64,000 nt of DNA, from assembly GCA_963775425.1 (NCBI GenBank), contig CAVZJB010000012.1, positions 192,001 to 256,000 on the forward strand, in the 5' to 3' direction. Source of the stretch: an uncultured delta proteobacterium. Its GTDB lineage: Bacteria > Myxococcota > UBA727 > VGSZ01. Both the position numbers and the translations under genes were made by a program. Numbering within the stretch: the first letter of the stretch is position 1; the number at the start of each line of letters is the position of its first letter. Positions 1-64,000 of this stretch are shown here, piece after piece. The notes under the pieces are model-generated. The model saw only the letters and a program-made list of their open reading frames with translations. It made no database searches and was not told where the DNA came from.

Positions 1-1537
1 CGCCCATGGTGAGCGGGTCGACGACGCTGGTGTCGTCGACGCCCATGGCGCAGGTGCACGACGGGTGGAGCGCGGTCTCGGCGTCCTTGGCCACCCACGC
101 GAGGATCTCGTCGTCGCTGTCGACGCGTGGCCCCGGCGAGACCTCGCCAGCGTCGAGCGCGGCCAACGCCGGCTGCGCGAGGATCCGGCGAGCGACGCGC
201 ACGGCCTCCACCCACTCGCGCCGGTCCTGCTCGGTGGACAGGTAGTTGAAGCGCAGGGCGGGCTTGTTGCGCGGATCGCGCGACGTGATCTTCACGGAGC
301 CGCGCGCATCCGAGTACATCGGCCCGACGTGCACCTGGTAGCCGTGGCCGCCCGCCGGCGAAGAGCCGTCGTAGCGCACCGCCAGCGGCAAGAAGTGGAA
401 CATCAGGTTCGGGTACGCGACGTCGTCGTTGCTGCGGACGAAGCCGCCTCCCTCGAAGTGGTTGGTGGCGCCGGGGCCGGAGCGCCCGAACAGCCACTGC
501 GCTCCGATGAGCGGCCAGCGCCACTTCGACAGCGCCGGCTGCATCGACACCGGCTGCGTGCACGCATGCTGGATGTAGACCTCGAGGTGGTCCTGCATGC
601 GCTCGCCGACGCCGGGCAGATCGTGCACGACGTCGACGCCGAGCGCGCCGAGCTCGCGCGCGTTGCCCACGCCGGAGAGCTGCAGGAGCTGCGGCGAATT
701 GAAGGCGCCGCCGCAGAGGATGACGTGGCCGGCGTCGATGCGCTCGACGCCGCCGCCGCGCGCGACCTCGACGCCGGCGGCGCGCTTGCCCTCGAACAGC
801 ACGCGGGTGACGAGCGCCCCGGTGCGCACCCGCAGCCGCCCGCCGGCCGCCTTCACGGCGGGGTGCAGATACGCGCGCGACGCGCTCAAGCGGCGGCCGC
901 GGCGGACGTTCCTGTCGAAGGCGGCGAAGCCCTCCTGGCGATAGCCGTTGACGTCGTCGGTGAGCGGGTAGCCCGCCTGCTGCACCGCCTCGAAGAACGC
1001 CGCGAACAGCGGTGACGCCGCGGGCCCGCGCTCGAGCGCGAGCGGCCCCGAGCGGCCCCGGTAGACGTCGGCCGCCGGGCGCGCCGCGGGGTCGCCCGAG
1101 GGGGCTCGCCCGCCGCCGGGAGGCGGCGCGTCGTCGAGCGCGAGGCACGACTCCATGCGCTTGAAGTAGGGCAGGCAGTGCGCGTAGCTCCACGTCGACA
1201 TGCCCGGCTCGGCCGCCCAGCGCTCGTAGTCGAGGGGGTTTCCGCGTTGGAAGATCATGCCGTTGATGCTCGACGAGCCGCCGAGCACCTTGCCGCGCGC
1301 GTGATACACGCGGCGCCCGTTCATGAACGGCTCCGGCTCCGACGTGTACTGCCAGTCGTACAAGCGGCTGCCGATGGGGAAGGTGAGCGCCGCCGGCATG
1401 TGCAGGAAGACGTCGAAGCGCCAGTCCTTCCGGCCGGCCTCGAGCACCAGCACGCGCGCGCCCGCGGCGCTCAAGCGGGCGGCCAGAACGGAGCCCGCGC
1501 TGCCGCCGCCGACGATCACGTAGTCCCACGTCGCCAT
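1..1537 (-). CDS. betA: Choline dehydrogenase (GMC oxidoreductase); 3' end runs off the window
   Basis: Absent from the ORF track. Manual translation from ATG 1537 gives [23 protein letters not shown] (FAD-binding GxGxxG), [35 protein letters not shown] and [12 protein letters not shown]. Alternative in-frame ATG at 1555. Confidence 0.9.
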
Positions 1538-1653
1538 GCCGTGGGCATGCACCATCGCGCGCCGCCGGTGAACCCCGGTGGTCGGGGCGTGGCGCGGCGG
1601 CCCGTCCGCCGCTCGGCGGAGGGCGGCGCGCTCGCCGCCGTCCGCTCGTCGCG

Positions 1654-2853
1654 CTACTCGACGTGCACGGTGACGTCGCACGACAGGCCCGCGGCCAGCG
1701 GGAGCTTGGGCGGCGTCTTCCAATCGATGCGCACGGGGACGCGCTGCACCACCTTCACGAAGTTGCCCGAGGCGTTGTCGGGCGGCAGCAGCGCGAAGCG
1801 CGCGCCGGTGGCCGGCGCCACGCTCGCCACCACGCCCTCGAGCTTTTGCCCCTTGAACGCGTCGACGACGATGTCGGCCTTCTGCCCCGGCCTCATCTTG
1901 CCGACCTGCGTCTCCTTGAAGTTGGCGACGACGTACGTCCTGGCCGGCACCACCGCCACAACGAGCTGACCCGGCGCGACGTTCTGGCCCTCGCGCACGG
2001 CGATCTTCGACAGCGTGCCGTCCACCGGCGCCACCACCTTGGTGTGCGCCACCATCAGCGTGGCCGACTCCAGCGCCGCCTCCGCCGCCTGCACGTGCGC
2101 GTGCGCGAGGTCCGCCTGCGCCGCCGCCGCCGCGAGCTTGGCGTCGACGGGGGCGCTCACAGCCACCCGCGCCTGCGCTTCGTCCACGCGGCTCTCCGCC
2201 GACTTCTTGGCCTCGAGCGACGCCGAGAGCTGGGCCTCCGCCTGCGCCAGCGCCGCCACCGCTGCGTCGCGCCCGCTGCGCGCGTTGTCGAGCTGCGAGC
2301 GGGAGACGCCGCCCTTGTCGAAGAGCGACTGCAGGCGCGCGTAATCCGTCTTGGCGCGCTCCGCCTCCGCCTGCGCCCGCTGCTCGGCCGCGCGCGCGAC
2401 CTCGATGTTGGCGTCGGCGGTGCGCGACGCCGCCGCGCTGCCGATGAGCGCCGCGCGCGCGCCGGAGAGTCCGCCCTTGGACGCGGCGTCGGAGATGTGC
2501 GCCTGCGCGTCGGCCACCGCCGCCTGCGCCTTCGCCGCCGCCACCTCCGCCTCCGCCTGCTTGAGCTTCACGTTGATCTCGGCCGGGTCGAGCTCGACGA
2601 GGACATCGCCCTTCTTGACGGTGGCGTTGTCCTCGACGAGCACGTGCAGCACGGGCGCGCCGACGCGCGCGGAGACGTTGACGACGTCGGCGTCGACCTC
2701 GGCGTCGTCGGTGTTCTCCTCGTTGCGCAGGAGGAACGCGTAGCCGCCGAGCGTCACCGCCGCCACGGCCACGACGGCGCCCACGTAGCCGAGGGCCTTG
2801 CGCTTGCGCTTTTCGGGGTTGGCGGGCGTCGCCGTCTTGGTGTCGTCTGGCAT
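1654..2853 (-). CDS. EmrA/HlyD-family membrane fusion protein
   Basis: N-terminal [10 protein letters not shown], lipoyl-like halves around a coiled coil, ANFKETQ and [22 protein letters not shown], typical of EmrA. Confidence 0.93.
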
Positions 2854-2860
2854 GGGTCGA

Positions 2861-4444
2861 TTACTCCATCGCCTCGATGTGGACCGTCTTTTTGGGTCCG
2901 CGCTCGACGCGCAAGAAGAACAAGAGCGGAAGCACGGCGAGGAAGGAGATCCCCTGCAAGAGGAAGCTCTTTTCGAACGCGAGGACCGTCGCCTGCAGCG
3001 TGGCCATGCCGCCGAGCGCCTGCTGGGCGAAGCCGACGGACGTGATGAGGTCGAAGCCGCGCGCGGAGGCGACGTGCACGATCTGCGTGAAGCGCTCGAC
3101 GGCCACGGGGCGCGTGAAGGTGAGCTGCGCGACGATCCCCGCCTTGGCCTGCGCGCCGAACCGGGAGAGCAGCGACGTGAAGATGGCGAGGCCGATGGAT
3201 CCGCCGATCTGGCGCACGAACGAGTTGAGGCCGGAGGCGTCGGCGAGCTGGTGGCGCGGGATGCTCGAGAGCGCCGCGGTGGTGAGCGGGACGAAGAGGA
3301 ACGCGAAGCCGACGCCGGTGATGGCGAGCGGCGTGACGATGTCCCAGGTGGACGTCTCCAGGGTGATGCGGCTCATCTGCCAGGAGCCGAGGGCGAAGGT
3401 GATGACGCCGAAGCCGACCATGAGCGCGGGCGGCAGCTTGTTGTACAGCCGCCCGACGAGGGGCATCGTCAAGGCCATCACGATGGTGCGCGGCATCATG
3501 GCGAGCCCCGACGTCGTGGCGTCGTAGTGGAGCAGCTCCTGCAAGAACACCGGCAGCAGGAACATCGAGCCCATGAGCATGGCGAACATCACGGCGCCGA
3601 TGAGCGTCCCGGCGGCGAAGGTGCGGTCCGCGAACAGGCGCAGGTTCACCGCCGGCGCCGCCGTGGTGAGCTCGTTGACGACGAACGCGACGCTGGCGCT
3701 GACGCAGATGAAGAGCGCCACGACGATGCGCGAGCTGTCGAGCCAGTCGTTGCTCGGCCCCTCTTCGAAGAGGTACTGCATGGTGCCGATGGCGATGGCC
3801 ATCAGGATGATCCCCGACCAGTCGACGTTGGCGCGCATCTGCGCCGCCCGTTTCTTGTTCTGCTCGCGGACGTCGTCGGGCTCGTGCACGAAACGCCAGA
3901 CCATGAACAGGCCCATCAAGCCCACGGGCAGGTTTACGTAGAAGATCCACGGCCACGAGTACGTGTCGGTGATCCAGCCGCCGAGCGGCGGGCCCAGGGC
4001 GGGGCCGACCATGATCACCATGGCGTACATGGCCATCGCCATGCCCTGCTCCTCGGGCGGAAAGGTCTGGCGCAGGATGGCCTGCTGCGTCGGTTGCAGC
4101 GAGCCCGCGCCCAGGCCCTGCAGCACACGGAACAACACCAACACCGTCAGCGAGCGCGCGGTGCCGCACAGCGCGCTGCCGATGATGAACAACGCGAGGC
4201 TCACCATGTACACGCGCTTCTGCCCGAACAGCGCGCCGAGGAAGCCCGTGAGGGGCATGATCAGCACGCTGGCGACGATGTAGCCCGTGGAGATGGCCGC
4301 GATCTCCGACAGCGTGGCGCCCACGGAGCCGCGGATGTGCGGCAGCGCGACGTTGACGATGGAGGAGTCGATGGTGGCCATCAGCGAGCCGAAGCCGATG
4401 CTCGCCGTGACGACCCACTTGTTGACGGGAGGCCTCGTGCTCAC
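2861..4444 (-). CDS. DHA2 (EmrB/QacA) MFS efflux permease
   Basis: Likely start GTG 4444 overlapping the TetR stop (GTGA). MATIDSSIVNVALP, LFRVLQGLG, GPALGPPLGGWITDTYSWPWIFYVNLPVG and RQIGGSIG. Confidence 0.93.
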   Translation of the reverse strand: MSTRPPVNKWVVTASIGFGSLMATIDSSIVNVALPHIRGSVGATLSEIAAISTGYIVASVLIMPLTGFLGALFGQKRVYMVSLALFIIGSALCGTARSLTVLVLFRVLQGLGAGSLQPTQQAILRQTFPPEEQGMAMAMYAMVIMVGPALGPPLGGWITDTYSWPWIFYVNLPVGLMGLFMVWRFVHEPDDVREQNKKRAAQMRANVDWSGIILMAIAIGTMQYLFEEGPSNDWLDSSRIVVALFICVSASVAFVVNELTTAAPAVNLRLFADRTFAAGTLIGAVMFAMLMGSMFLLPVFLQELLHYDATTSGLAMMPRTIVMALTMPLVGRLYNKLPPALMVGFGVITFALGSWQMSRITLETSTWDIVTPLAITGVGFAFLFVPLTTAALSSIPRHQLADASGLNSFVRQIGGSIGLAIFTSLLSRFGAQAKAGIVAQLTFTRPVAVERFTQIVHVASARGFDLITSVGFAQQALGGMATLQATVLAFEKSFLLQGISFLAVLPLLFFLRVERGPKKTVHIEAME

Positions 4445-5046
4445 TGCCGCGCCTCCGCGCCGCGCAGGAAGAGCGCGACGATGTCGTCGACCAGCTCGAC
4501 GTACGGCTTGTTCCTGCCGGCGACGCCGTCGATGAGGACGGCGCGCAACAGGCCCGAGAGCGCCAGCGCCGACAGGTGCGCGCGGCGCGGGTCGAGGACG
4601 CCCTCGCGCACGCCCGCGTCGACGAGGGCGCGCACCCGGTCGCGGAGCACCTCGCCCGCCGACGACTTCTTCAGCGGCGGCGTGACGTCGGTGGACAGGG
4701 CGACGGCGAGGAACGCGCGGTGGGCGTCGAAGTGGGCGAGCACGGCGCGCACCGCCCGCTCGAGCTTGGTGCGGAAGGGCGCGGCGGGGGCGAGGGCCGC
4801 GTCGATGGAGTCGCCGAGGCGGCGCCGGCGCTCTTCGAAGAGCGCGCGCACCAGGGCGTCGCGGTCCTCGAAGTAGTTGTACAGCGTGCCCACCGACGTC
4901 CCGGCGCGCGCGGCGATCGCCTGCATCGACGCGCCGGCGACACCGTCGGCGGCGAACGTGGCCTCCGCGGCCTCGAGGATGCCGGTGCGCGCGGACGTCT
5001 TGGCGGCCTCGCGCACGCGCTTCTTGAGTGAAGCTCCACTCGCCAT
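4441..5046 (-). CDS. TetR/AcrR family regulator
   Basis: HTH ILEAAEATFAADGVAGASMQAIAARAGTSVGTLYNYF; first gene of the efflux operon. Confidence 0.92.
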   Translation of the reverse strand: MASGASLKKRVREAAKTSARTGILEAAEATFAADGVAGASMQAIAARAGTSVGTLYNYFEDRDALVRALFEERRRRLGDSIDAALAPAAPFRTKLERAVRAVLAHFDAHRAFLAVALSTDVTPPLKKSSAGEVLRDRVRALVDAGVREGVLDPRRAHLSALALSGLLRAVLIDGVAGRNKPYVELVDDIVALFLRGAEARQ

Positions 5047-5047
5047 T

Positions 5048-5083
5048 CTGAATCATGATTCAGGCAAATGAGTCGCGTGTCAA
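5048..5083 (-). promoter_or_regulatory. Putative sigma70 promoter and TetR operator
   Basis: Perfect 16-bp palindrome CTGAATCATGATTCAG at 5048-5063 next to the TetR start; TTGACA on the minus strand at 5083-5078. Confidence 0.7.
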
Positions 5084-5179
5084 ACCCCCGACGCGGGCGC
5101 CGCGCTGGCGGGCACGCCCGCGCGACCCGACGCCGCGTTGGCCCGCGCCGCGCGCCGCCGGCGACGCTATGGTCGATGC

Positions 5180-6259
5180 GTGGCCCGCCCGCCCGCCGAC
5201 CTCGCCGCGCTCGTCGCCCTGCGCCGCCGGGGCGATCCCCTCGCCGACGCCGCCGTCGCCTCGCTGCGCGAGCACCCCCAGCGCGGTGAGAGCGTGCTCG
5301 ACAAGGTCCGCGCCGGCGCCTCCGCCGGCGACCGCGCCCTCGCGCGCTTCCTCGACGAGACCCGCGCGCTCCCGTGCTGGTGCGACGTCTCGGCGCACGT
5401 CGACGGCCGCCGCGCCATGACCCGCCACGCCCCGGTGACGTTCCTCGTGCTCCTCGCCGGCAGCCTCGTCGAGAGCTTCGCCGTGCGGGAAGGCGCCGCG
5501 GTCCTCGTGGGCACCGGGCGCCTCCTGCGCGATCCGAGGGACCGCGTCTACGAGACGGCTTCGCTCGTGCACGCGCTCCTCGCCTTCGACATGCGCCCCG
5601 GCGGCCCCGCCCACGACGCGCTCCTGCGCGTGCGCCTCCTGCACGCGTACGTCCGCCGCTTCACGCGCGCGCGCGTCGACTTCGACGTCGACGCCCTCGG
5701 CGTGCCCATCAACCAGATGGACATGCTGCACACGCTGTTGATGTTCTCCTGCGTGCTCGCCGCCGGCGTCGTCGCCCTCGGCGGCCGCCTCTCCGGCGAC
5801 GAGCGACGCTCCTGGTGCGCGCTGTGGCGCGCCGCCGGCCACGTGCTCGGCGTCGACGACGACGTGCTCTTTCGAGACGTCGACGAAGAGCACGCGCTGC
5901 ACGCGCTCGTTCGCCGCGCCTACGACCCCGACGACGGCTCGCGCGCCCTGGCGTCGGCCGTCCTCGGCGGCCTCGCCAACGAGCCGCCGTTTCGTTTGCC
6001 CAAGCCGGGGCTCGAGGCCGTGTCCCGCGCGCTCCTCGGCGACGCGCTCGCCGATCGTTTCGGGCTGCGCCGTTCGCGCCGTTGGGCCCTCGTGCCGGCC
6101 GCCGTCGCGCGCGGCTGGCGCGCCGTCGACGTCGTCGAGCGCCACGTGCCGCTCGGCGTGGACGCCGGCGTCGCCGGCGGGCGCGCGTTCATCGAGCTGA
6201 ACCGGGTGCGGGTGCTGCGGAGCATGCCCGCCGCCGACTACACGTTTCGCACGGCGTGA
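5180..6259 (+). CDS. MpaB/DUF2236 (ER-bound oxygenase/Lcp-like) family protein
   Basis: RRRGDPLAD, RVYETA, LRVRLLHAYVR, GVPINQMDM, LWRAAGHVLGV. GTG 5180 chosen because TATGGT lies 6 nt upstream. Confidence 0.8.
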   Translation: MARPPADLAALVALRRRGDPLADAAVASLREHPQRGESVLDKVRAGASAGDRALARFLDETRALPCWCDVSAHVDGRRAMTRHAPVTFLVLLAGSLVESFAVREGAAVLVGTGRLLRDPRDRVYETASLVHALLAFDMRPGGPAHDALLRVRLLHAYVRRFTRARVDFDVDALGVPINQMDMLHTLLMFSCVLAAGVVALGGRLSGDERRSWCALWRAAGHVLGVDDDVLFRDVDEEHALHALVRRAYDPDDGSRALASAVLGGLANEPPFRLPKPGLEAVSRALLGDALADRFGLRRSRRWALVPAAVARGWRAVDVVERHVPLGVDAGVAGGRAFIELNRVRVLRSMPAADYTFRTA

Positions 6260-6286
6260 CGACGACATCGTGTCGACGGCGCGGCT

Positions 6287-6790
6287 TCAACCACCGGAGC
6301 GCTGGCGCACCGAGATCAGGAAGCGCACGGTGCACACCGGAGTCCCCTCGGCGGCCGTGGTGGTCTTGACCGTCAACCACGTCTCCGCCTTGTCGTCGAC
6401 GAGCGCGCGGCAGCGGGCGAGCCCCTCGCGCTCCTCGCCCTCGGGCGCGCAGACGGCGCGCACGGTGCAGGCGGCGCGCGAATGAAAGTCCGCCTCGTTG
6501 CGCTTGACGAGGACGCGGAAGGCGGGCGCGCGGCACACGCCCACCGCGAGCGCCGCCATGGTCGCCTCGGCGTGCACGAGCAGCGCGCCGAGGTAGAGCG
6601 AGCCCACGTGGTTTCGCCCGCGGCGCGTGAACGGCATCGTCGTCACGGCGCGCGCGTCGTCGACGTCCTCGACGCGGATGCGCAACCCGCCGGCGATGGG
6701 GATGACGCGCGGGATCCCCGCCGACAAGAGCCGGTTCCGCACGATCGGCGGCAGGTCGTAGATCTTGCCGAAGACGTCGATGGCGTTCAC
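6287..6790 (-). CDS. Hot-dog fold thioesterase (YiiD/PaaI/DUF4442-like)
   Basis: MPFTRRGRNHVGSLYLGALLVHAE motif; start uncertain (6790 or 6829). Confidence 0.75.
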   Translation of the reverse strand: MNAIDVFGKIYDLPPIVRNRLLSAGIPRVIPIAGGLRIRVEDVDDARAVTTMPFTRRGRNHVGSLYLGALLVHAEATMAALAVGVCRAPAFRVLVKRNEADFHSRAACTVRAVCAPEGEEREGLARCRALVDDKAETWLTVKTTTAAEGTPVCTVRFLISVRQRSGG

Positions 6791-6842
6791 GACCCCGGTT
6801 GAGCACGGCGCCGCGCGCGCCGCCACCACCGTCCGGCCGCGC

Positions 6843-8357
6843 TCACGGGTGGACGAAGGCGCCGCCGCCGCCGCCGCCTCCGCCGCCGCCGCTGTCGTTG
6901 TCGCCGTCGCCGCGGCCGCCGTCGCCGCCGGTGCCGCCCGAGCCGGGGCCGCCGCTGCCGCCGGCGCCGCGGCCGCCGCTGGCGCCGTCTTTGCCGTCGG
7001 CGCCGGGCTGTCCGGCGTTGCCGCTGTCGGCGCCGCCGCCGCCGCCGCCGCCGGTGACGATGACCTCGCCGCCGGAGACGAAGCTGCCCGCCTCGAACAG
7101 CACGGAGCCCCCCGAGCCGCCGCCGCCGCCGCCGCCCTTGTCGCCGGCCAGGCCGCCCGCGCCGCCGCCGCCCCCGGCGTCGACGCGACCGGAGAACGAA
7201 AGCGTCCCGGCGACGCTCACCTGGAGCGCGCCGCCCGCGCCGCCCGGTGACGCGAGGGCGCCGCTTTGCTGCGTGTCCCTGTTGCCGCTGCCGCCCGGGC
7301 AACCGCCGGCGAGGAACGATGTGGAGAAGCTCGACCCGCCCGCGGCGTCGGCGTTGTTGCCGCCGTTCGAGGGGTTCTGGATGCCACCGCCCTTTCCGCC
7401 GGCGGCGCTGTGGCCGCCGCCTCCTCCGCCGCCGCCGCTGTCGACGGTGCCCACGCCCAACGATCCCGTGCCCGGGCAGGTGGTGAGCACGCCGGGGCCC
7501 GACGAGGCGCCGTGTCCGCCGGCGTCGAGGAGCGCCGAGACGGAGGCGTCGCCGTACACGACGAGGACCGGCGCGCGCGAGCCGCGGAAGGTGACCGTGC
7601 CGCCAACGGTGAAGCCGCGCACGAGCATCACGAACAGATCGGGGCCGCCCGCCTGCGGGGCCGCGCGCACGGGGACGGCGCTGCCGCACAGCGAGATCTC
7701 GGGCGTGGCGGCGTCGGTGTCGACGTCGTCGTCACAGGCGTCGTCGACGACGAGCGGGAGGTCGGCCGGGTTCACGTCGTCGAGCGCGTTGCCGGTGTGG
7801 GCGGGAGCGCCGGCGGTGAACAGCGGCGTGCACACCGGGGCGCCGCCGCCGGAGGGCAGATCGCAGCGGAAGCCGGCCGCCGGTTGGCAGGCGTCGCAGC
7901 CGGGTTGCCCGTCGCACGCCTCGCCGTCGTCGAGGACGCCGTCGCCGCACGAGTCGCCGCCCCCATCGACGTCGCCGGCGTCGACGTCCCCCGCGTCGAC
8001 ATCGCCGGCGTCGACACCACCGGCGTCGACATCACCGGCGTCGATGATGCCGGCGTCGACGTCCCCGGCGTCGATGATGCCGGCGTCGAGGTCCCCGGCG
8101 TCGAGGTCCCCGGCGTCGTCGACGGCCCCGGCGTCGTCGACGGCCCCGGCGTCGTCGTCGGCCCCGGCGTCGATGTCCCCGGCGCCCGCGTCGCCGGCGA
8201 GCGCCGCGCCGACGCACGCGTCGTGGACGCAGACCTCGCCGCCGGCGCAGTCGACGTCCGCCGCGCACGCGAGCTGGAAGTCGCAGCTCGAGCAGCCCGC
8301 GGCCGGGAGCAAGCACAGCAGGGCGAGGGCGGCCCTCACGGTCGGATTCTGCCACAT
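6843..8357 (-). CDS. Gly-rich exported protein/lipoprotein with DAGxx repeats and a Myxococcus-type Cys-rich repeat
   Basis: Signal-like LALLCLLPAAGC, CAADVDCAGGEVC, tandem DAGxx linker, CGDGVLDDGEACD, and a C-terminal GGGGGSGG-rich region. Confidence 0.75.
   Translation of the reverse strand: MWQNPTVRAALALLCLLPAAGCSSCDFQLACAADVDCAGGEVCVHDACVGAALAGDAGAGDIDAGADDDAGAVDDAGAVDDAGDLDAGDLDAGIIDAGDVDAGIIDAGDVDAGGVDAGDVDAGDVDAGDVDGGGDSCGDGVLDDGEACDGQPGCDACQPAAGFRCDLPSGGGAPVCTPLFTAGAPAHTGNALDDVNPADLPLVVDDACDDDVDTDAATPEISLCGSAVPVRAAPQAGGPDLFVMLVRGFTVGGTVTFRGSRAPVLVVYGDASVSALLDAGGHGASSGPGVLTTCPGTGSLGVGTVDSGGGGGGGGHSAAGGKGGGIQNPSNGGNNADAAGGSSFSTSFLAGGCPGGSGNRDTQQSGALASPGGAGGALQVSVAGTLSFSGRVDAGGGGGAGGLAGDKGGGGGGGSGGSVLFEAGSFVSGGEVIVTGGGGGGGADSGNAGQPGADGKDGASGGRGAGGSGGPGSGGTGGDGGRGDGDNDSGGGGGGGGGGAFVHP
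7965..8200 (-). repeat. In-frame ~15-nt tandem repeat encoding DAGxx
   Basis: Repeated CCGGCGTCG units on the + strand, translating to DAGDL/DAGII/DAGDV. Confidence 0.85.
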
Positions 8358-8413
8358 CCGGGCCGCTGAAAATTTGTTCAGCACACGCTACGGTGGAGGG
8401 ACCCGGAGATCCC

Positions 8414-12788
<4,375 letters not shown>

Positions 12789-12849
12789 TCCTCGCCCGTT
12801 TCAGATCAGGCGGGGCGGTGCCGATGGTGGGCGTACGGGAGGTGTGCGC

Positions 12850-14085
12850 ATGGCCGTGGCGGAGCGTGAGATCGAGGTCGACGTCGATCCGCTCGACATC
12901 GATCAGGTGATCGCCGATCGCGTCGCCTCCGGCGACATCGTCGTGCCGCCGTTCCCTCGCGTGCTCGCAGCGGTGAACGCCGCCGTCGCCGGCGGCGCCT
13001 CGATGAACGAGATCGCCGCCCTCGTGGGCGCCGACCCCGCGCTCGCCGCCGCGCTCTTGCGCGTCGTCAACACGCCCATGTTCAGCGGCATCGGCGGCCC
13101 CGTCGTCTCGCTGCAAAACGCCGTGCAGCGCCTCGGGCTCAAGCGGCTCCAGCGCATGGCCATGGGGTCCATCCTCGCGAGCTCGGCGCTCTCCCGCGGC
13201 CCGCTGTTCGAGCTGCGCCGGCGCGTGTGGCGCGAGTGCGTGGCGTCGTCGCTGGTCGCCGAAGCCGTCGCCAACGGCAACGGCGTGCCCGTCGACGTCG
13301 CCCACCTCGCCGCCCTCATGCACGACTTCGGCAAGATCATCGCCATCGGGTGCATCGAGGACTCGCTCGGCGACGAGTCCGACCCGATGGCGGCGGAGCC
13401 GTACTGGCTCCACGTCGTCGAGCGGCACCACTGCGACCTGGGCGCGTACCTCGCCGAAGCGTGGGGGCTGCCGGAGCCCATCCCCGCGGTGATCGCCGGT
13501 CACCACCAGACGCTCGGGAGCGGACGGGTGGCGTTGCTCGACGTCATCCACGTCTGCGACGCCGTCGCCGCCGCCCTCGGCGACCTCGGCGAGCTCTCCC
13601 TCGACGACCTCGCCGCCGTCCCCGGCGTGCGCTCGCGCGAAGAAGCGGCGCTCGTGGCCCGCAGCCTCGATCGCATGCCGCAGCTCCTGAGCGCGCTCGG
13701 CGACGCGCCGCCGGCGCCGCCGCGGCCGCCGCAGGCGCCGAAGTCCTCGGCGCCGGCGAGCACGTTCCTCTCAAGCCCGACGCTGGTGAACGTCCCGACG
13801 TGCATCCTCGGCCACGGCCGCGTGAGCGGCCTGACGACCATCGCCGTCGGGCGCGACGGGCTCGCCGTCGTCTCCCCCGAGGCGCTGCCCGAGGGCTGGG
13901 TCACGCACCTCGAGCTCGAGGGACCGCGCGGCCCCTTTCGCATCTGGGTGACCGTGTTGAGCTCGCGTCGCCACGCGCCCGAGCTGCACATCGCCGAAGC
14001 CAAGCCGCTGTCCCTGCGGGGCGCCGTGGCCGAGGCCTGGACCACCTTCGTGGATGACCTGAGGGTGACGCACCCCGCGGCCTGA
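12850..14085 (+). CDS. HDOD domain protein with C-terminal PilZ-like extension
   Basis: VPPFP, ADPALAAALLRVVN, LQNAVQRLG, LMHDFGK, HCDLGAYLAEAWGLP..IAGHH. The PilZ-like assignment is tentative. Confidence 0.85.
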   Translation: MAVAEREIEVDVDPLDIDQVIADRVASGDIVVPPFPRVLAAVNAAVAGGASMNEIAALVGADPALAAALLRVVNTPMFSGIGGPVVSLQNAVQRLGLKRLQRMAMGSILASSALSRGPLFELRRRVWRECVASSLVAEAVANGNGVPVDVAHLAALMHDFGKIIAIGCIEDSLGDESDPMAAEPYWLHVVERHHCDLGAYLAEAWGLPEPIPAVIAGHHQTLGSGRVALLDVIHVCDAVAAALGDLGELSLDDLAAVPGVRSREEAALVARSLDRMPQLLSALGDAPPAPPRPPQAPKSSAPASTFLSSPTLVNVPTCILGHGRVSGLTTIAVGRDGLAVVSPEALPEGWVTHLELEGPRGPFRIWVTVLSSRRHAPELHIAEAKPLSLRGAVAEAWTTFVDDLRVTHPAA

Positions 14086-14230
14086 GCTCGGCGCGCGCCG
14101 CTCGGCGCAAAGGGTGACGCGCAACGTGATCCGTCGGCGCCGACGCCTCGGTGCGGCACTGGCAGTCCATTCGCGACGTCGGCGACGTCGACGACCCTGC
14201 GGGGCTTGACGTCGGCTGCGTCGACGCCCC

Positions 14231-14310
14231 GTAGGGCGGGGGCTTGTCCCCCGCGTCGGAAAGGCACGCGGACGTTGCCGGTGCCTCCGACGCGCCCCAC
14301 AAGGGGCTAC
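14231..14310. repeat. REP/REPIN-like inverted element with GTAG...CTAC ends
   Basis: GTAG-G-GCGGGGG-CTTGT-CCCCCGC at the left end, CCCCACAAGGGG-CTAC at the right end; inner arms CGCGTCGGA/TCCGACGCG and GGCAC/GTGCC. Confidence 0.6.
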
Positions 14311-14475
14311 GTCTCGATGCCGTGCGTGCCGTGTCGACGTGTGCGGCGACGACGGCGCCGGCCGTCGCCCCGACGCGGCAAAGGCGCCGAAGGCGCGCGG
14401 CGTAGACATTCGCGGCGGGGCACGACGTCGTCGTCAGCGAAAAACGTCGTCCCGCCGTGAATGTCGTAACGCCGC

Positions 14476-14670
14476 TCAGCTCAGTTGATCCGAGCGACCC
14501 GGAAGGGGCCGGTGCTACGGCCACACGGCGGAGCGGAAAGGAGCTCCGAGCTCGGCGACGAAGACGCGCGCCGAGTTGAGCGCCGGGGCGCCGAGCTCTC
14601 CGCTCCTTTCCGCTCCGGCGGTGGCGACGTTGTCTAGCCTTCGCTGATTCCGAGCGACAGGTTGAGCTGA
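14476..14670. other. 195-nt rod-like hairpin (structured RNA or miniature mobile element)
   Basis: TCAGCTCA/TGAGCTGA ends; perfect 16-bp arm 14529-14544 with 14602-14617; 10-bp arm 14548-14557 with 14589-14598; direct repeat TCCGAGCGAC at 14489 and 14649. Confidence 0.6.
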
Positions 14671-15148
14671 AGACCCAGGCCGTGGACGACCTCATCGGCC
14701 GGCTCGCCTGATCGACCGCGTGATCGGCGGGCTCGAGCTCGACGGGCTCACAGCCAGCGCCAAGGCCGTACAGTTTGGCGGTGGGCGCCCGATTACGAGC
14801 CCGCAAGGGATCGCGACGAACGACGACGCCTTCCGTTGGATCGTCGGCGATCTGCGCGTTCGACAAGCTCCTCACCCTGATGGCAGCCGTGGCCTTCAAC
14901 CTGCTCTCGCGAAGCTCACCGCCTGAAGTCCGCACCGACGTCGCATCGAGGCACGTCGGCGCGCACACGACCCGCACGAAGCCGCCACGTGCGCCGATAG
15001 CGGGATCACAACACCGCTCGGACCCGCCGTTTCCTCACAACCTGCAGCGGTTCTTGCGCGCCGACGTGCCTCGCCACGTACTCCGCGCGGCGAGCCACCT
15101 TGGGCGGCTTCGCCGAGTGCTGCTACGAGCCTTATTTTCGTCAGCCTT

Positions 15149-15686
15149 TCAGCCGTCGAAGCCGTCGCGGGCGGCGCCGCGGACGGTGATCTCCAGGCGG
15201 CGGCCTTCGATGTAGCCGCCGACGCCGGCGGAGCCCTCGGGCCAGGCCTCGACGACGAGCAGGCCGGGCTTCACGCCGCGGATGCTGATGTCCTGCGCCG
15301 TCGACAAAGCGCCCTTCGCCTCGATGCCGCTCATGCGCTCCACGCGGCCGTCGGGGTGCGTGACCTGGATGACGTAGCGGTTGCCGCGCGCGCGGGACTT
15401 CAAGGCCTCCGCTGGGGTCCTTCAAGTCGTGGCCGGAGACGTTGAGCGCGACGACGAGGTCGAGGCGATCGTTTTGCAGCGGCAAAGAGACCGACGCCGT
15501 CTGCGGCTTGTGCGTGCGCGCCGCGAACGCCGGCGAAGGCGACCTCCTCGAGCCGAGCCAGGCGCTGCGCTGGAGGGTGTGATCGATCTGCCCCTGCATC
15601 GGGGCCCGCGCCCGGTCGAAGGCGGTAGCGGCGAGGCGGGCGTCGACGACACCGGACGGGTCCGGTCGATGGGAGGCGCGCGCCAC
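15149..15686 (-). pseudogene. Hypothetical protein, frameshifted at the G4 run 15414-15417
   Basis: High-GC3 frame ...LDLVVALNVSGHDLKDP continues as AEALKSRARGNRYVIQVTHPDG... after removing one base; start uncertain. Confidence 0.5.
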
Positions 15687-15789
15687 GAGGACAAGAGCGA
15701 GTCGACGAACGGCTTGGGACCTCCGACAACCCGGGCATCGGCGGAAATGTAGGCGATGGTGCTACAGATCCGGATCTGCGCCGTCGCGC

Positions 15790-16610
15790 TCAACGGGAGA
15801 CGCGCGCCTCACCCGAATAGACGTTCATCGAGCTGCCGCGCAGGAAGCCGACGAGCGTGAGGTCGAGGGCCCGCGCCGCGCGCACCGCCAGGCTCGTCGG
15901 CGCCGAGATGCCCGCGACGACGGGGATGCGCGCCGCCGCCGCCTTCTGCACGATCTCGAAGCTCACGCGCCCCGACACCAGCAGCGCCGGCGGCCGCGCG
16001 CCCGCCCGGGCCGCGAAGCCCACGGCCTTGTCCACCGCGTTGTGCCGCCCGACGTCCTCGCGCGCGACGACGAGCGCGCCCTCGGCCGTGAAGAGCCCCG
16101 CCGCGTGCAGCCCCCCGGTCGCCGAGAACGCCGGCTGCGCCGCCCGCAGCGCCGCCGGCATCGCCGACAGCGCCGCAGGCGCCACACGAACGACGTCGAA
16201 CACGGGGCGCGCGATGCGGAGCGCGTTTTCGATGGTGGCCTTGCCGCACACCCCGCAGCTCGACGAGGCGAACGTGTGGCGGCGGAAGCGCTCGATGTCG
16301 AACGCCGTGCGCAGCCGTACCTGCACCACGTTGTCCTCGGCCTCGGGGTCCGGGACCGTGGTGCAGTGCCGCACGCTCTCGATGTCGTCGACGGCCGCGG
16401 CGATGCCCTCGGTGAGCAGGAAGCCCGTGCACAGCTCCTCGTCCCGACCCGGGGTGCGCATGAGCACCGCGACGGACGCGCCGTTCACCTGGATCTCGAG
16501 CGGCTCCTCGTGGGCCACCGCCTCGTCGCGCTCCCCCGCGCCGTCCCCCTCGAGGTGGATCACGGCGAACGTCCGCGTGGATTCGTCGACGTCGTCGTCG
16601 CCGGAGCTCT

Positions 16611-16614
<4 letters not shown>
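15790..16614 (-). CDS. fdhD: Formate dehydrogenase accessory sulfurtransferase FdhD
   Basis: EEPLEI, LMRTPG..ELCTGFLLTEG, SSCGVCGK, TGGLHAA, REDVGRHNAVDK; ATG overlaps the upstream stop. Confidence 0.95.
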
Positions 16615-18851
<2,237 letters not shown>

Positions 18852-18990
18852 GCCGTCGACCCTACGTGTGCGCCGTCGCGAGGACAACGCTCCGCGCCGC
18901 CGCGCGCCGCCCTGCGGCGGGGGCTCGCCATCGCCGGGGTTTTCGCCGTCATCGTTGGCACGCCACCCCTCCTGCGGCTACAAGGCGGAC

Positions 18991-19641
18991 ATGTTCGTGC
19001 CGTTCGTCTGCGCTGCGCTCGCCGCGGCGTCCCTGCAAGGGGACCCGGCGTTCACCGAGGGCCAGCAGCTCTACCAGGCGCTCTCCTTCGAGGAGGCCGT
19101 CCCCAAGTTCGCCGAGGTGGCGGCGCGCCCCGATCTCGCCCCCGGCGACAGAGCGGAGGCGTACGTGTGGCTCGGCCTCGCGCACGCCGGCCTTGCCCAC
19201 ATGCGGGAGGCCCACGACGCCTTCAAGAAGGCGCTGCAGGCGGACCCCGCCGTGAAGTTGCCTGGGACCATCTCGCCGCGCGTTGCCGAGGAATTCCACT
19301 CGGCGCAGGCCGAGGTGCAAAAGGAGAGCGTGGCAAAGAAGCAGCCCGCGCCCCCCGGCGACACCGGCGGCGGCGACGGCGCCCCCGCGGTGAGCGGCTT
19401 GTTCGTCACGGGGGCGGTCGTGGGCGGCGTCGGTGCGCTGCTGGTCGCCGGCGGCCTCGTCTCCGCGGGGCTCGCGGCCGGCGACTACGCGCGCGCCAGC
19501 GACAAGAACGCGTTTCAGTCGGACGCCAAGGATGCGCTCGACGCCACCAACACCGAGCTGGCCGTCGCGCTGGCGCTGGTGCCCGTCGGCGCGGTCGTCG
19601 GCGCCATCGGGGGCGTCCTGATCGCCGTCGGCGGGGAATGA
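18991..19641 (+). CDS. Exported TPR protein with C-terminal hydrophobic hairpins
   Basis: Signal peptide, TPR-like AEAYVWLGLAHAGL...AFKKALQADP, two Gly/Val-rich TM segments. Confidence 0.7.
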   Translation: MFVPFVCAALAAASLQGDPAFTEGQQLYQALSFEEAVPKFAEVAARPDLAPGDRAEAYVWLGLAHAGLAHMREAHDAFKKALQADPAVKLPGTISPRVAEEFHSAQAEVQKESVAKKQPAPPGDTGGGDGAPAVSGLFVTGAVVGGVGALLVAGGLVSAGLAAGDYARASDKNAFQSDAKDALDATNTELAVALALVPVGAVVGAIGGVLIAVGGE

Positions 19642-19678
19642 GGCCGCGCCCGAGTCGGCGTGGTACGTTGTCGTGACC

Positions 19679-21204
<1,526 letters not shown>

Positions 21205-21208
<4 letters not shown>

Positions 21209-21913
21209 GCCTCTTTCGTCCGTACGGGGCCGACGGGCCGACGCTGCTCGAGCTCGCAGAGCAGGCGTGGTCGTCGACGGACCACGGCTACGACCTGCTC
21301 GCGCCGCGCTTCGACCACACGCCGTTTCGCACGCCCGACGACGTCGTCGCGCGGTCGCTCGCCGTGCTCGGCGACGCCCGCTTCGCCCGCGGCCTCGACC
21401 TGTGCTGCGGCACCGGCGCGGGGCTCGCCCGCCTCGCGGAGCGCTGCGACGCCGTCGTCGGCCTCGACCGCAGCGCCGGCATGCTCGCTCGAGGCGCGCC
21501 GCCGTTTGCCCGGCGAAGCGCGCGTGCACCTCGTGCGCGGGGACGCGCTCGCACCGCCGTTTTCGCGCGCGTTCGACGTCGCGTGCAGCTTCGGCGCGTT
21601 CGGCCACATCCTCGTCGAGGACGAGCCGCGCTTCGTGCGCGCGGTCGCCTCCTCCCTCGCGCCCGGCGGCCGCTTCGTGTTCGTGACCGCGGACCCGCCG
21701 CCGCGCTTGTCCAGGCGCCGCCTCGCGGCCCACGCGTTCAACGCGGCCATGCGGGTGCGCAACGCGGTGAAGAAGCCCGCGTTCGTCATGTACTACCTGA
21801 CGTTCCTGCTGCCGCGCGCGCGGGCGCTCCTCGAGGCCGCCGGCTTCGACGTCGTGGAGCGCCGCGATCTGGTGCCCGGCTACGTCGTCGTCGACGCGCG
21901 TCAGCCGAAGTAG
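21205..21913 (+). CDS. Class I SAM-dependent methyltransferase, +1 frameshift at ~21490
   Basis: GTG overlaps the upstream stop; GLDLCCGTG and VGLDRSAGML in one frame, VRGDAL..FDVACSFGAFGH in the next. Confidence 0.85.
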
Positions 21914-23343
21914 ACGCCGAGCTGCACGAACGCCGCCACGGGCGTCAGGCCCTCCTCGCTGCGCGCGCCCAGCGTGGTGGTGGCGCGACGAAACGCGGGG
22001 CTGTCCGTGACGACGTCGCTGGGGCTCAGCGCGCGAAACGGCGCGACGTCGACGCCGGCGCCGAGCGGCAGCGTGGCGCCCGCGCGCACCAGCACGTCTT
22101 GCGCCACCGACCACTCGAGCGCGGGGACGACGAGCAGGCCGGGGTCCTCGAGGCCGAGGATGGCCGTGGTGCTCACGCTCACGAGATCGGTGACCGCCAC
22201 GGACGAGACCGCGCCGACGTAGAAGCGGCGCGCGCCGAACACCTCGCCGCGCACGAGGCGATCGTTCTGGAGCTTCTCGGCGATGCCTTCGGCGGAGTCG
22301 GCGCCGAAGCCGTTGTAGTAGCCCTCGACGACGACGACCCACTGCTCGGCGGGGCGCGCCTCGACGCCGGCGACGGCGCGACCGAAGCTGTCCCTGCCGT
22401 CGAGCGAGAAGGTCCACGCGCCCTCGCCGTAGACACCGAAGGGATCGACGTCGACGGCGAAGTCGGCTCCGAGGACGACGTCGCCGACGTACTTGGCGGC
22501 GGTGAGCGACAGATCGAGGCCGAAGAGGTTGGTGCGCGCGCGCAGGACGCCGCCGTTGTCCTCGGGGACGAGCTGGGGGAGCCAGAGCGCTTCGAGCTCG
22601 GAGACGGCGCCGAGGGGCACGGACACGCGCAGGGCGTCGGCGCCGCGGCGCACCTCGCGGTCGACGTCGGTGGGGGCGAAGGGGCTGAACAGATCGGTGG
22701 GGTTCCACAGGTGGCCGGTGCCCCAGGAGACCACCTGGCGTCCGGCGACGACGGTGACGGCGGGGTTCCTCCACGTGAGCGCGAGCTTGTCGAGGTTGTG
22801 GACGATGACGGCGTCACCGGCGTCGAGCAGGACCGGATCGAAGTCGACGAGGCGCCGCTGCGGCACCGCGCTCCCGGCGCTGCCGCCGAGCGCGCCCGAG
22901 GCCGAGCCGAACAGGCCGGCCGAGGCGCCCGCGAAGCGCTCGTCGGTGACGAGGACGAGGGCGGGCTGCCAGGCGACGTCGAGCTCCAGGTCCTCGCCGA
23001 GCCGGACGGCGCCCTGCAGGCGCACGGTCTCGGTGAGGAGGCCCGCGTCCCCGGGGAGCGCGAGGTCTTTCGGCAGGCTCGCGGCGGCGCCGGGCGGGAG
23101 GAGGGCGCGCGTCTCGTCGAACACGCGTTGCAGCTCCCCCGTGGCGTCGACGAGCTCTCCCGGAAGGTGCACCCAGGTGCCCGCGGTCTTTTCGAAGCCG
23201 CTGCCCTCGACGACGAGCTCGGTGTCGCCCACCGGCGCGCGCCACAGCTCCGCCGCCTGCGCCGGCCCACACCCGAGGAGCGCCAGGGCCGCGATGGCGC
23301 GCCGCCGGCGTGACGCCGACCCCCGTGGCGCGCGCGCGCTCAC
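21901..23343 (-). CDS. Putative outer-membrane beta-barrel protein
   Basis: Signal peptide; HNLDKL..AGRQVVSWGTGHLWNPTDLF..DREVRRGADALR; terminal aromatic strand FVQLGVYFG; last gene of the ABC operon. Confidence 0.75.
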   Translation of the reverse strand: MSARAPRGSASRRRRAIAALALLGCGPAQAAELWRAPVGDTELVVEGSGFEKTAGTWVHLPGELVDATGELQRVFDETRALLPPGAAASLPKDLALPGDAGLLTETVRLQGAVRLGEDLELDVAWQPALVLVTDERFAGASAGLFGSASGALGGSAGSAVPQRRLVDFDPVLLDAGDAVIVHNLDKLALTWRNPAVTVVAGRQVVSWGTGHLWNPTDLFSPFAPTDVDREVRRGADALRVSVPLGAVSELEALWLPQLVPEDNGGVLRARTNLFGLDLSLTAAKYVGDVVLGADFAVDVDPFGVYGEGAWTFSLDGRDSFGRAVAGVEARPAEQWVVVVEGYYNGFGADSAEGIAEKLQNDRLVRGEVFGARRFYVGAVSSVAVTDLVSVSTTAILGLEDPGLLVVPALEWSVAQDVLVRAGATLPLGAGVDVAPFRALSPSDVVTDSPAFRRATTTLGARSEEGLTPVAAFVQLGVYFG

Positions 23344-24068
23344 GGCGCCGGCGCGGCCGGCGGCTGTGTCGCCGGCGCGGAGGTCCGCCGCTCGTCGGAG
23401 GCGATGCCGCCGTCGAGGAGACGCACGACGCGATCGGCCTGGTCGAGCACCATGGGATCGTGCGTGGAGAACACGAACGTGACGCCGCGCTCGCGGTTGA
23501 GCTCGCGCATCATGGCGATGAGCGCCTTGCCGGTGTGTTGGTCGAGGTTGGCGGTGGGCTCGTCGGCCAGCACCACCGCGGGCGTGGACGCGATGGCGCG
23601 GGCGACGGCGACGCGCTGCTGTTGGCCGCCGCTCATCTTCGCCGGCCACGACTCGAGGAAGTCGCCGATGCCGAGCCGCTGAAAGACGTCGGCGATGCGC
23701 TTGCGCCGCTCCTCCGCCGGCATCCCCTGCAGCTGCAGCACGTACTCCGCGTTTTCGCGCGCGCGCAGCACGGGGATGAGGTTGTACGCCTGGAAGACGA
23801 AGCCGACCTTGTCGCGTCGCAGATCCGCCAGATCCCTGCGGGAGAGGCCGGCAAGGTCGACGCCGCCGACCGTCACCGTGCCGCGCGTCGGCGTGTCGAG
23901 CGCGCCGATGAGGTTCAACAGCGTGGTCTTGCCCGAGCCCGACGGGCCGGCGATGGCCATGAACTCGCCGGACTGCACCTCGAAGCTCACGCCTCGCAGC
24001 GCGGTCACCGCCGGCTGTCCCTTGCCCGCGTATTCCTTGGTGACGTCGACGACGGACACTGCGCTCAT
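23340..24068 (-). CDS. ABC transporter ATP-binding protein (LolD/MacB-like)
   Basis: GPSGSGKT, GFVFQAYNL, MSGGQQQRVAVAR, LADEPTANLD. Confidence 0.96.
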   Translation of the reverse strand: MSAVSVVDVTKEYAGKGQPAVTALRGVSFEVQSGEFMAIAGPSGSGKTTLLNLIGALDTPTRGTVTVGGVDLAGLSRRDLADLRRDKVGFVFQAYNLIPVLRARENAEYVLQLQGMPAEERRKRIADVFQRLGIGDFLESWPAKMSGGQQQRVAVARAIASTPAVVLADEPTANLDQHTGKALIAMMRELNRERGVTFVFSTHDPMVLDQADRVVRLLDGGIASDERRTSAPATQPPAAPAP

Positions 24069-24119
24069 GTTCTCTCCGGCACGCGCGCGCCGCGGTTCGT
24101 GCGGCGACAGGTTTCACGA

Positions 24120-25352
24120 TCACTTCGCATGGAGCGCCTCCACCAGCGGCATCCGCGAGATGCGCCACGCGGGATAGAGGCCCACCACCAACGCCATCGC
24201 GTAGACGAACAGCGCGGGCGTGATGCTCCCCTGCAACGACAGCTTGGTGCGGAACGCGGTGCTCACCACGGTGCCGCCGAGCTCCATGCCCTCGCCCATC
24301 TGCTTCGAGTAGTCGAGGAGCACGTGGCCCTCGCCCACCCAACACAGGCCGAGGCCGAGGGCCAGGCCGATCACCACGCTGAGCGTGGCGATCCAGAACG
24401 ACTCGGCGACGATGAGCGACACGACGCCGCCCGGCCGCGTGCCGAGCGCCTGCATCACGCCGAGCTCACGCGTGCGCTCGAGCACCGACATCAACATGGT
24501 GTTCAGGATGCCGAGCCCGACGAGGAAGTAGACGAAGATGGAGGCGAACACGATCACGCTCGACGTCATCTTCTCCATGGCCTCGAACATCGGATAGAGC
24601 TGCGCGTAGGTGACCACCTCGAAGCCGTCGCCGAGCGCGGCGCGCGCGGCCGCGGCCACGCTGTCGGCGGCGTCGGCGCGCGGGAGTTGGATGACGATGT
24701 CGTGCGCGGTGTCGCCGGTGCCGAGCGCCTCGCCGAGCGCGGCCCGCGACACGAGGACGCGCCGCTCGCTGATGCTCGGCGAGATGGAGTGGTAGATGCC
24801 GCGCACGCGGAACAACGCGGCGCCCATCTCGCCGTCGGCGCGCTGGACCATCAAGCGCACCTTGTGTCCGACCGCGAGCTGCATCTTCTCGGCGAGGCGC
24901 TCGCCGACGAGGATGCCCTTGGGGTCGTCCTCGGCCGGGACGGCGCCGTTGGCGACGTCGCGGACGTAGGCCGACAGCCGCCGCTCGTCGGACCAGTCCA
25001 CGCCGTCGGCCTCCACCGCCTGGTTGCCGTGCGCCGCCGACAACAGGCCGCGCGCGAGCAGCCGCGCGCCCGTCTCCGAGCCCGGCGGTAGCGAGAGCTT
25101 TTCGACGACGGCGGCGGGGTCCTTGATCACGAGCTTCGCCGACCGGTGCGTGCGCCAGCCGGCGGCCGTGATCTCGACGTGGCCGAGCCCCGTGTTGTCG
25201 AGCTGGCCCTTCGCCTCGTCCGTGAAGCGGGCGATGATGCCGCCGAAGAAGAGCACCAGCACCAGGCCGAGCGCCACCGCGCTCATGCTGATGAGTGTGC
25301 GGCGCCGGTTGCGCCAGATGTTCCGCCAGGCGAGCTTGAGTGTGGCGCCCAT
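24120..25352 (-). CDS. ABC permease (FtsX/LolC-E-like)
   Basis: LAWRNIWRNRRRT, NTMLMSVLERTRELGVMQALG, YPAWR. Confidence 0.93.
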   Translation of the reverse strand: MGATLKLAWRNIWRNRRRTLISMSAVALGLVLVLFFGGIIARFTDEAKGQLDNTGLGHVEITAAGWRTHRSAKLVIKDPAAVVEKLSLPPGSETGARLLARGLLSAAHGNQAVEADGVDWSDERRLSAYVRDVANGAVPAEDDPKGILVGERLAEKMQLAVGHKVRLMVQRADGEMGAALFRVRGIYHSISPSISERRVLVSRAALGEALGTGDTAHDIVIQLPRADAADSVAAAARAALGDGFEVVTYAQLYPMFEAMEKMTSSVIVFASIFVYFLVGLGILNTMLMSVLERTRELGVMQALGTRPGGVVSLIVAESFWIATLSVVIGLALGLGLCWVGEGHVLLDYSKQMGEGMELGGTVVSTAFRTKLSLQGSITPALFVYAMALVVGLYPAWRISRMPLVEALHAK

Positions 25353-26569
25353 CAGTCGGCCCTCATCGCGTCCACCGCTGGCAGGCGGGCGGCGCGCAGC
25401 GCGGGGAGGAAGCCGCCCGCGAGCATGGTGAAGAAGATGGTGATGGCGGCCCCCCAGATGGCCTTCACGTGCATGGTGAGGTGAACGGTGGACGGCAGGC
25501 GCACGCCCATCATGTCGCCGTTCGACATGGCGCCGAAGCTGATGTCGCCGATGACCAGCGTGGCGACCCAGGTGAGCGCCACACCCGCCACCAGCCCGAG
25601 GGCGCCCTGGAGCAGCGCCTCGAGGACGATCATCGCGAGCAAACGGCGCGGCCGGGTACCGAGCGCGAGCATCACGCCGAGCTCACGCGTGCGTTCGAAC
25701 GTGGCCATGGTCATGGCGTTCAGCACGCCGAGCGCGACGATGAGGAAGACGATGAAGTCGATGCCGTACTGGCCCTGCTTTTTCGCTTCGATGGTCCCGG
25801 TGAGCTCGGGCAGCAGCTCGTTCCAGCTCAGCGCCTCGAGCGTGCGCAGATCGAGGGCGTTCTTGAGCGCGGGCATCACCGCGGCCACGTCGTCGTCGTC
25901 CTCGGGCGGCAGGTGCACCACGAGCTGGTCGACACCGTCGCCGAGGCCGAAGAAGTCCTGCGCGTCGGCGATGTCGAGGAACACGGCCGTGGCGTTCATC
26001 TCGGTGGTGCCGGCGTCGGCGACCCCCGCGACGGTGTAGCGGTCGTTGGCGACGGAACCGTCGGCGGCCTGGCCCACGAGGACCACCTCGCCGCCGACGT
26101 CGACGCCGAGCTGGTCCGCGAGTCCGGTGCCGAGCACCACCGTGTGCGCGGCCTTCTGCGGCAGGCCGGCGCCGCGCACGATGTGGAGGTCGCCCATGCC
26201 GAGGCCCGGCTGCACGCCGGCGATCATCACGCCCGCGGAGCTGTCACCCGCGCCCGCGAGGCCGGCGCCGATCACACGCCGCTCGGTGACGGCGCCGGGG
26301 ATGCTGCCCGCCACCTTGGCCTCCACGGCCCGCGGGTTCTTGACGACGTTGTCCACCGACGGCGAGGCCTGGTAGCCGTGCGCGTGGATCTGGATGTGAC
26401 CGACGAGCTGCGCGGTGATGGTGCGTGTGAGGTCCTTGAACACCGACGTGCGGTAGCTGTCCATCGCCACGATGCCGAACGTCCCGAGCGTCAGCGCGCC
26501 CAACGTGATGAGGGTGCGCCGCCGGTTCCGCCAGAGGTTGCGCCACGACAGGACGAGGAGTGAGAGCAC
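25352..26569 (-). CDS. ABC permease (FtsX/LolC-E-like)
   Basis: SWRNLWRNRRRT, NAMTMATFERTRELGVMLALG, LPALRAARL. Confidence 0.93.
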   Translation of the reverse strand: MLSLLVLSWRNLWRNRRRTLITLGALTLGTFGIVAMDSYRTSVFKDLTRTITAQLVGHIQIHAHGYQASPSVDNVVKNPRAVEAKVAGSIPGAVTERRVIGAGLAGAGDSSAGVMIAGVQPGLGMGDLHIVRGAGLPQKAAHTVVLGTGLADQLGVDVGGEVVLVGQAADGSVANDRYTVAGVADAGTTEMNATAVFLDIADAQDFFGLGDGVDQLVVHLPPEDDDDVAAVMPALKNALDLRTLEALSWNELLPELTGTIEAKKQGQYGIDFIVFLIVALGVLNAMTMATFERTRELGVMLALGTRPRRLLAMIVLEALLQGALGLVAGVALTWVATLVIGDISFGAMSNGDMMGVRLPSTVHLTMHVKAIWGAAITIFFTMLAGGFLPALRAARLPAVDAMRAD

Positions 26570-26572
26570 GCG

Positions 26573-27364
26573 TCACCGGCCTTGCTCGAGGCGGTGCACG
26601 CTGAAGGTGGAGTCGGGGATGTCGACGTCGAACGCGACGTCCTCGTAGGTGAGCGTGGTCTCGTGGCCGGGCTCGCCGGGGCTCACGGTCATCTTCGTGG
26701 GGAACTTGCGCCAGCCCACGTCCTTGAAGCCGGAGAGCGTCATCTTGCGCGCGAGCTTGCCGTCCTCGTCGTAGAACTGCTCCGACAGCGGCAGACAGCT
26801 CGCGCGATCGACGAGATACTCCACCTTGCCCCACACCACGGCCGCCGACTCCTTCGGCACGAGCACGAGCTTCCAGGCCTTGTGCCCGGCGACGTCGACG
26901 GTGCCGGCCACCGTGGAGCTGAAGTCCTTGGTGAGGCTCGAGCCCTTGACGAGGTCGTCGTTGGTGAAGTCGCTGCCCATCCACGAGTCGCCGAGCATCC
27001 CCGAGGGGAGCTTCATGACGCGGCCGGCCTTGGGCAGGTAGTTCCAGAGCTGCTTTTCGCGCTTGAGCGTCATCATGCCCTTCTCGCGCGGGCCCCCTTC
27101 GAGCACGCGGATGAGGGCGTAATCGTCACCTTTGCTCCACATCTTGAGCTTCAAGTCGCGGGTGTATGACGGGGTGACGATGTGCATGGCGACGGTGGCG
27201 ACGGTGGAGCTGCCCTGAAGTAGCTGCTCCGTGCGGTGCACGAGCTGCTGGACGTCGGGCTTGTCGACGCCGCTCGGGCACGGGGGGACCGAGGCCGGGC
27301 CCCGGGCTGCGGGAGGGGCGCCCGCGGCGAGCAAGGTGAACGCGAGAGCGGGGACGGGGATCAT
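26573..27364 (-). CDS. Outer-membrane lipoprotein-sorting protein (LolA-like)
   Basis: Signal peptide, EKGMMTLK..LWNYLPK..SWMGSDFTNDDL, FYDEDGKL. Confidence 0.88.
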   Translation of the reverse strand: MIPVPALAFTLLAAGAPPAARGPASVPPCPSGVDKPDVQQLVHRTEQLLQGSSTVATVAMHIVTPSYTRDLKLKMWSKGDDYALIRVLEGGPREKGMMTLKREKQLWNYLPKAGRVMKLPSGMLGDSWMGSDFTNDDLVKGSSLTKDFSSTVAGTVDVAGHKAWKLVLVPKESAAVVWGKVEYLVDRASCLPLSEQFYDEDGKLARKMTLSGFKDVGWRKFPTKMTVSPGEPGHETTLTYEDVAFDVDIPDSTFSVHRLEQGR

Positions 27365-28086
27365 CGAGGCCTCCGGGACGGGCGGGAGGGGCGGGGGGAG
27401 CGGGAGGGGGGCGCCGCGGCGATGCCGGCGCGGAACACGTCGAGGACGGCGTCGAGCGTTCGCTGCGCCGGGAAGAGGTGGAGGTTGTCGAAGAGCGCCG
27501 CCTGCACGGGCGCGATCTTGAGGACGCCGATGACGTAGGGGACGGCGTCCACGTCGACGTCGTCGCGCAGCTCGCCGCGGGCGCGCGCCTCCGCGAGCCA
27601 GCGGTCGAGCTCCCTGGTCTGGTCGCGCGCCTCCTCGAGGAGCGCGGGGGGGACGATCTCCTGCAGCGTCGGGTCCTCGCGCAGGATCTTCTGGAGCATG
27701 GGTTGGCGCGCGGACTCGCGGTAGGCGAAGCCGAGCGCGGCGACGACGCGCTCGAGCGGCGACTCCACCGCGAGGACCTCGGCGTGGTAGCGCGCGAGCA
27801 CCTCATCGTAGACCTCGAGGATGACCTCGTGGACGAGCGCGCGCTTGTCGGGGAACTCGAGGTAGAGCGCGCCCTTCGCGCACCCCGCCTCGCGGGCCAC
27901 CGCGTCGAGGTTCGTGCCCTTGTAGCCGAGCGCGTTGAAGTGCCGCTTGGCCACCTCGAGGATGCGCCGGCGCCGGCCGGGATCGCGCGCGCGCACCGCG
28001 GGCTTGGGTGCGCGCGCGGCCGCCGCCGCCGGCGCCTTCGGCCGGCGCGGCTGCTTGGTTCTCGGAGACGACCGGGGTGGCGGCAT
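27361..28086 (-). CDS. TetR/AcrR family regulator
   Basis: ILEVAKRHFNALGYKGTNLDAVAREAGCAKGALYLEFPDK. Confidence 0.9.
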   Translation of the reverse strand: MPPPRSSPRTKQPRRPKAPAAAAARAPKPAVRARDPGRRRRILEVAKRHFNALGYKGTNLDAVAREAGCAKGALYLEFPDKRALVHEVILEVYDEVLARYHAEVLAVESPLERVVAALGFAYRESARQPMLQKILREDPTLQEIVPPALLEEARDQTRELDRWLAEARARGELRDDVDVDAVPYVIGVLKIAPVQAALFDNLHLFPAQRTLDAVLDVFRAGIAAAPPSRSPRPSRPSRRPR

Positions 28087-28122
28087 GGAGACCAAGATGA
28101 CCACGCCGGACATTCCAGTCAA
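28087..28122 (-). promoter_or_regulatory. Putative sigma70 promoter of the TetR/ABC operon (likely leaderless)
   Basis: Minus strand TTGACT-17 nt-CATCTT-7 nt-ATG. Confidence 0.6.
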
Positions 28123-28303
28123 CTTGATCCGGACAAGAGCAAGCCCGCTCATGGGCGCTCCCGCGCGCCGCCGCAAAGCGGGCGCGCCAGAACGCGCAGG
28201 CGGCGCAGACCAGCGCGGCTGTGCGACGCGCGGGCCGCGCGCGCCGCGCACTTTGCACGCCGCATGCACCGACCTGGCAGCGACGAAGTGCGCAGGAGAC
28301 CGT

Positions 28304-28657
28304 ATGGATCACGTGAGCTTCTGGGACGCGCATACGTACGACTGGCTCATCCTCGTCGGGCTGGCGCTGTTCCCCCGCATCACGCTGCTGTTCGTGGGCG
28401 GCCCCGCCGGCCTCCTGCAGTGGGTCGGCTGGTTCATCTGCCCGCACCTGCTCGTCGCCATCCTGGCGACCACCCGCTACTGGGACACCGATCCGGTGCT
28501 GTGCGTGATCGCGTGGTTCTTCGCGTTCGCCGGGACCGGCGGCGAGAGCAAAGCCGTGCATTGGCGCGCGCGCCGCCGCTGGCCGCGCCGCCGGCGCGAC
28601 GATCGGCCCGACGACGCCCCGTGGACCCCGGGCGAGACGGCGGGCGCAGCGCGATGA
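28304..28657 (+). CDS. Small hypothetical membrane protein
   Basis: AGGAGA RBS; Trp/Phe-rich hydrophobic segments (LALFPRITLLF, WFICPHLLVAILAT); stop overlaps the next ATG. Confidence 0.7.
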   Translation: MDHVSFWDAHTYDWLILVGLALFPRITLLFVGGPAGLLQWVGWFICPHLLVAILATTRYWDTDPVLCVIAWFFAFAGTGGESKAVHWRARRRWPRRRRDDRPDDAPWTPGETAGAAR

Positions 28658-29598
28658 CGGACGTCGCGCGACAGAACGAGGCGCACCGGCGCGCGGACCC
28701 CTGGTACTTCGCCGTCGCGTTCGGCTTCTCCTGGTCGCTCGCCGTCGCGCTGTGGGTCGCGTCGCGCCACGGCCCGATCAACCCGCTCGCGCGCACGCTG
28801 ATGCTCACCGTGTACATGTTCGGCCCGGCGCTCGGCGCCGTGTTCGCGCAGCGCGCGCGGGGCGAGCGCGTGCTCCGTCCGCTCGGGGTCCGGTTCGCGC
28901 CGAACCGCTGGTGGCTCGTGGCCTGGCTCGCGCCGCTCGTCTACGCCGCCGTCGCCGGCGTGGTGAGCACGCTGATGCCGGGCGCGTCGCGCGCGCACGG
29001 CCTCGAGGGCCTCTTCGAGAAGCTCGCGCCCATGGTGCCGCCCGACCAGCTCGGGGCGGTGATGGACCGGATGAACGCGATACCGCACGGCGTGTACATC
29101 CTGCTCCTGGTCCTCGAGGCGCTCGTCGCCGGCGTGAGCGTCAACGCGCTCGCCGCGTTCGGCGAGGAGCTCGGCTGGCGCGGCTTCCTGCACAAGGAGC
29201 TGTCCGGCTTCTGGAGCCGGGCGCTCATCGTGGGTCTCGTCTGGGGCGTGTGGCACGCGCCGATCATCCTGCAGGGCCAGAACTACCCGCAGCACCCGCT
29301 CTGGGGCGTGCTCATGATGATCGCCTGGACGGTGCTGCTCGCGCCCTCGTTCGAGCTGGTGCGCGAGCGCGGACGTTCCGTGTGGGCGACGTCCATCCTG
29401 CACGGCAGCCTGAACGCGTCGGCGGGCTTCGCCTACCTCTTCGTGAGCGGGGGCACCGACCTCACCGTCGGCGTCACCGGCCTCGCGGGCATGCTCGTCC
29501 TCGTCGCCGTGAACCTCGCCATCTGGCTCTTCCGGCGCCGCGCGGCCACGAAGCCGGCCGCGCGCGCCCCATCGCAGGCGCAGCCCGCTCCCGGCTGA
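28654..29598 (+). CDS. CPBP (CAAX/Abi) intramembrane metalloprotease
   Basis: GEELGWRGFL, WGVWHAP, LHGSLN motifs. Confidence 0.93.
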   Translation: MTDVARQNEAHRRADPWYFAVAFGFSWSLAVALWVASRHGPINPLARTLMLTVYMFGPALGAVFAQRARGERVLRPLGVRFAPNRWWLVAWLAPLVYAAVAGVVSTLMPGASRAHGLEGLFEKLAPMVPPDQLGAVMDRMNAIPHGVYILLLVLEALVAGVSVNALAAFGEELGWRGFLHKELSGFWSRALIVGLVWGVWHAPIILQGQNYPQHPLWGVLMMIAWTVLLAPSFELVRERGRSVWATSILHGSLNASAGFAYLFVSGGTDLTVGVTGLAGMLVLVAVNLAIWLFRRRAATKPAARAPSQAQPAPG

Positions 29599-29625
29599 TC
29601 CGGCGCCGGCACCCGCCGGCGGCGC

Positions 29626-30063
29626 TCAGCGGGTGAACGTATCGGCGCCGGCGAGGATGGCGCTCCACAGCTTCTCGTGCTCCTCGGCGTCGGGGACGTC
29701 GCGCGCGAGGTGCCACTGCGTCATGAGCTTGTCGCCGTCGAGCTGGCCCGCCCACGACGCGACGCTGCCGGCGCTGCCGAAGTCCACGGTGAAGCCGACG
29801 ACGTCGCCGTGGACGAAGCCGACGGCGGGGAACCACGTCGACGGATCCACGCGGCCCACCGCCGAGCGGAACTTGCCCGTGAGCTTGCCGTCGACGACGC
29901 TGTCGACGCGCAGCTCCGAGCCGCGCTCGTTCTTCCACGTGCCGGTGAAGTCGATGGCCGGCGCGTCCGTGGCCGACGGCGCGGCCGGCGGCGGCGTGCG
30001 GTTGCACGCGCTCGACACGATGCTCAGGGAGAAGGCGGCGGCGGCGAGGATGAACATGCGCAT
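29626..30063 (-). CDS. Avidin/streptavidin-family lipoprotein
   Basis: Lipobox VSSAC; TGTWKNERGS, GKLTGKFRSAVG, GFTVDF, SVASWAGQ, TQWHL, WSAILAGADTFTR. Confidence 0.9.
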   Translation of the reverse strand: MRMFILAAAAFSLSIVSSACNRTPPPAAPSATDAPAIDFTGTWKNERGSELRVDSVVDGKLTGKFRSAVGRVDPSTWFPAVGFVHGDVVGFTVDFGSAGSVASWAGQLDGDKLMTQWHLARDVPDAEEHEKLWSAILAGADTFTR

Positions 30064-30126
30064 GCAGCCGCGATAGCGCCGATCGACGCCGTTGCCAACG
30101 CCGGCCCGCGCTTCGGCGCCGGCGGG

Positions 30127-30813
30127 TCACGCGCGGAGACGGTAGCCGATGCCGGGCTCCGTGATGAGGAACGCCGGCTGCGCCGGGTCGCGCTCGAGCT
30201 TCCTGCGCAGCTCGGCGACCTGGACGCGGACATAGTGCGTGTGCGTGACGGCGCCGGGGCCCCAGACCTGCTTCAAGATCTGCCCGTACGTCATCACCTT
30301 CCCGGCATTTCGGGCGAGCAGGGTGAGGACGTTGTACTCGGTGGGCGTGAGGTGGACCTCGCCGCCGTCGCGGGTGACCACGCGCTTGTCCATGTCGATG
30401 CGCACCCCCTCGACCTCGAGCACGAGCGACCGCGTCGAGCCCGTGAGGACGGTCCTGCGCAAAGCGGAACGGATCCGCGCGAGCAGCTCGCCGGTGCCGA
30501 ACGGTTTGGTGAGATAGTCGTCGGCCCCCGCGTCGAGCGCGTCGATCTTGTCCTCCTCGCGGCCGCGCGCGGAGATGACGATGATCGGCGCCTTCGACCA
30601 CTCCCGCAGCCTCTTCGTCACCTCGATGCCGTCGAGGTCGGGGAGGCCGAGGTCGAGCAGGACGACCTCGGGGTTGTGCGTGCGCGCAACCGTGAGCGCC
30701 TCGCTCGCCGTCACCGCCTCGAGCGTACGGAAGCCCTGAGCCGTCAACGACATGCGGAGGAAGAGCCGCATCTGCGGATCGTCTTCGACGATGAGCACCG
30801 AGGCCGCCGTCAT
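30127..30813 (-). CDS. kdpE: Response regulator KdpE
   Basis: LLDLGLPDLDG, ALDAGADDYLTKPF, HLTPTEY, ITEPGIGYRL; directly after kdpD. Confidence 0.95.
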   Translation of the reverse strand: MTAASVLIVEDDPQMRLFLRMSLTAQGFRTLEAVTASEALTVARTHNPEVVLLDLGLPDLDGIEVTKRLREWSKAPIIVISARGREEDKIDALDAGADDYLTKPFGTGELLARIRSALRRTVLTGSTRSLVLEVEGVRIDMDKRVVTRDGGEVHLTPTEYNVLTLLARNAGKVMTYGQILKQVWGPGAVTHTHYVRVQVAELRRKLERDPAQPAFLITEPGIGYRLRA

Positions 30814-33497
30814 GCGGGCGCCTTCGGCGGCGGGGGTGGCAGCGGCAAGCGGATCGAGAAGCGCGCGCCGCCCTCGGGGCGTGCCTCCGCGGTGATGGTT
30901 CCCCCGTGGGCCTCGACGATGCCGCGGCAGATGGCCAGGCCGAGGCCGACGCCGCCGGACGTGGTCTCCGGTCCGCGGACGAACTTCTCGAACACGTCCA
31001 CGCCCGGCGGCAGGCCGGGGCCGTCGTCGCTCACGGCGATCTCGAGGCCGTCGGCCGCGGCGCCGGCGTCCACGAGGACGCGGGTGCCCGGCGGCGTGTG
31101 CTTGGCGGCGTTGTCGAGGAGATTCACCAACACCTGCTCGAAGAGCACCGGATCGACGTGAAGCAGGGGCACGTCCGGCGCGAGGCGGGTCGCGACGGTG
31201 CGGGCGCCGAGCCGCGGGCGCACACGCGCGATCGCCGAGCCTACGACCTCCTCGACCGGTACCCACTCGCGCCTGAGCACCAGGGCGCCGGATTCCACCC
31301 GCGTCATGTCGAGGAGGCTCGAGACCAATCGCTCGAGATGGAACGCCTGATCCGCGACGGCGCCGAGCAGCGCCCGCCGATCGGCGTCCGAGAGCCTGGC
31401 TTCCTCATCGAGGAGCGTGGTGGTGGCGCCGGTGATCGCGCCGAGGGGCGTGCGCAGGTCGTGCGAGACCGCGCTGAGCAGCGAGCTGCGCATCTCTTCC
31501 GTGCGCCGCTTCAGCGCCGAGCGGCGCGCCTCCTCCTCAAGGCGCAACCGTTTGATCGCCGCGCCCGTCTGGCGCGCGAACGCGTCTGCGAGATCCCGTT
31601 GGGCCGGATCGAGAACGCTGTCATCGCCGCGGTCGCGCACGAGCACGACGAGCACGCCCTCGACCGACGACGGCGTGGTGAGCGGCAGCGCGAGCACGAG
31701 GCTGCCGGGGAGCGTGTCCGTCCCGCGGCCGGCGATGCGCCCGTTCTGCATCACCCACGCGACCACGCCACGCTCCGTCTTCTCGAGCGCGCCGATACCG
31801 ATGCTCGCCGCCACGCCGAGCGTCCCGGTCTCGTCGGGGAGCAGGACCGCGGTCTCCCGCTGGAAGACACCGGCGGCGTGCTCGGCGAGGCTCGTCGCCG
31901 CGGACAACGGATCCTGCGCCGCGGACGTCGCCCGCGCGAGCGTGAGCACGCTCTGCGTGCGCCGCTCCCGCACGTTGGCCTCGCTCTCCTGGTCCTTCAA
32001 CCGCGACGCCAGCGTGCTCACGAACGCTCCGACCACGAACATCATCCCGAACGTGAGAACGTGTCGCGTATCGGCGACCGTGAACGTGAAGAAGGGCGGT
32101 ACGAAGAAGAAGTCGAAGCCGCCTACCGCGAGCGCGGCGGCGACGAGGGACGCGACGCGCCCGAAGCGCACCGCGGAGAACGTGATCACGGCGAGATAGA
32201 TGAGGACGACGTCCGTCTCGGCGAGGCGGGAGAGGCCGATGAGCCATGCGATCACGGTCGCCGTGATGACGAGGAGCGCCGCGGCGAGGAGCTCGTGGGG
32301 CCGGACGGGTTGGCCTGCGCGACGCTCTGCGGCGCGCTCGCGAGCCAGCGGGACCTTCGCGGACACGACGCGAATGTCGACGTCGTGCGCACCGCGGATG
32401 AGCTGTTGCACGAGTGACCCGCGCCAGATGTCGCGCCACGAGAAGCGCGCGTGGGGGCGGCCCACGACGACCTGGGTGATGCTCTCGCCGTGCGCATAGT
32501 CGAGGATCGCCTCCGCGACGTTGGCGCCCGAGAGGCGAACGATGCGGGCGCCGAGGCGCTCGGCGAGCTTCAGGTTCTCCTCGAGCCGGTCGCGGTCGGC
32601 GTCGCGGAGCGGCGTGAGCGGCGACTCCACCCACGCCGCCAGCCACGGCGCGTCCGCCTCGTCGGACATCCGGCGGCCCGCGCGGATGACCTGCACCGAC
32701 GTCGGGGACGCTCCGACCAGCACCAGGATGCGCGGCGCTGTGGGCCAGGTGACACGGACCTCGTGCTCGTCGCGGAAAGCGCGGATGTCGTCGTCGATGC
32801 GCTCGGCGGTGCGGCGCAACGCGAGCTCGCGAAGACCGAGCAGGTTGCCGCGCCTGAAGAAGCTCTCGAGCGCCCGCTCGCCGGCTTCGCCGAGGTACAC
32901 TTTGCCGTCGCGCAGGCGCGCGAAGAGCTCGTCGAGCGGGATGTCGACGAGCTCGATCTCATCGGCGCGGTCGAGGATGGCGTCGGGTACGGTTTCGCGC
33001 ACGACGACGTGGGTGACGGCGGCGACGGCGTCGTTGAGGCTCTCCACGTGTTGGACGTTGAGCGTGGACCATACGTGGACGCCGGCGTCGAGCAGCTCGA
33101 GCACATCCTGCCACCGCTTGGCATGCCTGCTCCCGGGCGCGTTGGTGTGCGCGAGCTCGTCGACGAGCAACACCTGCGGCCGCCGCGATTTGGCGGCGTC
33201 CAGATCGAGCTCCGTCAGCTTGGTGCCCTTGTACTCCACCACGGCGCGCGGCAGGACCTCGATACCCTCCATCAGCAGCGCCGTCTCCTTGCGTCCGTGG
33301 GTCTCCACGAGCCCGACGACGACGTCGATGCCCTCGGCCTTGGCGCGCCGCGCGGCCTCGAGCATGGAGTAGGTCTTGCCGACGCCCGGGGCGTAGCCGA
33401 AGAAGACCTTCAGGTGCGCGCGCTCGGCGCGCGCGCCCTCCGCCTGCACGCGGCGCAGGAGGGCGTCGGGGTCGGGTCGGCTCTCGTCGGCGCTCAC
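30810..33497 (-). CDS. kdpD: Sensor kinase KdpD (full length)
   Basis: RPDPDALL, GYAPGVGKTYSML, DELAHTN, KRWQDV, Usp domain, 4 TM, GAF, SHDLRTPL, HATPase. Confidence 0.97.
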   Translation of the reverse strand: MSADESRPDPDALLRRVQAEGARAERAHLKVFFGYAPGVGKTYSMLEAARRAKAEGIDVVVGLVETHGRKETALLMEGIEVLPRAVVEYKGTKLTELDLDAAKSRRPQVLLVDELAHTNAPGSRHAKRWQDVLELLDAGVHVWSTLNVQHVESLNDAVAAVTHVVVRETVPDAILDRADEIELVDIPLDELFARLRDGKVYLGEAGERALESFFRRGNLLGLRELALRRTAERIDDDIRAFRDEHEVRVTWPTAPRILVLVGASPTSVQVIRAGRRMSDEADAPWLAAWVESPLTPLRDADRDRLEENLKLAERLGARIVRLSGANVAEAILDYAHGESITQVVVGRPHARFSWRDIWRGSLVQQLIRGAHDVDIRVVSAKVPLARERAAERRAGQPVRPHELLAAALLVITATVIAWLIGLSRLAETDVVLIYLAVITFSAVRFGRVASLVAAALAVGGFDFFFVPPFFTFTVADTRHVLTFGMMFVVGAFVSTLASRLKDQESEANVRERRTQSVLTLARATSAAQDPLSAATSLAEHAAGVFQRETAVLLPDETGTLGVAASIGIGALEKTERGVVAWVMQNGRIAGRGTDTLPGSLVLALPLTTPSSVEGVLVVLVRDRGDDSVLDPAQRDLADAFARQTGAAIKRLRLEEEARRSALKRRTEEMRSSLLSAVSHDLRTPLGAITGATTTLLDEEARLSDADRRALLGAVADQAFHLERLVSSLLDMTRVESGALVLRREWVPVEEVVGSAIARVRPRLGARTVATRLAPDVPLLHVDPVLFEQVLVNLLDNAAKHTPPGTRVLVDAGAAADGLEIAVSDDGPGLPPGVDVFEKFVRGPETTSGGVGLGLAICRGIVEAHGGTITAEARPEGGARFSIRLPLPPPPPKAPA

Positions 33498-34174
33498 GAC
33501 CCTCCGATCATATCCACGCCCGGGGTGGCGCCTTGGCCGGCGGGCGCGGTCGCCGCGGGAGCGCCGGACGCGGGCGGTGGGCCGAGCTTCTCGTCGAGCG
33601 CGAGGTTGAGCTCGAGCACGTTGACGCGGGGCTCGCCCCAGATGCCGAGGGTGCGCGCGCGCGTATGCTGATCGACGAGGACCTTGACCGTCGCATCGTC
33701 GATGCCGCGCACGTGCGCGACCCGCGGCACCTGGTAGAGCGCCGCGGCCGGCGTGATATCCGGGTCAAGGCCGCTCGACGACGCAGTGACGAGGTCGACC
33801 GGCACCTCTTCGCCGGCGGCGCGGCTGACGTGCGCGGCGGCGTCGGCGGCGGCGAGGGCGGCGACCCTCCCCTTCACGGCGTCCACGAGCGCGGGGTTGA
33901 GCGGCCCGACGTTTGTCCCCGACGACGACATGGCGTTGTACGGACCGGGCGACGTGGCGGACGGGCGGCCCCAGAAGTGGCCGGGGTTCGTGAAGCTCTG
34001 CCCGATGAGCGCGCTGCCCACGACCTCCCCGCTCTTGTTGCGCAGGAGGCTCCCGTCGGCGGTGTGCGAGAACGCCACCTGGCAGATGCCCGTGACGACG
34101 GCGGGGTACGCGAGCCCGCACAGAAGCGTAAACAGCGCGAGCAGGACGGCGGCGGGACGGAGAGCGGCGATCAT
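33494..34174 (-). CDS. kdpC: K+-transporting ATPase subunit C
   Basis: GSALIGQSF, FWGRPSAT, VTASSSGLDPDI, VNVLELNLALD. Confidence 0.97.
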   Translation of the reverse strand: MIAALRPAAVLLALFTLLCGLAYPAVVTGICQVAFSHTADGSLLRNKSGEVVGSALIGQSFTNPGHFWGRPSATSPGPYNAMSSSGTNVGPLNPALVDAVKGRVAALAAADAAAHVSRAAGEEVPVDLVTASSSGLDPDITPAAALYQVPRVAHVRGIDDATVKVLVDQHTRARTLGIWGEPRVNVLELNLALDEKLGPPPASGAPAATAPAGQGATPGVDMIGGS

Positions 34175-34229
34175 GATGGAACCTCCGGGGTCGGCGTCGT
34201 CGTCGAACGGGCGCCGCGGCGGGTCGGCG

Positions 34230-36305
34230 TCAAATCAAGTGAGCGGCGTCGAGGAGCACGTAGATGAGCTTGATGCACGGGAACGGGAGCACGACGCCGC
34301 CGAGTCCGTAGACGAGCAGGTTTCGCCGCAACATCTGCGACGCCGAGCCCGGGCGGACGCGGATGCCGCGCAGCGCGAGGGGGACGAGCGCCATGATGAT
34401 GAGCGCGTTGAAGATCACCGCGGACAGCACCGCCCCCGTCGGCGACGTCAGCCCCATGACATCGAGCGCGCGCAGCGCCGGGTACGTCGAGGCGAACGCC
34501 GCCGGGATGATGGCAAAGTACTTGGCGACGTCGTTGGCGATGGAAAAGGTGGTGAGCGCGCCGCGCGTGATGAGCATCTCCTTGCCGATGCGCACCACGT
34601 CGAGGAGCTTGGTGGGGTTGCTGTCGAGGTCGACCATGTTCCCCGCTTCCTTGGCCGCCTGCGTCCCGGTGTTCATCGCGACCGCGACGTCGGCCTGGGC
34701 GAGGGCCGGGGCGTCGTTGGTGCCGTCGCCGGTCATGGCCACGAGGTGTCCGCCCTCCTGGTATTCGCGGATGCGCGCCAGCTTCATCTCCGGCGTGGCC
34801 TCGGCGAGGAAGTCGTCGACGCCGGCCTCGGCGGCGATGGCGGCCGCGGTGAGGGGATTGTCGCCCGTGATCATCACGGTCTTGATGCCCAGGCTCCGCA
34901 TCTCGCCGAAGCGCTCCTTGATGCCGCCCTTGACGATGTCCTTCAGCTTGATGACGCCGAGGGCGCGGGAGCCCTCGACGACGACGAGCGGCGTAGCGCC
35001 CTCCTTGGCGACCTCGTCGGCGAGCGCGCGCACGGCGTCCGGCATCTTCGCGCCGAGCGACAGCAGATGGCGCTCGACCGCGTCGGCCGCGCCTTTGCGG
35101 AGCTTCCTGTTGTCGACGTCGACGCCGCTCATGCGCGTCTGCGCGGAAAAGGGGACGAAGTGCGCGTGCACGGCGCTCAGATCGCGCCCGCGGAGCCCGT
35201 GCTTCTCCTTGGCGAGCACGACGATGCTGCGGCCCTCCGGCGTCTCGTCCGCCAGGGACGAGAGCTGCGCGGCGTCGGCGAGCTCGGCCACGGTGGTGTG
35301 CGGCGCGGCGATGAAGTCCGTGGCCTGGCGGTTGCCGAGCGTGATCGTGCCGGTCTTGTCGAGCAGCAGCACGTCGACGTCGCCGGCGGCCTCCACGGCG
35401 CGGCCGGAGGTAGCGATCACGTTCGCCTGGATCATCCGGTCCATGCCGGCGATGCCGATGGCGGACAGGAGCCCGCCGATCGTGGTGGGGATGAGGCACA
35501 CGAGCAGCGCGACGAGGACCGTCATGGTCACCGGCGCAGCGCCCGGGATCTTCGACGCCGAGACGGCGTAATCGGACATGGGCCGCAGAGTGACGACGGC
35601 GAGCAGGAAGACGATGGTGAGTCCCGCGAGCAGGATGTCGAGCGCGATCTCGTTGGGCGTCTTCTTGCGCGACGCGCCCTCCACCATGGCGATCATCCTG
35701 TCGAGGAACGTCTCGCCCGGGTTCACCGTGATGCGCACGATGATCCAGTCGCTGAGCACGCGGGTGCCGCCGGTGACGGCGCAGCGGTCGCCGCCGCTCT
35801 CGCGGATCACCGGCGCGCTCTCGCCGGTGATGGCGCTCTCGTCCACCGACGCCACGCCCTCGATGACGTCGCCGTCGCCGGGGATCTGGTCGCCGGCCTC
35901 GACGAGGACGACGTCGCCCGCGCGCAGCTTGCCGGACGGAACGACCTCCTGCTGCGCGTCGCGCTTGGCCTCGGCGAGCCGCTTGGCGTTCACCTCCTTG
36001 CGCGCCTTGCGCAGCGTGTCGGCCTGCGCCTTGCCGCGGCCCTCCGCCATGGCCTCGGCGAAATTCGCGAACAACACGGTGATCCACAGCCACGCCGTGG
36101 TGGCGCCGATGAAGCCGGGGGACGCCTCTCCCTTGCCGGTCACGAGCGCGTGCAGCCACAGCATCGTGGTGAAGACGGACCCGACCTCGACGACGAACAT
36201 CACCGGGTTTCGCACCATGCGGCGCGGATCGAGCTTCCTGAACGCGTCGAGCGCCGCCGTCTTCACGATCGGTGGCTCGAACAGGGCCCTCTTGGACGCG
36301 GTCAT
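34230..36305 (-). CDS. kdpB: K+-transporting ATPase subunit B
   Basis: [39 protein letters not shown]. Confidence 0.98.
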
Positions 36306-38068
36306 GGCGTGCCTCCGAAGAGCATGAAGTGCTCCGCGAGCGGCCCGAGGGCGAGCGCGGGGACGAAGGTGAGAAGGCCGATGAGGATCACGGTCCCCGC
36401 GAGCAGCACGACGAACAGCGTGCGGTGCGTCGGCAGCGTCGCGGTCGACTCCGGGATGCTCCTCTTGGCCGCGAGCGATCCCGCGACGGCCAAGACCGCG
36501 ACGACAGGCAGGAAGCGGCAGATCCACATCGCCACCGCCTGGGTCAGCGCGAGGAACGGCCCGCTGGCGCTGAGCCCGGCGAACGCCGAGCCGTTGTTGC
36601 CCGAGGCGGAGGAGAACGCGTACAGGATCTCGGAGTAACCGTGCGCCGCGGGGTTCGCCATGCCGCCCACGGCGCCCGGCACCTCGAGCGCGACCGCGGT
36701 GCCCACGAGGATGAAGAGCGCCGGGACGAGCACGCCGACGGCCGCCCACTTCATCTCGTAGCTCTCGAGCTTCTTGCCGAGGTACTCGGGCGTGCGCCCC
36801 ACCATGAGGCCGGCGATGAACACGGCGATGATGGCGTAGAGCAGCATGCCGTACAGACCGCAGCCCACGCCCCCGAAGACGACCTCACCGAGCTGCATGA
36901 GCACGAGGGGGACGAGCCCGCCGAGCGGCGTGTAGGAGTCGTGCATGGAGTTCACCGAGCCGTTCGACGCCGCCGTGGTGTTCGCGCACCAGAGCGCGGA
37001 CTCGGTGATGCCGAAGCGCACCTCCTTGCCCTCCATGTTGCCGCCCGCCTGCAGCGCGCTCGCGTGCTGGTCGACGCCGGCGGTGGACAACAGCGGGTTG
37101 CCGCGCTGCTCGGCCGCGACGCAGAGCACGACGAGCGGCACGAGCAGGACCATCATGGTCGCGTAGAGGGCGATCGCCTGCCGCCGGTCTCTGATCATCC
37201 TGCCGAACGCGAACACGCACGCGCCGGGGATGAGGAGGATGGCGAGGCACTCGAGGAAGTTCGTGAACGGCGTGGGGTTCTCGTACGGGTGCGACGAGTT
37301 CACGTTGAAGAAGCCGCCGCCGTTGGTGCCGAGCTGCTTGATCGCCACCTGCGACGCCACGGGCCCGAGCGCCAACCGCTGATCCGCCGGCGCCCTCTCC
37401 GTGGCCGGAGGCCCACCGTCGACCGCCGTCGGCGCCTCGAGCGGGCGCGCCTGTGCCGCACCCGTGAACGTCTGTGGCATGCCGCGGGCACAGAGCACCA
37501 GCGCGAGCACGAACGACAGCGGCAGCAGCACGCGCAGCGTGACGCGCGTGAGGTCCACCCAGAAGTTGCCGAGACCGTCGGTGTTCTTGCGCGCGAAGCC
37601 GCGGGCGACGGCGTAGAGCACGGCGATGCCCACCGCGGCGGACACGAAGTTCTGCACCGTGAGCCCCGCCATCTGCGTAAGGAAGCTCATCGTGGTCTCG
37701 CCGCCGTACGCCTGCCAGTTCGTGTTGGTGGTGAAGCTGACGGCGGTGTTGAAGGCGAGCCCCGGCTCCACGGCGCCGAGCTTCAGCGGGTTGAGCGGGA
37801 GCGAGCCCTGCAGGCGCTCGAGCAGGTAGACGGCGAGTACGGAGAAGAGGCTGAAGACCATCACGGACTTCGCGTACTGCCGCCAGTCCATCTCCTCCTC
37901 CTCGCGCACGCCGGCGAGGCGGTAGAACAAACGCTCGAGGGGCCCGAACACGCGCGCGAGCACGCCCTCGTTCCCCGCCGCGCGGGCCATCAGCGCGCCG
38001 AGCGGGACCGCGAGCCCCGTGAGCACGGCAAAGTAGACGATGAGCTTGACGATGCCGATGCCTGTCAT
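36302..38068 (-). CDS. kdpA: K+-transporting ATPase subunit A
   Basis: [35 protein letters not shown]. Confidence 0.98.
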
Positions 38069-38157
38069 TGCAGCTTCTCCGGAAAGAGCAGCGCCACGAG
38101 GAGGTAGCCGAAGAGGCCGAGCGACAGCAGGCCGGCCGTGATGAGAAGGGCGCTCAC
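38065..38157 (-). CDS. kdpF: KdpF (30 aa)
   Basis: GTG start; [29 protein letters not shown] has the YL..ALL.PEK signature; stop overlaps the kdpA ATG. Confidence 0.9.
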   Translation of the reverse strand: MSALLITAGLLSLGLFGYLLVALLFPEKLQ

Positions 38158-38285
38158 GGCGAGCCCCCGGCGGTCCGCGAGCCTCCGCCGCGCGCGCGTC
38201 CACGCATGTGGTTCGCGCCTTCGATCGAGAGGACGGTCAGCGCGAACAGCGCGGCGAGGAAGACGAGGGGGATCCAGTCGGGCAT
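38154..38285 (-). CDS. 43-aa single-TM peptide upstream of kdpF
   Basis: GGAGA RBS; MPDWIPLVFLAALFALTVLSIEGANHMRGRARGGGSRTAGGSP; TGA overlaps the kdpF GTG. Confidence 0.7.
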   Translation of the reverse strand: MPDWIPLVFLAALFALTVLSIEGANHMRGRARGGGSRTAGGSP

Positions 38286-38302
38286 GAGCGTCTCCGGTGC
38301 GG

Positions 38303-39430
38303 CTAGAACCAGGCGGTGGCGCCGACGGTGAGGGTGTCCTGCGACAAGGCGTTCGGCGTGACGTCGTCGCGGACCTCGCCGCGGAAATAGGTGGGCGCGT
38401 CGGCGAGGTCATGGCGATACTCGAGACGAAAGGACACGCCGTCCGCGGGCTGGTAGTCGAGCGTGGCCGTGCCGGAGCCGACGCGCGTGCCCGGCCAGAA
38501 GATGTGCGACGCTTCGCCCTCGGCGTTCTTTGCCGGCTGCTCGGCGAACCCGTCGACCCGCGCGGCGACGAAGAGCTCCGGCAGGACCTGCGCCCGAGCG
38601 GCGACGGCGCCGGCGAGCCACGTGGTCTGCCCGAACGCGTTCGACTCGAGCCCCGCGTCGGAGTGCGCGAGCAGCGACAGCCGATCGAACGCCGACCAGA
38701 CGACGTAGACGTCGCCGATGTTGCGCCACGACCCGTCGCCTTCGGGCGCGCCCTTCGCCCGCTCCGGCCCGCCGTAATAGATGGCCTGGCCCGAGAGCGT
38801 GTCGCCCGCGTAGGAGACGGCGAGCGCGAACGACTTGCCGTCGTTGTTGTCGACGATGTCGTTGATGCCGTTTGTCACCATCAGCATGGTCGACCAGTGG
38901 TCGTCGATGGAGAGCGTGGCCTGCGCGCCCGCGTGGTAGACGGGCAGCGCGAACCAGACGTCCGAGCGCGACCAATTCCAGTTGTCCTTGACGGCGATGC
39001 CCTCGGGGCCGATGGGCGAGAGGAAGACGCCGCCCTTGACGACGAGCCCCGAGAGCACGGGGAAGCGGTAGCCCACGTTCGCCTGCTGGAGGAAGCGGAA
39101 CAGCCCGCCGTCGGTCGGCGCGACGCCGCCGGCGCCGGGCGCGGCGGTCTCGGCGGCGTACGACGATGCGCCGACGGCTCCGACCTGCAGCGCCACGACG
39201 CCGACGACATCAACCACGTCCCAGCTCGCCTGGAGCTCCGCGTTCTGCAAGGTGATCGAGTTGTGGCGATTGTCGAAGGCGCGGAAAGCCGTGATCCCGT
39301 TCGACGGCATGTTGAAATTCCACTGGTAGTACGCCTCGGCGTATCCGTTCAGGGTGAACGGCGGCGCTCTCCCCTCGTCGCAGGCTGAGGTGGCGGCAAC
39401 GCTCGAGAGGAAGAGGGCGGGGGCGAGCAT
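38303..39430 (-). CDS. Outer-membrane beta-barrel porin (OmpL/BBP2-like)
   Basis: Signal peptide, LNGYAEAYYQWNFN, FLQQANVGY, GVFLSPIGPE..DNWNWSRS, RLEYRHD, C-terminal Phe. Confidence 0.85.
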   Translation of the reverse strand: MLAPALFLSSVAATSACDEGRAPPFTLNGYAEAYYQWNFNMPSNGITAFRAFDNRHNSITLQNAELQASWDVVDVVGVVALQVGAVGASSYAAETAAPGAGGVAPTDGGLFRFLQQANVGYRFPVLSGLVVKGGVFLSPIGPEGIAVKDNWNWSRSDVWFALPVYHAGAQATLSIDDHWSTMLMVTNGINDIVDNNDGKSFALAVSYAGDTLSGQAIYYGGPERAKGAPEGDGSWRNIGDVYVVWSAFDRLSLLAHSDAGLESNAFGQTTWLAGAVAARAQVLPELFVAARVDGFAEQPAKNAEGEASHIFWPGTRVGSGTATLDYQPADGVSFRLEYRHDLADAPTYFRGEVRDDVTPNALSQDTLTVGATAWF

Positions 39431-39816
39431 TCGATCTCCGTGGCAGCGTGACGAACGAATACCCGCAAGGGCGTCAACGAAGATTCAAACCGCGTGGGCC
39501 GCGCGCTGCGTCGGTTCAACGTGAGCGTCGGATCGCGGCCGGGCGACGCGGAGGTGCTGGGGCTCGCCCCTGCCGTGCGCGCCTTCAAGCCCTCACGTGC
39601 GCTGCGCTCGCGCCTCGAGCCAATCTGCAGAAGGCCGGCGATGCCGCAGAGAGCGAACAGCCCGCCGACGCTCGAGGCGACGCCCAAGCCCCGGCGCGCG
39701 GCGATCTCCACGGCGACGGGAACCATGCCGACGACGAGGAGCATGGTGAAGACACCGATGGGGAAGGAGCGGCGCGCGCACCCGGGCGGTACGGTCGAAA
39801 CAGGCGGCACGCTCAC
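39349..39816 (-). CDS. Possible small 2-TM membrane protein
   Basis: Hydrophobic FPIGVFTMLLVVGMVPVAV and LGVASSVGGLFALCGIAGLL; the 3' tail overlaps the porin start, so boundaries are doubtful. Confidence 0.35.
   Translation of the reverse strand: MSVPPVSTVPPGCARRSFPIGVFTMLLVVGMVPVAVEIAARRGLGVASSVGGLFALCGIAGLLQIGSRRERSAREGLKARTAGASPSTSASPGRDPTLTLNRRSARPTRFESSLTPLRVFVRHAATEIECSPPPSSSRALPPPQPATRGERRRSP
39474..39488 (-). promoter_or_regulatory. Putative KdpE box upstream of the porin-kdp operon
   Basis: TCAA at 39474 and 39485 (11-bp period). Confidence 0.5.
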
Positions 39817-39916
39817 TCAGGAGACGCTACGGCGCATCCGATCAAGGAAGGTTCAAGACCGTGCCGTCGAGTGATCGAACCGGGCGGGCTCACGAGAGGC
39901 GGTCCTGCGCGAGCCG

Positions 39917-41866
39917 TCAGAGGTCGATCTGGGCGCCGATCTCGATCACTTGCGTGTGGGGGATGCGGAAGTAGCGGTCGGCGTTCACGGCGTTCCTCGA
40001 CAGGAAACCGAAGAGGCTCTCGAGCATGGTGCCCATCTGGCCGCCGGGGTTGGCGAGGATGCGCTCGCGGGCGAGGTAATACGTGACTTCGTCGAGGTCG
40101 AGGTCGAGCACGCGCCTGCGCACGGCGAGGTCGATGGCCTTGGGGACGTTCGGCTGCTGCATGAAGCCGTAGTACACGTGCATGCGCCAGAAGCCGTGCC
40201 CGAGCTCTTCCACGTCGAGGCGGTCGCGGTTCTCCACCGCCGGCGTCTCCGTCGTCACCACGGTGAGGAGGACGATGGTCTTGTGCAGCGAACGGGTCCG
40301 CTCCACGAGGTGCACGAGGATGGGCGGGACGCCCTGGTCCGCCGACGCCATGAACACGCCCACGCCGTCCACGCGCCGGGACACCTTGGCCGCGATGATC
40401 TGCCACGCGTCCTCGAACGACGGATAGCGCGTGGAGTACACCGCCGCCACCAGCCGCCGGCCCTCGTGCCACACGAGCATCACGACGACGACGGCGGCGC
40501 CCATCAACAGGGGCACGTAGCCGCCGTCCTCGACCTTCACCAGGTTGGCCGCGATGAAGGGGATGTCGAACGCCGCGAACAGCAGCAGCAGCGCCAGCGC
40601 GCGGGGCTTGCGCCAGCCGCGTTGGGTGATGAGCACGACGGTGTAGACGATCGACGTGATGATCATGGTGAGGCTCACCGCGATGCCGTACGCCGACGCC
40701 AGGCGCGTCGACTCGCGGAACCCGAGCACGAGCAGGATGCAGGCGACGGCGACGAGCGCGTTTATCTCCGGGATGTAGATCTGCCCCTCCTGCTCGCCCG
40801 CGGTGTGCTTGATGGTCACGCGCGGGAAGAACCCGAGCTGCATGGCCTGACGGGTGAGGGAGAAGGAGCCCGAGATCATCGCCTGCGACGCGATGATGGT
40901 GGCCATGCTCGCGAGGATGACGAGGGCGAACGTGGCCGGGCCGGTGGGCACCAGGTGGAAGAACGGGTTCACCGCCGCCGACGGGTCACGGATGATGAGC
41001 GCGCCCTGCCCGAAGTACGACAGGAGGAGCGCGGGCATCACGAGGAAGAACCACGCGCGGCGGATGGCCCCGGCGCCGAAGTGGCCCATGTCGGCGTACA
41101 GCGCTTCGCCGCCGGTGACGGCGAGGAAGACGGAGCCGAGGATAAAGAACCCATGCGCCCCGTGCGACGCGAAGTACTCCACCGCGTAGTGCGGCGACGC
41201 CGCCACGAGGACCTCCGGGCGGTGCGCGATGTGGAAGACACCGAGCGCCGCCAACGTGGTGAACCACACGATCATCACGGGGCCGAAGAGCTTGCCGATG
41301 AGCGCCGTGCCGCGGCTCTGGATGCCGAAGAGAGCGACCAGGATCACGAGCGCGATGGGCAGGACGAAGTGCAGGAGCTCCGGCTTGGCCACCGTCAAGC
41401 CTTCGACGGCGGCGAGCACCGAGATGGCAGGGGTGATGGCGCCGTCGCCGTACAACAGCGCCGCGGCGATCACCACGAGCACGGCGACCAGCGACAGCGG
41501 CTTGCCTGCCGGGGCGCGGAGTCGCTCGGGCACGAGGGCGAGCAGCGCGAAGATGCCGCCCTCGCCCTTGTTGTCGGCGCGCATGATGAACACGAGGTAC
41601 TTCACGGTCACGACCATCACGAGCGACCAGAAGATCATGCTCAGGATCTGCATCACCTCCACCGGCGCCGCCTTGGTGACGTCGTCGGGCGCTACGTGCA
41701 GGAGGCACTCGTGGATGGTGTACAGCGGGCTGGTGCCGATGTCGCCGTAGACGACGCCGAGGGCGCCGAGCATCAGCGCGAAGATCCGCCTGTCCGGCGC
41801 GGCGCGGACGTCGGGGCGCTCGTCGGTCGCGCCGTGGAGCGGAGCAGCGGAGGTGTCGCTCGGCAT
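39917..41866 (-). CDS. kup: KUP/HAK/KT potassium transporter
   Basis: GVVYGDIGTSPLY, ADNKGEGG, YGDGAITPAISV, TGGEALYADMGHF, GQIYIPEIN; start 41866 or 41878. Confidence 0.97.
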   Translation of the reverse strand: MPSDTSAAPLHGATDERPDVRAAPDRRIFALMLGALGVVYGDIGTSPLYTIHECLLHVAPDDVTKAAPVEVMQILSMIFWSLVMVVTVKYLVFIMRADNKGEGGIFALLALVPERLRAPAGKPLSLVAVLVVIAAALLYGDGAITPAISVLAAVEGLTVAKPELLHFVLPIALVILVALFGIQSRGTALIGKLFGPVMIVWFTTLAALGVFHIAHRPEVLVAASPHYAVEYFASHGAHGFFILGSVFLAVTGGEALYADMGHFGAGAIRRAWFFLVMPALLLSYFGQGALIIRDPSAAVNPFFHLVPTGPATFALVILASMATIIASQAMISGSFSLTRQAMQLGFFPRVTIKHTAGEQEGQIYIPEINALVAVACILLVLGFRESTRLASAYGIAVSLTMIITSIVYTVVLITQRGWRKPRALALLLLFAAFDIPFIAANLVKVEDGGYVPLLMGAAVVVVMLVWHEGRRLVAAVYSTRYPSFEDAWQIIAAKVSRRVDGVGVFMASADQGVPPILVHLVERTRSLHKTIVLLTVVTTETPAVENRDRLDVEELGHGFWRMHVYYGFMQQPNVPKAIDLAVRRRVLDLDLDEVTYYLARERILANPGGQMGTMLESLFGFLSRNAVNADRYFRIPHTQVIEIGAQIDL

Positions 41867-41928
41867 GGCGGCGACCATGCTGCGGGCGGTCGCGGTCGTC
41901 GAACGATGACGACGTCGAACGCGCGACT

Positions 41929-41978
41929 TTGATCTTTCCTTGATGCCGTCGGCGCGCGTCTTGACGCGCCGCTGATGC
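41929..41978. promoter_or_regulatory. Phased TTGA repeats (putative KdpE sites)
   Basis: TTGA 41929, TTGATGC 41940, TTGACGC 41961, CTGATGC 41972 (spacing 11/21/11). Confidence 0.6.
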
Positions 41979-42683
41979 TCACACGCGCATGCGGTAGCCG
42001 ACGCCGGGCTCGGTGATGAGGAAGCTCGGGCGCGTGGCGTCGCGTTCGAGCTTCTTGCGCAGCTCCGCCATCTGCACGCGCACGTAGTGCGTCTGCTCGA
42101 CGGCGCCCGGGCCCCACACCTCCTTCAAGATCAGCCGGTGCGTGAGCACCTTGCCGGCGTGCCGGGCGAGCAACGCGAGGAGCTTGTACTCGGTGGGCGT
42201 GAGGTGGACCTCGCAGCCGTCGTGGGTCACGACGCGCGACGCGAGGTCGATGCGCACGCCGCCGCTCTCCACCACCTGCGGCGGCGACGGGCCGGATGCC
42301 GCGGCGGCGTGCCGCAGCGCCACGCGAATGCGCGCGAGCAGCTCGCCGGTGCCGAACGGTTTGGTCAGGTAGTCGTCGGCGCCCGCGTCGAGCGCCGTGA
42401 CCTTGTCCTCTTCGCGGCCGCGCGCGGACAGCACGATGATGGGCGCTTTGCACCACTCGCGCAGGCGGCGCGTGACGTCGAGCCCGTCGCCGTCGGGGAG
42501 CCCGAGGTCGAGGAGCACGACGTCGGGGTTGTGGCCGGGAGCGAGCGACAGCGCCTCCGACGCGGTGCCCGCCTCCACCAGGCGAAAGCCGTTCGCGCCG
42601 AGCGCCGCGCGAAGGAAGCGGCGCATCTGCACCTCGTCCTCGACCACCAGCACCAGCGGTGCGTCGGCGGCGCGCGCGGTCAC
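41979..42683 (-). CDS. kdpE: Second KdpE-like response regulator
   Basis: LLDLGLPDGDG, ALDAGADDYLTKPFGTGELLARIR, ITEPGVGYR; highly similar to 30127-30813. Confidence 0.92.
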   Translation of the reverse strand: MTARAADAPLVLVVEDEVQMRRFLRAALGANGFRLVEAGTASEALSLAPGHNPDVVLLDLGLPDGDGLDVTRRLREWCKAPIIVLSARGREEDKVTALDAGADDYLTKPFGTGELLARIRVALRHAAAASGPSPPQVVESGGVRIDLASRVVTHDGCEVHLTPTEYKLLALLARHAGKVLTHRLILKEVWGPGAVEQTHYVRVQMAELRKKLERDATRPSFLITEPGVGYRMRV

Positions 42684-43888
42684 GGCGCCTCCGGCACGCC
42701 CGGGGCCTCGCCGACGGGGAGCGCGATGCGAAAGGCGGCGCCGCGCTCGCGCGCGTCCACGGCGATGCTGCCCCCGTGCGCCTCGACGATGCCCTTGGCG
42801 ATGGCGAGGCCGAGGCCGACGCCGCCGCCTTGCGCGTGCGGCCCTCGTACGAAGCGCTCGAAGACGTCGACGCCGTCGGGGATGCCGGGGCCGTCGTCGG
42901 CGACGACGACCTCCACGCCGCCGTCGCAGGGGGCCGCCGTCACCTCGATGCGCGCCGCGGGCGGCGTGTGCTTCGCGGCGTTTTCGAGGAGGTTCACCAG
43001 CACGAGCTCGAAGAGCCCCGGGTCCACGTGGACGAGCGTGGCCGCGGCGTCGATGGACGTGCTGACGGCGCGCGGTCCCAGGCGCGCCTCCGTGCGCGCG
43101 AGCGCCGAGCCGACGAGCTCCTCGAGGGGGATCCACTCGAGCTTGAGCCGCAGCGTCCCCGACTCGATGCGCGTCATGTCGAGCAGGTTGGCCACCAGCC
43201 GCTCGAGGTGGAAGCCCTCGTCCGCGATGGCCTCGAGGAGGGCGCGGCGCTCGTCGGCGGGGATGCGGCCGTCGTCGTCGCGGAGCGCGGTGGCGGCGCC
43301 GGTGATGGCGCCGAGCGGCGTGCGCAGGTCGTGCGAGACCGCGCTCAACAGCGCCGTCTTCATCTCCTCGTTTCTCGACTTCAGCGCGGCCTCGATGCCG
43401 CGACGCTTGAGCCGCTTGGCCAACGTCGACAACGTGATGCCCACGGCGAACATCATCGAGAAGGTGACGAGGTGACGCGAGCTGGCGACGAAGAAGGTGT
43501 ACAGCGGCGGGATGAACAGGAAGTCGTACGCCGCCACCGACAGCGCCGCTGCGAGCACCGCCGCGCCTTGCCCGAAGCGCAGCGCCGCGAACATGACCGC
43601 GGCGAGGTAGAGCATGACGATGTCCTCGGGCGCGAGCGTCGCCGGCGCGAGCGCGAACGAGCACGCCGTGGCGGCGACCACGAGGAGCGTGGTCCACGCG
43701 ATGTCGAGGGGCATCCGCCGCCGCACCCCGGCAGTCTCGCGATCGGACCGGCCGGTGGCAATGCCGCGGCGTCGCTCCGGGGGCCCTGCGGCGGCGCGCC
43801 GCTCCCGCGCGGTCTCGATGAGCTCGATCAGCGCCGCGAGGGAGCCGTAGAACACCACGGCGAGGACGATGGTGGCCGCTCCGGTCAT
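42680..43888 (-). CDS. Short KdpD-like sensor kinase (TM + HisKA + HATPase only)
   Basis: DIVMLYL..YDFLFIPPLYTF TM module, SAVSHDLRTPL, NLLENAAKHTP, GVGLGLAI; no N-terminal KdpD, Usp or GAF domains. Confidence 0.9.
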   Translation of the reverse strand: MTGAATIVLAVVFYGSLAALIELIETARERRAAAGPPERRRGIATGRSDRETAGVRRRMPLDIAWTTLLVVAATACSFALAPATLAPEDIVMLYLAAVMFAALRFGQGAAVLAAALSVAAYDFLFIPPLYTFFVASSRHLVTFSMMFAVGITLSTLAKRLKRRGIEAALKSRNEEMKTALLSAVSHDLRTPLGAITGAATALRDDDGRIPADERRALLEAIADEGFHLERLVANLLDMTRIESGTLRLKLEWIPLEELVGSALARTEARLGPRAVSTSIDAAATLVHVDPGLFELVLVNLLENAAKHTPPAARIEVTAAPCDGGVEVVVADDGPGIPDGVDVFERFVRGPHAQGGGVGLGLAIAKGIVEAHGGSIAVDARERGAAFRIALPVGEAPGVPEAP

Positions 43889-43909
43889 GGGCCGACGCTA
43901 GGCGCCGGC

Positions 43910-43970
43910 GCGTCAGCGCGACCTCAAAAGCCGGGCGCCGGTCATCAAGGCCGCGTCAAGGCCGCGTCGA
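43910..43970. promoter_or_regulatory. Phased TCAA repeats (putative KdpE sites)
   Basis: TCAG 43913, TCAA 43924, 43945, 43956, TCGA 43967 (spacing 11/21/11/11). Confidence 0.6.
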
Positions 43971-43975
43971 GGCGG

Positions 43976-45988
43976 TCACAGATCGATCTGCGCGCCGACC
44001 TCGATGACCTGCGTGTGCGGGATGCGGAAGTAGCGGTCGGCGTTGACGGCGTTTCGCGACAGGAAGCCGAAGAAGCTCTCGAGCACGACGCCCATCTCGC
44101 CGCCGGGCTTGGCGAGGATGCGTTCGCGCGCGAGGTAGTAGGTGAGCTCGTCGATGTCGACGTCGATGTCGCGGCGGCGCACCGCGAGGTCGAGGGCCTT
44201 CGGGACGTTCGGCTGTTGCATGAAGCCGTAATAGACGTGCACGCGCCAGAAGCCGTGGCCTATCTCGGCGACGTCGATGCGGTCGCGGTTCTCCACCACC
44301 GGCGTGTCCTTGGTGACCACGGTGAGGAGCACGATGGTCTTGTGCAGCGAGCGCGTGCGCTCCACCAGGTGCACGAGGATGGGCGGGACGCCCTGGTCCG
44401 CGGACGCCATGAACACGCCCACGCCGTCCACGCGCTGGGCGATCTTCTGCGAGATGATGGACCAGGCGTCGTCGAAAGACGGGTAGCGCGTGGAGTACAC
44501 GAGCCCCACGTTCTTCCGGCCCTCGTGCCACACCAGCATGATGGAGACCACGAACGCGCCGATGCCGAGGGGCACGTAGCCGCCGTGGGGGATCTTGAAC
44601 GCGTTGGCGACGACGAAGGGCAGGTCGAAGCACAGGAAGAGCATGATGAGCGGCAGCGCCTTGCGCGTGGGCCAGCCGCGGTTGGTGCGCAGGACGATGA
44701 AGTACACCACCGACGTGATGGTCATCGTCCCCGTCACCGCCACGCCGTACACCGACGCCATCGCCGACGACGAGCGGAACGCAAGCACCAGGCAGATGCA
44801 GATGAACCCGAGGAAGTAGTTGATCTCGGGGATGTAGATCTGGCCTTCCTGGTTCTCGGCCGTGTGCTTGATGGTGACACGCGGGAAGAAGCCCATCTGC
44901 ATCGCCTGGCGCGTCAGCGAGAACGACCCCGAGATCAAGGCCTGCGACGCGATGATGGTGGCGAAGCTCGACAGCACCACCAGCGCGTACGTGGCGCCGC
45001 CGGCGGGCACCATGCGGAAGAACGGGTTCTGGATGGCCTCGGGGTCGCGGATGATGAGCGCGCCCTGGCCGAAGTAGGACAGCACGAGCGCAGGCAGCAC
45101 GAGGAGGAGCCAGGCGCGGCGGATGGGCGGGAGCCCGAAGTGGCCCATGTCCGCGTACAGCGCCTCGCCGCCGGTGACGGCGAGGACGACCGAGCCGAGC
45201 ACGAGGCCGCCGCTCAGGCCGTGCTGCATGAAGTAGCGGATCACGTGGTGCGGCGAGAGCGCCTCGAGCACCTCCGGCGTGTGCGCCACGTGGTAGGCGC
45301 CGAGCACCGCCAGCGAGCCGAACCACAGGACCATGATGGGCCCGAAGAGCTGCCCGATGAGGTTGGTGCCGCGGCTCTGGATGGAGAACAACAACACGAG
45401 GAGCGCGAGCGTGATGGGCAAGACGAAGTGCGCGAAGCCCGGCTGCGCCACCGTGATGCCCTCCACCGCCGACAGCACCGAGATGGCGGGGGTGATGGCG
45501 CCGTCGCCGTAGAGGAAGGAGGCGCCGACGACCACGAGCACCGCCACCGCCGACAGCGGCTGCAGCGGCCCCGCGCGCAGCTTCTCCGGCACCAGGGCCA
45601 GGAGGGCCATGATGCCGCCCTCGCCCTTGTTGTCGGCGTGCATGATGAACACGAGGTACTTGATGGTGACGACGACCATCAGCGACCAGAAGATGAGGCT
45701 CAAGACGTCGAGCACGTCGCCGCGCAGCTCGGGCTGGCTCTGCGGCGCGAGGAACTTGATGCACTCGCGCAGCGTGTACAGGGGGCTCGTGCCGATGTCG
45801 CCGAAGACGACGCCGAGGGCGCCGAGCATCAGCGGCAGCATGCGCCGCTCGTGGCCGCCGTGGTGGCGCTCGCTCGGCTCGGGCGTCGGACGCGGCGGTG
45901 CCGCTGGAGGCTCGGCCGTCGGAGTTGTCGTCGTCGGGGGCGCGGCCGCGGAGGTCGATGTCGGGCCCGGTTGTGAATCACCGCCCAT
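43976..45988 (-). CDS. kup: KUP/HAK/KT potassium transporter, paralog
   Basis: GVVFGDIGTSPLY and the other Kup motifs; C-terminal domain nearly identical to the other copy. Confidence 0.97.
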   Translation of the reverse strand: MGGDSQPGPTSTSAAAPPTTTTPTAEPPAAPPRPTPEPSERHHGGHERRMLPLMLGALGVVFGDIGTSPLYTLRECIKFLAPQSQPELRGDVLDVLSLIFWSLMVVVTIKYLVFIMHADNKGEGGIMALLALVPEKLRAGPLQPLSAVAVLVVVGASFLYGDGAITPAISVLSAVEGITVAQPGFAHFVLPITLALLVLLFSIQSRGTNLIGQLFGPIMVLWFGSLAVLGAYHVAHTPEVLEALSPHHVIRYFMQHGLSGGLVLGSVVLAVTGGEALYADMGHFGLPPIRRAWLLLVLPALVLSYFGQGALIIRDPEAIQNPFFRMVPAGGATYALVVLSSFATIIASQALISGSFSLTRQAMQMGFFPRVTIKHTAENQEGQIYIPEINYFLGFICICLVLAFRSSSAMASVYGVAVTGTMTITSVVYFIVLRTNRGWPTRKALPLIMLFLCFDLPFVVANAFKIPHGGYVPLGIGAFVVSIMLVWHEGRKNVGLVYSTRYPSFDDAWSIISQKIAQRVDGVGVFMASADQGVPPILVHLVERTRSLHKTIVLLTVVTKDTPVVENRDRIDVAEIGHGFWRVHVYYGFMQQPNVPKALDLAVRRRDIDVDIDELTYYLARERILAKPGGEMGVVLESFFGFLSRNAVNADRYFRIPHTQVIEVGAQIDL

Positions 45989-46034
45989 GGCGAAGGCACA
46001 CTATCATCGGTCGGGCCCGCGCGCGGCTTTGCGG

Positions 46035-46643
46035 TCACCGAAGAGACGACAAGTCCGCCACGGTATTCAGGTTTCGGAAGGCGCCTCGATCTGCGACGGG
46101 TACGCGGGCGGGCGCCAGGGCCTCGAGGACCGCGCCCAGCCTGCGCTCGCCCGCGCGCGCCAGCCGCGCCACCGCGTCGCCCGCGGCGGCGTCGATGACC
46201 ACCGGGAGCGGCTCGAGCCGCCCCGCCAGGACGAAGCAAGCCGCGCGCGCTCCGGCGTCGTCCTCGTCGAGGGCGCGCACGAGCCGCGCGAGGTGGCCGG
46301 GCCCGATGCCGGGCATGTCCACGGCGACGACGGCGTAGCGCGCGCCGCGCCCGCTCTCGAGGAGCGCGAGCACGCCCGCCACGGGCCCCGCGCACGCCCC
46401 GGCCTCCCCCGCAGGCGCCCCGGCCGGGAGCGCGGCGTCGGGGATGCGCTCGACGTCGTCGGGGATGCCGCGGGCGTGCCCAAGCGCGACGACGTCGGCG
46501 CAGCAGGCGCGCAGCACGCGCACGGCGCGCTCCCCGAGCGTCTCGCCCGCGCCGCCGTCGCCGGGCACGGGGAGCGTCGCCTTGTCGCGCCCCATGCGAG
46601 CGCTCGCCCCGCCCGCGAGCACGGCGCCGACGAGGTCCTTCAT
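46035..46643 (-). CDS. mobA: Molybdenum cofactor guanylyltransferase
   Basis: VLAGGASARMGRDKA, GPVAGV, VAVDMP, LEPL, FRNLNT. Confidence 0.9.
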   Translation of the reverse strand: MKDLVGAVLAGGASARMGRDKATLPVPGDGGAGETLGERAVRVLRACCADVVALGHARGIPDDVERIPDAALPAGAPAGEAGACAGPVAGVLALLESGRGARYAVVAVDMPGIGPGHLARLVRALDEDDAGARAACFVLAGRLEPLPVVIDAAAGDAVARLARAGERRLGAVLEALAPARVPVADRGAFRNLNTVADLSSLR

Positions 46644-46665
46644 GCCGGCCGCCCCACCCGCTCGC

Positions 46666-49314
46666 TCACGGCAGATCGACGTCGAGCGTGAGCCCGAACT
46701 TCGATGCCGCGCGGACGCGCCCGGGCTCGACGAGCAAGCAGGTCTGAAGGCCCGTGCATGACAGGAGCGCGGCCTCGTCCGTGACCCTCACGGGCTGGTG
46801 CGCCGGATCGAGGCTCACGTCCGGCGCGGTGACGCCGGGCGTGTGCAGATCGACGATGACCTCGCCGGGGCCGCCGGCGTCCACCTCGACGAGCGTCGCT
46901 CCGCTGACGCCGGCAAGCACCCGGCGGCGCACTCGGACGTCACCGACCTCGAGGCTCGTGTCCGAGCGCGGGCTCGCGGAGGTGGCGACGATGCGCGCCA
47001 CGAAGCTCTGCCCCATGTCGTCGCCGCCGCCGGGGGCGTCGCCGTTGTCGAGCGTCGTCAGGAGCCGCGGGTCGGACAGCACCATGATGGCGTCCTCGCG
47101 CACGAACAGCGGCAGGCGCTCGAGGGGCGCGTCGACCGTCTGCAGGCCGGGTCCTTGCACGACGCTGTCGTCCCACCACGACCACCACGTGCCTGCGGGG
47201 ACGAAGAGCGTTCGGGTGCGCGCGCCGTCGGCAACGACCGGCGCGGCCAACAGCGTGCCCACCGGGGAAGGGTCGCCGTCGACCGAGTCGGCGACGGCGT
47301 CCCGCGCCGACTTCACCCCGAGCACGAAGGTGTCGGCGTCGGCCCAGGCCGCGTCGCTGCCGTCGATGGCGCCGACCGGCACCGCCACCGGCGTGCCGTC
47401 CTCGGACTCCTGCGCGAGCCAGCGCGCGAACATGGGCATGAGGTCCATGTGCAGCCGCGCCGCCTGCGTGAACGCGTCGACGACGTCGACGAGCTCCGGG
47501 TCCCACGCCGCCTGGTTGCCGCCGCCGCCGACCTGCATCACCGTGGACACCGCGCCGAATTGCGCCCAGCGCACGAACGCCTCGGGCGTGGGCATCCCCT
47601 GGCGGTAGCCGCCGACGTCGCTGCCGTACAGCGGGTACGCGCTCATCGCCAGCGACAGATACCCGCCCACCGCCGCGGGCAGCCCGCCCACGGCCTTCGA
47701 CGTGTCGTCCGGCGACGACGTGTAGGGCGCGCCGTGCACTTCGAAGCCGCTGTCGAGGTCGCCGGGCCAGATGGCGGTGCCGTTCTTCTGGTCGTAGATG
47801 CCGCCGGTGCGCGTGATGACGAAGTGGTCGTTGCCGGGCCACTGCGCCTCGAGCTCGGCGAGGTAGCACTCGTGGTACAGGCGCGAGAAGCGCGTCTGCT
47901 CCGTGGCGGTGGTGGTGCCGTCGAAGAAGCGCGGCACGTCGTTCGGAAAGAGCCCGAGCAGGTCGGGGCGCATGGTCTCGCCGTAGTCGAGCTTGAAGCC
48001 GCGCACGCCGCCGGCGATGAGCGGGCGCATCAAGGCGCGATAGGCGGCGCAGGCGTCGTCGTTGGTGAAGTCGACGAAGCCGCCGGTGCCTCGGCCCCAG
48101 GGGAAGGTGAAGGCGCCGCCGCCGGCGTCGGCGACGAGGAGCCCGTCTTGCGCGAACTGATCGAAGATCGGCTTGGACGCGAACGCCGGCATGCCGAAGG
48201 CCTCGCCGCTGTCGTCGGACGTGTTCAGGTTGTCGGTGGCCCACGTGATGACGTGGAAGCCCTGCGCCTCGAGCTGCGCGATTGCGTCATGGATGCCGGG
48301 GAGCTGCGCTTCGTTGAAGGCGAACGTGTTGTAGCCGGTCTCCCAGGGCGCATCGATCCAGATGGTGGACGTGGGGATGCCGCGCGTGCGCATCTCGGCG
48401 GCGTCGGCGAGGAGCTTGTCGGTGCCGGAGCGGACGACGTTGCCGTCGACGTCGACATCGGCGTCGACGTCGTTGCGCCACTGCATGGGCGCGAGCACCC
48501 ATGACGGCGGCGCGGGCGGCAGGCCCATGCGCCGCGCGAGCGCCGCGACGGCGTCGACGATGGGGCGCGGCGCGCCGGTGGAAGCGTGCTCTCCTCCATA
48601 CGAAGGGCGCAGCGCCAGGTGGAGCGCGTTGCCGTGGAAGCGGACGATGGTGGCCTTTTCGTCCGAGACGCCGACGTCGAACGCGCCGACGCGCTCCTCG
48701 TCGACCAGCACGGCGTAGCCGGCGCTGCTCGCGAAGAACGGCACCGGCGCGTGGGCCTCGTTGGTGCCCGAGTCGAATTCGCCGGGCGCGTCGAAGTACG
48801 CGGGCGTGACGCGCCCGCGCAGGTCGGGCCCGTCGAAGCGCTCGCCGCCGCCGACGAGGTGCTCGCCCTCCTGCAGCCGGAGGCAGGTGCCGGCGAAGGC
48901 GACGTCGACCTCGTCCTCGTCGAAGGCGACGTCGAGGTTCACCCAGCCGTCCTCGGCCTGGCGCAGCGTCAGGCGCGCGGTGCTGACCTTCTTGCCGTCG
49001 TCGTCGAGCATGTCGACCACGAGCGCCCCGGGGCCGCGCGCCTGCGCGACGGTGGCGTCGCCCGAGTGGAGCCACACCTCGTCGCCCGTGGGCGCCTCCG
49101 GCTTGTGCCACGCGCCGCTGTCGCTGTCGGCGCGCAACGCGAGCGTGAGCGGCGCGCAGCCGGGGCCGCCGGTGGTCGTGGCGCCGCCGCCGACGGTGAA
49201 GCCGAACGGCGCGAGCGTCGCCCGCACGCCGCCGACCGTGACGGCTTCGCGCGCGGGCGGCGGCGAGCACGCCGCGACGGCGGCGGCGACGACGACGACG
49301 GGGATGCGAGCCAT
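46666..49314 (-). CDS. GH31 glycoside hydrolase, lipoprotein
   Basis: Lipobox VAAC; IWIDAPWE, GFKLDYGE (nucleophile), WPGD (acid/base), GSDVGGY, FVRWAQFG, APLERLPLFVRE. Confidence 0.92.
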   Translation of the reverse strand: MARIPVVVVAAAVAACSPPPAREAVTVGGVRATLAPFGFTVGGGATTTGGPGCAPLTLALRADSDSGAWHKPEAPTGDEVWLHSGDATVAQARGPGALVVDMLDDDGKKVSTARLTLRQAEDGWVNLDVAFDEDEVDVAFAGTCLRLQEGEHLVGGGERFDGPDLRGRVTPAYFDAPGEFDSGTNEAHAPVPFFASSAGYAVLVDEERVGAFDVGVSDEKATIVRFHGNALHLALRPSYGGEHASTGAPRPIVDAVAALARRMGLPPAPPSWVLAPMQWRNDVDADVDVDGNVVRSGTDKLLADAAEMRTRGIPTSTIWIDAPWETGYNTFAFNEAQLPGIHDAIAQLEAQGFHVITWATDNLNTSDDSGEAFGMPAFASKPIFDQFAQDGLLVADAGGGAFTFPWGRGTGGFVDFTNDDACAAYRALMRPLIAGGVRGFKLDYGETMRPDLLGLFPNDVPRFFDGTTTATEQTRFSRLYHECYLAELEAQWPGNDHFVITRTGGIYDQKNGTAIWPGDLDSGFEVHGAPYTSSPDDTSKAVGGLPAAVGGYLSLAMSAYPLYGSDVGGYRQGMPTPEAFVRWAQFGAVSTVMQVGGGGNQAAWDPELVDVVDAFTQAARLHMDLMPMFARWLAQESEDGTPVAVPVGAIDGSDAAWADADTFVLGVKSARDAVADSVDGDPSPVGTLLAAPVVADGARTRTLFVPAGTWWSWWDDSVVQGPGLQTVDAPLERLPLFVREDAIMVLSDPRLLTTLDNGDAPGGGDDMGQSFVARIVATSASPRSDTSLEVGDVRVRRRVLAGVSGATLVEVDAGGPGEVIVDLHTPGVTAPDVSLDPAHQPVRVTDEAALLSCTGLQTCLLVEPGRVRAASKFGLTLDVDLP

Positions 49315-49385
49315 CGCCGCACCCTGGCACGCCGGCGCGCGCTGAAAAGGGGGCGCCGGCGAAGGGGGCGCCGGCGAAGGGGCGC

Positions 49386-50051
49386 TTATTGGAGCTGGAC
49401 CTGGATGGCCTTCAGGAGGACGGCCGCGCGCTTCACGGCGGGGTCTTTGCCCTGGGGATCGTCGGTGATGGCGCGGGTGAGGTCCTCGACCGCCTCGTGG
49501 AGCTTCCCCGCCATCGCGCGGATCTCGCCGCGGTGCGCGCGCGCGGTGGTCTGGTACGGGTTGACGTCGAGCGCGCGCGAGTAGAGCCGCTCGGCCTCGT
49601 CGTTCTCGTTGTTCTGCTGGTGCGCCGACGCGAGGCAGGTGAGGAAGTAGGCGTCGTACGGATCGAGCGCGACGAGGCCGAAGAAGACCTCCTTGCCCTC
49701 TTTCAGCTTCCCCTCGGTGAGGAAGCGGTAGCCGACCTCGGCCATCCGGTACTGCTCCTTCTTGGTGATGCCCTCGAGCTCGCCAAGCGTGCGGTGGCCC
49801 TTCAGGAACGCGTCGAGCTCGCTCGGGGCGTACGCGACGATCTTCTTACCCTCGGCCGCGGCCTTCTTGATCTCGTCCTCGGTGAGCTTCCTGCCCTTGC
49901 CCTTGTCCTTGTCGAGGGCCTTGACGTTCGGCTTCACCACCGCGCGGCGGGCGCCCTGCGTCGCCACCTGCACCTTCGACGACGGCGGCGGCGCCTTAGG
50001 CCCGGGCTTGCCCGGCTCCGGCTTCTTGTCGAGGCCCTTCTTGATCGGCAT
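49386..50051 (-). CDS. TPR protein, SycD/LcrH (T3SS class II chaperone)-like
   Basis: FLKGHRTLGELEGIT..MAEVGYRFLTEGKLKEG..FFGLVALDPYDAYF..LASAHQQ..A...Y..A, then RAHRGE; Lys/Pro-rich N-terminus. Confidence 0.75.
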   Translation of the reverse strand: MPIKKGLDKKPEPGKPGPKAPPPSSKVQVATQGARRAVVKPNVKALDKDKGKGRKLTEDEIKKAAAEGKKIVAYAPSELDAFLKGHRTLGELEGITKKEQYRMAEVGYRFLTEGKLKEGKEVFFGLVALDPYDAYFLTCLASAHQQNNENDEAERLYSRALDVNPYQTTARAHRGEIRAMAGKLHEAVEDLTRAITDDPQGKDPAVKRAAVLLKAIQVQLQ

Positions 50052-50073
50052 GCCTCATCCTACGCGCGCCGGT

Positions 50074-51279
50074 TCAGACGAACAGCGCGCGGTTCAGGCC
50101 GAGGGTCTGTCCGAGCAGGCTCGTCATCTCGAGCTGGCGGAACATCTGGCCGAACATGTGCCCGGCCGCCTGCAGGCCCTGGAAGGGGTTGGCGAAGACG
50201 TTGGCGAGCCCGCCCACCGCGTTTTGCCCGTAGGTCTGCTCGAGGATGCGGCGCTGCTCCTGCTGCAGGCGAGCGGCGTTGTCGGACTGGGAGAGCTGGT
50301 TGACGACGAAGTCGCGGATGCCCGGCGGCAGATCGCGGCCCGCGGTCTCTGCGAGCTCGCCGCGGATGAGGTTGCCCCACGCGCCGCGCTGCGAGATCGG
50401 GTCGGGGCGCAAAGAGGCGTCGATCTTGAACGCGCGGTTCCTGTCGAGCACCTGGTCGTAGCCGTTGTGCCCGTCGGCGTTCTGGATGGTGCCGCTGATG
50501 ACGCCCTGGAATTGGCCGCCACGCTCGCGCGCCCACTGCACGCGATCGTTGCCGTCGGCCTCGCGGCCGGTGCCGCCAAGGACGAAGGTGTCGCGGTTGG
50601 GGTTCACCGAGGCGACCTGCGCGCGGTACGAGAAGCCGTCGCTCTGCAGCGCGCCCACCTCGGGCTTGCCCGAATTCACGCCGCTCACCTGGATGTGGTC
50701 GCTGCCGTTGGTGATGTTGAGCGTGGACGAGAGCGTGCGGCCCTGCTCCGCGGTGGTGCCGACGTCGATGGTGGTGCCGTCGGGGAGGCGGAAGGTGGAG
50801 GACTTGGAGAAGTCCCAGCGCTGGCCGTCGGCCTCGTCGACGTGGGGGTCGCCCCAGACGCGGGACAGGGCCTTGTCCTGCGGGCCCTGTTGCGGCCCGT
50901 AGATCTTCCACGCGGCGTCCTTGCCCTCGGGGACGATGGTGTAGCCGCCGGCGGTGCGGATGGCGTTCTTGGGCCAGCCCTCGGGGCTCGTCGTCAGGCC
51001 GCGCCCGGCGGGAGCGGCCGAGAGGTCCTGGCTCGGCGGCTGGAGGCAACCGCACGACGGCGCCTGCGGCGCGCTGCGGGCGTCGAAGGCGCCCTTGAAG
51101 GCGGCGAAGAGCGCGGCGCCGGCGAGCATGGCGCCGCAGATCTCGTCCATCTGCGGCGTGGCCTTGTTGACCTGCGCCTTGATGGCCGAGAGGTCCTGCT
51201 TGTTGCACTGCTGCGCAGCGTTTTGGACCTTGTCCTGAAGCGGGCGAACATCAACGGGCTTCGGCTGCACTCCGCACAT
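50074..51279 (-). CDS. DUF1521/MIIA (metal-ion-inducible autocleavage) domain protein, putative T3SS substrate
   Basis: GGYTI..., RVWGDPHVDEADGQRWDF..STFRLPDGTTIDVGT..LNITNG; no Sec signal; GAGGT RBS before ATG 51279. Confidence 0.8.
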   Translation of the reverse strand: MCGVQPKPVDVRPLQDKVQNAAQQCNKQDLSAIKAQVNKATPQMDEICGAMLAGAALFAAFKGAFDARSAPQAPSCGCLQPPSQDLSAAPAGRGLTTSPEGWPKNAIRTAGGYTIVPEGKDAAWKIYGPQQGPQDKALSRVWGDPHVDEADGQRWDFSKSSTFRLPDGTTIDVGTTAEQGRTLSSTLNITNGSDHIQVSGVNSGKPEVGALQSDGFSYRAQVASVNPNRDTFVLGGTGREADGNDRVQWARERGGQFQGVISGTIQNADGHNGYDQVLDRNRAFKIDASLRPDPISQRGAWGNLIRGELAETAGRDLPPGIRDFVVNQLSQSDNAARLQQEQRRILEQTYGQNAVGGLANVFANPFQGLQAAGHMFGQMFRQLEMTSLLGQTLGLNRALFV

Positions 51280-51389
51280 CACGCGACCTCGTGGCAAAGG
51301 AATGTCTCTGTCCGACAAGGGGGATTGTCGCATGTCTCATCGGATGAGTTGCGGAGGACGAAAGGCGGATCCGCAGGTAGGACAGGTAC

Positions 51390-52493
51390 TTACCTGAGCG
51401 CACCCTCGACGATGGCCCACACCGCGCCGGCGTCGGTGGTGGCGTCGTCGGGCTTGCCGGGGAAGCGGCCGCAGAACGACGACTTCAAGATCTCGCCGAG
51501 CATCTTTTGCTGCTCGCCCTCGAACAGCGGGTGCTTCAGGTACACGCAGGCCTCGTCGGTGGCCCGCACCGACAGCCCCTGCGAAAGCTCGGGCGACTTG
51601 CGCACGCGATCGGCCACGGAGACCACCGCCTCGATGAGCCCCTTGGGCAGCTCGGGGTGGCGGCCCGCCAGCAGCTTCACCTCCTCCTCCGCGGGCGGAT
51701 AGCTCATCTGAATGGGCGCGAAGCGATCGAGCTGCGCGGCGTCGATGCCGAAGGTGGCGGAGAACTCGCTGCCACGGTTGGTGGCGGCGACGAACTGCAC
51801 GTTGTCGGGGATGGCGATGAAGTGGTTGGTGATGGGGTTGAAGATCTTGCGCGTGGAGTCGAGCGCGGGCATCAGCGCGTTGCGCGCGCTCTCCTGACAC
51901 CGGTTGAGCTCGTCGAGGAAGATCAGGAAGCGCACGCCGGGCTCGGACTCCGCCTCCTCCAGCGCCGCCAGGAAGTCCGTCCTGGTGAAGTCGGTCACGG
52001 GTTGGCCGGAGGCGGAGGCGCGCACCTGCACGGTGGCGAGGAAGTCGGTGGCCTCGACGACGGCGCCGCAGTTGAAGAACACGAAGCGCATGCCGAGCGC
52101 TGCGGCGATGGCCCGCGCCACCACCGTCTTGCCGCAGCCCTGCGGTCCGTCGAGCAGGATGTTGAGGCCGCTCTCGAGGAGCACCTGGATCTTCTTGGAC
52201 ACGACGGGATCGAGCCACACGCCCTCGAGCCGGAACGGCACCGCCTCCACCAGGTCCACTTCGATGGCGCCTCGCCCGTCCTGCTCCGTCTTGGTGATCG
52301 AGGTGATCCTCACGCGCCACGGGACGCCGGGCTGCGCGCGGGGGTCGTTGCAGAGCACCACCTTGGGTGCCCGCCGCCCGTCGAGGTGCGTGGCGCGCAG
52401 GCGATACCCCGAGCTCTCGACGGGGTTCGCGTACAACGTCGCCTCGTAGACCCCGCCCACGCGCAGCTCTTCGATCTTCCATTTGCCGGCCAT
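51390..52493 (-). CDS. MoxR-clade (CbbQ/NorQ/CobS-like) AAA+ ATPase
   Basis: NILLDGPQGCGKT (Walker A), LIFLDELNR (Walker B), NALMPALD, FVAATN, DAAQLDRF, LSVR; extra N-terminal beta-rich domain. Confidence 0.92.
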   Translation of the reverse strand: MAGKWKIEELRVGGVYEATLYANPVESSGYRLRATHLDGRRAPKVVLCNDPRAQPGVPWRVRITSITKTEQDGRGAIEVDLVEAVPFRLEGVWLDPVVSKKIQVLLESGLNILLDGPQGCGKTVVARAIAAALGMRFVFFNCGAVVEATDFLATVQVRASASGQPVTDFTRTDFLAALEEAESEPGVRFLIFLDELNRCQESARNALMPALDSTRKIFNPITNHFIAIPDNVQFVAATNRGSEFSATFGIDAAQLDRFAPIQMSYPPAEEEVKLLAGRHPELPKGLIEAVVSVADRVRKSPELSQGLSVRATDEACVYLKHPLFEGEQQKMLGEILKSSFCGRFPGKPDDATTDAGAVWAIVEGALR

Positions 52494-52563
52494 AGTGGGG
52501 CGCTTGTACCGCGAAAGGGGCGCTTTGGCCGCGGCCTGGTACGCTGCCGCCCGGAGGTCTTCG

Positions 52564-53571
52564 ATGCGTGCTCTCGTTCTCGGTGTCACGGCCTGCTCGA
52601 TCGTCGCGTTCCTCGGCGCGTGCCCAAGCGCGGAAGGGGAAGGCGAAGGTGAAGGTGAAGGCGAAGGCGAGGGCGAAGGTGAGATCACGGCGGCGCAGGC
52701 GGCCGACGCCTTCGCCGGGCTCGTCACGCGATGCCTCGGCGAGGGGTTTCAAGGGCAGGCCGAGCCCACCCTCATCGCCGCGCTCACCACCCAGGAGGCC
52801 GCGGCGCTGCGCGACGCGTTCCTCGCGCAGCTCGAGAGTCCGAACGTCGTCTTCGACGGCGCCCAGGCGGCCACGTGCAAGACCGCCCTCGACTCCCTGT
52901 CTTGCGACGACCTCTTCAACGGCGGGGACGAGCCGCCGGACTGCGTCGCCGTCACGCAGGGCACCCTCGCCGAGGGAACGGCGTGCGCGTTCGACGGCGA
53001 GTGTCAGCCCGGGCTCGCTTGCTCCGGCTTCACCTCCACGACGTGCGGCACCTGCGTGGCGCAGGCGGGCGAGGGTGAAGACTGCAGCAACGCCGCGTGC
53101 GCCGGGGGCCTCCAGTGCGGTGCGGACAGCTTGTGCGAGGCGCCGCCGCCGTTCGTCGACACCGGCGACGCGTGCGACGAGCAGACCGGGACCTTCTGCG
53201 GGCGGCAGGGCGATCAGTGCATCAACAGCGTCTGCGTGACGCCCAACGTCGTGCAGGTCGGTGACGCCTGCGACCAGGTCACGAACCACTGCATCGACAG
53301 CGCCAGCAAGAACATCTGTCTGCCGGACCCGCAGCCCGCCACCACGGCGACGTGCACGGCGAGAACGGGGCTCGACGGCGACTGCTCCGCGCTCCCGCTG
53401 TGCGACGACACGGTCGCCACGTGCGAAAACGGCACCTGCGTCGCCGCCGGCGCCGAGGGCGACGCGTGCAACTCGGGCACGACGCAGCCGTGTCTGGTGG
53501 GGCTCACCTGCCAGGCGGGGACGTGCGCGCCGCAGATCGGCGCCTTCGAGGGCCTCCCCGTCTGCGAGTGA
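52564..53571 (+). CDS. Cys-rich lipoprotein with (EG)8 linker
   Basis: Lipobox FLGAC, EG repeat at 52633-52680, FDGAQAATC..ALDSLSC, GTLAEGTAC..DGEC and further Cys-rich repeats. Confidence 0.8.
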   Translation: MRALVLGVTACSIVAFLGACPSAEGEGEGEGEGEGEGEGEITAAQAADAFAGLVTRCLGEGFQGQAEPTLIAALTTQEAAALRDAFLAQLESPNVVFDGAQAATCKTALDSLSCDDLFNGGDEPPDCVAVTQGTLAEGTACAFDGECQPGLACSGFTSTTCGTCVAQAGEGEDCSNAACAGGLQCGADSLCEAPPPFVDTGDACDEQTGTFCGRQGDQCINSVCVTPNVVQVGDACDQVTNHCIDSASKNICLPDPQPATTATCTARTGLDGDCSALPLCDDTVATCENGTCVAAGAEGDACNSGTTQPCLVGLTCQAGTCAPQIGAFEGLPVCE

Positions 53572-53575
53572 CCCC

Positions 53576-56500
53576 TCAGCGGCCGCCCGTGGTCTTGCGC
53601 ACGAGCTTGGAGACCACGCGGGCGAAGCGGCGGCCGGCGTCGTCGACGTCCTCGCCGAGGATCTCGACGTAGTGCTTGAAGCAGCGCTCCTTCAACGGCC
53701 GCACCGCAACCTGCGCCGTCAGCGTGCCGCCGCGCTCGAGGCGGTTCGCCAGGGCGCGCAGCGCGGCCGCCGAGCACTCGGTGGGCAGGCCGTCGCTCAC
53801 CATGACGAGGAGCTTGTGCGGGCGGCGTGACCGCCGGGCGGCCACCGCGGCGTGCCAGAGCCCGGCGGCGTCGTTGTTGCCGCCCGAGGCTTGCAGCGCA
53901 TGGGCGGCGCAGCGCTCGGCGTCGCCGGCGTCGTAGATGACGCTGCTCGTGAAGCCGAAGATGCGCACGTCGACGCCGCGGTTCCCGCGCGCCGCCTCCG
54001 CCAGCGACGTCGCGAAGACGCGCGCCTTGTCCATGCTCCTGTCGCTGGCCATGGAGCCCGAGCAATCGACGACGAGCCCGACGAACAGGTCGGCGGCCGG
54101 CACCGGCGTCCTCCGGACGAGGAGGCGCGGATCCATCCTGGCGATCGCGCTCGCGAGCCCCTGGCGGTCGAGGCTGCGGCCGCTCAAGCGGCGCCGCTCC
54201 ACGACGACGCGCGTGCCGAGCTCGTCGAGCGCGCTGCGGAGGGCGCGCGTGGCGCGCCGGCCCTGCGCGGCGAGCGCCCTGTGCTCCTCGGGCCGGTGCG
54301 CGAGCGGGACGATCTGATCGATGACGTCGAAGCGCTCGTCGGGGCCGTCGTTCCACTTGGGGTGCTCGATGCGCGGGGGGGCCCGGCTCTTGTCGCGATC
54401 GAGCTCGCGCTGGAGCTCGTCGGGGGAGAAGCCCTCCTCCCGCATCTCTTCTTCGCCGGTCTCCATGGTCTCGTGGATACCGAAGGTCTCGAGGATGCCC
54501 GTCTCGTCGCCGAAGATGCGGTGGAGCTCGCGGGCGATGTCCAGGAGCGCGTCCATCTTCGACGCGCGAAAGGCGCGCCCGGAGAAGAGCGCGAGCCCCT
54601 CACGCACCTTGGCGTCGGCGTCGCGCCCGCCGAGCCCTTGTCGCAGCGCACGCATGAAGCGGGCGAAGCTCGTATGCGCGGAGATCTCGGCGAGCAGCCG
54701 CCCGAGCTCGACGTGCACACACCCCCAGCGCCGCCCGGGGAAGAGCCGCACGCGGGTGAGCACCCGCGCGGCGTGGGGCCCGAGCGTGCGCAGGAGGTCC
54801 TCGAGGAAGACGTCGCGCGCGACGTGTTGGAAGGCGTAGCTGGCGAGCACCTTGAGGGAGTCGCCGTACACGTCGCTCTGCGCGCGGAGGTTCCGCTCGA
54901 GGTGCTCGTCGGCGACGAGGTTCAACAGGCCCGCGATCTTCTCCTTTTGCGCCTGCTCCCAGCACTCCCTGCCCAGCGCGTCGGCGTGGTAGAGGTGATG
55001 GCCGACCTCGTGCACCATCAGCCCGCGTACGACGTCGTCACCGCCGCGCTCGCCGCGCAACAGTGGCATGGGGTTGATGAAGATGCGGGGCTGGTGAAGG
55101 CGCGTGTAGCCGAGCGCGTCGTGGATGAATTCCACGCCCACGGGCTTGCCGAGGAGCGTGCGCGCCTGGCGCACGCCCCATCGCACCGCTTCGCGCAGCT
55201 CGTCCATTCGCGGATCGTCGAACCAGCGCGCGCGCCGAAGGACGGCGAACAGGGCGGCGGCCTCCTCGGCGTCCACGCCGCCCTTGAGCACGTGGAGCGC
55301 CACCGCCGCCGCGACGTCGTCGTCGAGGAGCCGCTTGTCCATGAGCGACTCGAGCGCGGCGTCGAGCGCGGCGTCGCCGGCGACGCCGGCGGCCTCGACG
55401 ACCTCGCGCCACAGCTCGGCGGGCACGGCGTCGCGCAGCTTCTTTTCGTGGCGCGGCTCGGGCGGCGAGAGCGCGCACGAGACGACGACCGGGAGCACGA
55501 GGTCACCGTCGTCGAGGAGCGCCGCGGCCACCTCGGCGCGCAGGGCGGGCTCGCGGTCGTCGCCGGCTTCGAGGAACGCGCGGAGGGCGCGCCGCGCCGC
55601 GACGTGCTCGTGCTCGTGCTCGTGCGCGCCGTCGCGTCGCCGGCCGTCGTGCAGCGACGACAGCAGCGACCACACGGCCTTGGTGTACGCGGCGGGGTGC
55701 GGGGAGCGGACGAGCTCGAGCGCGAACGTGCGCGGCGGGACGTGCGCGGAGAGCGCGGCGACGTCGTCGGCGTCGAGCCAGGTGCCGCGGGCGTCGCGGG
55801 GGGCGCAGGCGGCGGCGAGGGCGACCTTGTGCTCGCCGAGCCGCAGCGCGACGCGGAAGCGGACCTCGGGGCGGACCTCGTCGCGCAGGAGGCGGCGGGA
55901 GTCCTCGTCGTCGAAGATGGCGCGCTCGATGACGGCGCGGGCGCACAGCGGGAGATCCGCGCTCGCGAGCGCGTCGACGACGACGCGGCGGCCGGCGGGG
56001 CCCGCGGCGCCGAGCTCGTCGACGGCGGCGCGAGCGACGTGGGCGTCGTGCAATCGCAGCCGGGCGGCGGCGACGTCGACGGGGGCGCGCGGCGGCGGCG
56101 GCGGCGCGGGCGGGAACGCGACGGCGGCGCCGAGGCGCGCGCGCACGTCGGGCTCGAGCGGCGGCGGCCTGACCGCGAGCAGGCGATCGCGGACGGCCTC
56201 GACGAAGCCCTCGGCCTTGCCGCTCGCGTGCGCGAGCGCGACGAGATCGGCGGCGAGGCGCCGGAGCGCGCGGGCGCCGTTGAAGAGCGAGGAGCCCGCG
56301 ACGGGCGGGCGGGGCTCGGCCTCGCGCAGGAGGACGGCGGCGACGACCTCGGCGAGCTTGTCGTCGAGCTTGTCGAGGAGCGCCCGCCGCTGATAGGTCC
56401 ACGCGCGCACCACCTCGACGAGCGCGCGCATGAGCTTCCATGACAAAAGCGGCGCCGGCAACGCGAGCGCGAGGTCGACGACGCCGCGCAGGCCGCCCGG

Positions 56501-58795
56501 GGCCGTGCGGCAGTGCTGCTCGAAGCGGACGGCGTGGCCGGCGTCGTGTTGCACCCAGGCGGTGGCGAGGAGGGGCAGATCGCGCCGCGTGTCCTCGTCG
56601 AGGAGCGTGGCGTCGATGGCGGCGAGGAAGGGCGGCACCTCGCGCACGAGGCCCTGGAACGCCTCGGCGACGACGTGGGGCGGGTCGTGGCACGCGAGGA
56701 GCGCGGCGCTCAGCCGCGCGCTCGGTGACGTCGGGCGCTTGCGGGCCGCGCGCTCGCTGAGCGCGTCGACGAGGCCGGTGAGCGGCTCGCGCAAGAACAG
56801 CGAAGCCACGAGCGGCACCTCGGCGTCGGGGCACTGCACGAGCGTGGCGGCGACGCCTTCGGGGCACGCGCGCGGCGCGTTGTGAACCGAGCTGCGCCGC
56901 GGCGCCGCCCAGGCGCGCGCCGCCGCGTGGTCGGTCGCGGAGAGGGCCTCGGCCCAGGCGCGCTCGACGTCGACGGGGAGCACGGTGGCGCGCAGGAGCG
57001 TCACGAGCGCTCCAAGCGGGTCCGCGTCGCGCTCGTCGTCGGTGTGCGGGGCGTCGGCGGCGGTGCCGGCCGCGTCGAGGTCGCGGGAGCGTTCGGCGAG
57101 GGCGGCGACGGCGGCGGCGATGAGCGTCGGGGGGAACGCGCGCAGGACGGCGTCGCGGGTCGCGGAGGCAACGGTCGCCGCGCCCGGGCCGGACGCCACG
57201 CCGGACGTTGCCCCGTCGACGCGGGCCGGCGTCGCCGTGGCGGGGCTTACCGCCGACGTCGCGCTCGCCGGTGGCCGCGCGGCGGCGAGGCCGACGACGG
57301 CGCTCAGGGTGCGCAGCGCGGCGTCGTCGGAGAGCTGTCCGGCGAGGACGCCGGCGTTCCTCTCCAGGCGGCGCGCCGCGAGCTCGCCGACGTCGTCGAG
57401 CGCGCGGCTGTCGTCGAGGAGGAGCGCCAACGCTTGCTCGACGACGCCGGGGCGGCCGCCCTTCTCGGCGTCCGCGAGCGAGAACGCCCCGTCGGCGGGG
57501 AGCGTCACGCACAGCGCGGCGACGAGCTCGGGCGTGAGCCGCGCGCGCATCCCGATGATCACCGCGCGCGCGAGCGCGCGATAGGCCTCCCGATCGGCGG
57601 GGCTCCGCGGCGCCAGCGAGAGCAGCGCCGTCGACGGCGCGCGCCAGAACGCGGCGGCGACGTCGGCGGCGGGGATCACCTCGCGCAGCTTCTGGTACGG
57701 GGCGTCGAACAGGAGGCGCAGCGCGCCCGCCACGAGCTCCGCGTCGAGCGCGCCGGCGTCGTCGTTGAGGGCGCCGCGGGTGACGAGGCCCTTGAGCATC
57801 ACGGCCTTGCCCGCGCCGAGATCGAGGTCGACGAGCGCGCGCAGCGCCGCCCGCCGCCGCCCCGCGTCCGCCTCGAGCAGCAGCAGCATCGGCGCCGACA
57901 GCGCGCAGAGCGCGAGCATGCGCGGCGTGCTCTCCCCCGTCGTCAGCATCACCTGTGCGGCGCACACCGCGAAGCGCCGGTGCGCCGGATCCTTGAGCGT
58001 CAACGCGCGCTTGGCGGCGAGCAGCTCGTCGACGATGGGCGCCTCGTCGCTCAGCCGGCGCTCCCCCGGCGGCGGCGGCGGGTGGCGCCACAGCTCGAGG
58101 AGGATGTCCGCGAGCGGGTCGGTGTGGACGAGGGACGTGAGGTACTTCGTGATCGCCTCGGGCGTCATCAGGTGCGCGTCGGCGACCGGGGGGAACGGGA
58201 TGGCCGCCAGCACGTCCGCGCTCCTGGCGGCGAACGGGACGCGGCGCAGCCGCGCGTGCACCTCGACAACGTCGAGCAGCCCGAGCCGGCGGGCGTTCAA
58301 GAGCGCGCAGGCCACCGCGCCGTCGGCGGCGCGCGCGTCGAGCAGCGCGCGCACGTCGTCGGCGTGCTCGGGGTCTGCGAGGAGCAGCGCCGCGTGCGCG
58401 GGCGGCGTGCGCACCGGGTTCGCGTCGGCCACCGACGCCAGCGCGGCGCGGCGCACGTCGCGGCGGCGATGGAAGAGCGCGCAGGAAAACGGGGTGGGGT
58501 CGCTGGTGCAGCACGCGGCGAGCGCGGCGACGGCCGCGGCGCGCACGTCCTTGTGGTTGTCGTCGAGGCGCTCGACCACCGCGCGCAGCCCCGGCTTGCC
58601 CGCGCAGCCGCTGAGCGCGCGCACCGCCGCGGCGCGCACCTTGGGCGAGCGGTGCAGCGTCGCGCGCGCCACCGCCGCGCCGAACACGGCGCGCCTGGGC
58701 AGCGTCACCGTCAGCAGCTCGTCGAGGAGCGCCGCGAGGTCCGCCGCGTCGTGGCCCTCGTCGTGGAGGGCGTCCCAGAGCCGGACGTCGTGCAC
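53576..58795 (-). CDS. 1739-aa protein: HEAT-like alpha-solenoid + HExxH metallopeptidase-like region + C-terminal vWA domain
   Basis: VRAAAVRAL, LDDNHKDVRAAAVAAL, DVRRAAL (HEAT-like); RIFINP..GLMVHEVGHHLYH..LNLVADEHLE; SGRSLD; LVVDCSGSM (MIDAS), GGNNDA, MVSDGLP. Confidence 0.85.
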   Translation of the reverse strand: MHDVRLWDALHDEGHDAADLAALLDELLTVTLPRRAVFGAAVARATLHRSPKVRAAAVRALSGCAGKPGLRAVVERLDDNHKDVRAAAVAALAACCTSDPTPFSCALFHRRRDVRRAALASVADANPVRTPPAHAALLLADPEHADDVRALLDARAADGAVACALLNARRLGLLDVVEVHARLRRVPFAARSADVLAAIPFPPVADAHLMTPEAITKYLTSLVHTDPLADILLELWRHPPPPPGERRLSDEAPIVDELLAAKRALTLKDPAHRRFAVCAAQVMLTTGESTPRMLALCALSAPMLLLLEADAGRRRAALRALVDLDLGAGKAVMLKGLVTRGALNDDAGALDAELVAGALRLLFDAPYQKLREVIPAADVAAAFWRAPSTALLSLAPRSPADREAYRALARAVIIGMRARLTPELVAALCVTLPADGAFSLADAEKGGRPGVVEQALALLLDDSRALDDVGELAARRLERNAGVLAGQLSDDAALRTLSAVVGLAAARPPASATSAVSPATATPARVDGATSGVASGPGAATVASATRDAVLRAFPPTLIAAAVAALAERSRDLDAAGTAADAPHTDDERDADPLGALVTLLRATVLPVDVERAWAEALSATDHAAARAWAAPRRSSVHNAPRACPEGVAATLVQCPDAEVPLVASLFLREPLTGLVDALSERAARKRPTSPSARLSAALLACHDPPHVVAEAFQGLVREVPPFLAAIDATLLDEDTRRDLPLLATAWVQHDAGHAVRFEQHCRTAPGGLRGVVDLALALPAPLLSWKLMRALVEVVRAWTYQRRALLDKLDDKLAEVVAAVLLREAEPRPPVAGSSLFNGARALRRLAADLVALAHASGKAEGFVEAVRDRLLAVRPPPLEPDVRARLGAAVAFPPAPPPPPRAPVDVAAARLRLHDAHVARAAVDELGAAGPAGRRVVVDALASADLPLCARAVIERAIFDDEDSRRLLRDEVRPEVRFRVALRLGEHKVALAAACAPRDARGTWLDADDVAALSAHVPPRTFALELVRSPHPAAYTKAVWSLLSSLHDGRRRDGAHEHEHEHVAARRALRAFLEAGDDREPALRAEVAAALLDDGDLVLPVVVSCALSPPEPRHEKKLRDAVPAELWREVVEAAGVAGDAALDAALESLMDKRLLDDDVAAAVALHVLKGGVDAEEAAALFAVLRRARWFDDPRMDELREAVRWGVRQARTLLGKPVGVEFIHDALGYTRLHQPRIFINPMPLLRGERGGDDVVRGLMVHEVGHHLYHADALGRECWEQAQKEKIAGLLNLVADEHLERNLRAQSDVYGDSLKVLASYAFQHVARDVFLEDLLRTLGPHAARVLTRVRLFPGRRWGCVHVELGRLLAEISAHTSFARFMRALRQGLGGRDADAKVREGLALFSGRAFRASKMDALLDIARELHRIFGDETGILETFGIHETMETGEEEMREEGFSPDELQRELDRDKSRAPPRIEHPKWNDGPDERFDVIDQIVPLAHRPEEHRALAAQGRRATRALRSALDELGTRVVVERRRLSGRSLDRQGLASAIARMDPRLLVRRTPVPAADLFVGLVVDCSGSMASDRSMDKARVFATSLAEAARGNRGVDVRIFGFTSSVIYDAGDAERCAAHALQASGGNNDAAGLWHAAVAARRSRRPHKLLVMVSDGLPTECSAAALRALANRLERGGTLTAQVAVRPLKERCFKHYVEILGEDVDDAGRRFARVVSKLVRKTTGGR

Positions 58796-58822
58796 GAGCG
58801 GTTCTACCGCGACTCCGTCCCG

Positions 58823-59510
58823 GGTGACGACGGCGGCGCGTCCGCCGTGATGACGAAAGAGAGACCCGCTCCACGAGGAGCCGTGCGCGGCGCCGAAGCG
58901 AAGGCGAACCCCACGTTCCGGACCGGCGCGTCATCGGCCGGCCCTTCATCGGGCTTCGCGTTCCCGTCGGCGCCGCAACCGTCGCGCGCGTCGAGCCATC
59001 GACTGCACGAGTCGTCACCGCGCCCGTCCTCGAGAGGAAAGTGCGGCGGCCCGTCGACGCTCCCTGATGGTGTGCCTGCCGCCGCGAAGGAGGCAGGCGC
59101 GGGTGTGTCGGGCTCCGCGCCGCGGCCGCTCCCATCCGAGAGGCCGTCGTGCCGGCGCGGTGTGCCCCGAGAAACCTGGTGGGTCATCCGGGGCGGCGTC
59201 TCAGCTCGACCCGGATGCGCGGCTTGCGGCCGTCGTCAGCGGGTCTTTGTCGCGTCGACGTGCGTTCGCGGGTCGACGAGACGAGGCGAGCGGGAGTCCG
59301 GCGTACAGACGTACCGATCGCCCAGAAAAATCCTGCCTTCGTTCAACTGCATGCCCACTCCTTTCCCGTCGCCATGACGTCCCCGTCGGGCAGACCCATT
59401 GAAGCACATGCCCCCGCCGAAGGCGAGAGTCTCCTGAGACGGCGCTCACGCCGGGTCCATTCAGCCGGATCAGCGACCGGAGGGAGCGGCCGCGCTTGAT
59501 CGGGAGCGTC
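58823..59510. ncRNA. Candidate large structured ncRNA (~690 nt), family unknown
   Basis: Intergenic, with nested long-range helices (59121-59133/59482-59494 13 bp; 59056-59064/59502-59510 9 bp; 58823-58831/59011-59019 9 bp; 58887-58896/58967-58976 10 bp) and loop pseudoknots; strand not resolved. Confidence 0.6.
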
Positions 59511-59571
59511 ACGTGACCCCGCGCGCACGCGTCGACGCTCGAGGCACGAGCCGCCGCAGTAGGTTGCGGCT

Positions 59572-60348
59572 GTGATCGCCCGCGTGGCCCTCGTCGCCGT
59601 CATCGGCATCGCCTGCGGGACCGGCGGGTGCACGGCCACGCGCCAAATCACGCCGTGGTTGCGCGCGTCGACGACCACGCACTTCGAGCGCGGCTTCATC
59701 GCCGAGTCGGGCGGCGTCGGCCCCTATGACACGGGCAAGGTCGAGCGCTACGACGGCCAAGCCTGGGTGCCCCTCCACGTCGACGACATGCGCGCGTTCG
59801 GCTTCGCCGGCGGCAGCCGCGCCGTCGTCGGCACCACGCTCCTGCGGCGGGACGGGCCGCCGGTGTCGATCCCGTGCGCCCAGGACCTGCGCGCCACCCC
59901 GGACGACGCGGGGCTCGTGTGCGTCGAGATCTTCGGTCGCACCCTGGCGTCGTGGGAGCACGGCGCCACCAACACCGTCCGCGTCACGCAGCTCGACGCG
60001 GACGGACGCGTGCTCGGCACCCGCACGGTCGCGGCGCCGGTGGAGGTGCCCGCCGGCGCACCCGTCGAAGAGGACGCGAGCGCGTCGTTCCTCGGCTTCG
60101 ACGGCGATGGTCTCTGGTTCTCCGTGCTGCGCACCGACGCCCGGACGAGCTTCGCGTCCGGCGCCCCGCTCCGCTGCCAGGGCTTCGTCCTCGGCAAAGA
60201 CGATCGCTGGAGGGCGGCCGCGACGCTGTCGACCACCGCCGACGCGCTGTGGCGCTGCAACTTCGCGCGCCCCTGGAACCAGGCGCTCGGCACGCGCATC
60301 GATCCCGGCAAGGTCCGCCGCGACGCGCGGGGGGAGCCGCACGTCTAG
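59572..60348 (+). CDS. Hypothetical exported protein/lipoprotein
   Basis: Signal peptide with lipobox-like GIAC/TGGC, high GC3, TAGGTT 6 nt upstream of GTG. Confidence 0.7.
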   Translation: MIARVALVAVIGIACGTGGCTATRQITPWLRASTTTHFERGFIAESGGVGPYDTGKVERYDGQAWVPLHVDDMRAFGFAGGSRAVVGTTLLRRDGPPVSIPCAQDLRATPDDAGLVCVEIFGRTLASWEHGATNTVRVTQLDADGRVLGTRTVAAPVEVPAGAPVEEDASASFLGFDGDGLWFSVLRTDARTSFASGAPLRCQGFVLGKDDRWRAAATLSTTADALWRCNFARPWNQALGTRIDPGKVRRDARGEPHV

Positions 60349-60373
60349 CCGGCCACGCCGGTCGCCACGCCGC

Positions 60374-61093
60374 TCACCTCCGCCAGGACCGCAGCGCGCG
60401 CAGCGGGTTCATCGGCACGCCGTGCTTGCGCACCTCGAAGTGCACGTGGGAGCCCGTCGAGCGACCGGTGCTGCCGACGAGCGCGACGGCGTCGCCCGCG
60501 CTGACCTCGGCGCCGCGCTCCACCAGGAGCGCGGACGCATGGCAGTAGCGGCTGCGCGTTCCGTCGGCCTGCTCGATCTCCACCATGAAGCCGTAGCCGC
60601 CGTCGTAGGTCGCCTGCACGACGCGGCCGGCGGCGACGGCGTGGATGGTGGCGCCCGTGGGCGCGCCGACGTCGATGCCCGTGTGCGTGGAGAGCCCGCC
60701 GCCGAGCGGATCCACGCGCACGCCGTAGCCGCTCGTGATGTGCGCCCCCGGCGCGTCGACGAGGAGCGACACCAGGCCGCCGTCGCGAACGCCGCCGGCG
60801 CGGCGCTCGTGCGCGGCCTCGTGGCGCGCGTCCCGCTCCCAACTGTGCAGCGCGCTCGCCGACGGGAAGCCGTATTGCCGCGCGACGGCGTCGTCGTTGC
60901 GCTCGGTGTTCACCTTGCGCGCGGCCTCGTACTGGTCCCACAGGTCCGGCCGCCCGACGGGCAGCACGGGGAACGTCACCGTTGCGCCGCCGGCAGCCGG
61001 CGCCGCCGCGCGCGGGGTGGCGGCCGCGCGCTCCGCGGCGCCGGCGACGACGGCGGCGGCGAGGAGCATCGAGGCGACAAATCCGGCGCGCAT
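60374..61093 (-). CDS. M23 family metallopeptidase
   Basis: Signal peptide; ITSGYGVRVDP, HTGID, YCH, GSTGRSTGSHVHFEVR. Confidence 0.92.
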   Translation of the reverse strand: MRAGFVASMLLAAAVVAGAAERAAATPRAAAPAAGGATVTFPVLPVGRPDLWDQYEAARKVNTERNDDAVARQYGFPSASALHSWERDARHEAAHERRAGGVRDGGLVSLLVDAPGAHITSGYGVRVDPLGGGLSTHTGIDVGAPTGATIHAVAAGRVVQATYDGGYGFMVEIEQADGTRSRYCHASALLVERGAEVSAGDAVALVGSTGRSTGSHVHFEVRKHGVPMNPLRALRSWRR

Positions 61094-61201
61094 GACCAGG
61101 GTTTCGGCGGTGCGCGCGGTCACGCTCTCGGACGCGCGGCGGAGCCTCCGCCGAACGCGCGATGCGACACGCGCGCGTACGACGCGGTGTACCGTTCGCG
61201 C

Positions 61202-62035
61202 ATGCACGCGCTGCACGACGTCGGCTTTGCGCACATCGCGGTCCGCGAGGCCGGCGAGGGGCCCCCGGTGCTCTTCATCCACGGCTGGCCGTTTTATGGC
61301 TTCACCTGGAGGAAGATCGTCCCGGCGCTCTCCCGGAGCTACCGCTGCATCGTCGCCGACCTCCCGGGGGCGGGCTCGTCGTGGTGGCAGAAGGAGAACG
61401 ACTTCACCACCTGCGGCCACGCCGACAACCTCCATCGGCTCCTCGACGCCATGAAGCTCGACCGCGTCGCCCTCGTCGCGCACGACAGCGGCGCCACCGT
61501 CGCCCGCCGCCTCGCCGTCATCGCCCCCGACCGCATCGCCAAGATGGCGCTCATCAACACCGAGATCCCCTACCACCGCCCGCCGTACATCGGGCTGTTC
61601 CAGCGGCTCACCGCGCTGCCGGGCAGCCGCGCGGCCTTTCGCCAGCTCCTGTCGTCGAGGAGGTTCCTGCGCTCGTCGATGGGCTTCGGCGGCTGCTTCC
61701 ACGATCTGTCGCTCATCGACGGCGAGTTTCGCGACTCCTTCGTGCAGCCGCTCGTCAGCGAGCCCCTGCGCCTCGACGGCGCCATCCGCTCGCTGCAGGG
61801 CATCGACTGGGCGCTCGTCGATGCGCTCTCGCGCGACCACGCGCTCATCCAGAGCGAGGTGCGCTTCATCTGGGGCGCCGAGGACCCGACCTTTCCGCTC
61901 GCGCGCGCGCGCCCGATGGTGTCGCAGTTGCGCTACGGCTCGCTCGTGGAGATCCGCGGCGCCAAGCTCCTGCCCCACGAGGAGCGCCCCGACGACGTCG
62001 CGCGCGAGGTGCTCGCGTTCTTCGGCGCCGCCTGA
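61202..62035 (+). CDS. Alpha/beta hydrolase (epoxide hydrolase/dehalogenase-like)
   Basis: HGWP oxyanion motif, DLPGAGSS, AHDSGA (Asp nucleophile), WGAEDP, PHEERP. Confidence 0.9.
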   Translation: MHALHDVGFAHIAVREAGEGPPVLFIHGWPFYGFTWRKIVPALSRSYRCIVADLPGAGSSWWQKENDFTTCGHADNLHRLLDAMKLDRVALVAHDSGATVARRLAVIAPDRIAKMALINTEIPYHRPPYIGLFQRLTALPGSRAAFRQLLSSRRFLRSSMGFGGCFHDLSLIDGEFRDSFVQPLVSEPLRLDGAIRSLQGIDWALVDALSRDHALIQSEVRFIWGAEDPTFPLARARPMVSQLRYGSLVEIRGAKLLPHEERPDDVAREVLAFFGAA

Positions 62036-62183
62036 GTCCGCGGCACTCCCTCGCCTGCACCGGCCGGGGCACGGACTCTGCGCCGGCGCCGGTGCCTCCC
62101 GCCGCCGTGGCGGCGCCGGCGGCGCCCGTTTCAGGCCGGCGGCCCTCGTTGGCAGCAGGCCCAAACGGCGCTAGCGCCGGTTC

Positions 62184-64000
62184 ATGGAAGAGGGACGAGG
62201 CGACTTCATCGACGGCGCGTTTCGCAAGGCGCGGTCACCCGACGACGGCAACGCGGTGCACAGCCGCGACCCGGCGCACGACTTTCAGCCGGTGTTCCGC
62301 GCGCACACCGCGGTGCAGAACGTCGACCTCGCCGTCGAGGCCGCCCGCCGGGCGCAGCCGGCGTGGGTGTCGCTCGGCCTCGAGGGGCGGCGCAAGCACC
62401 TGCTCGCGCTGCGCGCAGCCTTCGAGGAGCACGCCGACAAGATCGCCAAGATGATCACCCGCGAGATGGGAAAGCCCATCCGCGAGGCCAACGCCGAGGC
62501 CAAGAGCCTCGGCTTGCGCGTGCCGCTCGTCCTCGACGAAGCCATGAAGCGCGTGGCCACCCGCCACCCCGAGGGCGTCGCCGGCGAGGAGCGCGCGCAC
62601 CCGCAGGGGGTCCTCGCCGTCATCGGGCCCTACAACTACCCGGCGCACCTCGTGAACGGGCACGTCATCCCCGCGCTCGCCACCGGCAACACCGTCGTCA
62701 TCAAGCCGTCCGAGGTCACGCCGGGCGTGGGAGAGCTCTACGCCATGTGCGCCGAGCGCGCCGGCCTCCCCGCGGGCGTGCTCAACCTGGTGCAGGGCGG
62801 GGGCGCCGTCGGCCGCGCGCTCTCGAGCCATGCCGGCGTCGACGGCGTGCTCTTCACGGGCTCCTGGCGCACCGGCCGCGCCATCACCGAGGCGTGCCTC
62901 GACCAGCCCGGAAAGATCCTCGCCCTCGAGATGGGCGGAAAGAACGTCGCCGTGGTGTGCGACGACGCCGACCTGCCGCAGGCGCTCGCCGCCGTGGTCC
63001 AGGGCGCCTTCCTCACCGCGGGCCAGCGCTGCACCGCCACCTCGCGCCTCCTCGTGTTCGAGCGCGTCGCCGAGCGCTTCCTGGACGCGCTCGTCGCCGC
63101 TGCGCGCGAGCTCCGCCCGGGCGATCCCATGGAGCCGTCCACCATGTTCGGGCCGCTCGCCACGCGCGAGGCGCTCGATCGCTTCGTGCGCATGCGCACC
63201 GCCGCCGTCGACGCAGGCTGCGAGCAGCTCATCGCGGGACGCGTGCTCCCCGGCGGCGCGTTCGTCACCCCCTCCATCCATATGCTCGCCGAGGGCATGA
63301 AGGAGGCGCCCGGCTACCTCGACGAGGAGCTGTTCGGGCCCGACATCTGCGTCGAGATCGTCGACGACCTCGACGAGGCCGTCGAGCGCACCAACGCGCT
63401 GCCCTACGGGTTGTCGAACGCGCTGTTCAGCGTCGACCCGGAGAAGCTCGAGAGCTTCTACGAGCGCACGCGCAGCGGCTGCGTGAACTGGAACCGCTCC
63501 ACCAACAACGCGTCGGGCAAGCTGCCCTTCGGCGGCGTGGGCAAGAGCGGCAACCAGCGCCCCGCCGGCATCGACGCCGTTCGCTACACCACCTTCCCCG
63601 TGGCGGTGTTGAAGGGCGCGCAGGGGGACGCGCCCGTCGAGCCCGCGTTCGCGCCGGCGTTTCGTGCGGGCGAAGAGCGGCTGCGCATGGCGTTCGGCCA
63701 GCTCACGCTCCGCCACAAGATCGAGGGCATGCTCGAGAAGCACCGCGTCTACGTCGACGACGTGCGCGGGCCCGACATCCTCGTTCCGCTCGAGCAGCTC
63801 ACCGATCTGTCCATCGCCGACAACCTGCTCGAGCCCGAGGACATCGTGGCGCGGCTGTCGCCGTTCGCCAGCCTCGAGGAGCCCTACGTCGTCATCACCG
63901 TCCCCGACGTCGACGACGAGTCCGACGACAAGGCGCGGCGGGTGCTCGAGGTGGTGCGCGCGCTCCTCGACGACGTCGCGCGCGACAACCCGGTCCACAT
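62184..64000 (+). CDS. AstD-like aldehyde dehydrogenase with C-terminal extension; 3' end runs off the window
   Basis: Absent from the ORF track. PQGVLAVIGPYNYPAHLVNGHVIPALATGNTVVIKPSE, FTGS, LEMGGKN, AGQRCTATSR, EELFGP, LPFGGVGKSGNQRP. Confidence 0.9.
   Translation, partial: MEEGRGDFIDGAFRKARSPDDGNAVHSRDPAHDFQPVFRAHTAVQNVDLAVEAARRAQPAWVSLGLEGRRKHLLALRAAFEEHADKIAKMITREMGKPIREANAEAKSLGLRVPLVLDEAMKRVATRHPEGVAGEERAHPQGVLAVIGPYNYPAHLVNGHVIPALATGNTVVIKPSEVTPGVGELYAMCAERAGLPAGVLNLVQGGGAVGRALSSHAGVDGVLFTGSWRTGRAITEACLDQPGKILALEMGGKNVAVVCDDADLPQALAAVVQGAFLTAGQRCTATSRLLVFERVAERFLDALVAAARELRPGDPMEPSTMFGPLATREALDRFVRMRTAAVDAGCEQLIAGRVLPGGAFVTPSIHMLAEGMKEAPGYLDEELFGPDICVEIVDDLDEAVERTNALPYGLSNALFSVDPEKLESFYERTRSGCVNWNRSTNNASGKLPFGGVGKSGNQRPAGIDAVRYTTFPVAVLKGAQGDAPVEPAFAPAFRAGEERLRMAFGQLTLRHKIEGMLEKHRVYVDDVRGPDILVPLEQLTDLSIADNLLEPEDIVARLSPFASLEEPYVVITVPDVDDESDDKARRVLEVVRALLDDVARDNPVH

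What the first reader, a model, noticed from the sequence alone, without database searches (positions are those of the whole stretch)
58823..59510. Candidate novel large ncRNA: ~690 nt, two multibranch domains, each with a loop pseudoknot
Seen in a 776-nt gap between divergent genes. Domain A: GACGCTCCC(t)GAT 59056-68 with ATCGGGAGCGTC 59499-510; hairpin GCCTGCC/GGCAGGC ~59074-98; CGCGGCCGCTCCC(a)TCCG 59121-38 with 59478-94; CCGGCG 59152-57 with 59449-54; hairpin CATCCGGG 59185-92/CCCGGATG 59210-17, whose loop CGTCTCAG 59197-204 complements CTGAGACG 59434-41 (pseudoknot); GGGTCT 59241-46/AGACCC 59392-97; CGTCGAC/GTCGACG 59253-78 capped by a UUCG-containing loop; GGCGA(g)CGGGA 59285-95/TCCCGTCGCC 59364-73. 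Domain B: 58823-31/59011-19, 58882-86/59005-09, 58887-96/58967-76, 58898-903/58954-59, plus GATGACG 58849-55 with loop CGTCATC 58929-35. Alternative cross-domain pairs (58825-34/59228-37; 58862-70/59238-46) hint at switching. Inference: a ribozyme-sized structured RNA not matching any class I can recognise. Caveats: high GC inflates chance pairing, and G-U patterns do not settle the strand.
Basis: partly seen in the sequence, partly recalled or inferred. Interest (0 to 1): 0.85.

Follow-up and report, generated by a model that had tools for sequence, protein, structure and literature searches.

The report
Conserved myxobacterial RNA, opposite strand

Summary
The proposed plus-strand fold of two closed domains does not hold. 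Both closing helices of domain A use 59478-59510. That stretch lies in or beside one copy of a 30-nt REP-like repeat with 217 copies at 149 loci in this genome, and it sits upstream of a promoter. Their partners overlap a hairpin that pairs locally.

What is real is a single-copy unit on the MINUS strand:
- an ECF-sigma-like promoter (59438-59463)
- a Shine-Dalgarno site, ATG and 38-codon ORF (59236-59364)
- a 118-nt core (59045-59162), made of a 46-nt hairpin with a nearly invariant top plus an enclosing helix
- an intrinsic terminator (58855-58877)

A covariance model of the core finds one copy each in 9 Myxococcota genomes and 1 metagenome contig, always between different genes. In the 10-sequence alignment 97% of cells pair and 14 of 27 pairs show compensatory changes. 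G-U counts favour the minus strand.

Rfam 15 has no match. Folding z-scores alone are unremarkable. Function is unknown. My best guess is a stress-induced regulatory or dual-function RNA. The scan had not found it on other DNA.

The parts
59468..59501 (+). One copy of a genome-wide 30-nt REP-like palindromic repeat (unit 59468-59497 plus the first 4 nt of a next unit). It lies just upstream of the -35 of the minus-strand unit and is not part of the conserved RNA.
   Evidence: BLAST of the gap against its own genome gives 85 matches, nearly all to this stretch. 217 copies with at most 5 substitutions lie at 149 loci, many in tandem arrays of period 29-31. The consensus of 118 single copies shows no conservation in the flanks. 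0 of 5 other carrier genomes hold the repeat core with at most 2 mismatches.
59438..59463 (-). ECF-sigma-like promoter: TGAAT (59459-59463), an 18-nt spacer, then GTC (59438-59440). Predicted start near 59430 (inferred).
   Evidence: TGAAT-N18-GT[TC] is present 99-199 nt upstream of the ATG in 7 of 7 copies from family f1 plus the metagenome contig. The sigma-70 scan found 0 promoters here.
59411..59427 (-). Small hairpin at the predicted 5' end of the transcript.
   Evidence: Read directly from the sequence. g4 and metagenome copies have a hairpin of other sequence at the same place. Seen by eye only, not tested statistically.
59236..59364 (-). Shine-Dalgarno AAAGGAG (59358-59364), ATG (59350-59352) and a 38-codon ORF ending in TGA (59236-59238).
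   Evidence: An SD plus ATG is present in 7 of 7 f1 and metagenome copies. The ORFs are 38-83 codons and all end in TGA. Their GC3 is 0.53-0.76, about the same as bulk GC, so they lack the codon bias of real genes. The peptides are alike only in the first few residues and a short V/L-D-A/V-D patch. No Pfam-style family was found in NCBIfam. No SD/ORF was found by my pattern search upstream of the core in the f10 and f20 copies.
59185..59217 (-).
   Evidence: Perfect 8-bp stem. Homologues have a hairpin of unrelated sequence here. DNA contigs of runs X3 and X4 cover 59186-59255 with 4 differences.
59115..59160 (-). Hairpin D. An outer 8-bp stem (59153-60 with 59115-22), an internal loop, an inner stem and a hexaloop. 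The apical 25 nt (59123-59147) are almost invariant.
   Evidence: 86-88% identity over 50 nt to three genomes of another genus. In the 10-sequence alignment, 5 of 8 outer-stem pairs and 2 of 8 inner pairs have compensatory double changes.
59045..59162 (-). Covariance-model core: hairpin D plus helix P2 (59107-59113 with 59049-59058), which encloses a variable hairpin (59074-59098).
   Evidence: Model R1 scores the window at 96.3 bits and non-training homologues at 48.7-69.6 bits over the full model length. 97.0% of 266 cells pair, against 40-54% in the slid controls. 14 of 27 pairs change on both sides, and 0 of 500 shuffles reach the observed values.
58995..59010 (-). Conserved block b6.
   Evidence: It aligns with a near-identical block in the g4, G009 and G057 copies. 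An RNA-library contig (X1) and DNA contigs (X3, X4) cover 58946-59011 with 6-8 differences.
58887..58976 (-). Long imperfect hairpin (arms 58887-58912 and 58951-58976, 85% complementary) enclosing a small hairpin (58923-58941).
   Evidence: A similar layout is visible by eye in the g4 and G112 copies. However, a model built from those four did NOT find the window's, the metagenome's, or the G001, G009 or G057 copy at E<=1. Conservation of this part is therefore unproven.
58855..58877 (-). Intrinsic-terminator-like hairpin plus a T-rich tail, and the predicted 3' end of the RNA (about 575 nt in all).
   Evidence: It is the only terminator-like site in 58600-59700, on the minus strand, against 0.2 +/- 0.5 expected. 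Hairpin-plus-T-run terminators lie at the matching end of the G008, G010, metagenome and G001 copies.

Best explanation
The gap holds a stand-alone, single-copy RNA gene on the minus strand, about 575 nt long, running from roughly 59430 to 58855. It belongs to an apparently undescribed RNA family found patchily in large-genome Myxococcota.

Shown:
- A 118-nt core (hairpin D plus helix P2) is conserved, with compensatory base-pair changes.
- Each genome has one copy, always between different neighbouring genes.
- In the window's family the unit has a conserved ECF-type promoter, an SD/ATG with a short ORF of poorly conserved sequence, and a terminator.

Inferred: an alternative (ECF) sigma factor switches the RNA on under some envelope or oxidative stress, and it then acts in trans. 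The nearly invariant top of hairpin D would serve as the docking site for a protein or a target RNA. The 5' short ORF would make it a dual-function RNA, or would simply tie its stability to translation.

Sub-confidences:
- conserved structured RNA element: 0.85
- minus strand, own transcription unit: 0.75
- trans-acting stress-induced regulator: 0.35
For: Non-coding gap.

Homologues: 3 genomes by BLAST; 1 real homologue among 4 metagenome pattern hits; model R1 hits in 8 of 151 phylum genomes and 6 of 38 class genomes. That makes 9 distinct genomes, each with one full-length hit.

Covariation: 14 of 27 pairs change on both sides, 97% of cells pair against 40-54% when slid, and 0 of 500 shuffles reach the observed values.

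Strand: the minus reading gives 13 G-U and 8 mismatches, the plus reading 5 G-U and 16 mismatches. This includes one U-G pair kept in 7 of 10 sequences. TGAAT-N18-GTY plus SD/ATG is present in 7 of 7 f1 and metagenome copies. The only terminator-like site in the region is on the minus strand.

Not protein-coding: the conserved blocks fall in three different frames in three close relatives.

Not a leader of a neighbouring gene: the flanking genes are unrelated, and in two copies the downstream gene is convergent.

The core works without the ORF: the f10 copies have a sigma-70-like promoter and no SD/ORF.

A relative's copy is present in a soil RNA library. One 262-nt contig covers hairpin D with 1 mismatch plus 58946-59010.
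Against: - No transcript data exist for this organism. The RNA-library contigs are from a relative, carry no strand information and could be contaminating DNA.
- The alignment used for the pair counts was fitted to the model, which favours the structure and the minus strand. Five of the 10 sequences were training sequences.
- Only about 120 nt is shown to covary. A model of the 3' domain failed to find the window's copy, so 'large structured RNA' is not established.
- Folding z-scores for the core are ordinary (-0.87 minus, -1.68 plus).
- Two single-sequence variants in hairpin D give U-G on the plus strand and C-A on the minus strand.
- The ECF assignment rests on a consensus I recall, not on a test.
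- The family is found in few genomes: 8 of 151.
Confidence: 0.6

Rival explanations
1. It is simply the mRNA of a small protein (38-83 aa). The conserved hairpins downstream are 3'-UTR stability or processing elements.
For: SD plus ATG is conserved in 7 of 7 f1 and metagenome copies. The first residues and a short acidic patch recur. The unit has its own promoter and terminator.
Against: Peptide length and sequence are poorly conserved, and GC3 equals bulk GC (0.53-0.76 against 0.86-1.0 in neighbouring genes). The f10 and f20 copies keep the core without any SD/ORF. The most conserved part is the hairpin, not the ORF. No family was found in NCBIfam.
Confidence: 0.15
2. The conserved hairpins act as DNA, for example as a protein-binding or recombination site, or as a complex regulatory region for the divergent genes. 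On this view they are not RNA.
For: Watson-Crick complementarity is strand-symmetric. The gap lies between divergent genes. There is no direct transcript evidence for this genome.
Against: A U-G pair is kept in 7 of 10 sequences and there are 13 G-U pairs in all on one strand. Promoter, SD and terminator are conserved around the element. Neighbouring genes are unrelated in every genome, so it cannot be their shared operator. There is one copy per genome and no transposase nearby in the loci examined.
Confidence: 0.08
3. One reading: a plus-strand RNA of about 690 nt (58823-59510) with two multibranch domains, each with a loop pseudoknot, and ribozyme-like.
For: All listed complementarities exist. 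The plus-strand MFE has z -3.1 to -3.3. Two hairpin D variants give U-G on the plus strand.
Against: The closing helices use a lineage-specific REP copy and clash with the conserved local hairpin D. One pseudoknot arm is the -10 region. Overall G-U counts, promoter, SD and terminator all favour the minus strand. Two of 11 random windows of the genome have a similar z.
Confidence: 0.04
4. The RNA is a cis-leader or a ribonucleoprotein partner of the adjacent 1739-aa HEAT/vWA gene (the linked first-reader idea e1-6379539, by analogy with Ro60 and Y RNA).
For: It is co-oriented with that gene and ends about 60 nt before its start codon.
Against: tblastn with the 1739-aa protein finds nothing (E<=1e-3) in three homologous loci. 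There the downstream genes are a TPR protein, a cNMP-binding protein or a convergent gene. A terminator separates the RNA from the gene. In Pfam the 1739-aa protein gives only a sub-threshold HEAT_2 hit.
Confidence: 0.05

Closest known systems
Dual-function small RNAs (SgrS/SgrT, RNAIII/hld, SR1/SR1P; recalled from general knowledge)
   Same: A stand-alone unit with its own promoter and terminator, a short ORF with an SD, and a separate conserved structured part.
   Different: The unit is longer (about 0.6-0.9 kb). The ORF sequence is barely conserved and is absent in two lineages. No target-pairing region has been identified. There is no sequence or Rfam relation.
Sigma-E-dependent regulatory RNAs of enterobacteria (MicA, RybB, MicL; recalled)
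   Same: A non-coding regulator placed under an ECF-sigma-type promoter.
   Different: Those are 70-300 nt Hfq-dependent RNAs. Here the sigma factor is unknown, and the promoter class is inferred only from a TGAAT-N18-GTY motif in 7 of 7 copies.
Large structured bacterial ncRNAs of unknown or recently found function (OLE, GOLLD, HEARO, ROOL, raiA; Rfam families)
   Same: An intergenic RNA of several hundred nucleotides with conserved blocks separated by variable hairpins, and lineage-restricted.
   Different: No Rfam model matches. Only about 120 nt is shown to covary. The 3' domain model failed to generalise.
REP/BIME-type repetitive extragenic palindromes
   Same: The 59468-59501 segment is a 30-nt imperfect palindrome. 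It has 217 copies at 149 loci, often in tandem.
   Different: This applies only to that segment, not to the conserved RNA. A partner RAYT transposase was not looked for.

Membership tests
Any Rfam 15 family (4227 models) | Covariance-model score at or near the family's gathering threshold | tested here: not met
   There were 0 hits at E<=1 in window 57500-61000. In four homologous loci the best hits are 20-28 bits against gathering scores of 50-140, all to unrelated families.
New Myxococcota RNA family (this report's model R1) | Full-length match to the hairpin D plus P2 core, with base pairs kept through compensatory change | tested here: met
   The window scores 96.3 bits over positions 1-119 of 119. 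Five non-training genomes score 48.7-69.6 bits. 14 of 27 pairs show double changes.
New Myxococcota RNA family (3' domain, model R2) | Match to the b7 hairpin plus enclosing helix downstream of the core | tested here: not met
   Only the 4 training sequences score 52-74 bits. The window's expected site was not found at E<=1.
REP/BIME-like repeats (segment 59468-59501 only) | Short imperfect palindrome in many extragenic copies, singly and in tandem arrays | tested here: met
   217 copies at 149 loci, with arrays of 2-7 units at period 29-31. The flanks are unrelated.
REP/BIME-like repeats (segment 59468-59501 only) | Associated RAYT (Y1 HUH) transposase in the genome | not tested
   No search for a RAYT gene was made.
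ECF-sigma (SigR/SigH-like) dependent promoter | An AAT-containing -35 element and a GTT-like -10 element at fixed spacing, as I recall the consensus, together with dependence on the sigma factor | tested here: inconclusive
   TGAAT-N18-GT[TC] is present in 7 of 7 f1 and metagenome copies at 99-199 nt from the ATG. The consensus is recalled, not checked. No sigma factor was identified and no transcription data exist.
Ro60/Rsr-Y RNA type RNP with the neighbouring gene | RNA gene conserved next to its protein partner gene | tested here: not met
   The neighbours differ in every locus, and no homologue of the 1739-aa protein was found in three loci.
Type I toxin-antitoxin locus | Small hydrophobic membrane peptide, plus an overlapping antisense RNA | tested here: not met
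   The seven peptides are hydrophilic, Ser/Thr/Asp/Arg-rich and have no hydrophobic stretch (by inspection). An antisense RNA was not testable.
Protein-coding gene across the conserved blocks | One reading frame kept across homologues, with GC3 bias | tested here: not met
   The conserved blocks fall in different frames in G005, G008 and G010. There is no GC3 periodicity.

The most novel reading that the evidence does not exclude
The unit is the founding member of a new class of long (0.6-0.9 kb) structured RNAs of Myxococcota. Its invariant hairpin D top is the active or recognition centre of a ribonucleoprotein or ribozyme-like machine. It is switched on by an alternative sigma factor and coupled to translation of a 5' mini-ORF. 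Such a regulatory design would have no described counterpart.
Probability: 0.15. Interest if true: 0.8.

Novelty: new variant of a known kind. Interest (0 to 1): 0.6.

Why it matters
Myxococcota have very large genomes, dozens of ECF sigma factors and complex multicellular behaviour, yet very few described regulatory RNAs. A covarying, independently transcribed RNA with an invariant hairpin would be a concrete, testable new regulator. It is present in three families, sits behind different promoter types, and has no Rfam match. In my two full-text searches I saw only titles and abstract openings, and none described it.

It is also a useful caution. In 75% GC DNA a hand-drawn multibranch fold, and even a z-score near -3, can arise from repeats and promoter DNA. 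Only comparative data located the real element and its strand.

Tried and rejected
- Folding z-scores as proof of structure: rejected. Two of 11 random genome windows reach z <= -2.49, and the truly conserved core has z of only -0.87 (minus) and -1.68 (plus).
- A coding reading of hairpin D: considered because three frames give conserved peptides. Rejected because the frames of successive blocks differ among G005, G008 and G010 and there is no GC3 signal.
- UGA read-through or selenocysteine linking the small ORF to the downstream frame: the ORF and hairpin D share a frame in 3 of the 4 copies first compared. Rejected for the same reasons, and because the f10 copies have no ORF.
- Orthologue-anchored search: the 258-aa neighbour has no homologue in 10 of 10 family genomes. 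The 1739-aa neighbour has none in three homologous loci.
- BLAST with the g4 copy over 38 genomes of the order: it added only low-complexity coding hits in G003, G007 and G017.
- Metagenome pattern scan: 3 of 4 hits lacked the stem context and were treated as chance.
- The genome contigs pattern scan returned only the three MAGs already found.
- 3' domain model R2: it found only its own four training sequences. RNAalifold on a MAFFT alignment of that part gave a weak, partly mis-registered consensus.
- A CsrA-type GGA-loop reading of hairpin D: only 5 of 10 loops contain GGA, so it was dropped.
- Public runs: four soil runs hold only 5-6% of the sampled words. When laid, they show short conserved blocks of relatives, not this organism. 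They give no information on habitat, level or strand, and parts without cover mean nothing.
- Literature: two searches. I saw only titles and abstract openings and read no paper. Supplementary files were not consulted and do not bear on any claim here.
- Earlier notes of the scan gave no independent sighting of this RNA.

Full report
**1. What is at the coordinates.**
The window is G000:C12:192001-256000, from an 8.26-Mb, 18-contig genome. Public records of its relatives are titled Myxococcota or Myxococcales MAGs.

The 1739-aa minus-strand ORF (53576-58795) and the 258-aa plus-strand ORF (59572-60348) both show GC3 of 0.94-1.00. Between about 58810 and 59530 no phase stands out, with values of 0.54-0.80. 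The 776-nt gap is therefore real and non-coding.

Self-complementary words exceed dinucleotide shuffles, for example 14 nine-mers against 4.5 +/- 3.0, reached by 2 of 300 shuffles.

MFE z-scores are -3.26 (plus) and -2.71 (minus) with 20 shuffles. However, 2 of 11 random 600-nt windows of the same genome reach -2.49 and -2.75. Thermodynamics alone does not mark this region out.

**2. The repeat that closes 'domain A'.**
BLAST of the gap against its own genome gave 85 matches, nearly all to query 673-706, which is window 59468-59501. A search allowing at most 5 substitutions finds 217 copies of the 30-nt unit at 149 loci, on both strands. They often form tandem arrays of 2-7 units with period 29-31, which is not a multiple of three. 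The flanks of 118 single copies share nothing. This is a REP-like palindromic repeat, a kind the scan has often noted in Myxococcota (those notes are unchecked by me). Its core was not found, even with 2 mismatches allowed, in 5 of 5 other genomes that carry the conserved RNA.

The first lies inside this repeat copy and the second overlaps its end. Their left arms, 59121-38 and 59056-68, overlap the conserved hairpin D and helix P2 described below. The 13-nt identity between the repeat core and the 3' half of hairpin D is what creates the 'helix'. Hairpin D has that sequence in genomes without the repeat, so I read the likeness as chance or convergence, and I did not test it further.

**3. A conserved element, and its strand.**
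The same BLAST against 40 relatives hit three genomes of another genus (G005, G008, G010) at window 59111-59160, with 86-88% identity over 48-50 nt. One of four metagenome pattern hits (L034) is a further homologue.

Around the hit, the three g4 genomes share islands of conservation over about 850 columns, separated by variable stretches with indels that break the reading frame. The same conserved blocks fall in three different frames in the three genomes. Flanking genes are unrelated:
- a glycosyltransferase and a TPR protein in G010
- a Ser/Thr kinase and a cNMP-binding protein in G005
- a convergent gene in L034 and G009
- cydB-like sequence plus a small membrane ORF in G112 and G131

On the strand equivalent to the window's minus strand, the units have four features:
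- TGAAT-N18-GTT
- an SD plus ATG 99-199 nt further on
- a short ORF of 38-83 codons, all ending in TGA, with GC3 of 0.53-0.76 (no codon bias)
- a hairpin plus T-run terminator

The window has the same set: TGAAT at 59459-63, GTC at 59438-40, AAAGGAG at 59358-64, ATG at 59350-52 and TGA at 59236-38. The only terminator-like site in 58600-59700 is on the minus strand at 58877-58855, where 0.2 are expected by chance.

**4. Covariation.**
A covariance model (R1) was built from five sequences covering hairpin D and the enclosing helix P2. It found exactly one full-length match in each of 8 of 151 genomes sampled across the phylum and in 6 of 38 genomes of the class. Together that is nine genomes: G000, G001, G005, G008, G009 and G010 in family f1, G112 and G131 in f10, and G057 in f20. 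Within f10, 2 of 20 genomes carry it.

In the 10-sequence alignment A5, 97.0% of 266 cells form standard pairs, against 39.7-53.5% when the partners are slid. Fourteen of 27 pairs change on both sides. All five measures beat 500 of 500 shuffles. Two caveats apply: the alignment was fitted to the model, and five rows were training rows. Even so, the compensatory changes in the outer stem of hairpin D are visible in unaligned sequence.

Reading the same pairs on each strand gives 13 G-U and 8 mismatches on the minus strand, against 5 G-U and 16 mismatches on the plus strand. One U-G pair is kept in 7 of 10 sequences. Two single-genome variants inside hairpin D point the other way. I weigh the sum, together with promoter, SD and terminator, as favouring the minus strand.

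**5. How much of the RNA is structured.**
The core is solid. Upstream, a block near the ORF end (window 59214-59240) and a variable hairpin (59185-59217) recur. Downstream, block b6 (58995-59010) recurs.

Contigs of soil runs cover 59114-59162 (1 mismatch) joined to 58946-59010, with 86 other letters replacing 103. They also cover 59186-59257. One of these runs is an RNA library. This shows relatives with conserved blocks and replaced spacers. It hints at transcription, but without strand information and with DNA carry-over possible.

A second model for the 3' hairpin domain found only its four training sequences and not the window. No Rfam family matches the window or four homologous loci.

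**6.
Kept:
- a novel structured RNA lies here
- hairpins 59074-98 and 59185-217 sit at structurally conserved positions
- possibly the 58887-58976 hairpin

Rejected:
- the plus strand
- the 58823 and 59510 ends
- both closing helices of domain A
- the 59152-57 with 59449-54 pair, whose left arm is in the hairpin D stem
- the 59197-204 with 59434-41 pseudoknot, whose right arm is the -10 region
- any link to the HEAT/vWA neighbour

Untested: the ribozyme idea, the other pseudoknot, and 'switching'.

**7. Mechanism.**
Shown: a single-copy, independently positioned unit with promoter, SD/ORF, covarying core and terminator. The core persists in two lineages that have another promoter type (TTGACG-N17-TAMCTT in f10) and no ORF.

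Inferred: the RNA itself, rather than the peptide, is the conserved product. In family f1 its synthesis is under an ECF-type sigma factor. The motif resembles the SigR/SigH-type consensus as I recall it, and I did not check this. The invariant apical part of hairpin D would be the contact site for a partner. I rate a trans-acting, stress-induced regulatory or dual-function RNA at about 0.35, and the broader claim of a conserved minus-strand structured RNA gene at about 0.75-0.85.

**8. Novelty.**
There is no Rfam 15 match. Nothing turned up in two full-text searches, of which I saw only titles and abstract openings. The scan holds no earlier sighting on other DNA. The kind of thing, a stand-alone structured bacterial RNA with a mini-ORF, is known. 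The family appears new.

Noticed in passing
G000 genome-wide, e.g. C16:505156-505365, C3:637100-637279, C4:47641-47794; window 59468-59501: A 30-nt REP-like palindromic repeat has 217 copies at 149 loci, with tandem arrays of up to 7 units at period 29, 30 or 31. It was not found in five related genomes.
   Followed up: partly
window 59123-59135 versus 59482-59494: The repeat core and the 3' half of the conserved hairpin D share 13 identical bases in inverted orientation. Transcripts carrying the repeat in antisense could in principle pair with hairpin D. It could equally be chance in 75% GC DNA.
   Followed up: no
L013 (G005:C59), about 220-420 nt downstream of its hairpin D: Four tandem copies of a hairpin repeat of about 33 nt, with a different sequence from the G000 repeat, follow the G005 copy of the RNA where the other copies have a terminator.
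   Followed up: no
L040 and L041 (G131, G112), about 430-260 nt upstream of the core: A conserved 56-codon hydrophobic ORF follows the end of a cytochrome-bd-subunit-II-like gene. It lies just before a conserved sigma-70-like promoter (TTGACG-N17-TAMCTT) that seems to drive the RNA in this lineage.
   Followed up: no
window 59236-59352 and homologous ORFs: All 7 mini-ORFs end in TGA. In 3 of the 4 copies first compared, the frame stays the same from the ORF through hairpin D. I judged this coincidental, but read-through was not excluded experimentally.
   Followed up: partly
window 59572-60348 (+): The 258-aa ORF has strong GC3 bias but no Pfam or NCBIfam family, and no homologue in 10 of 10 genomes of the same family.
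   Followed up: partly
window 53576-58795 (-): The 1739-aa protein gives only a sub-threshold HEAT_2 hit in Pfam (23 bits against a cut-off of 27.7) and nothing in NCBIfam. The terminator of the RNA lies about 60 nt before its GTG start, so its own promoter is not evident.
   Followed up: no
L034 and L039, downstream of the RNA: In the metagenome contig and in G009 the RNA unit is followed by a convergent gene whose ends are alike in both. By eye it looks like the C-terminus of a Lon-type protease; I ran no search on it. This is the only shared neighbour seen.
   Followed up: no
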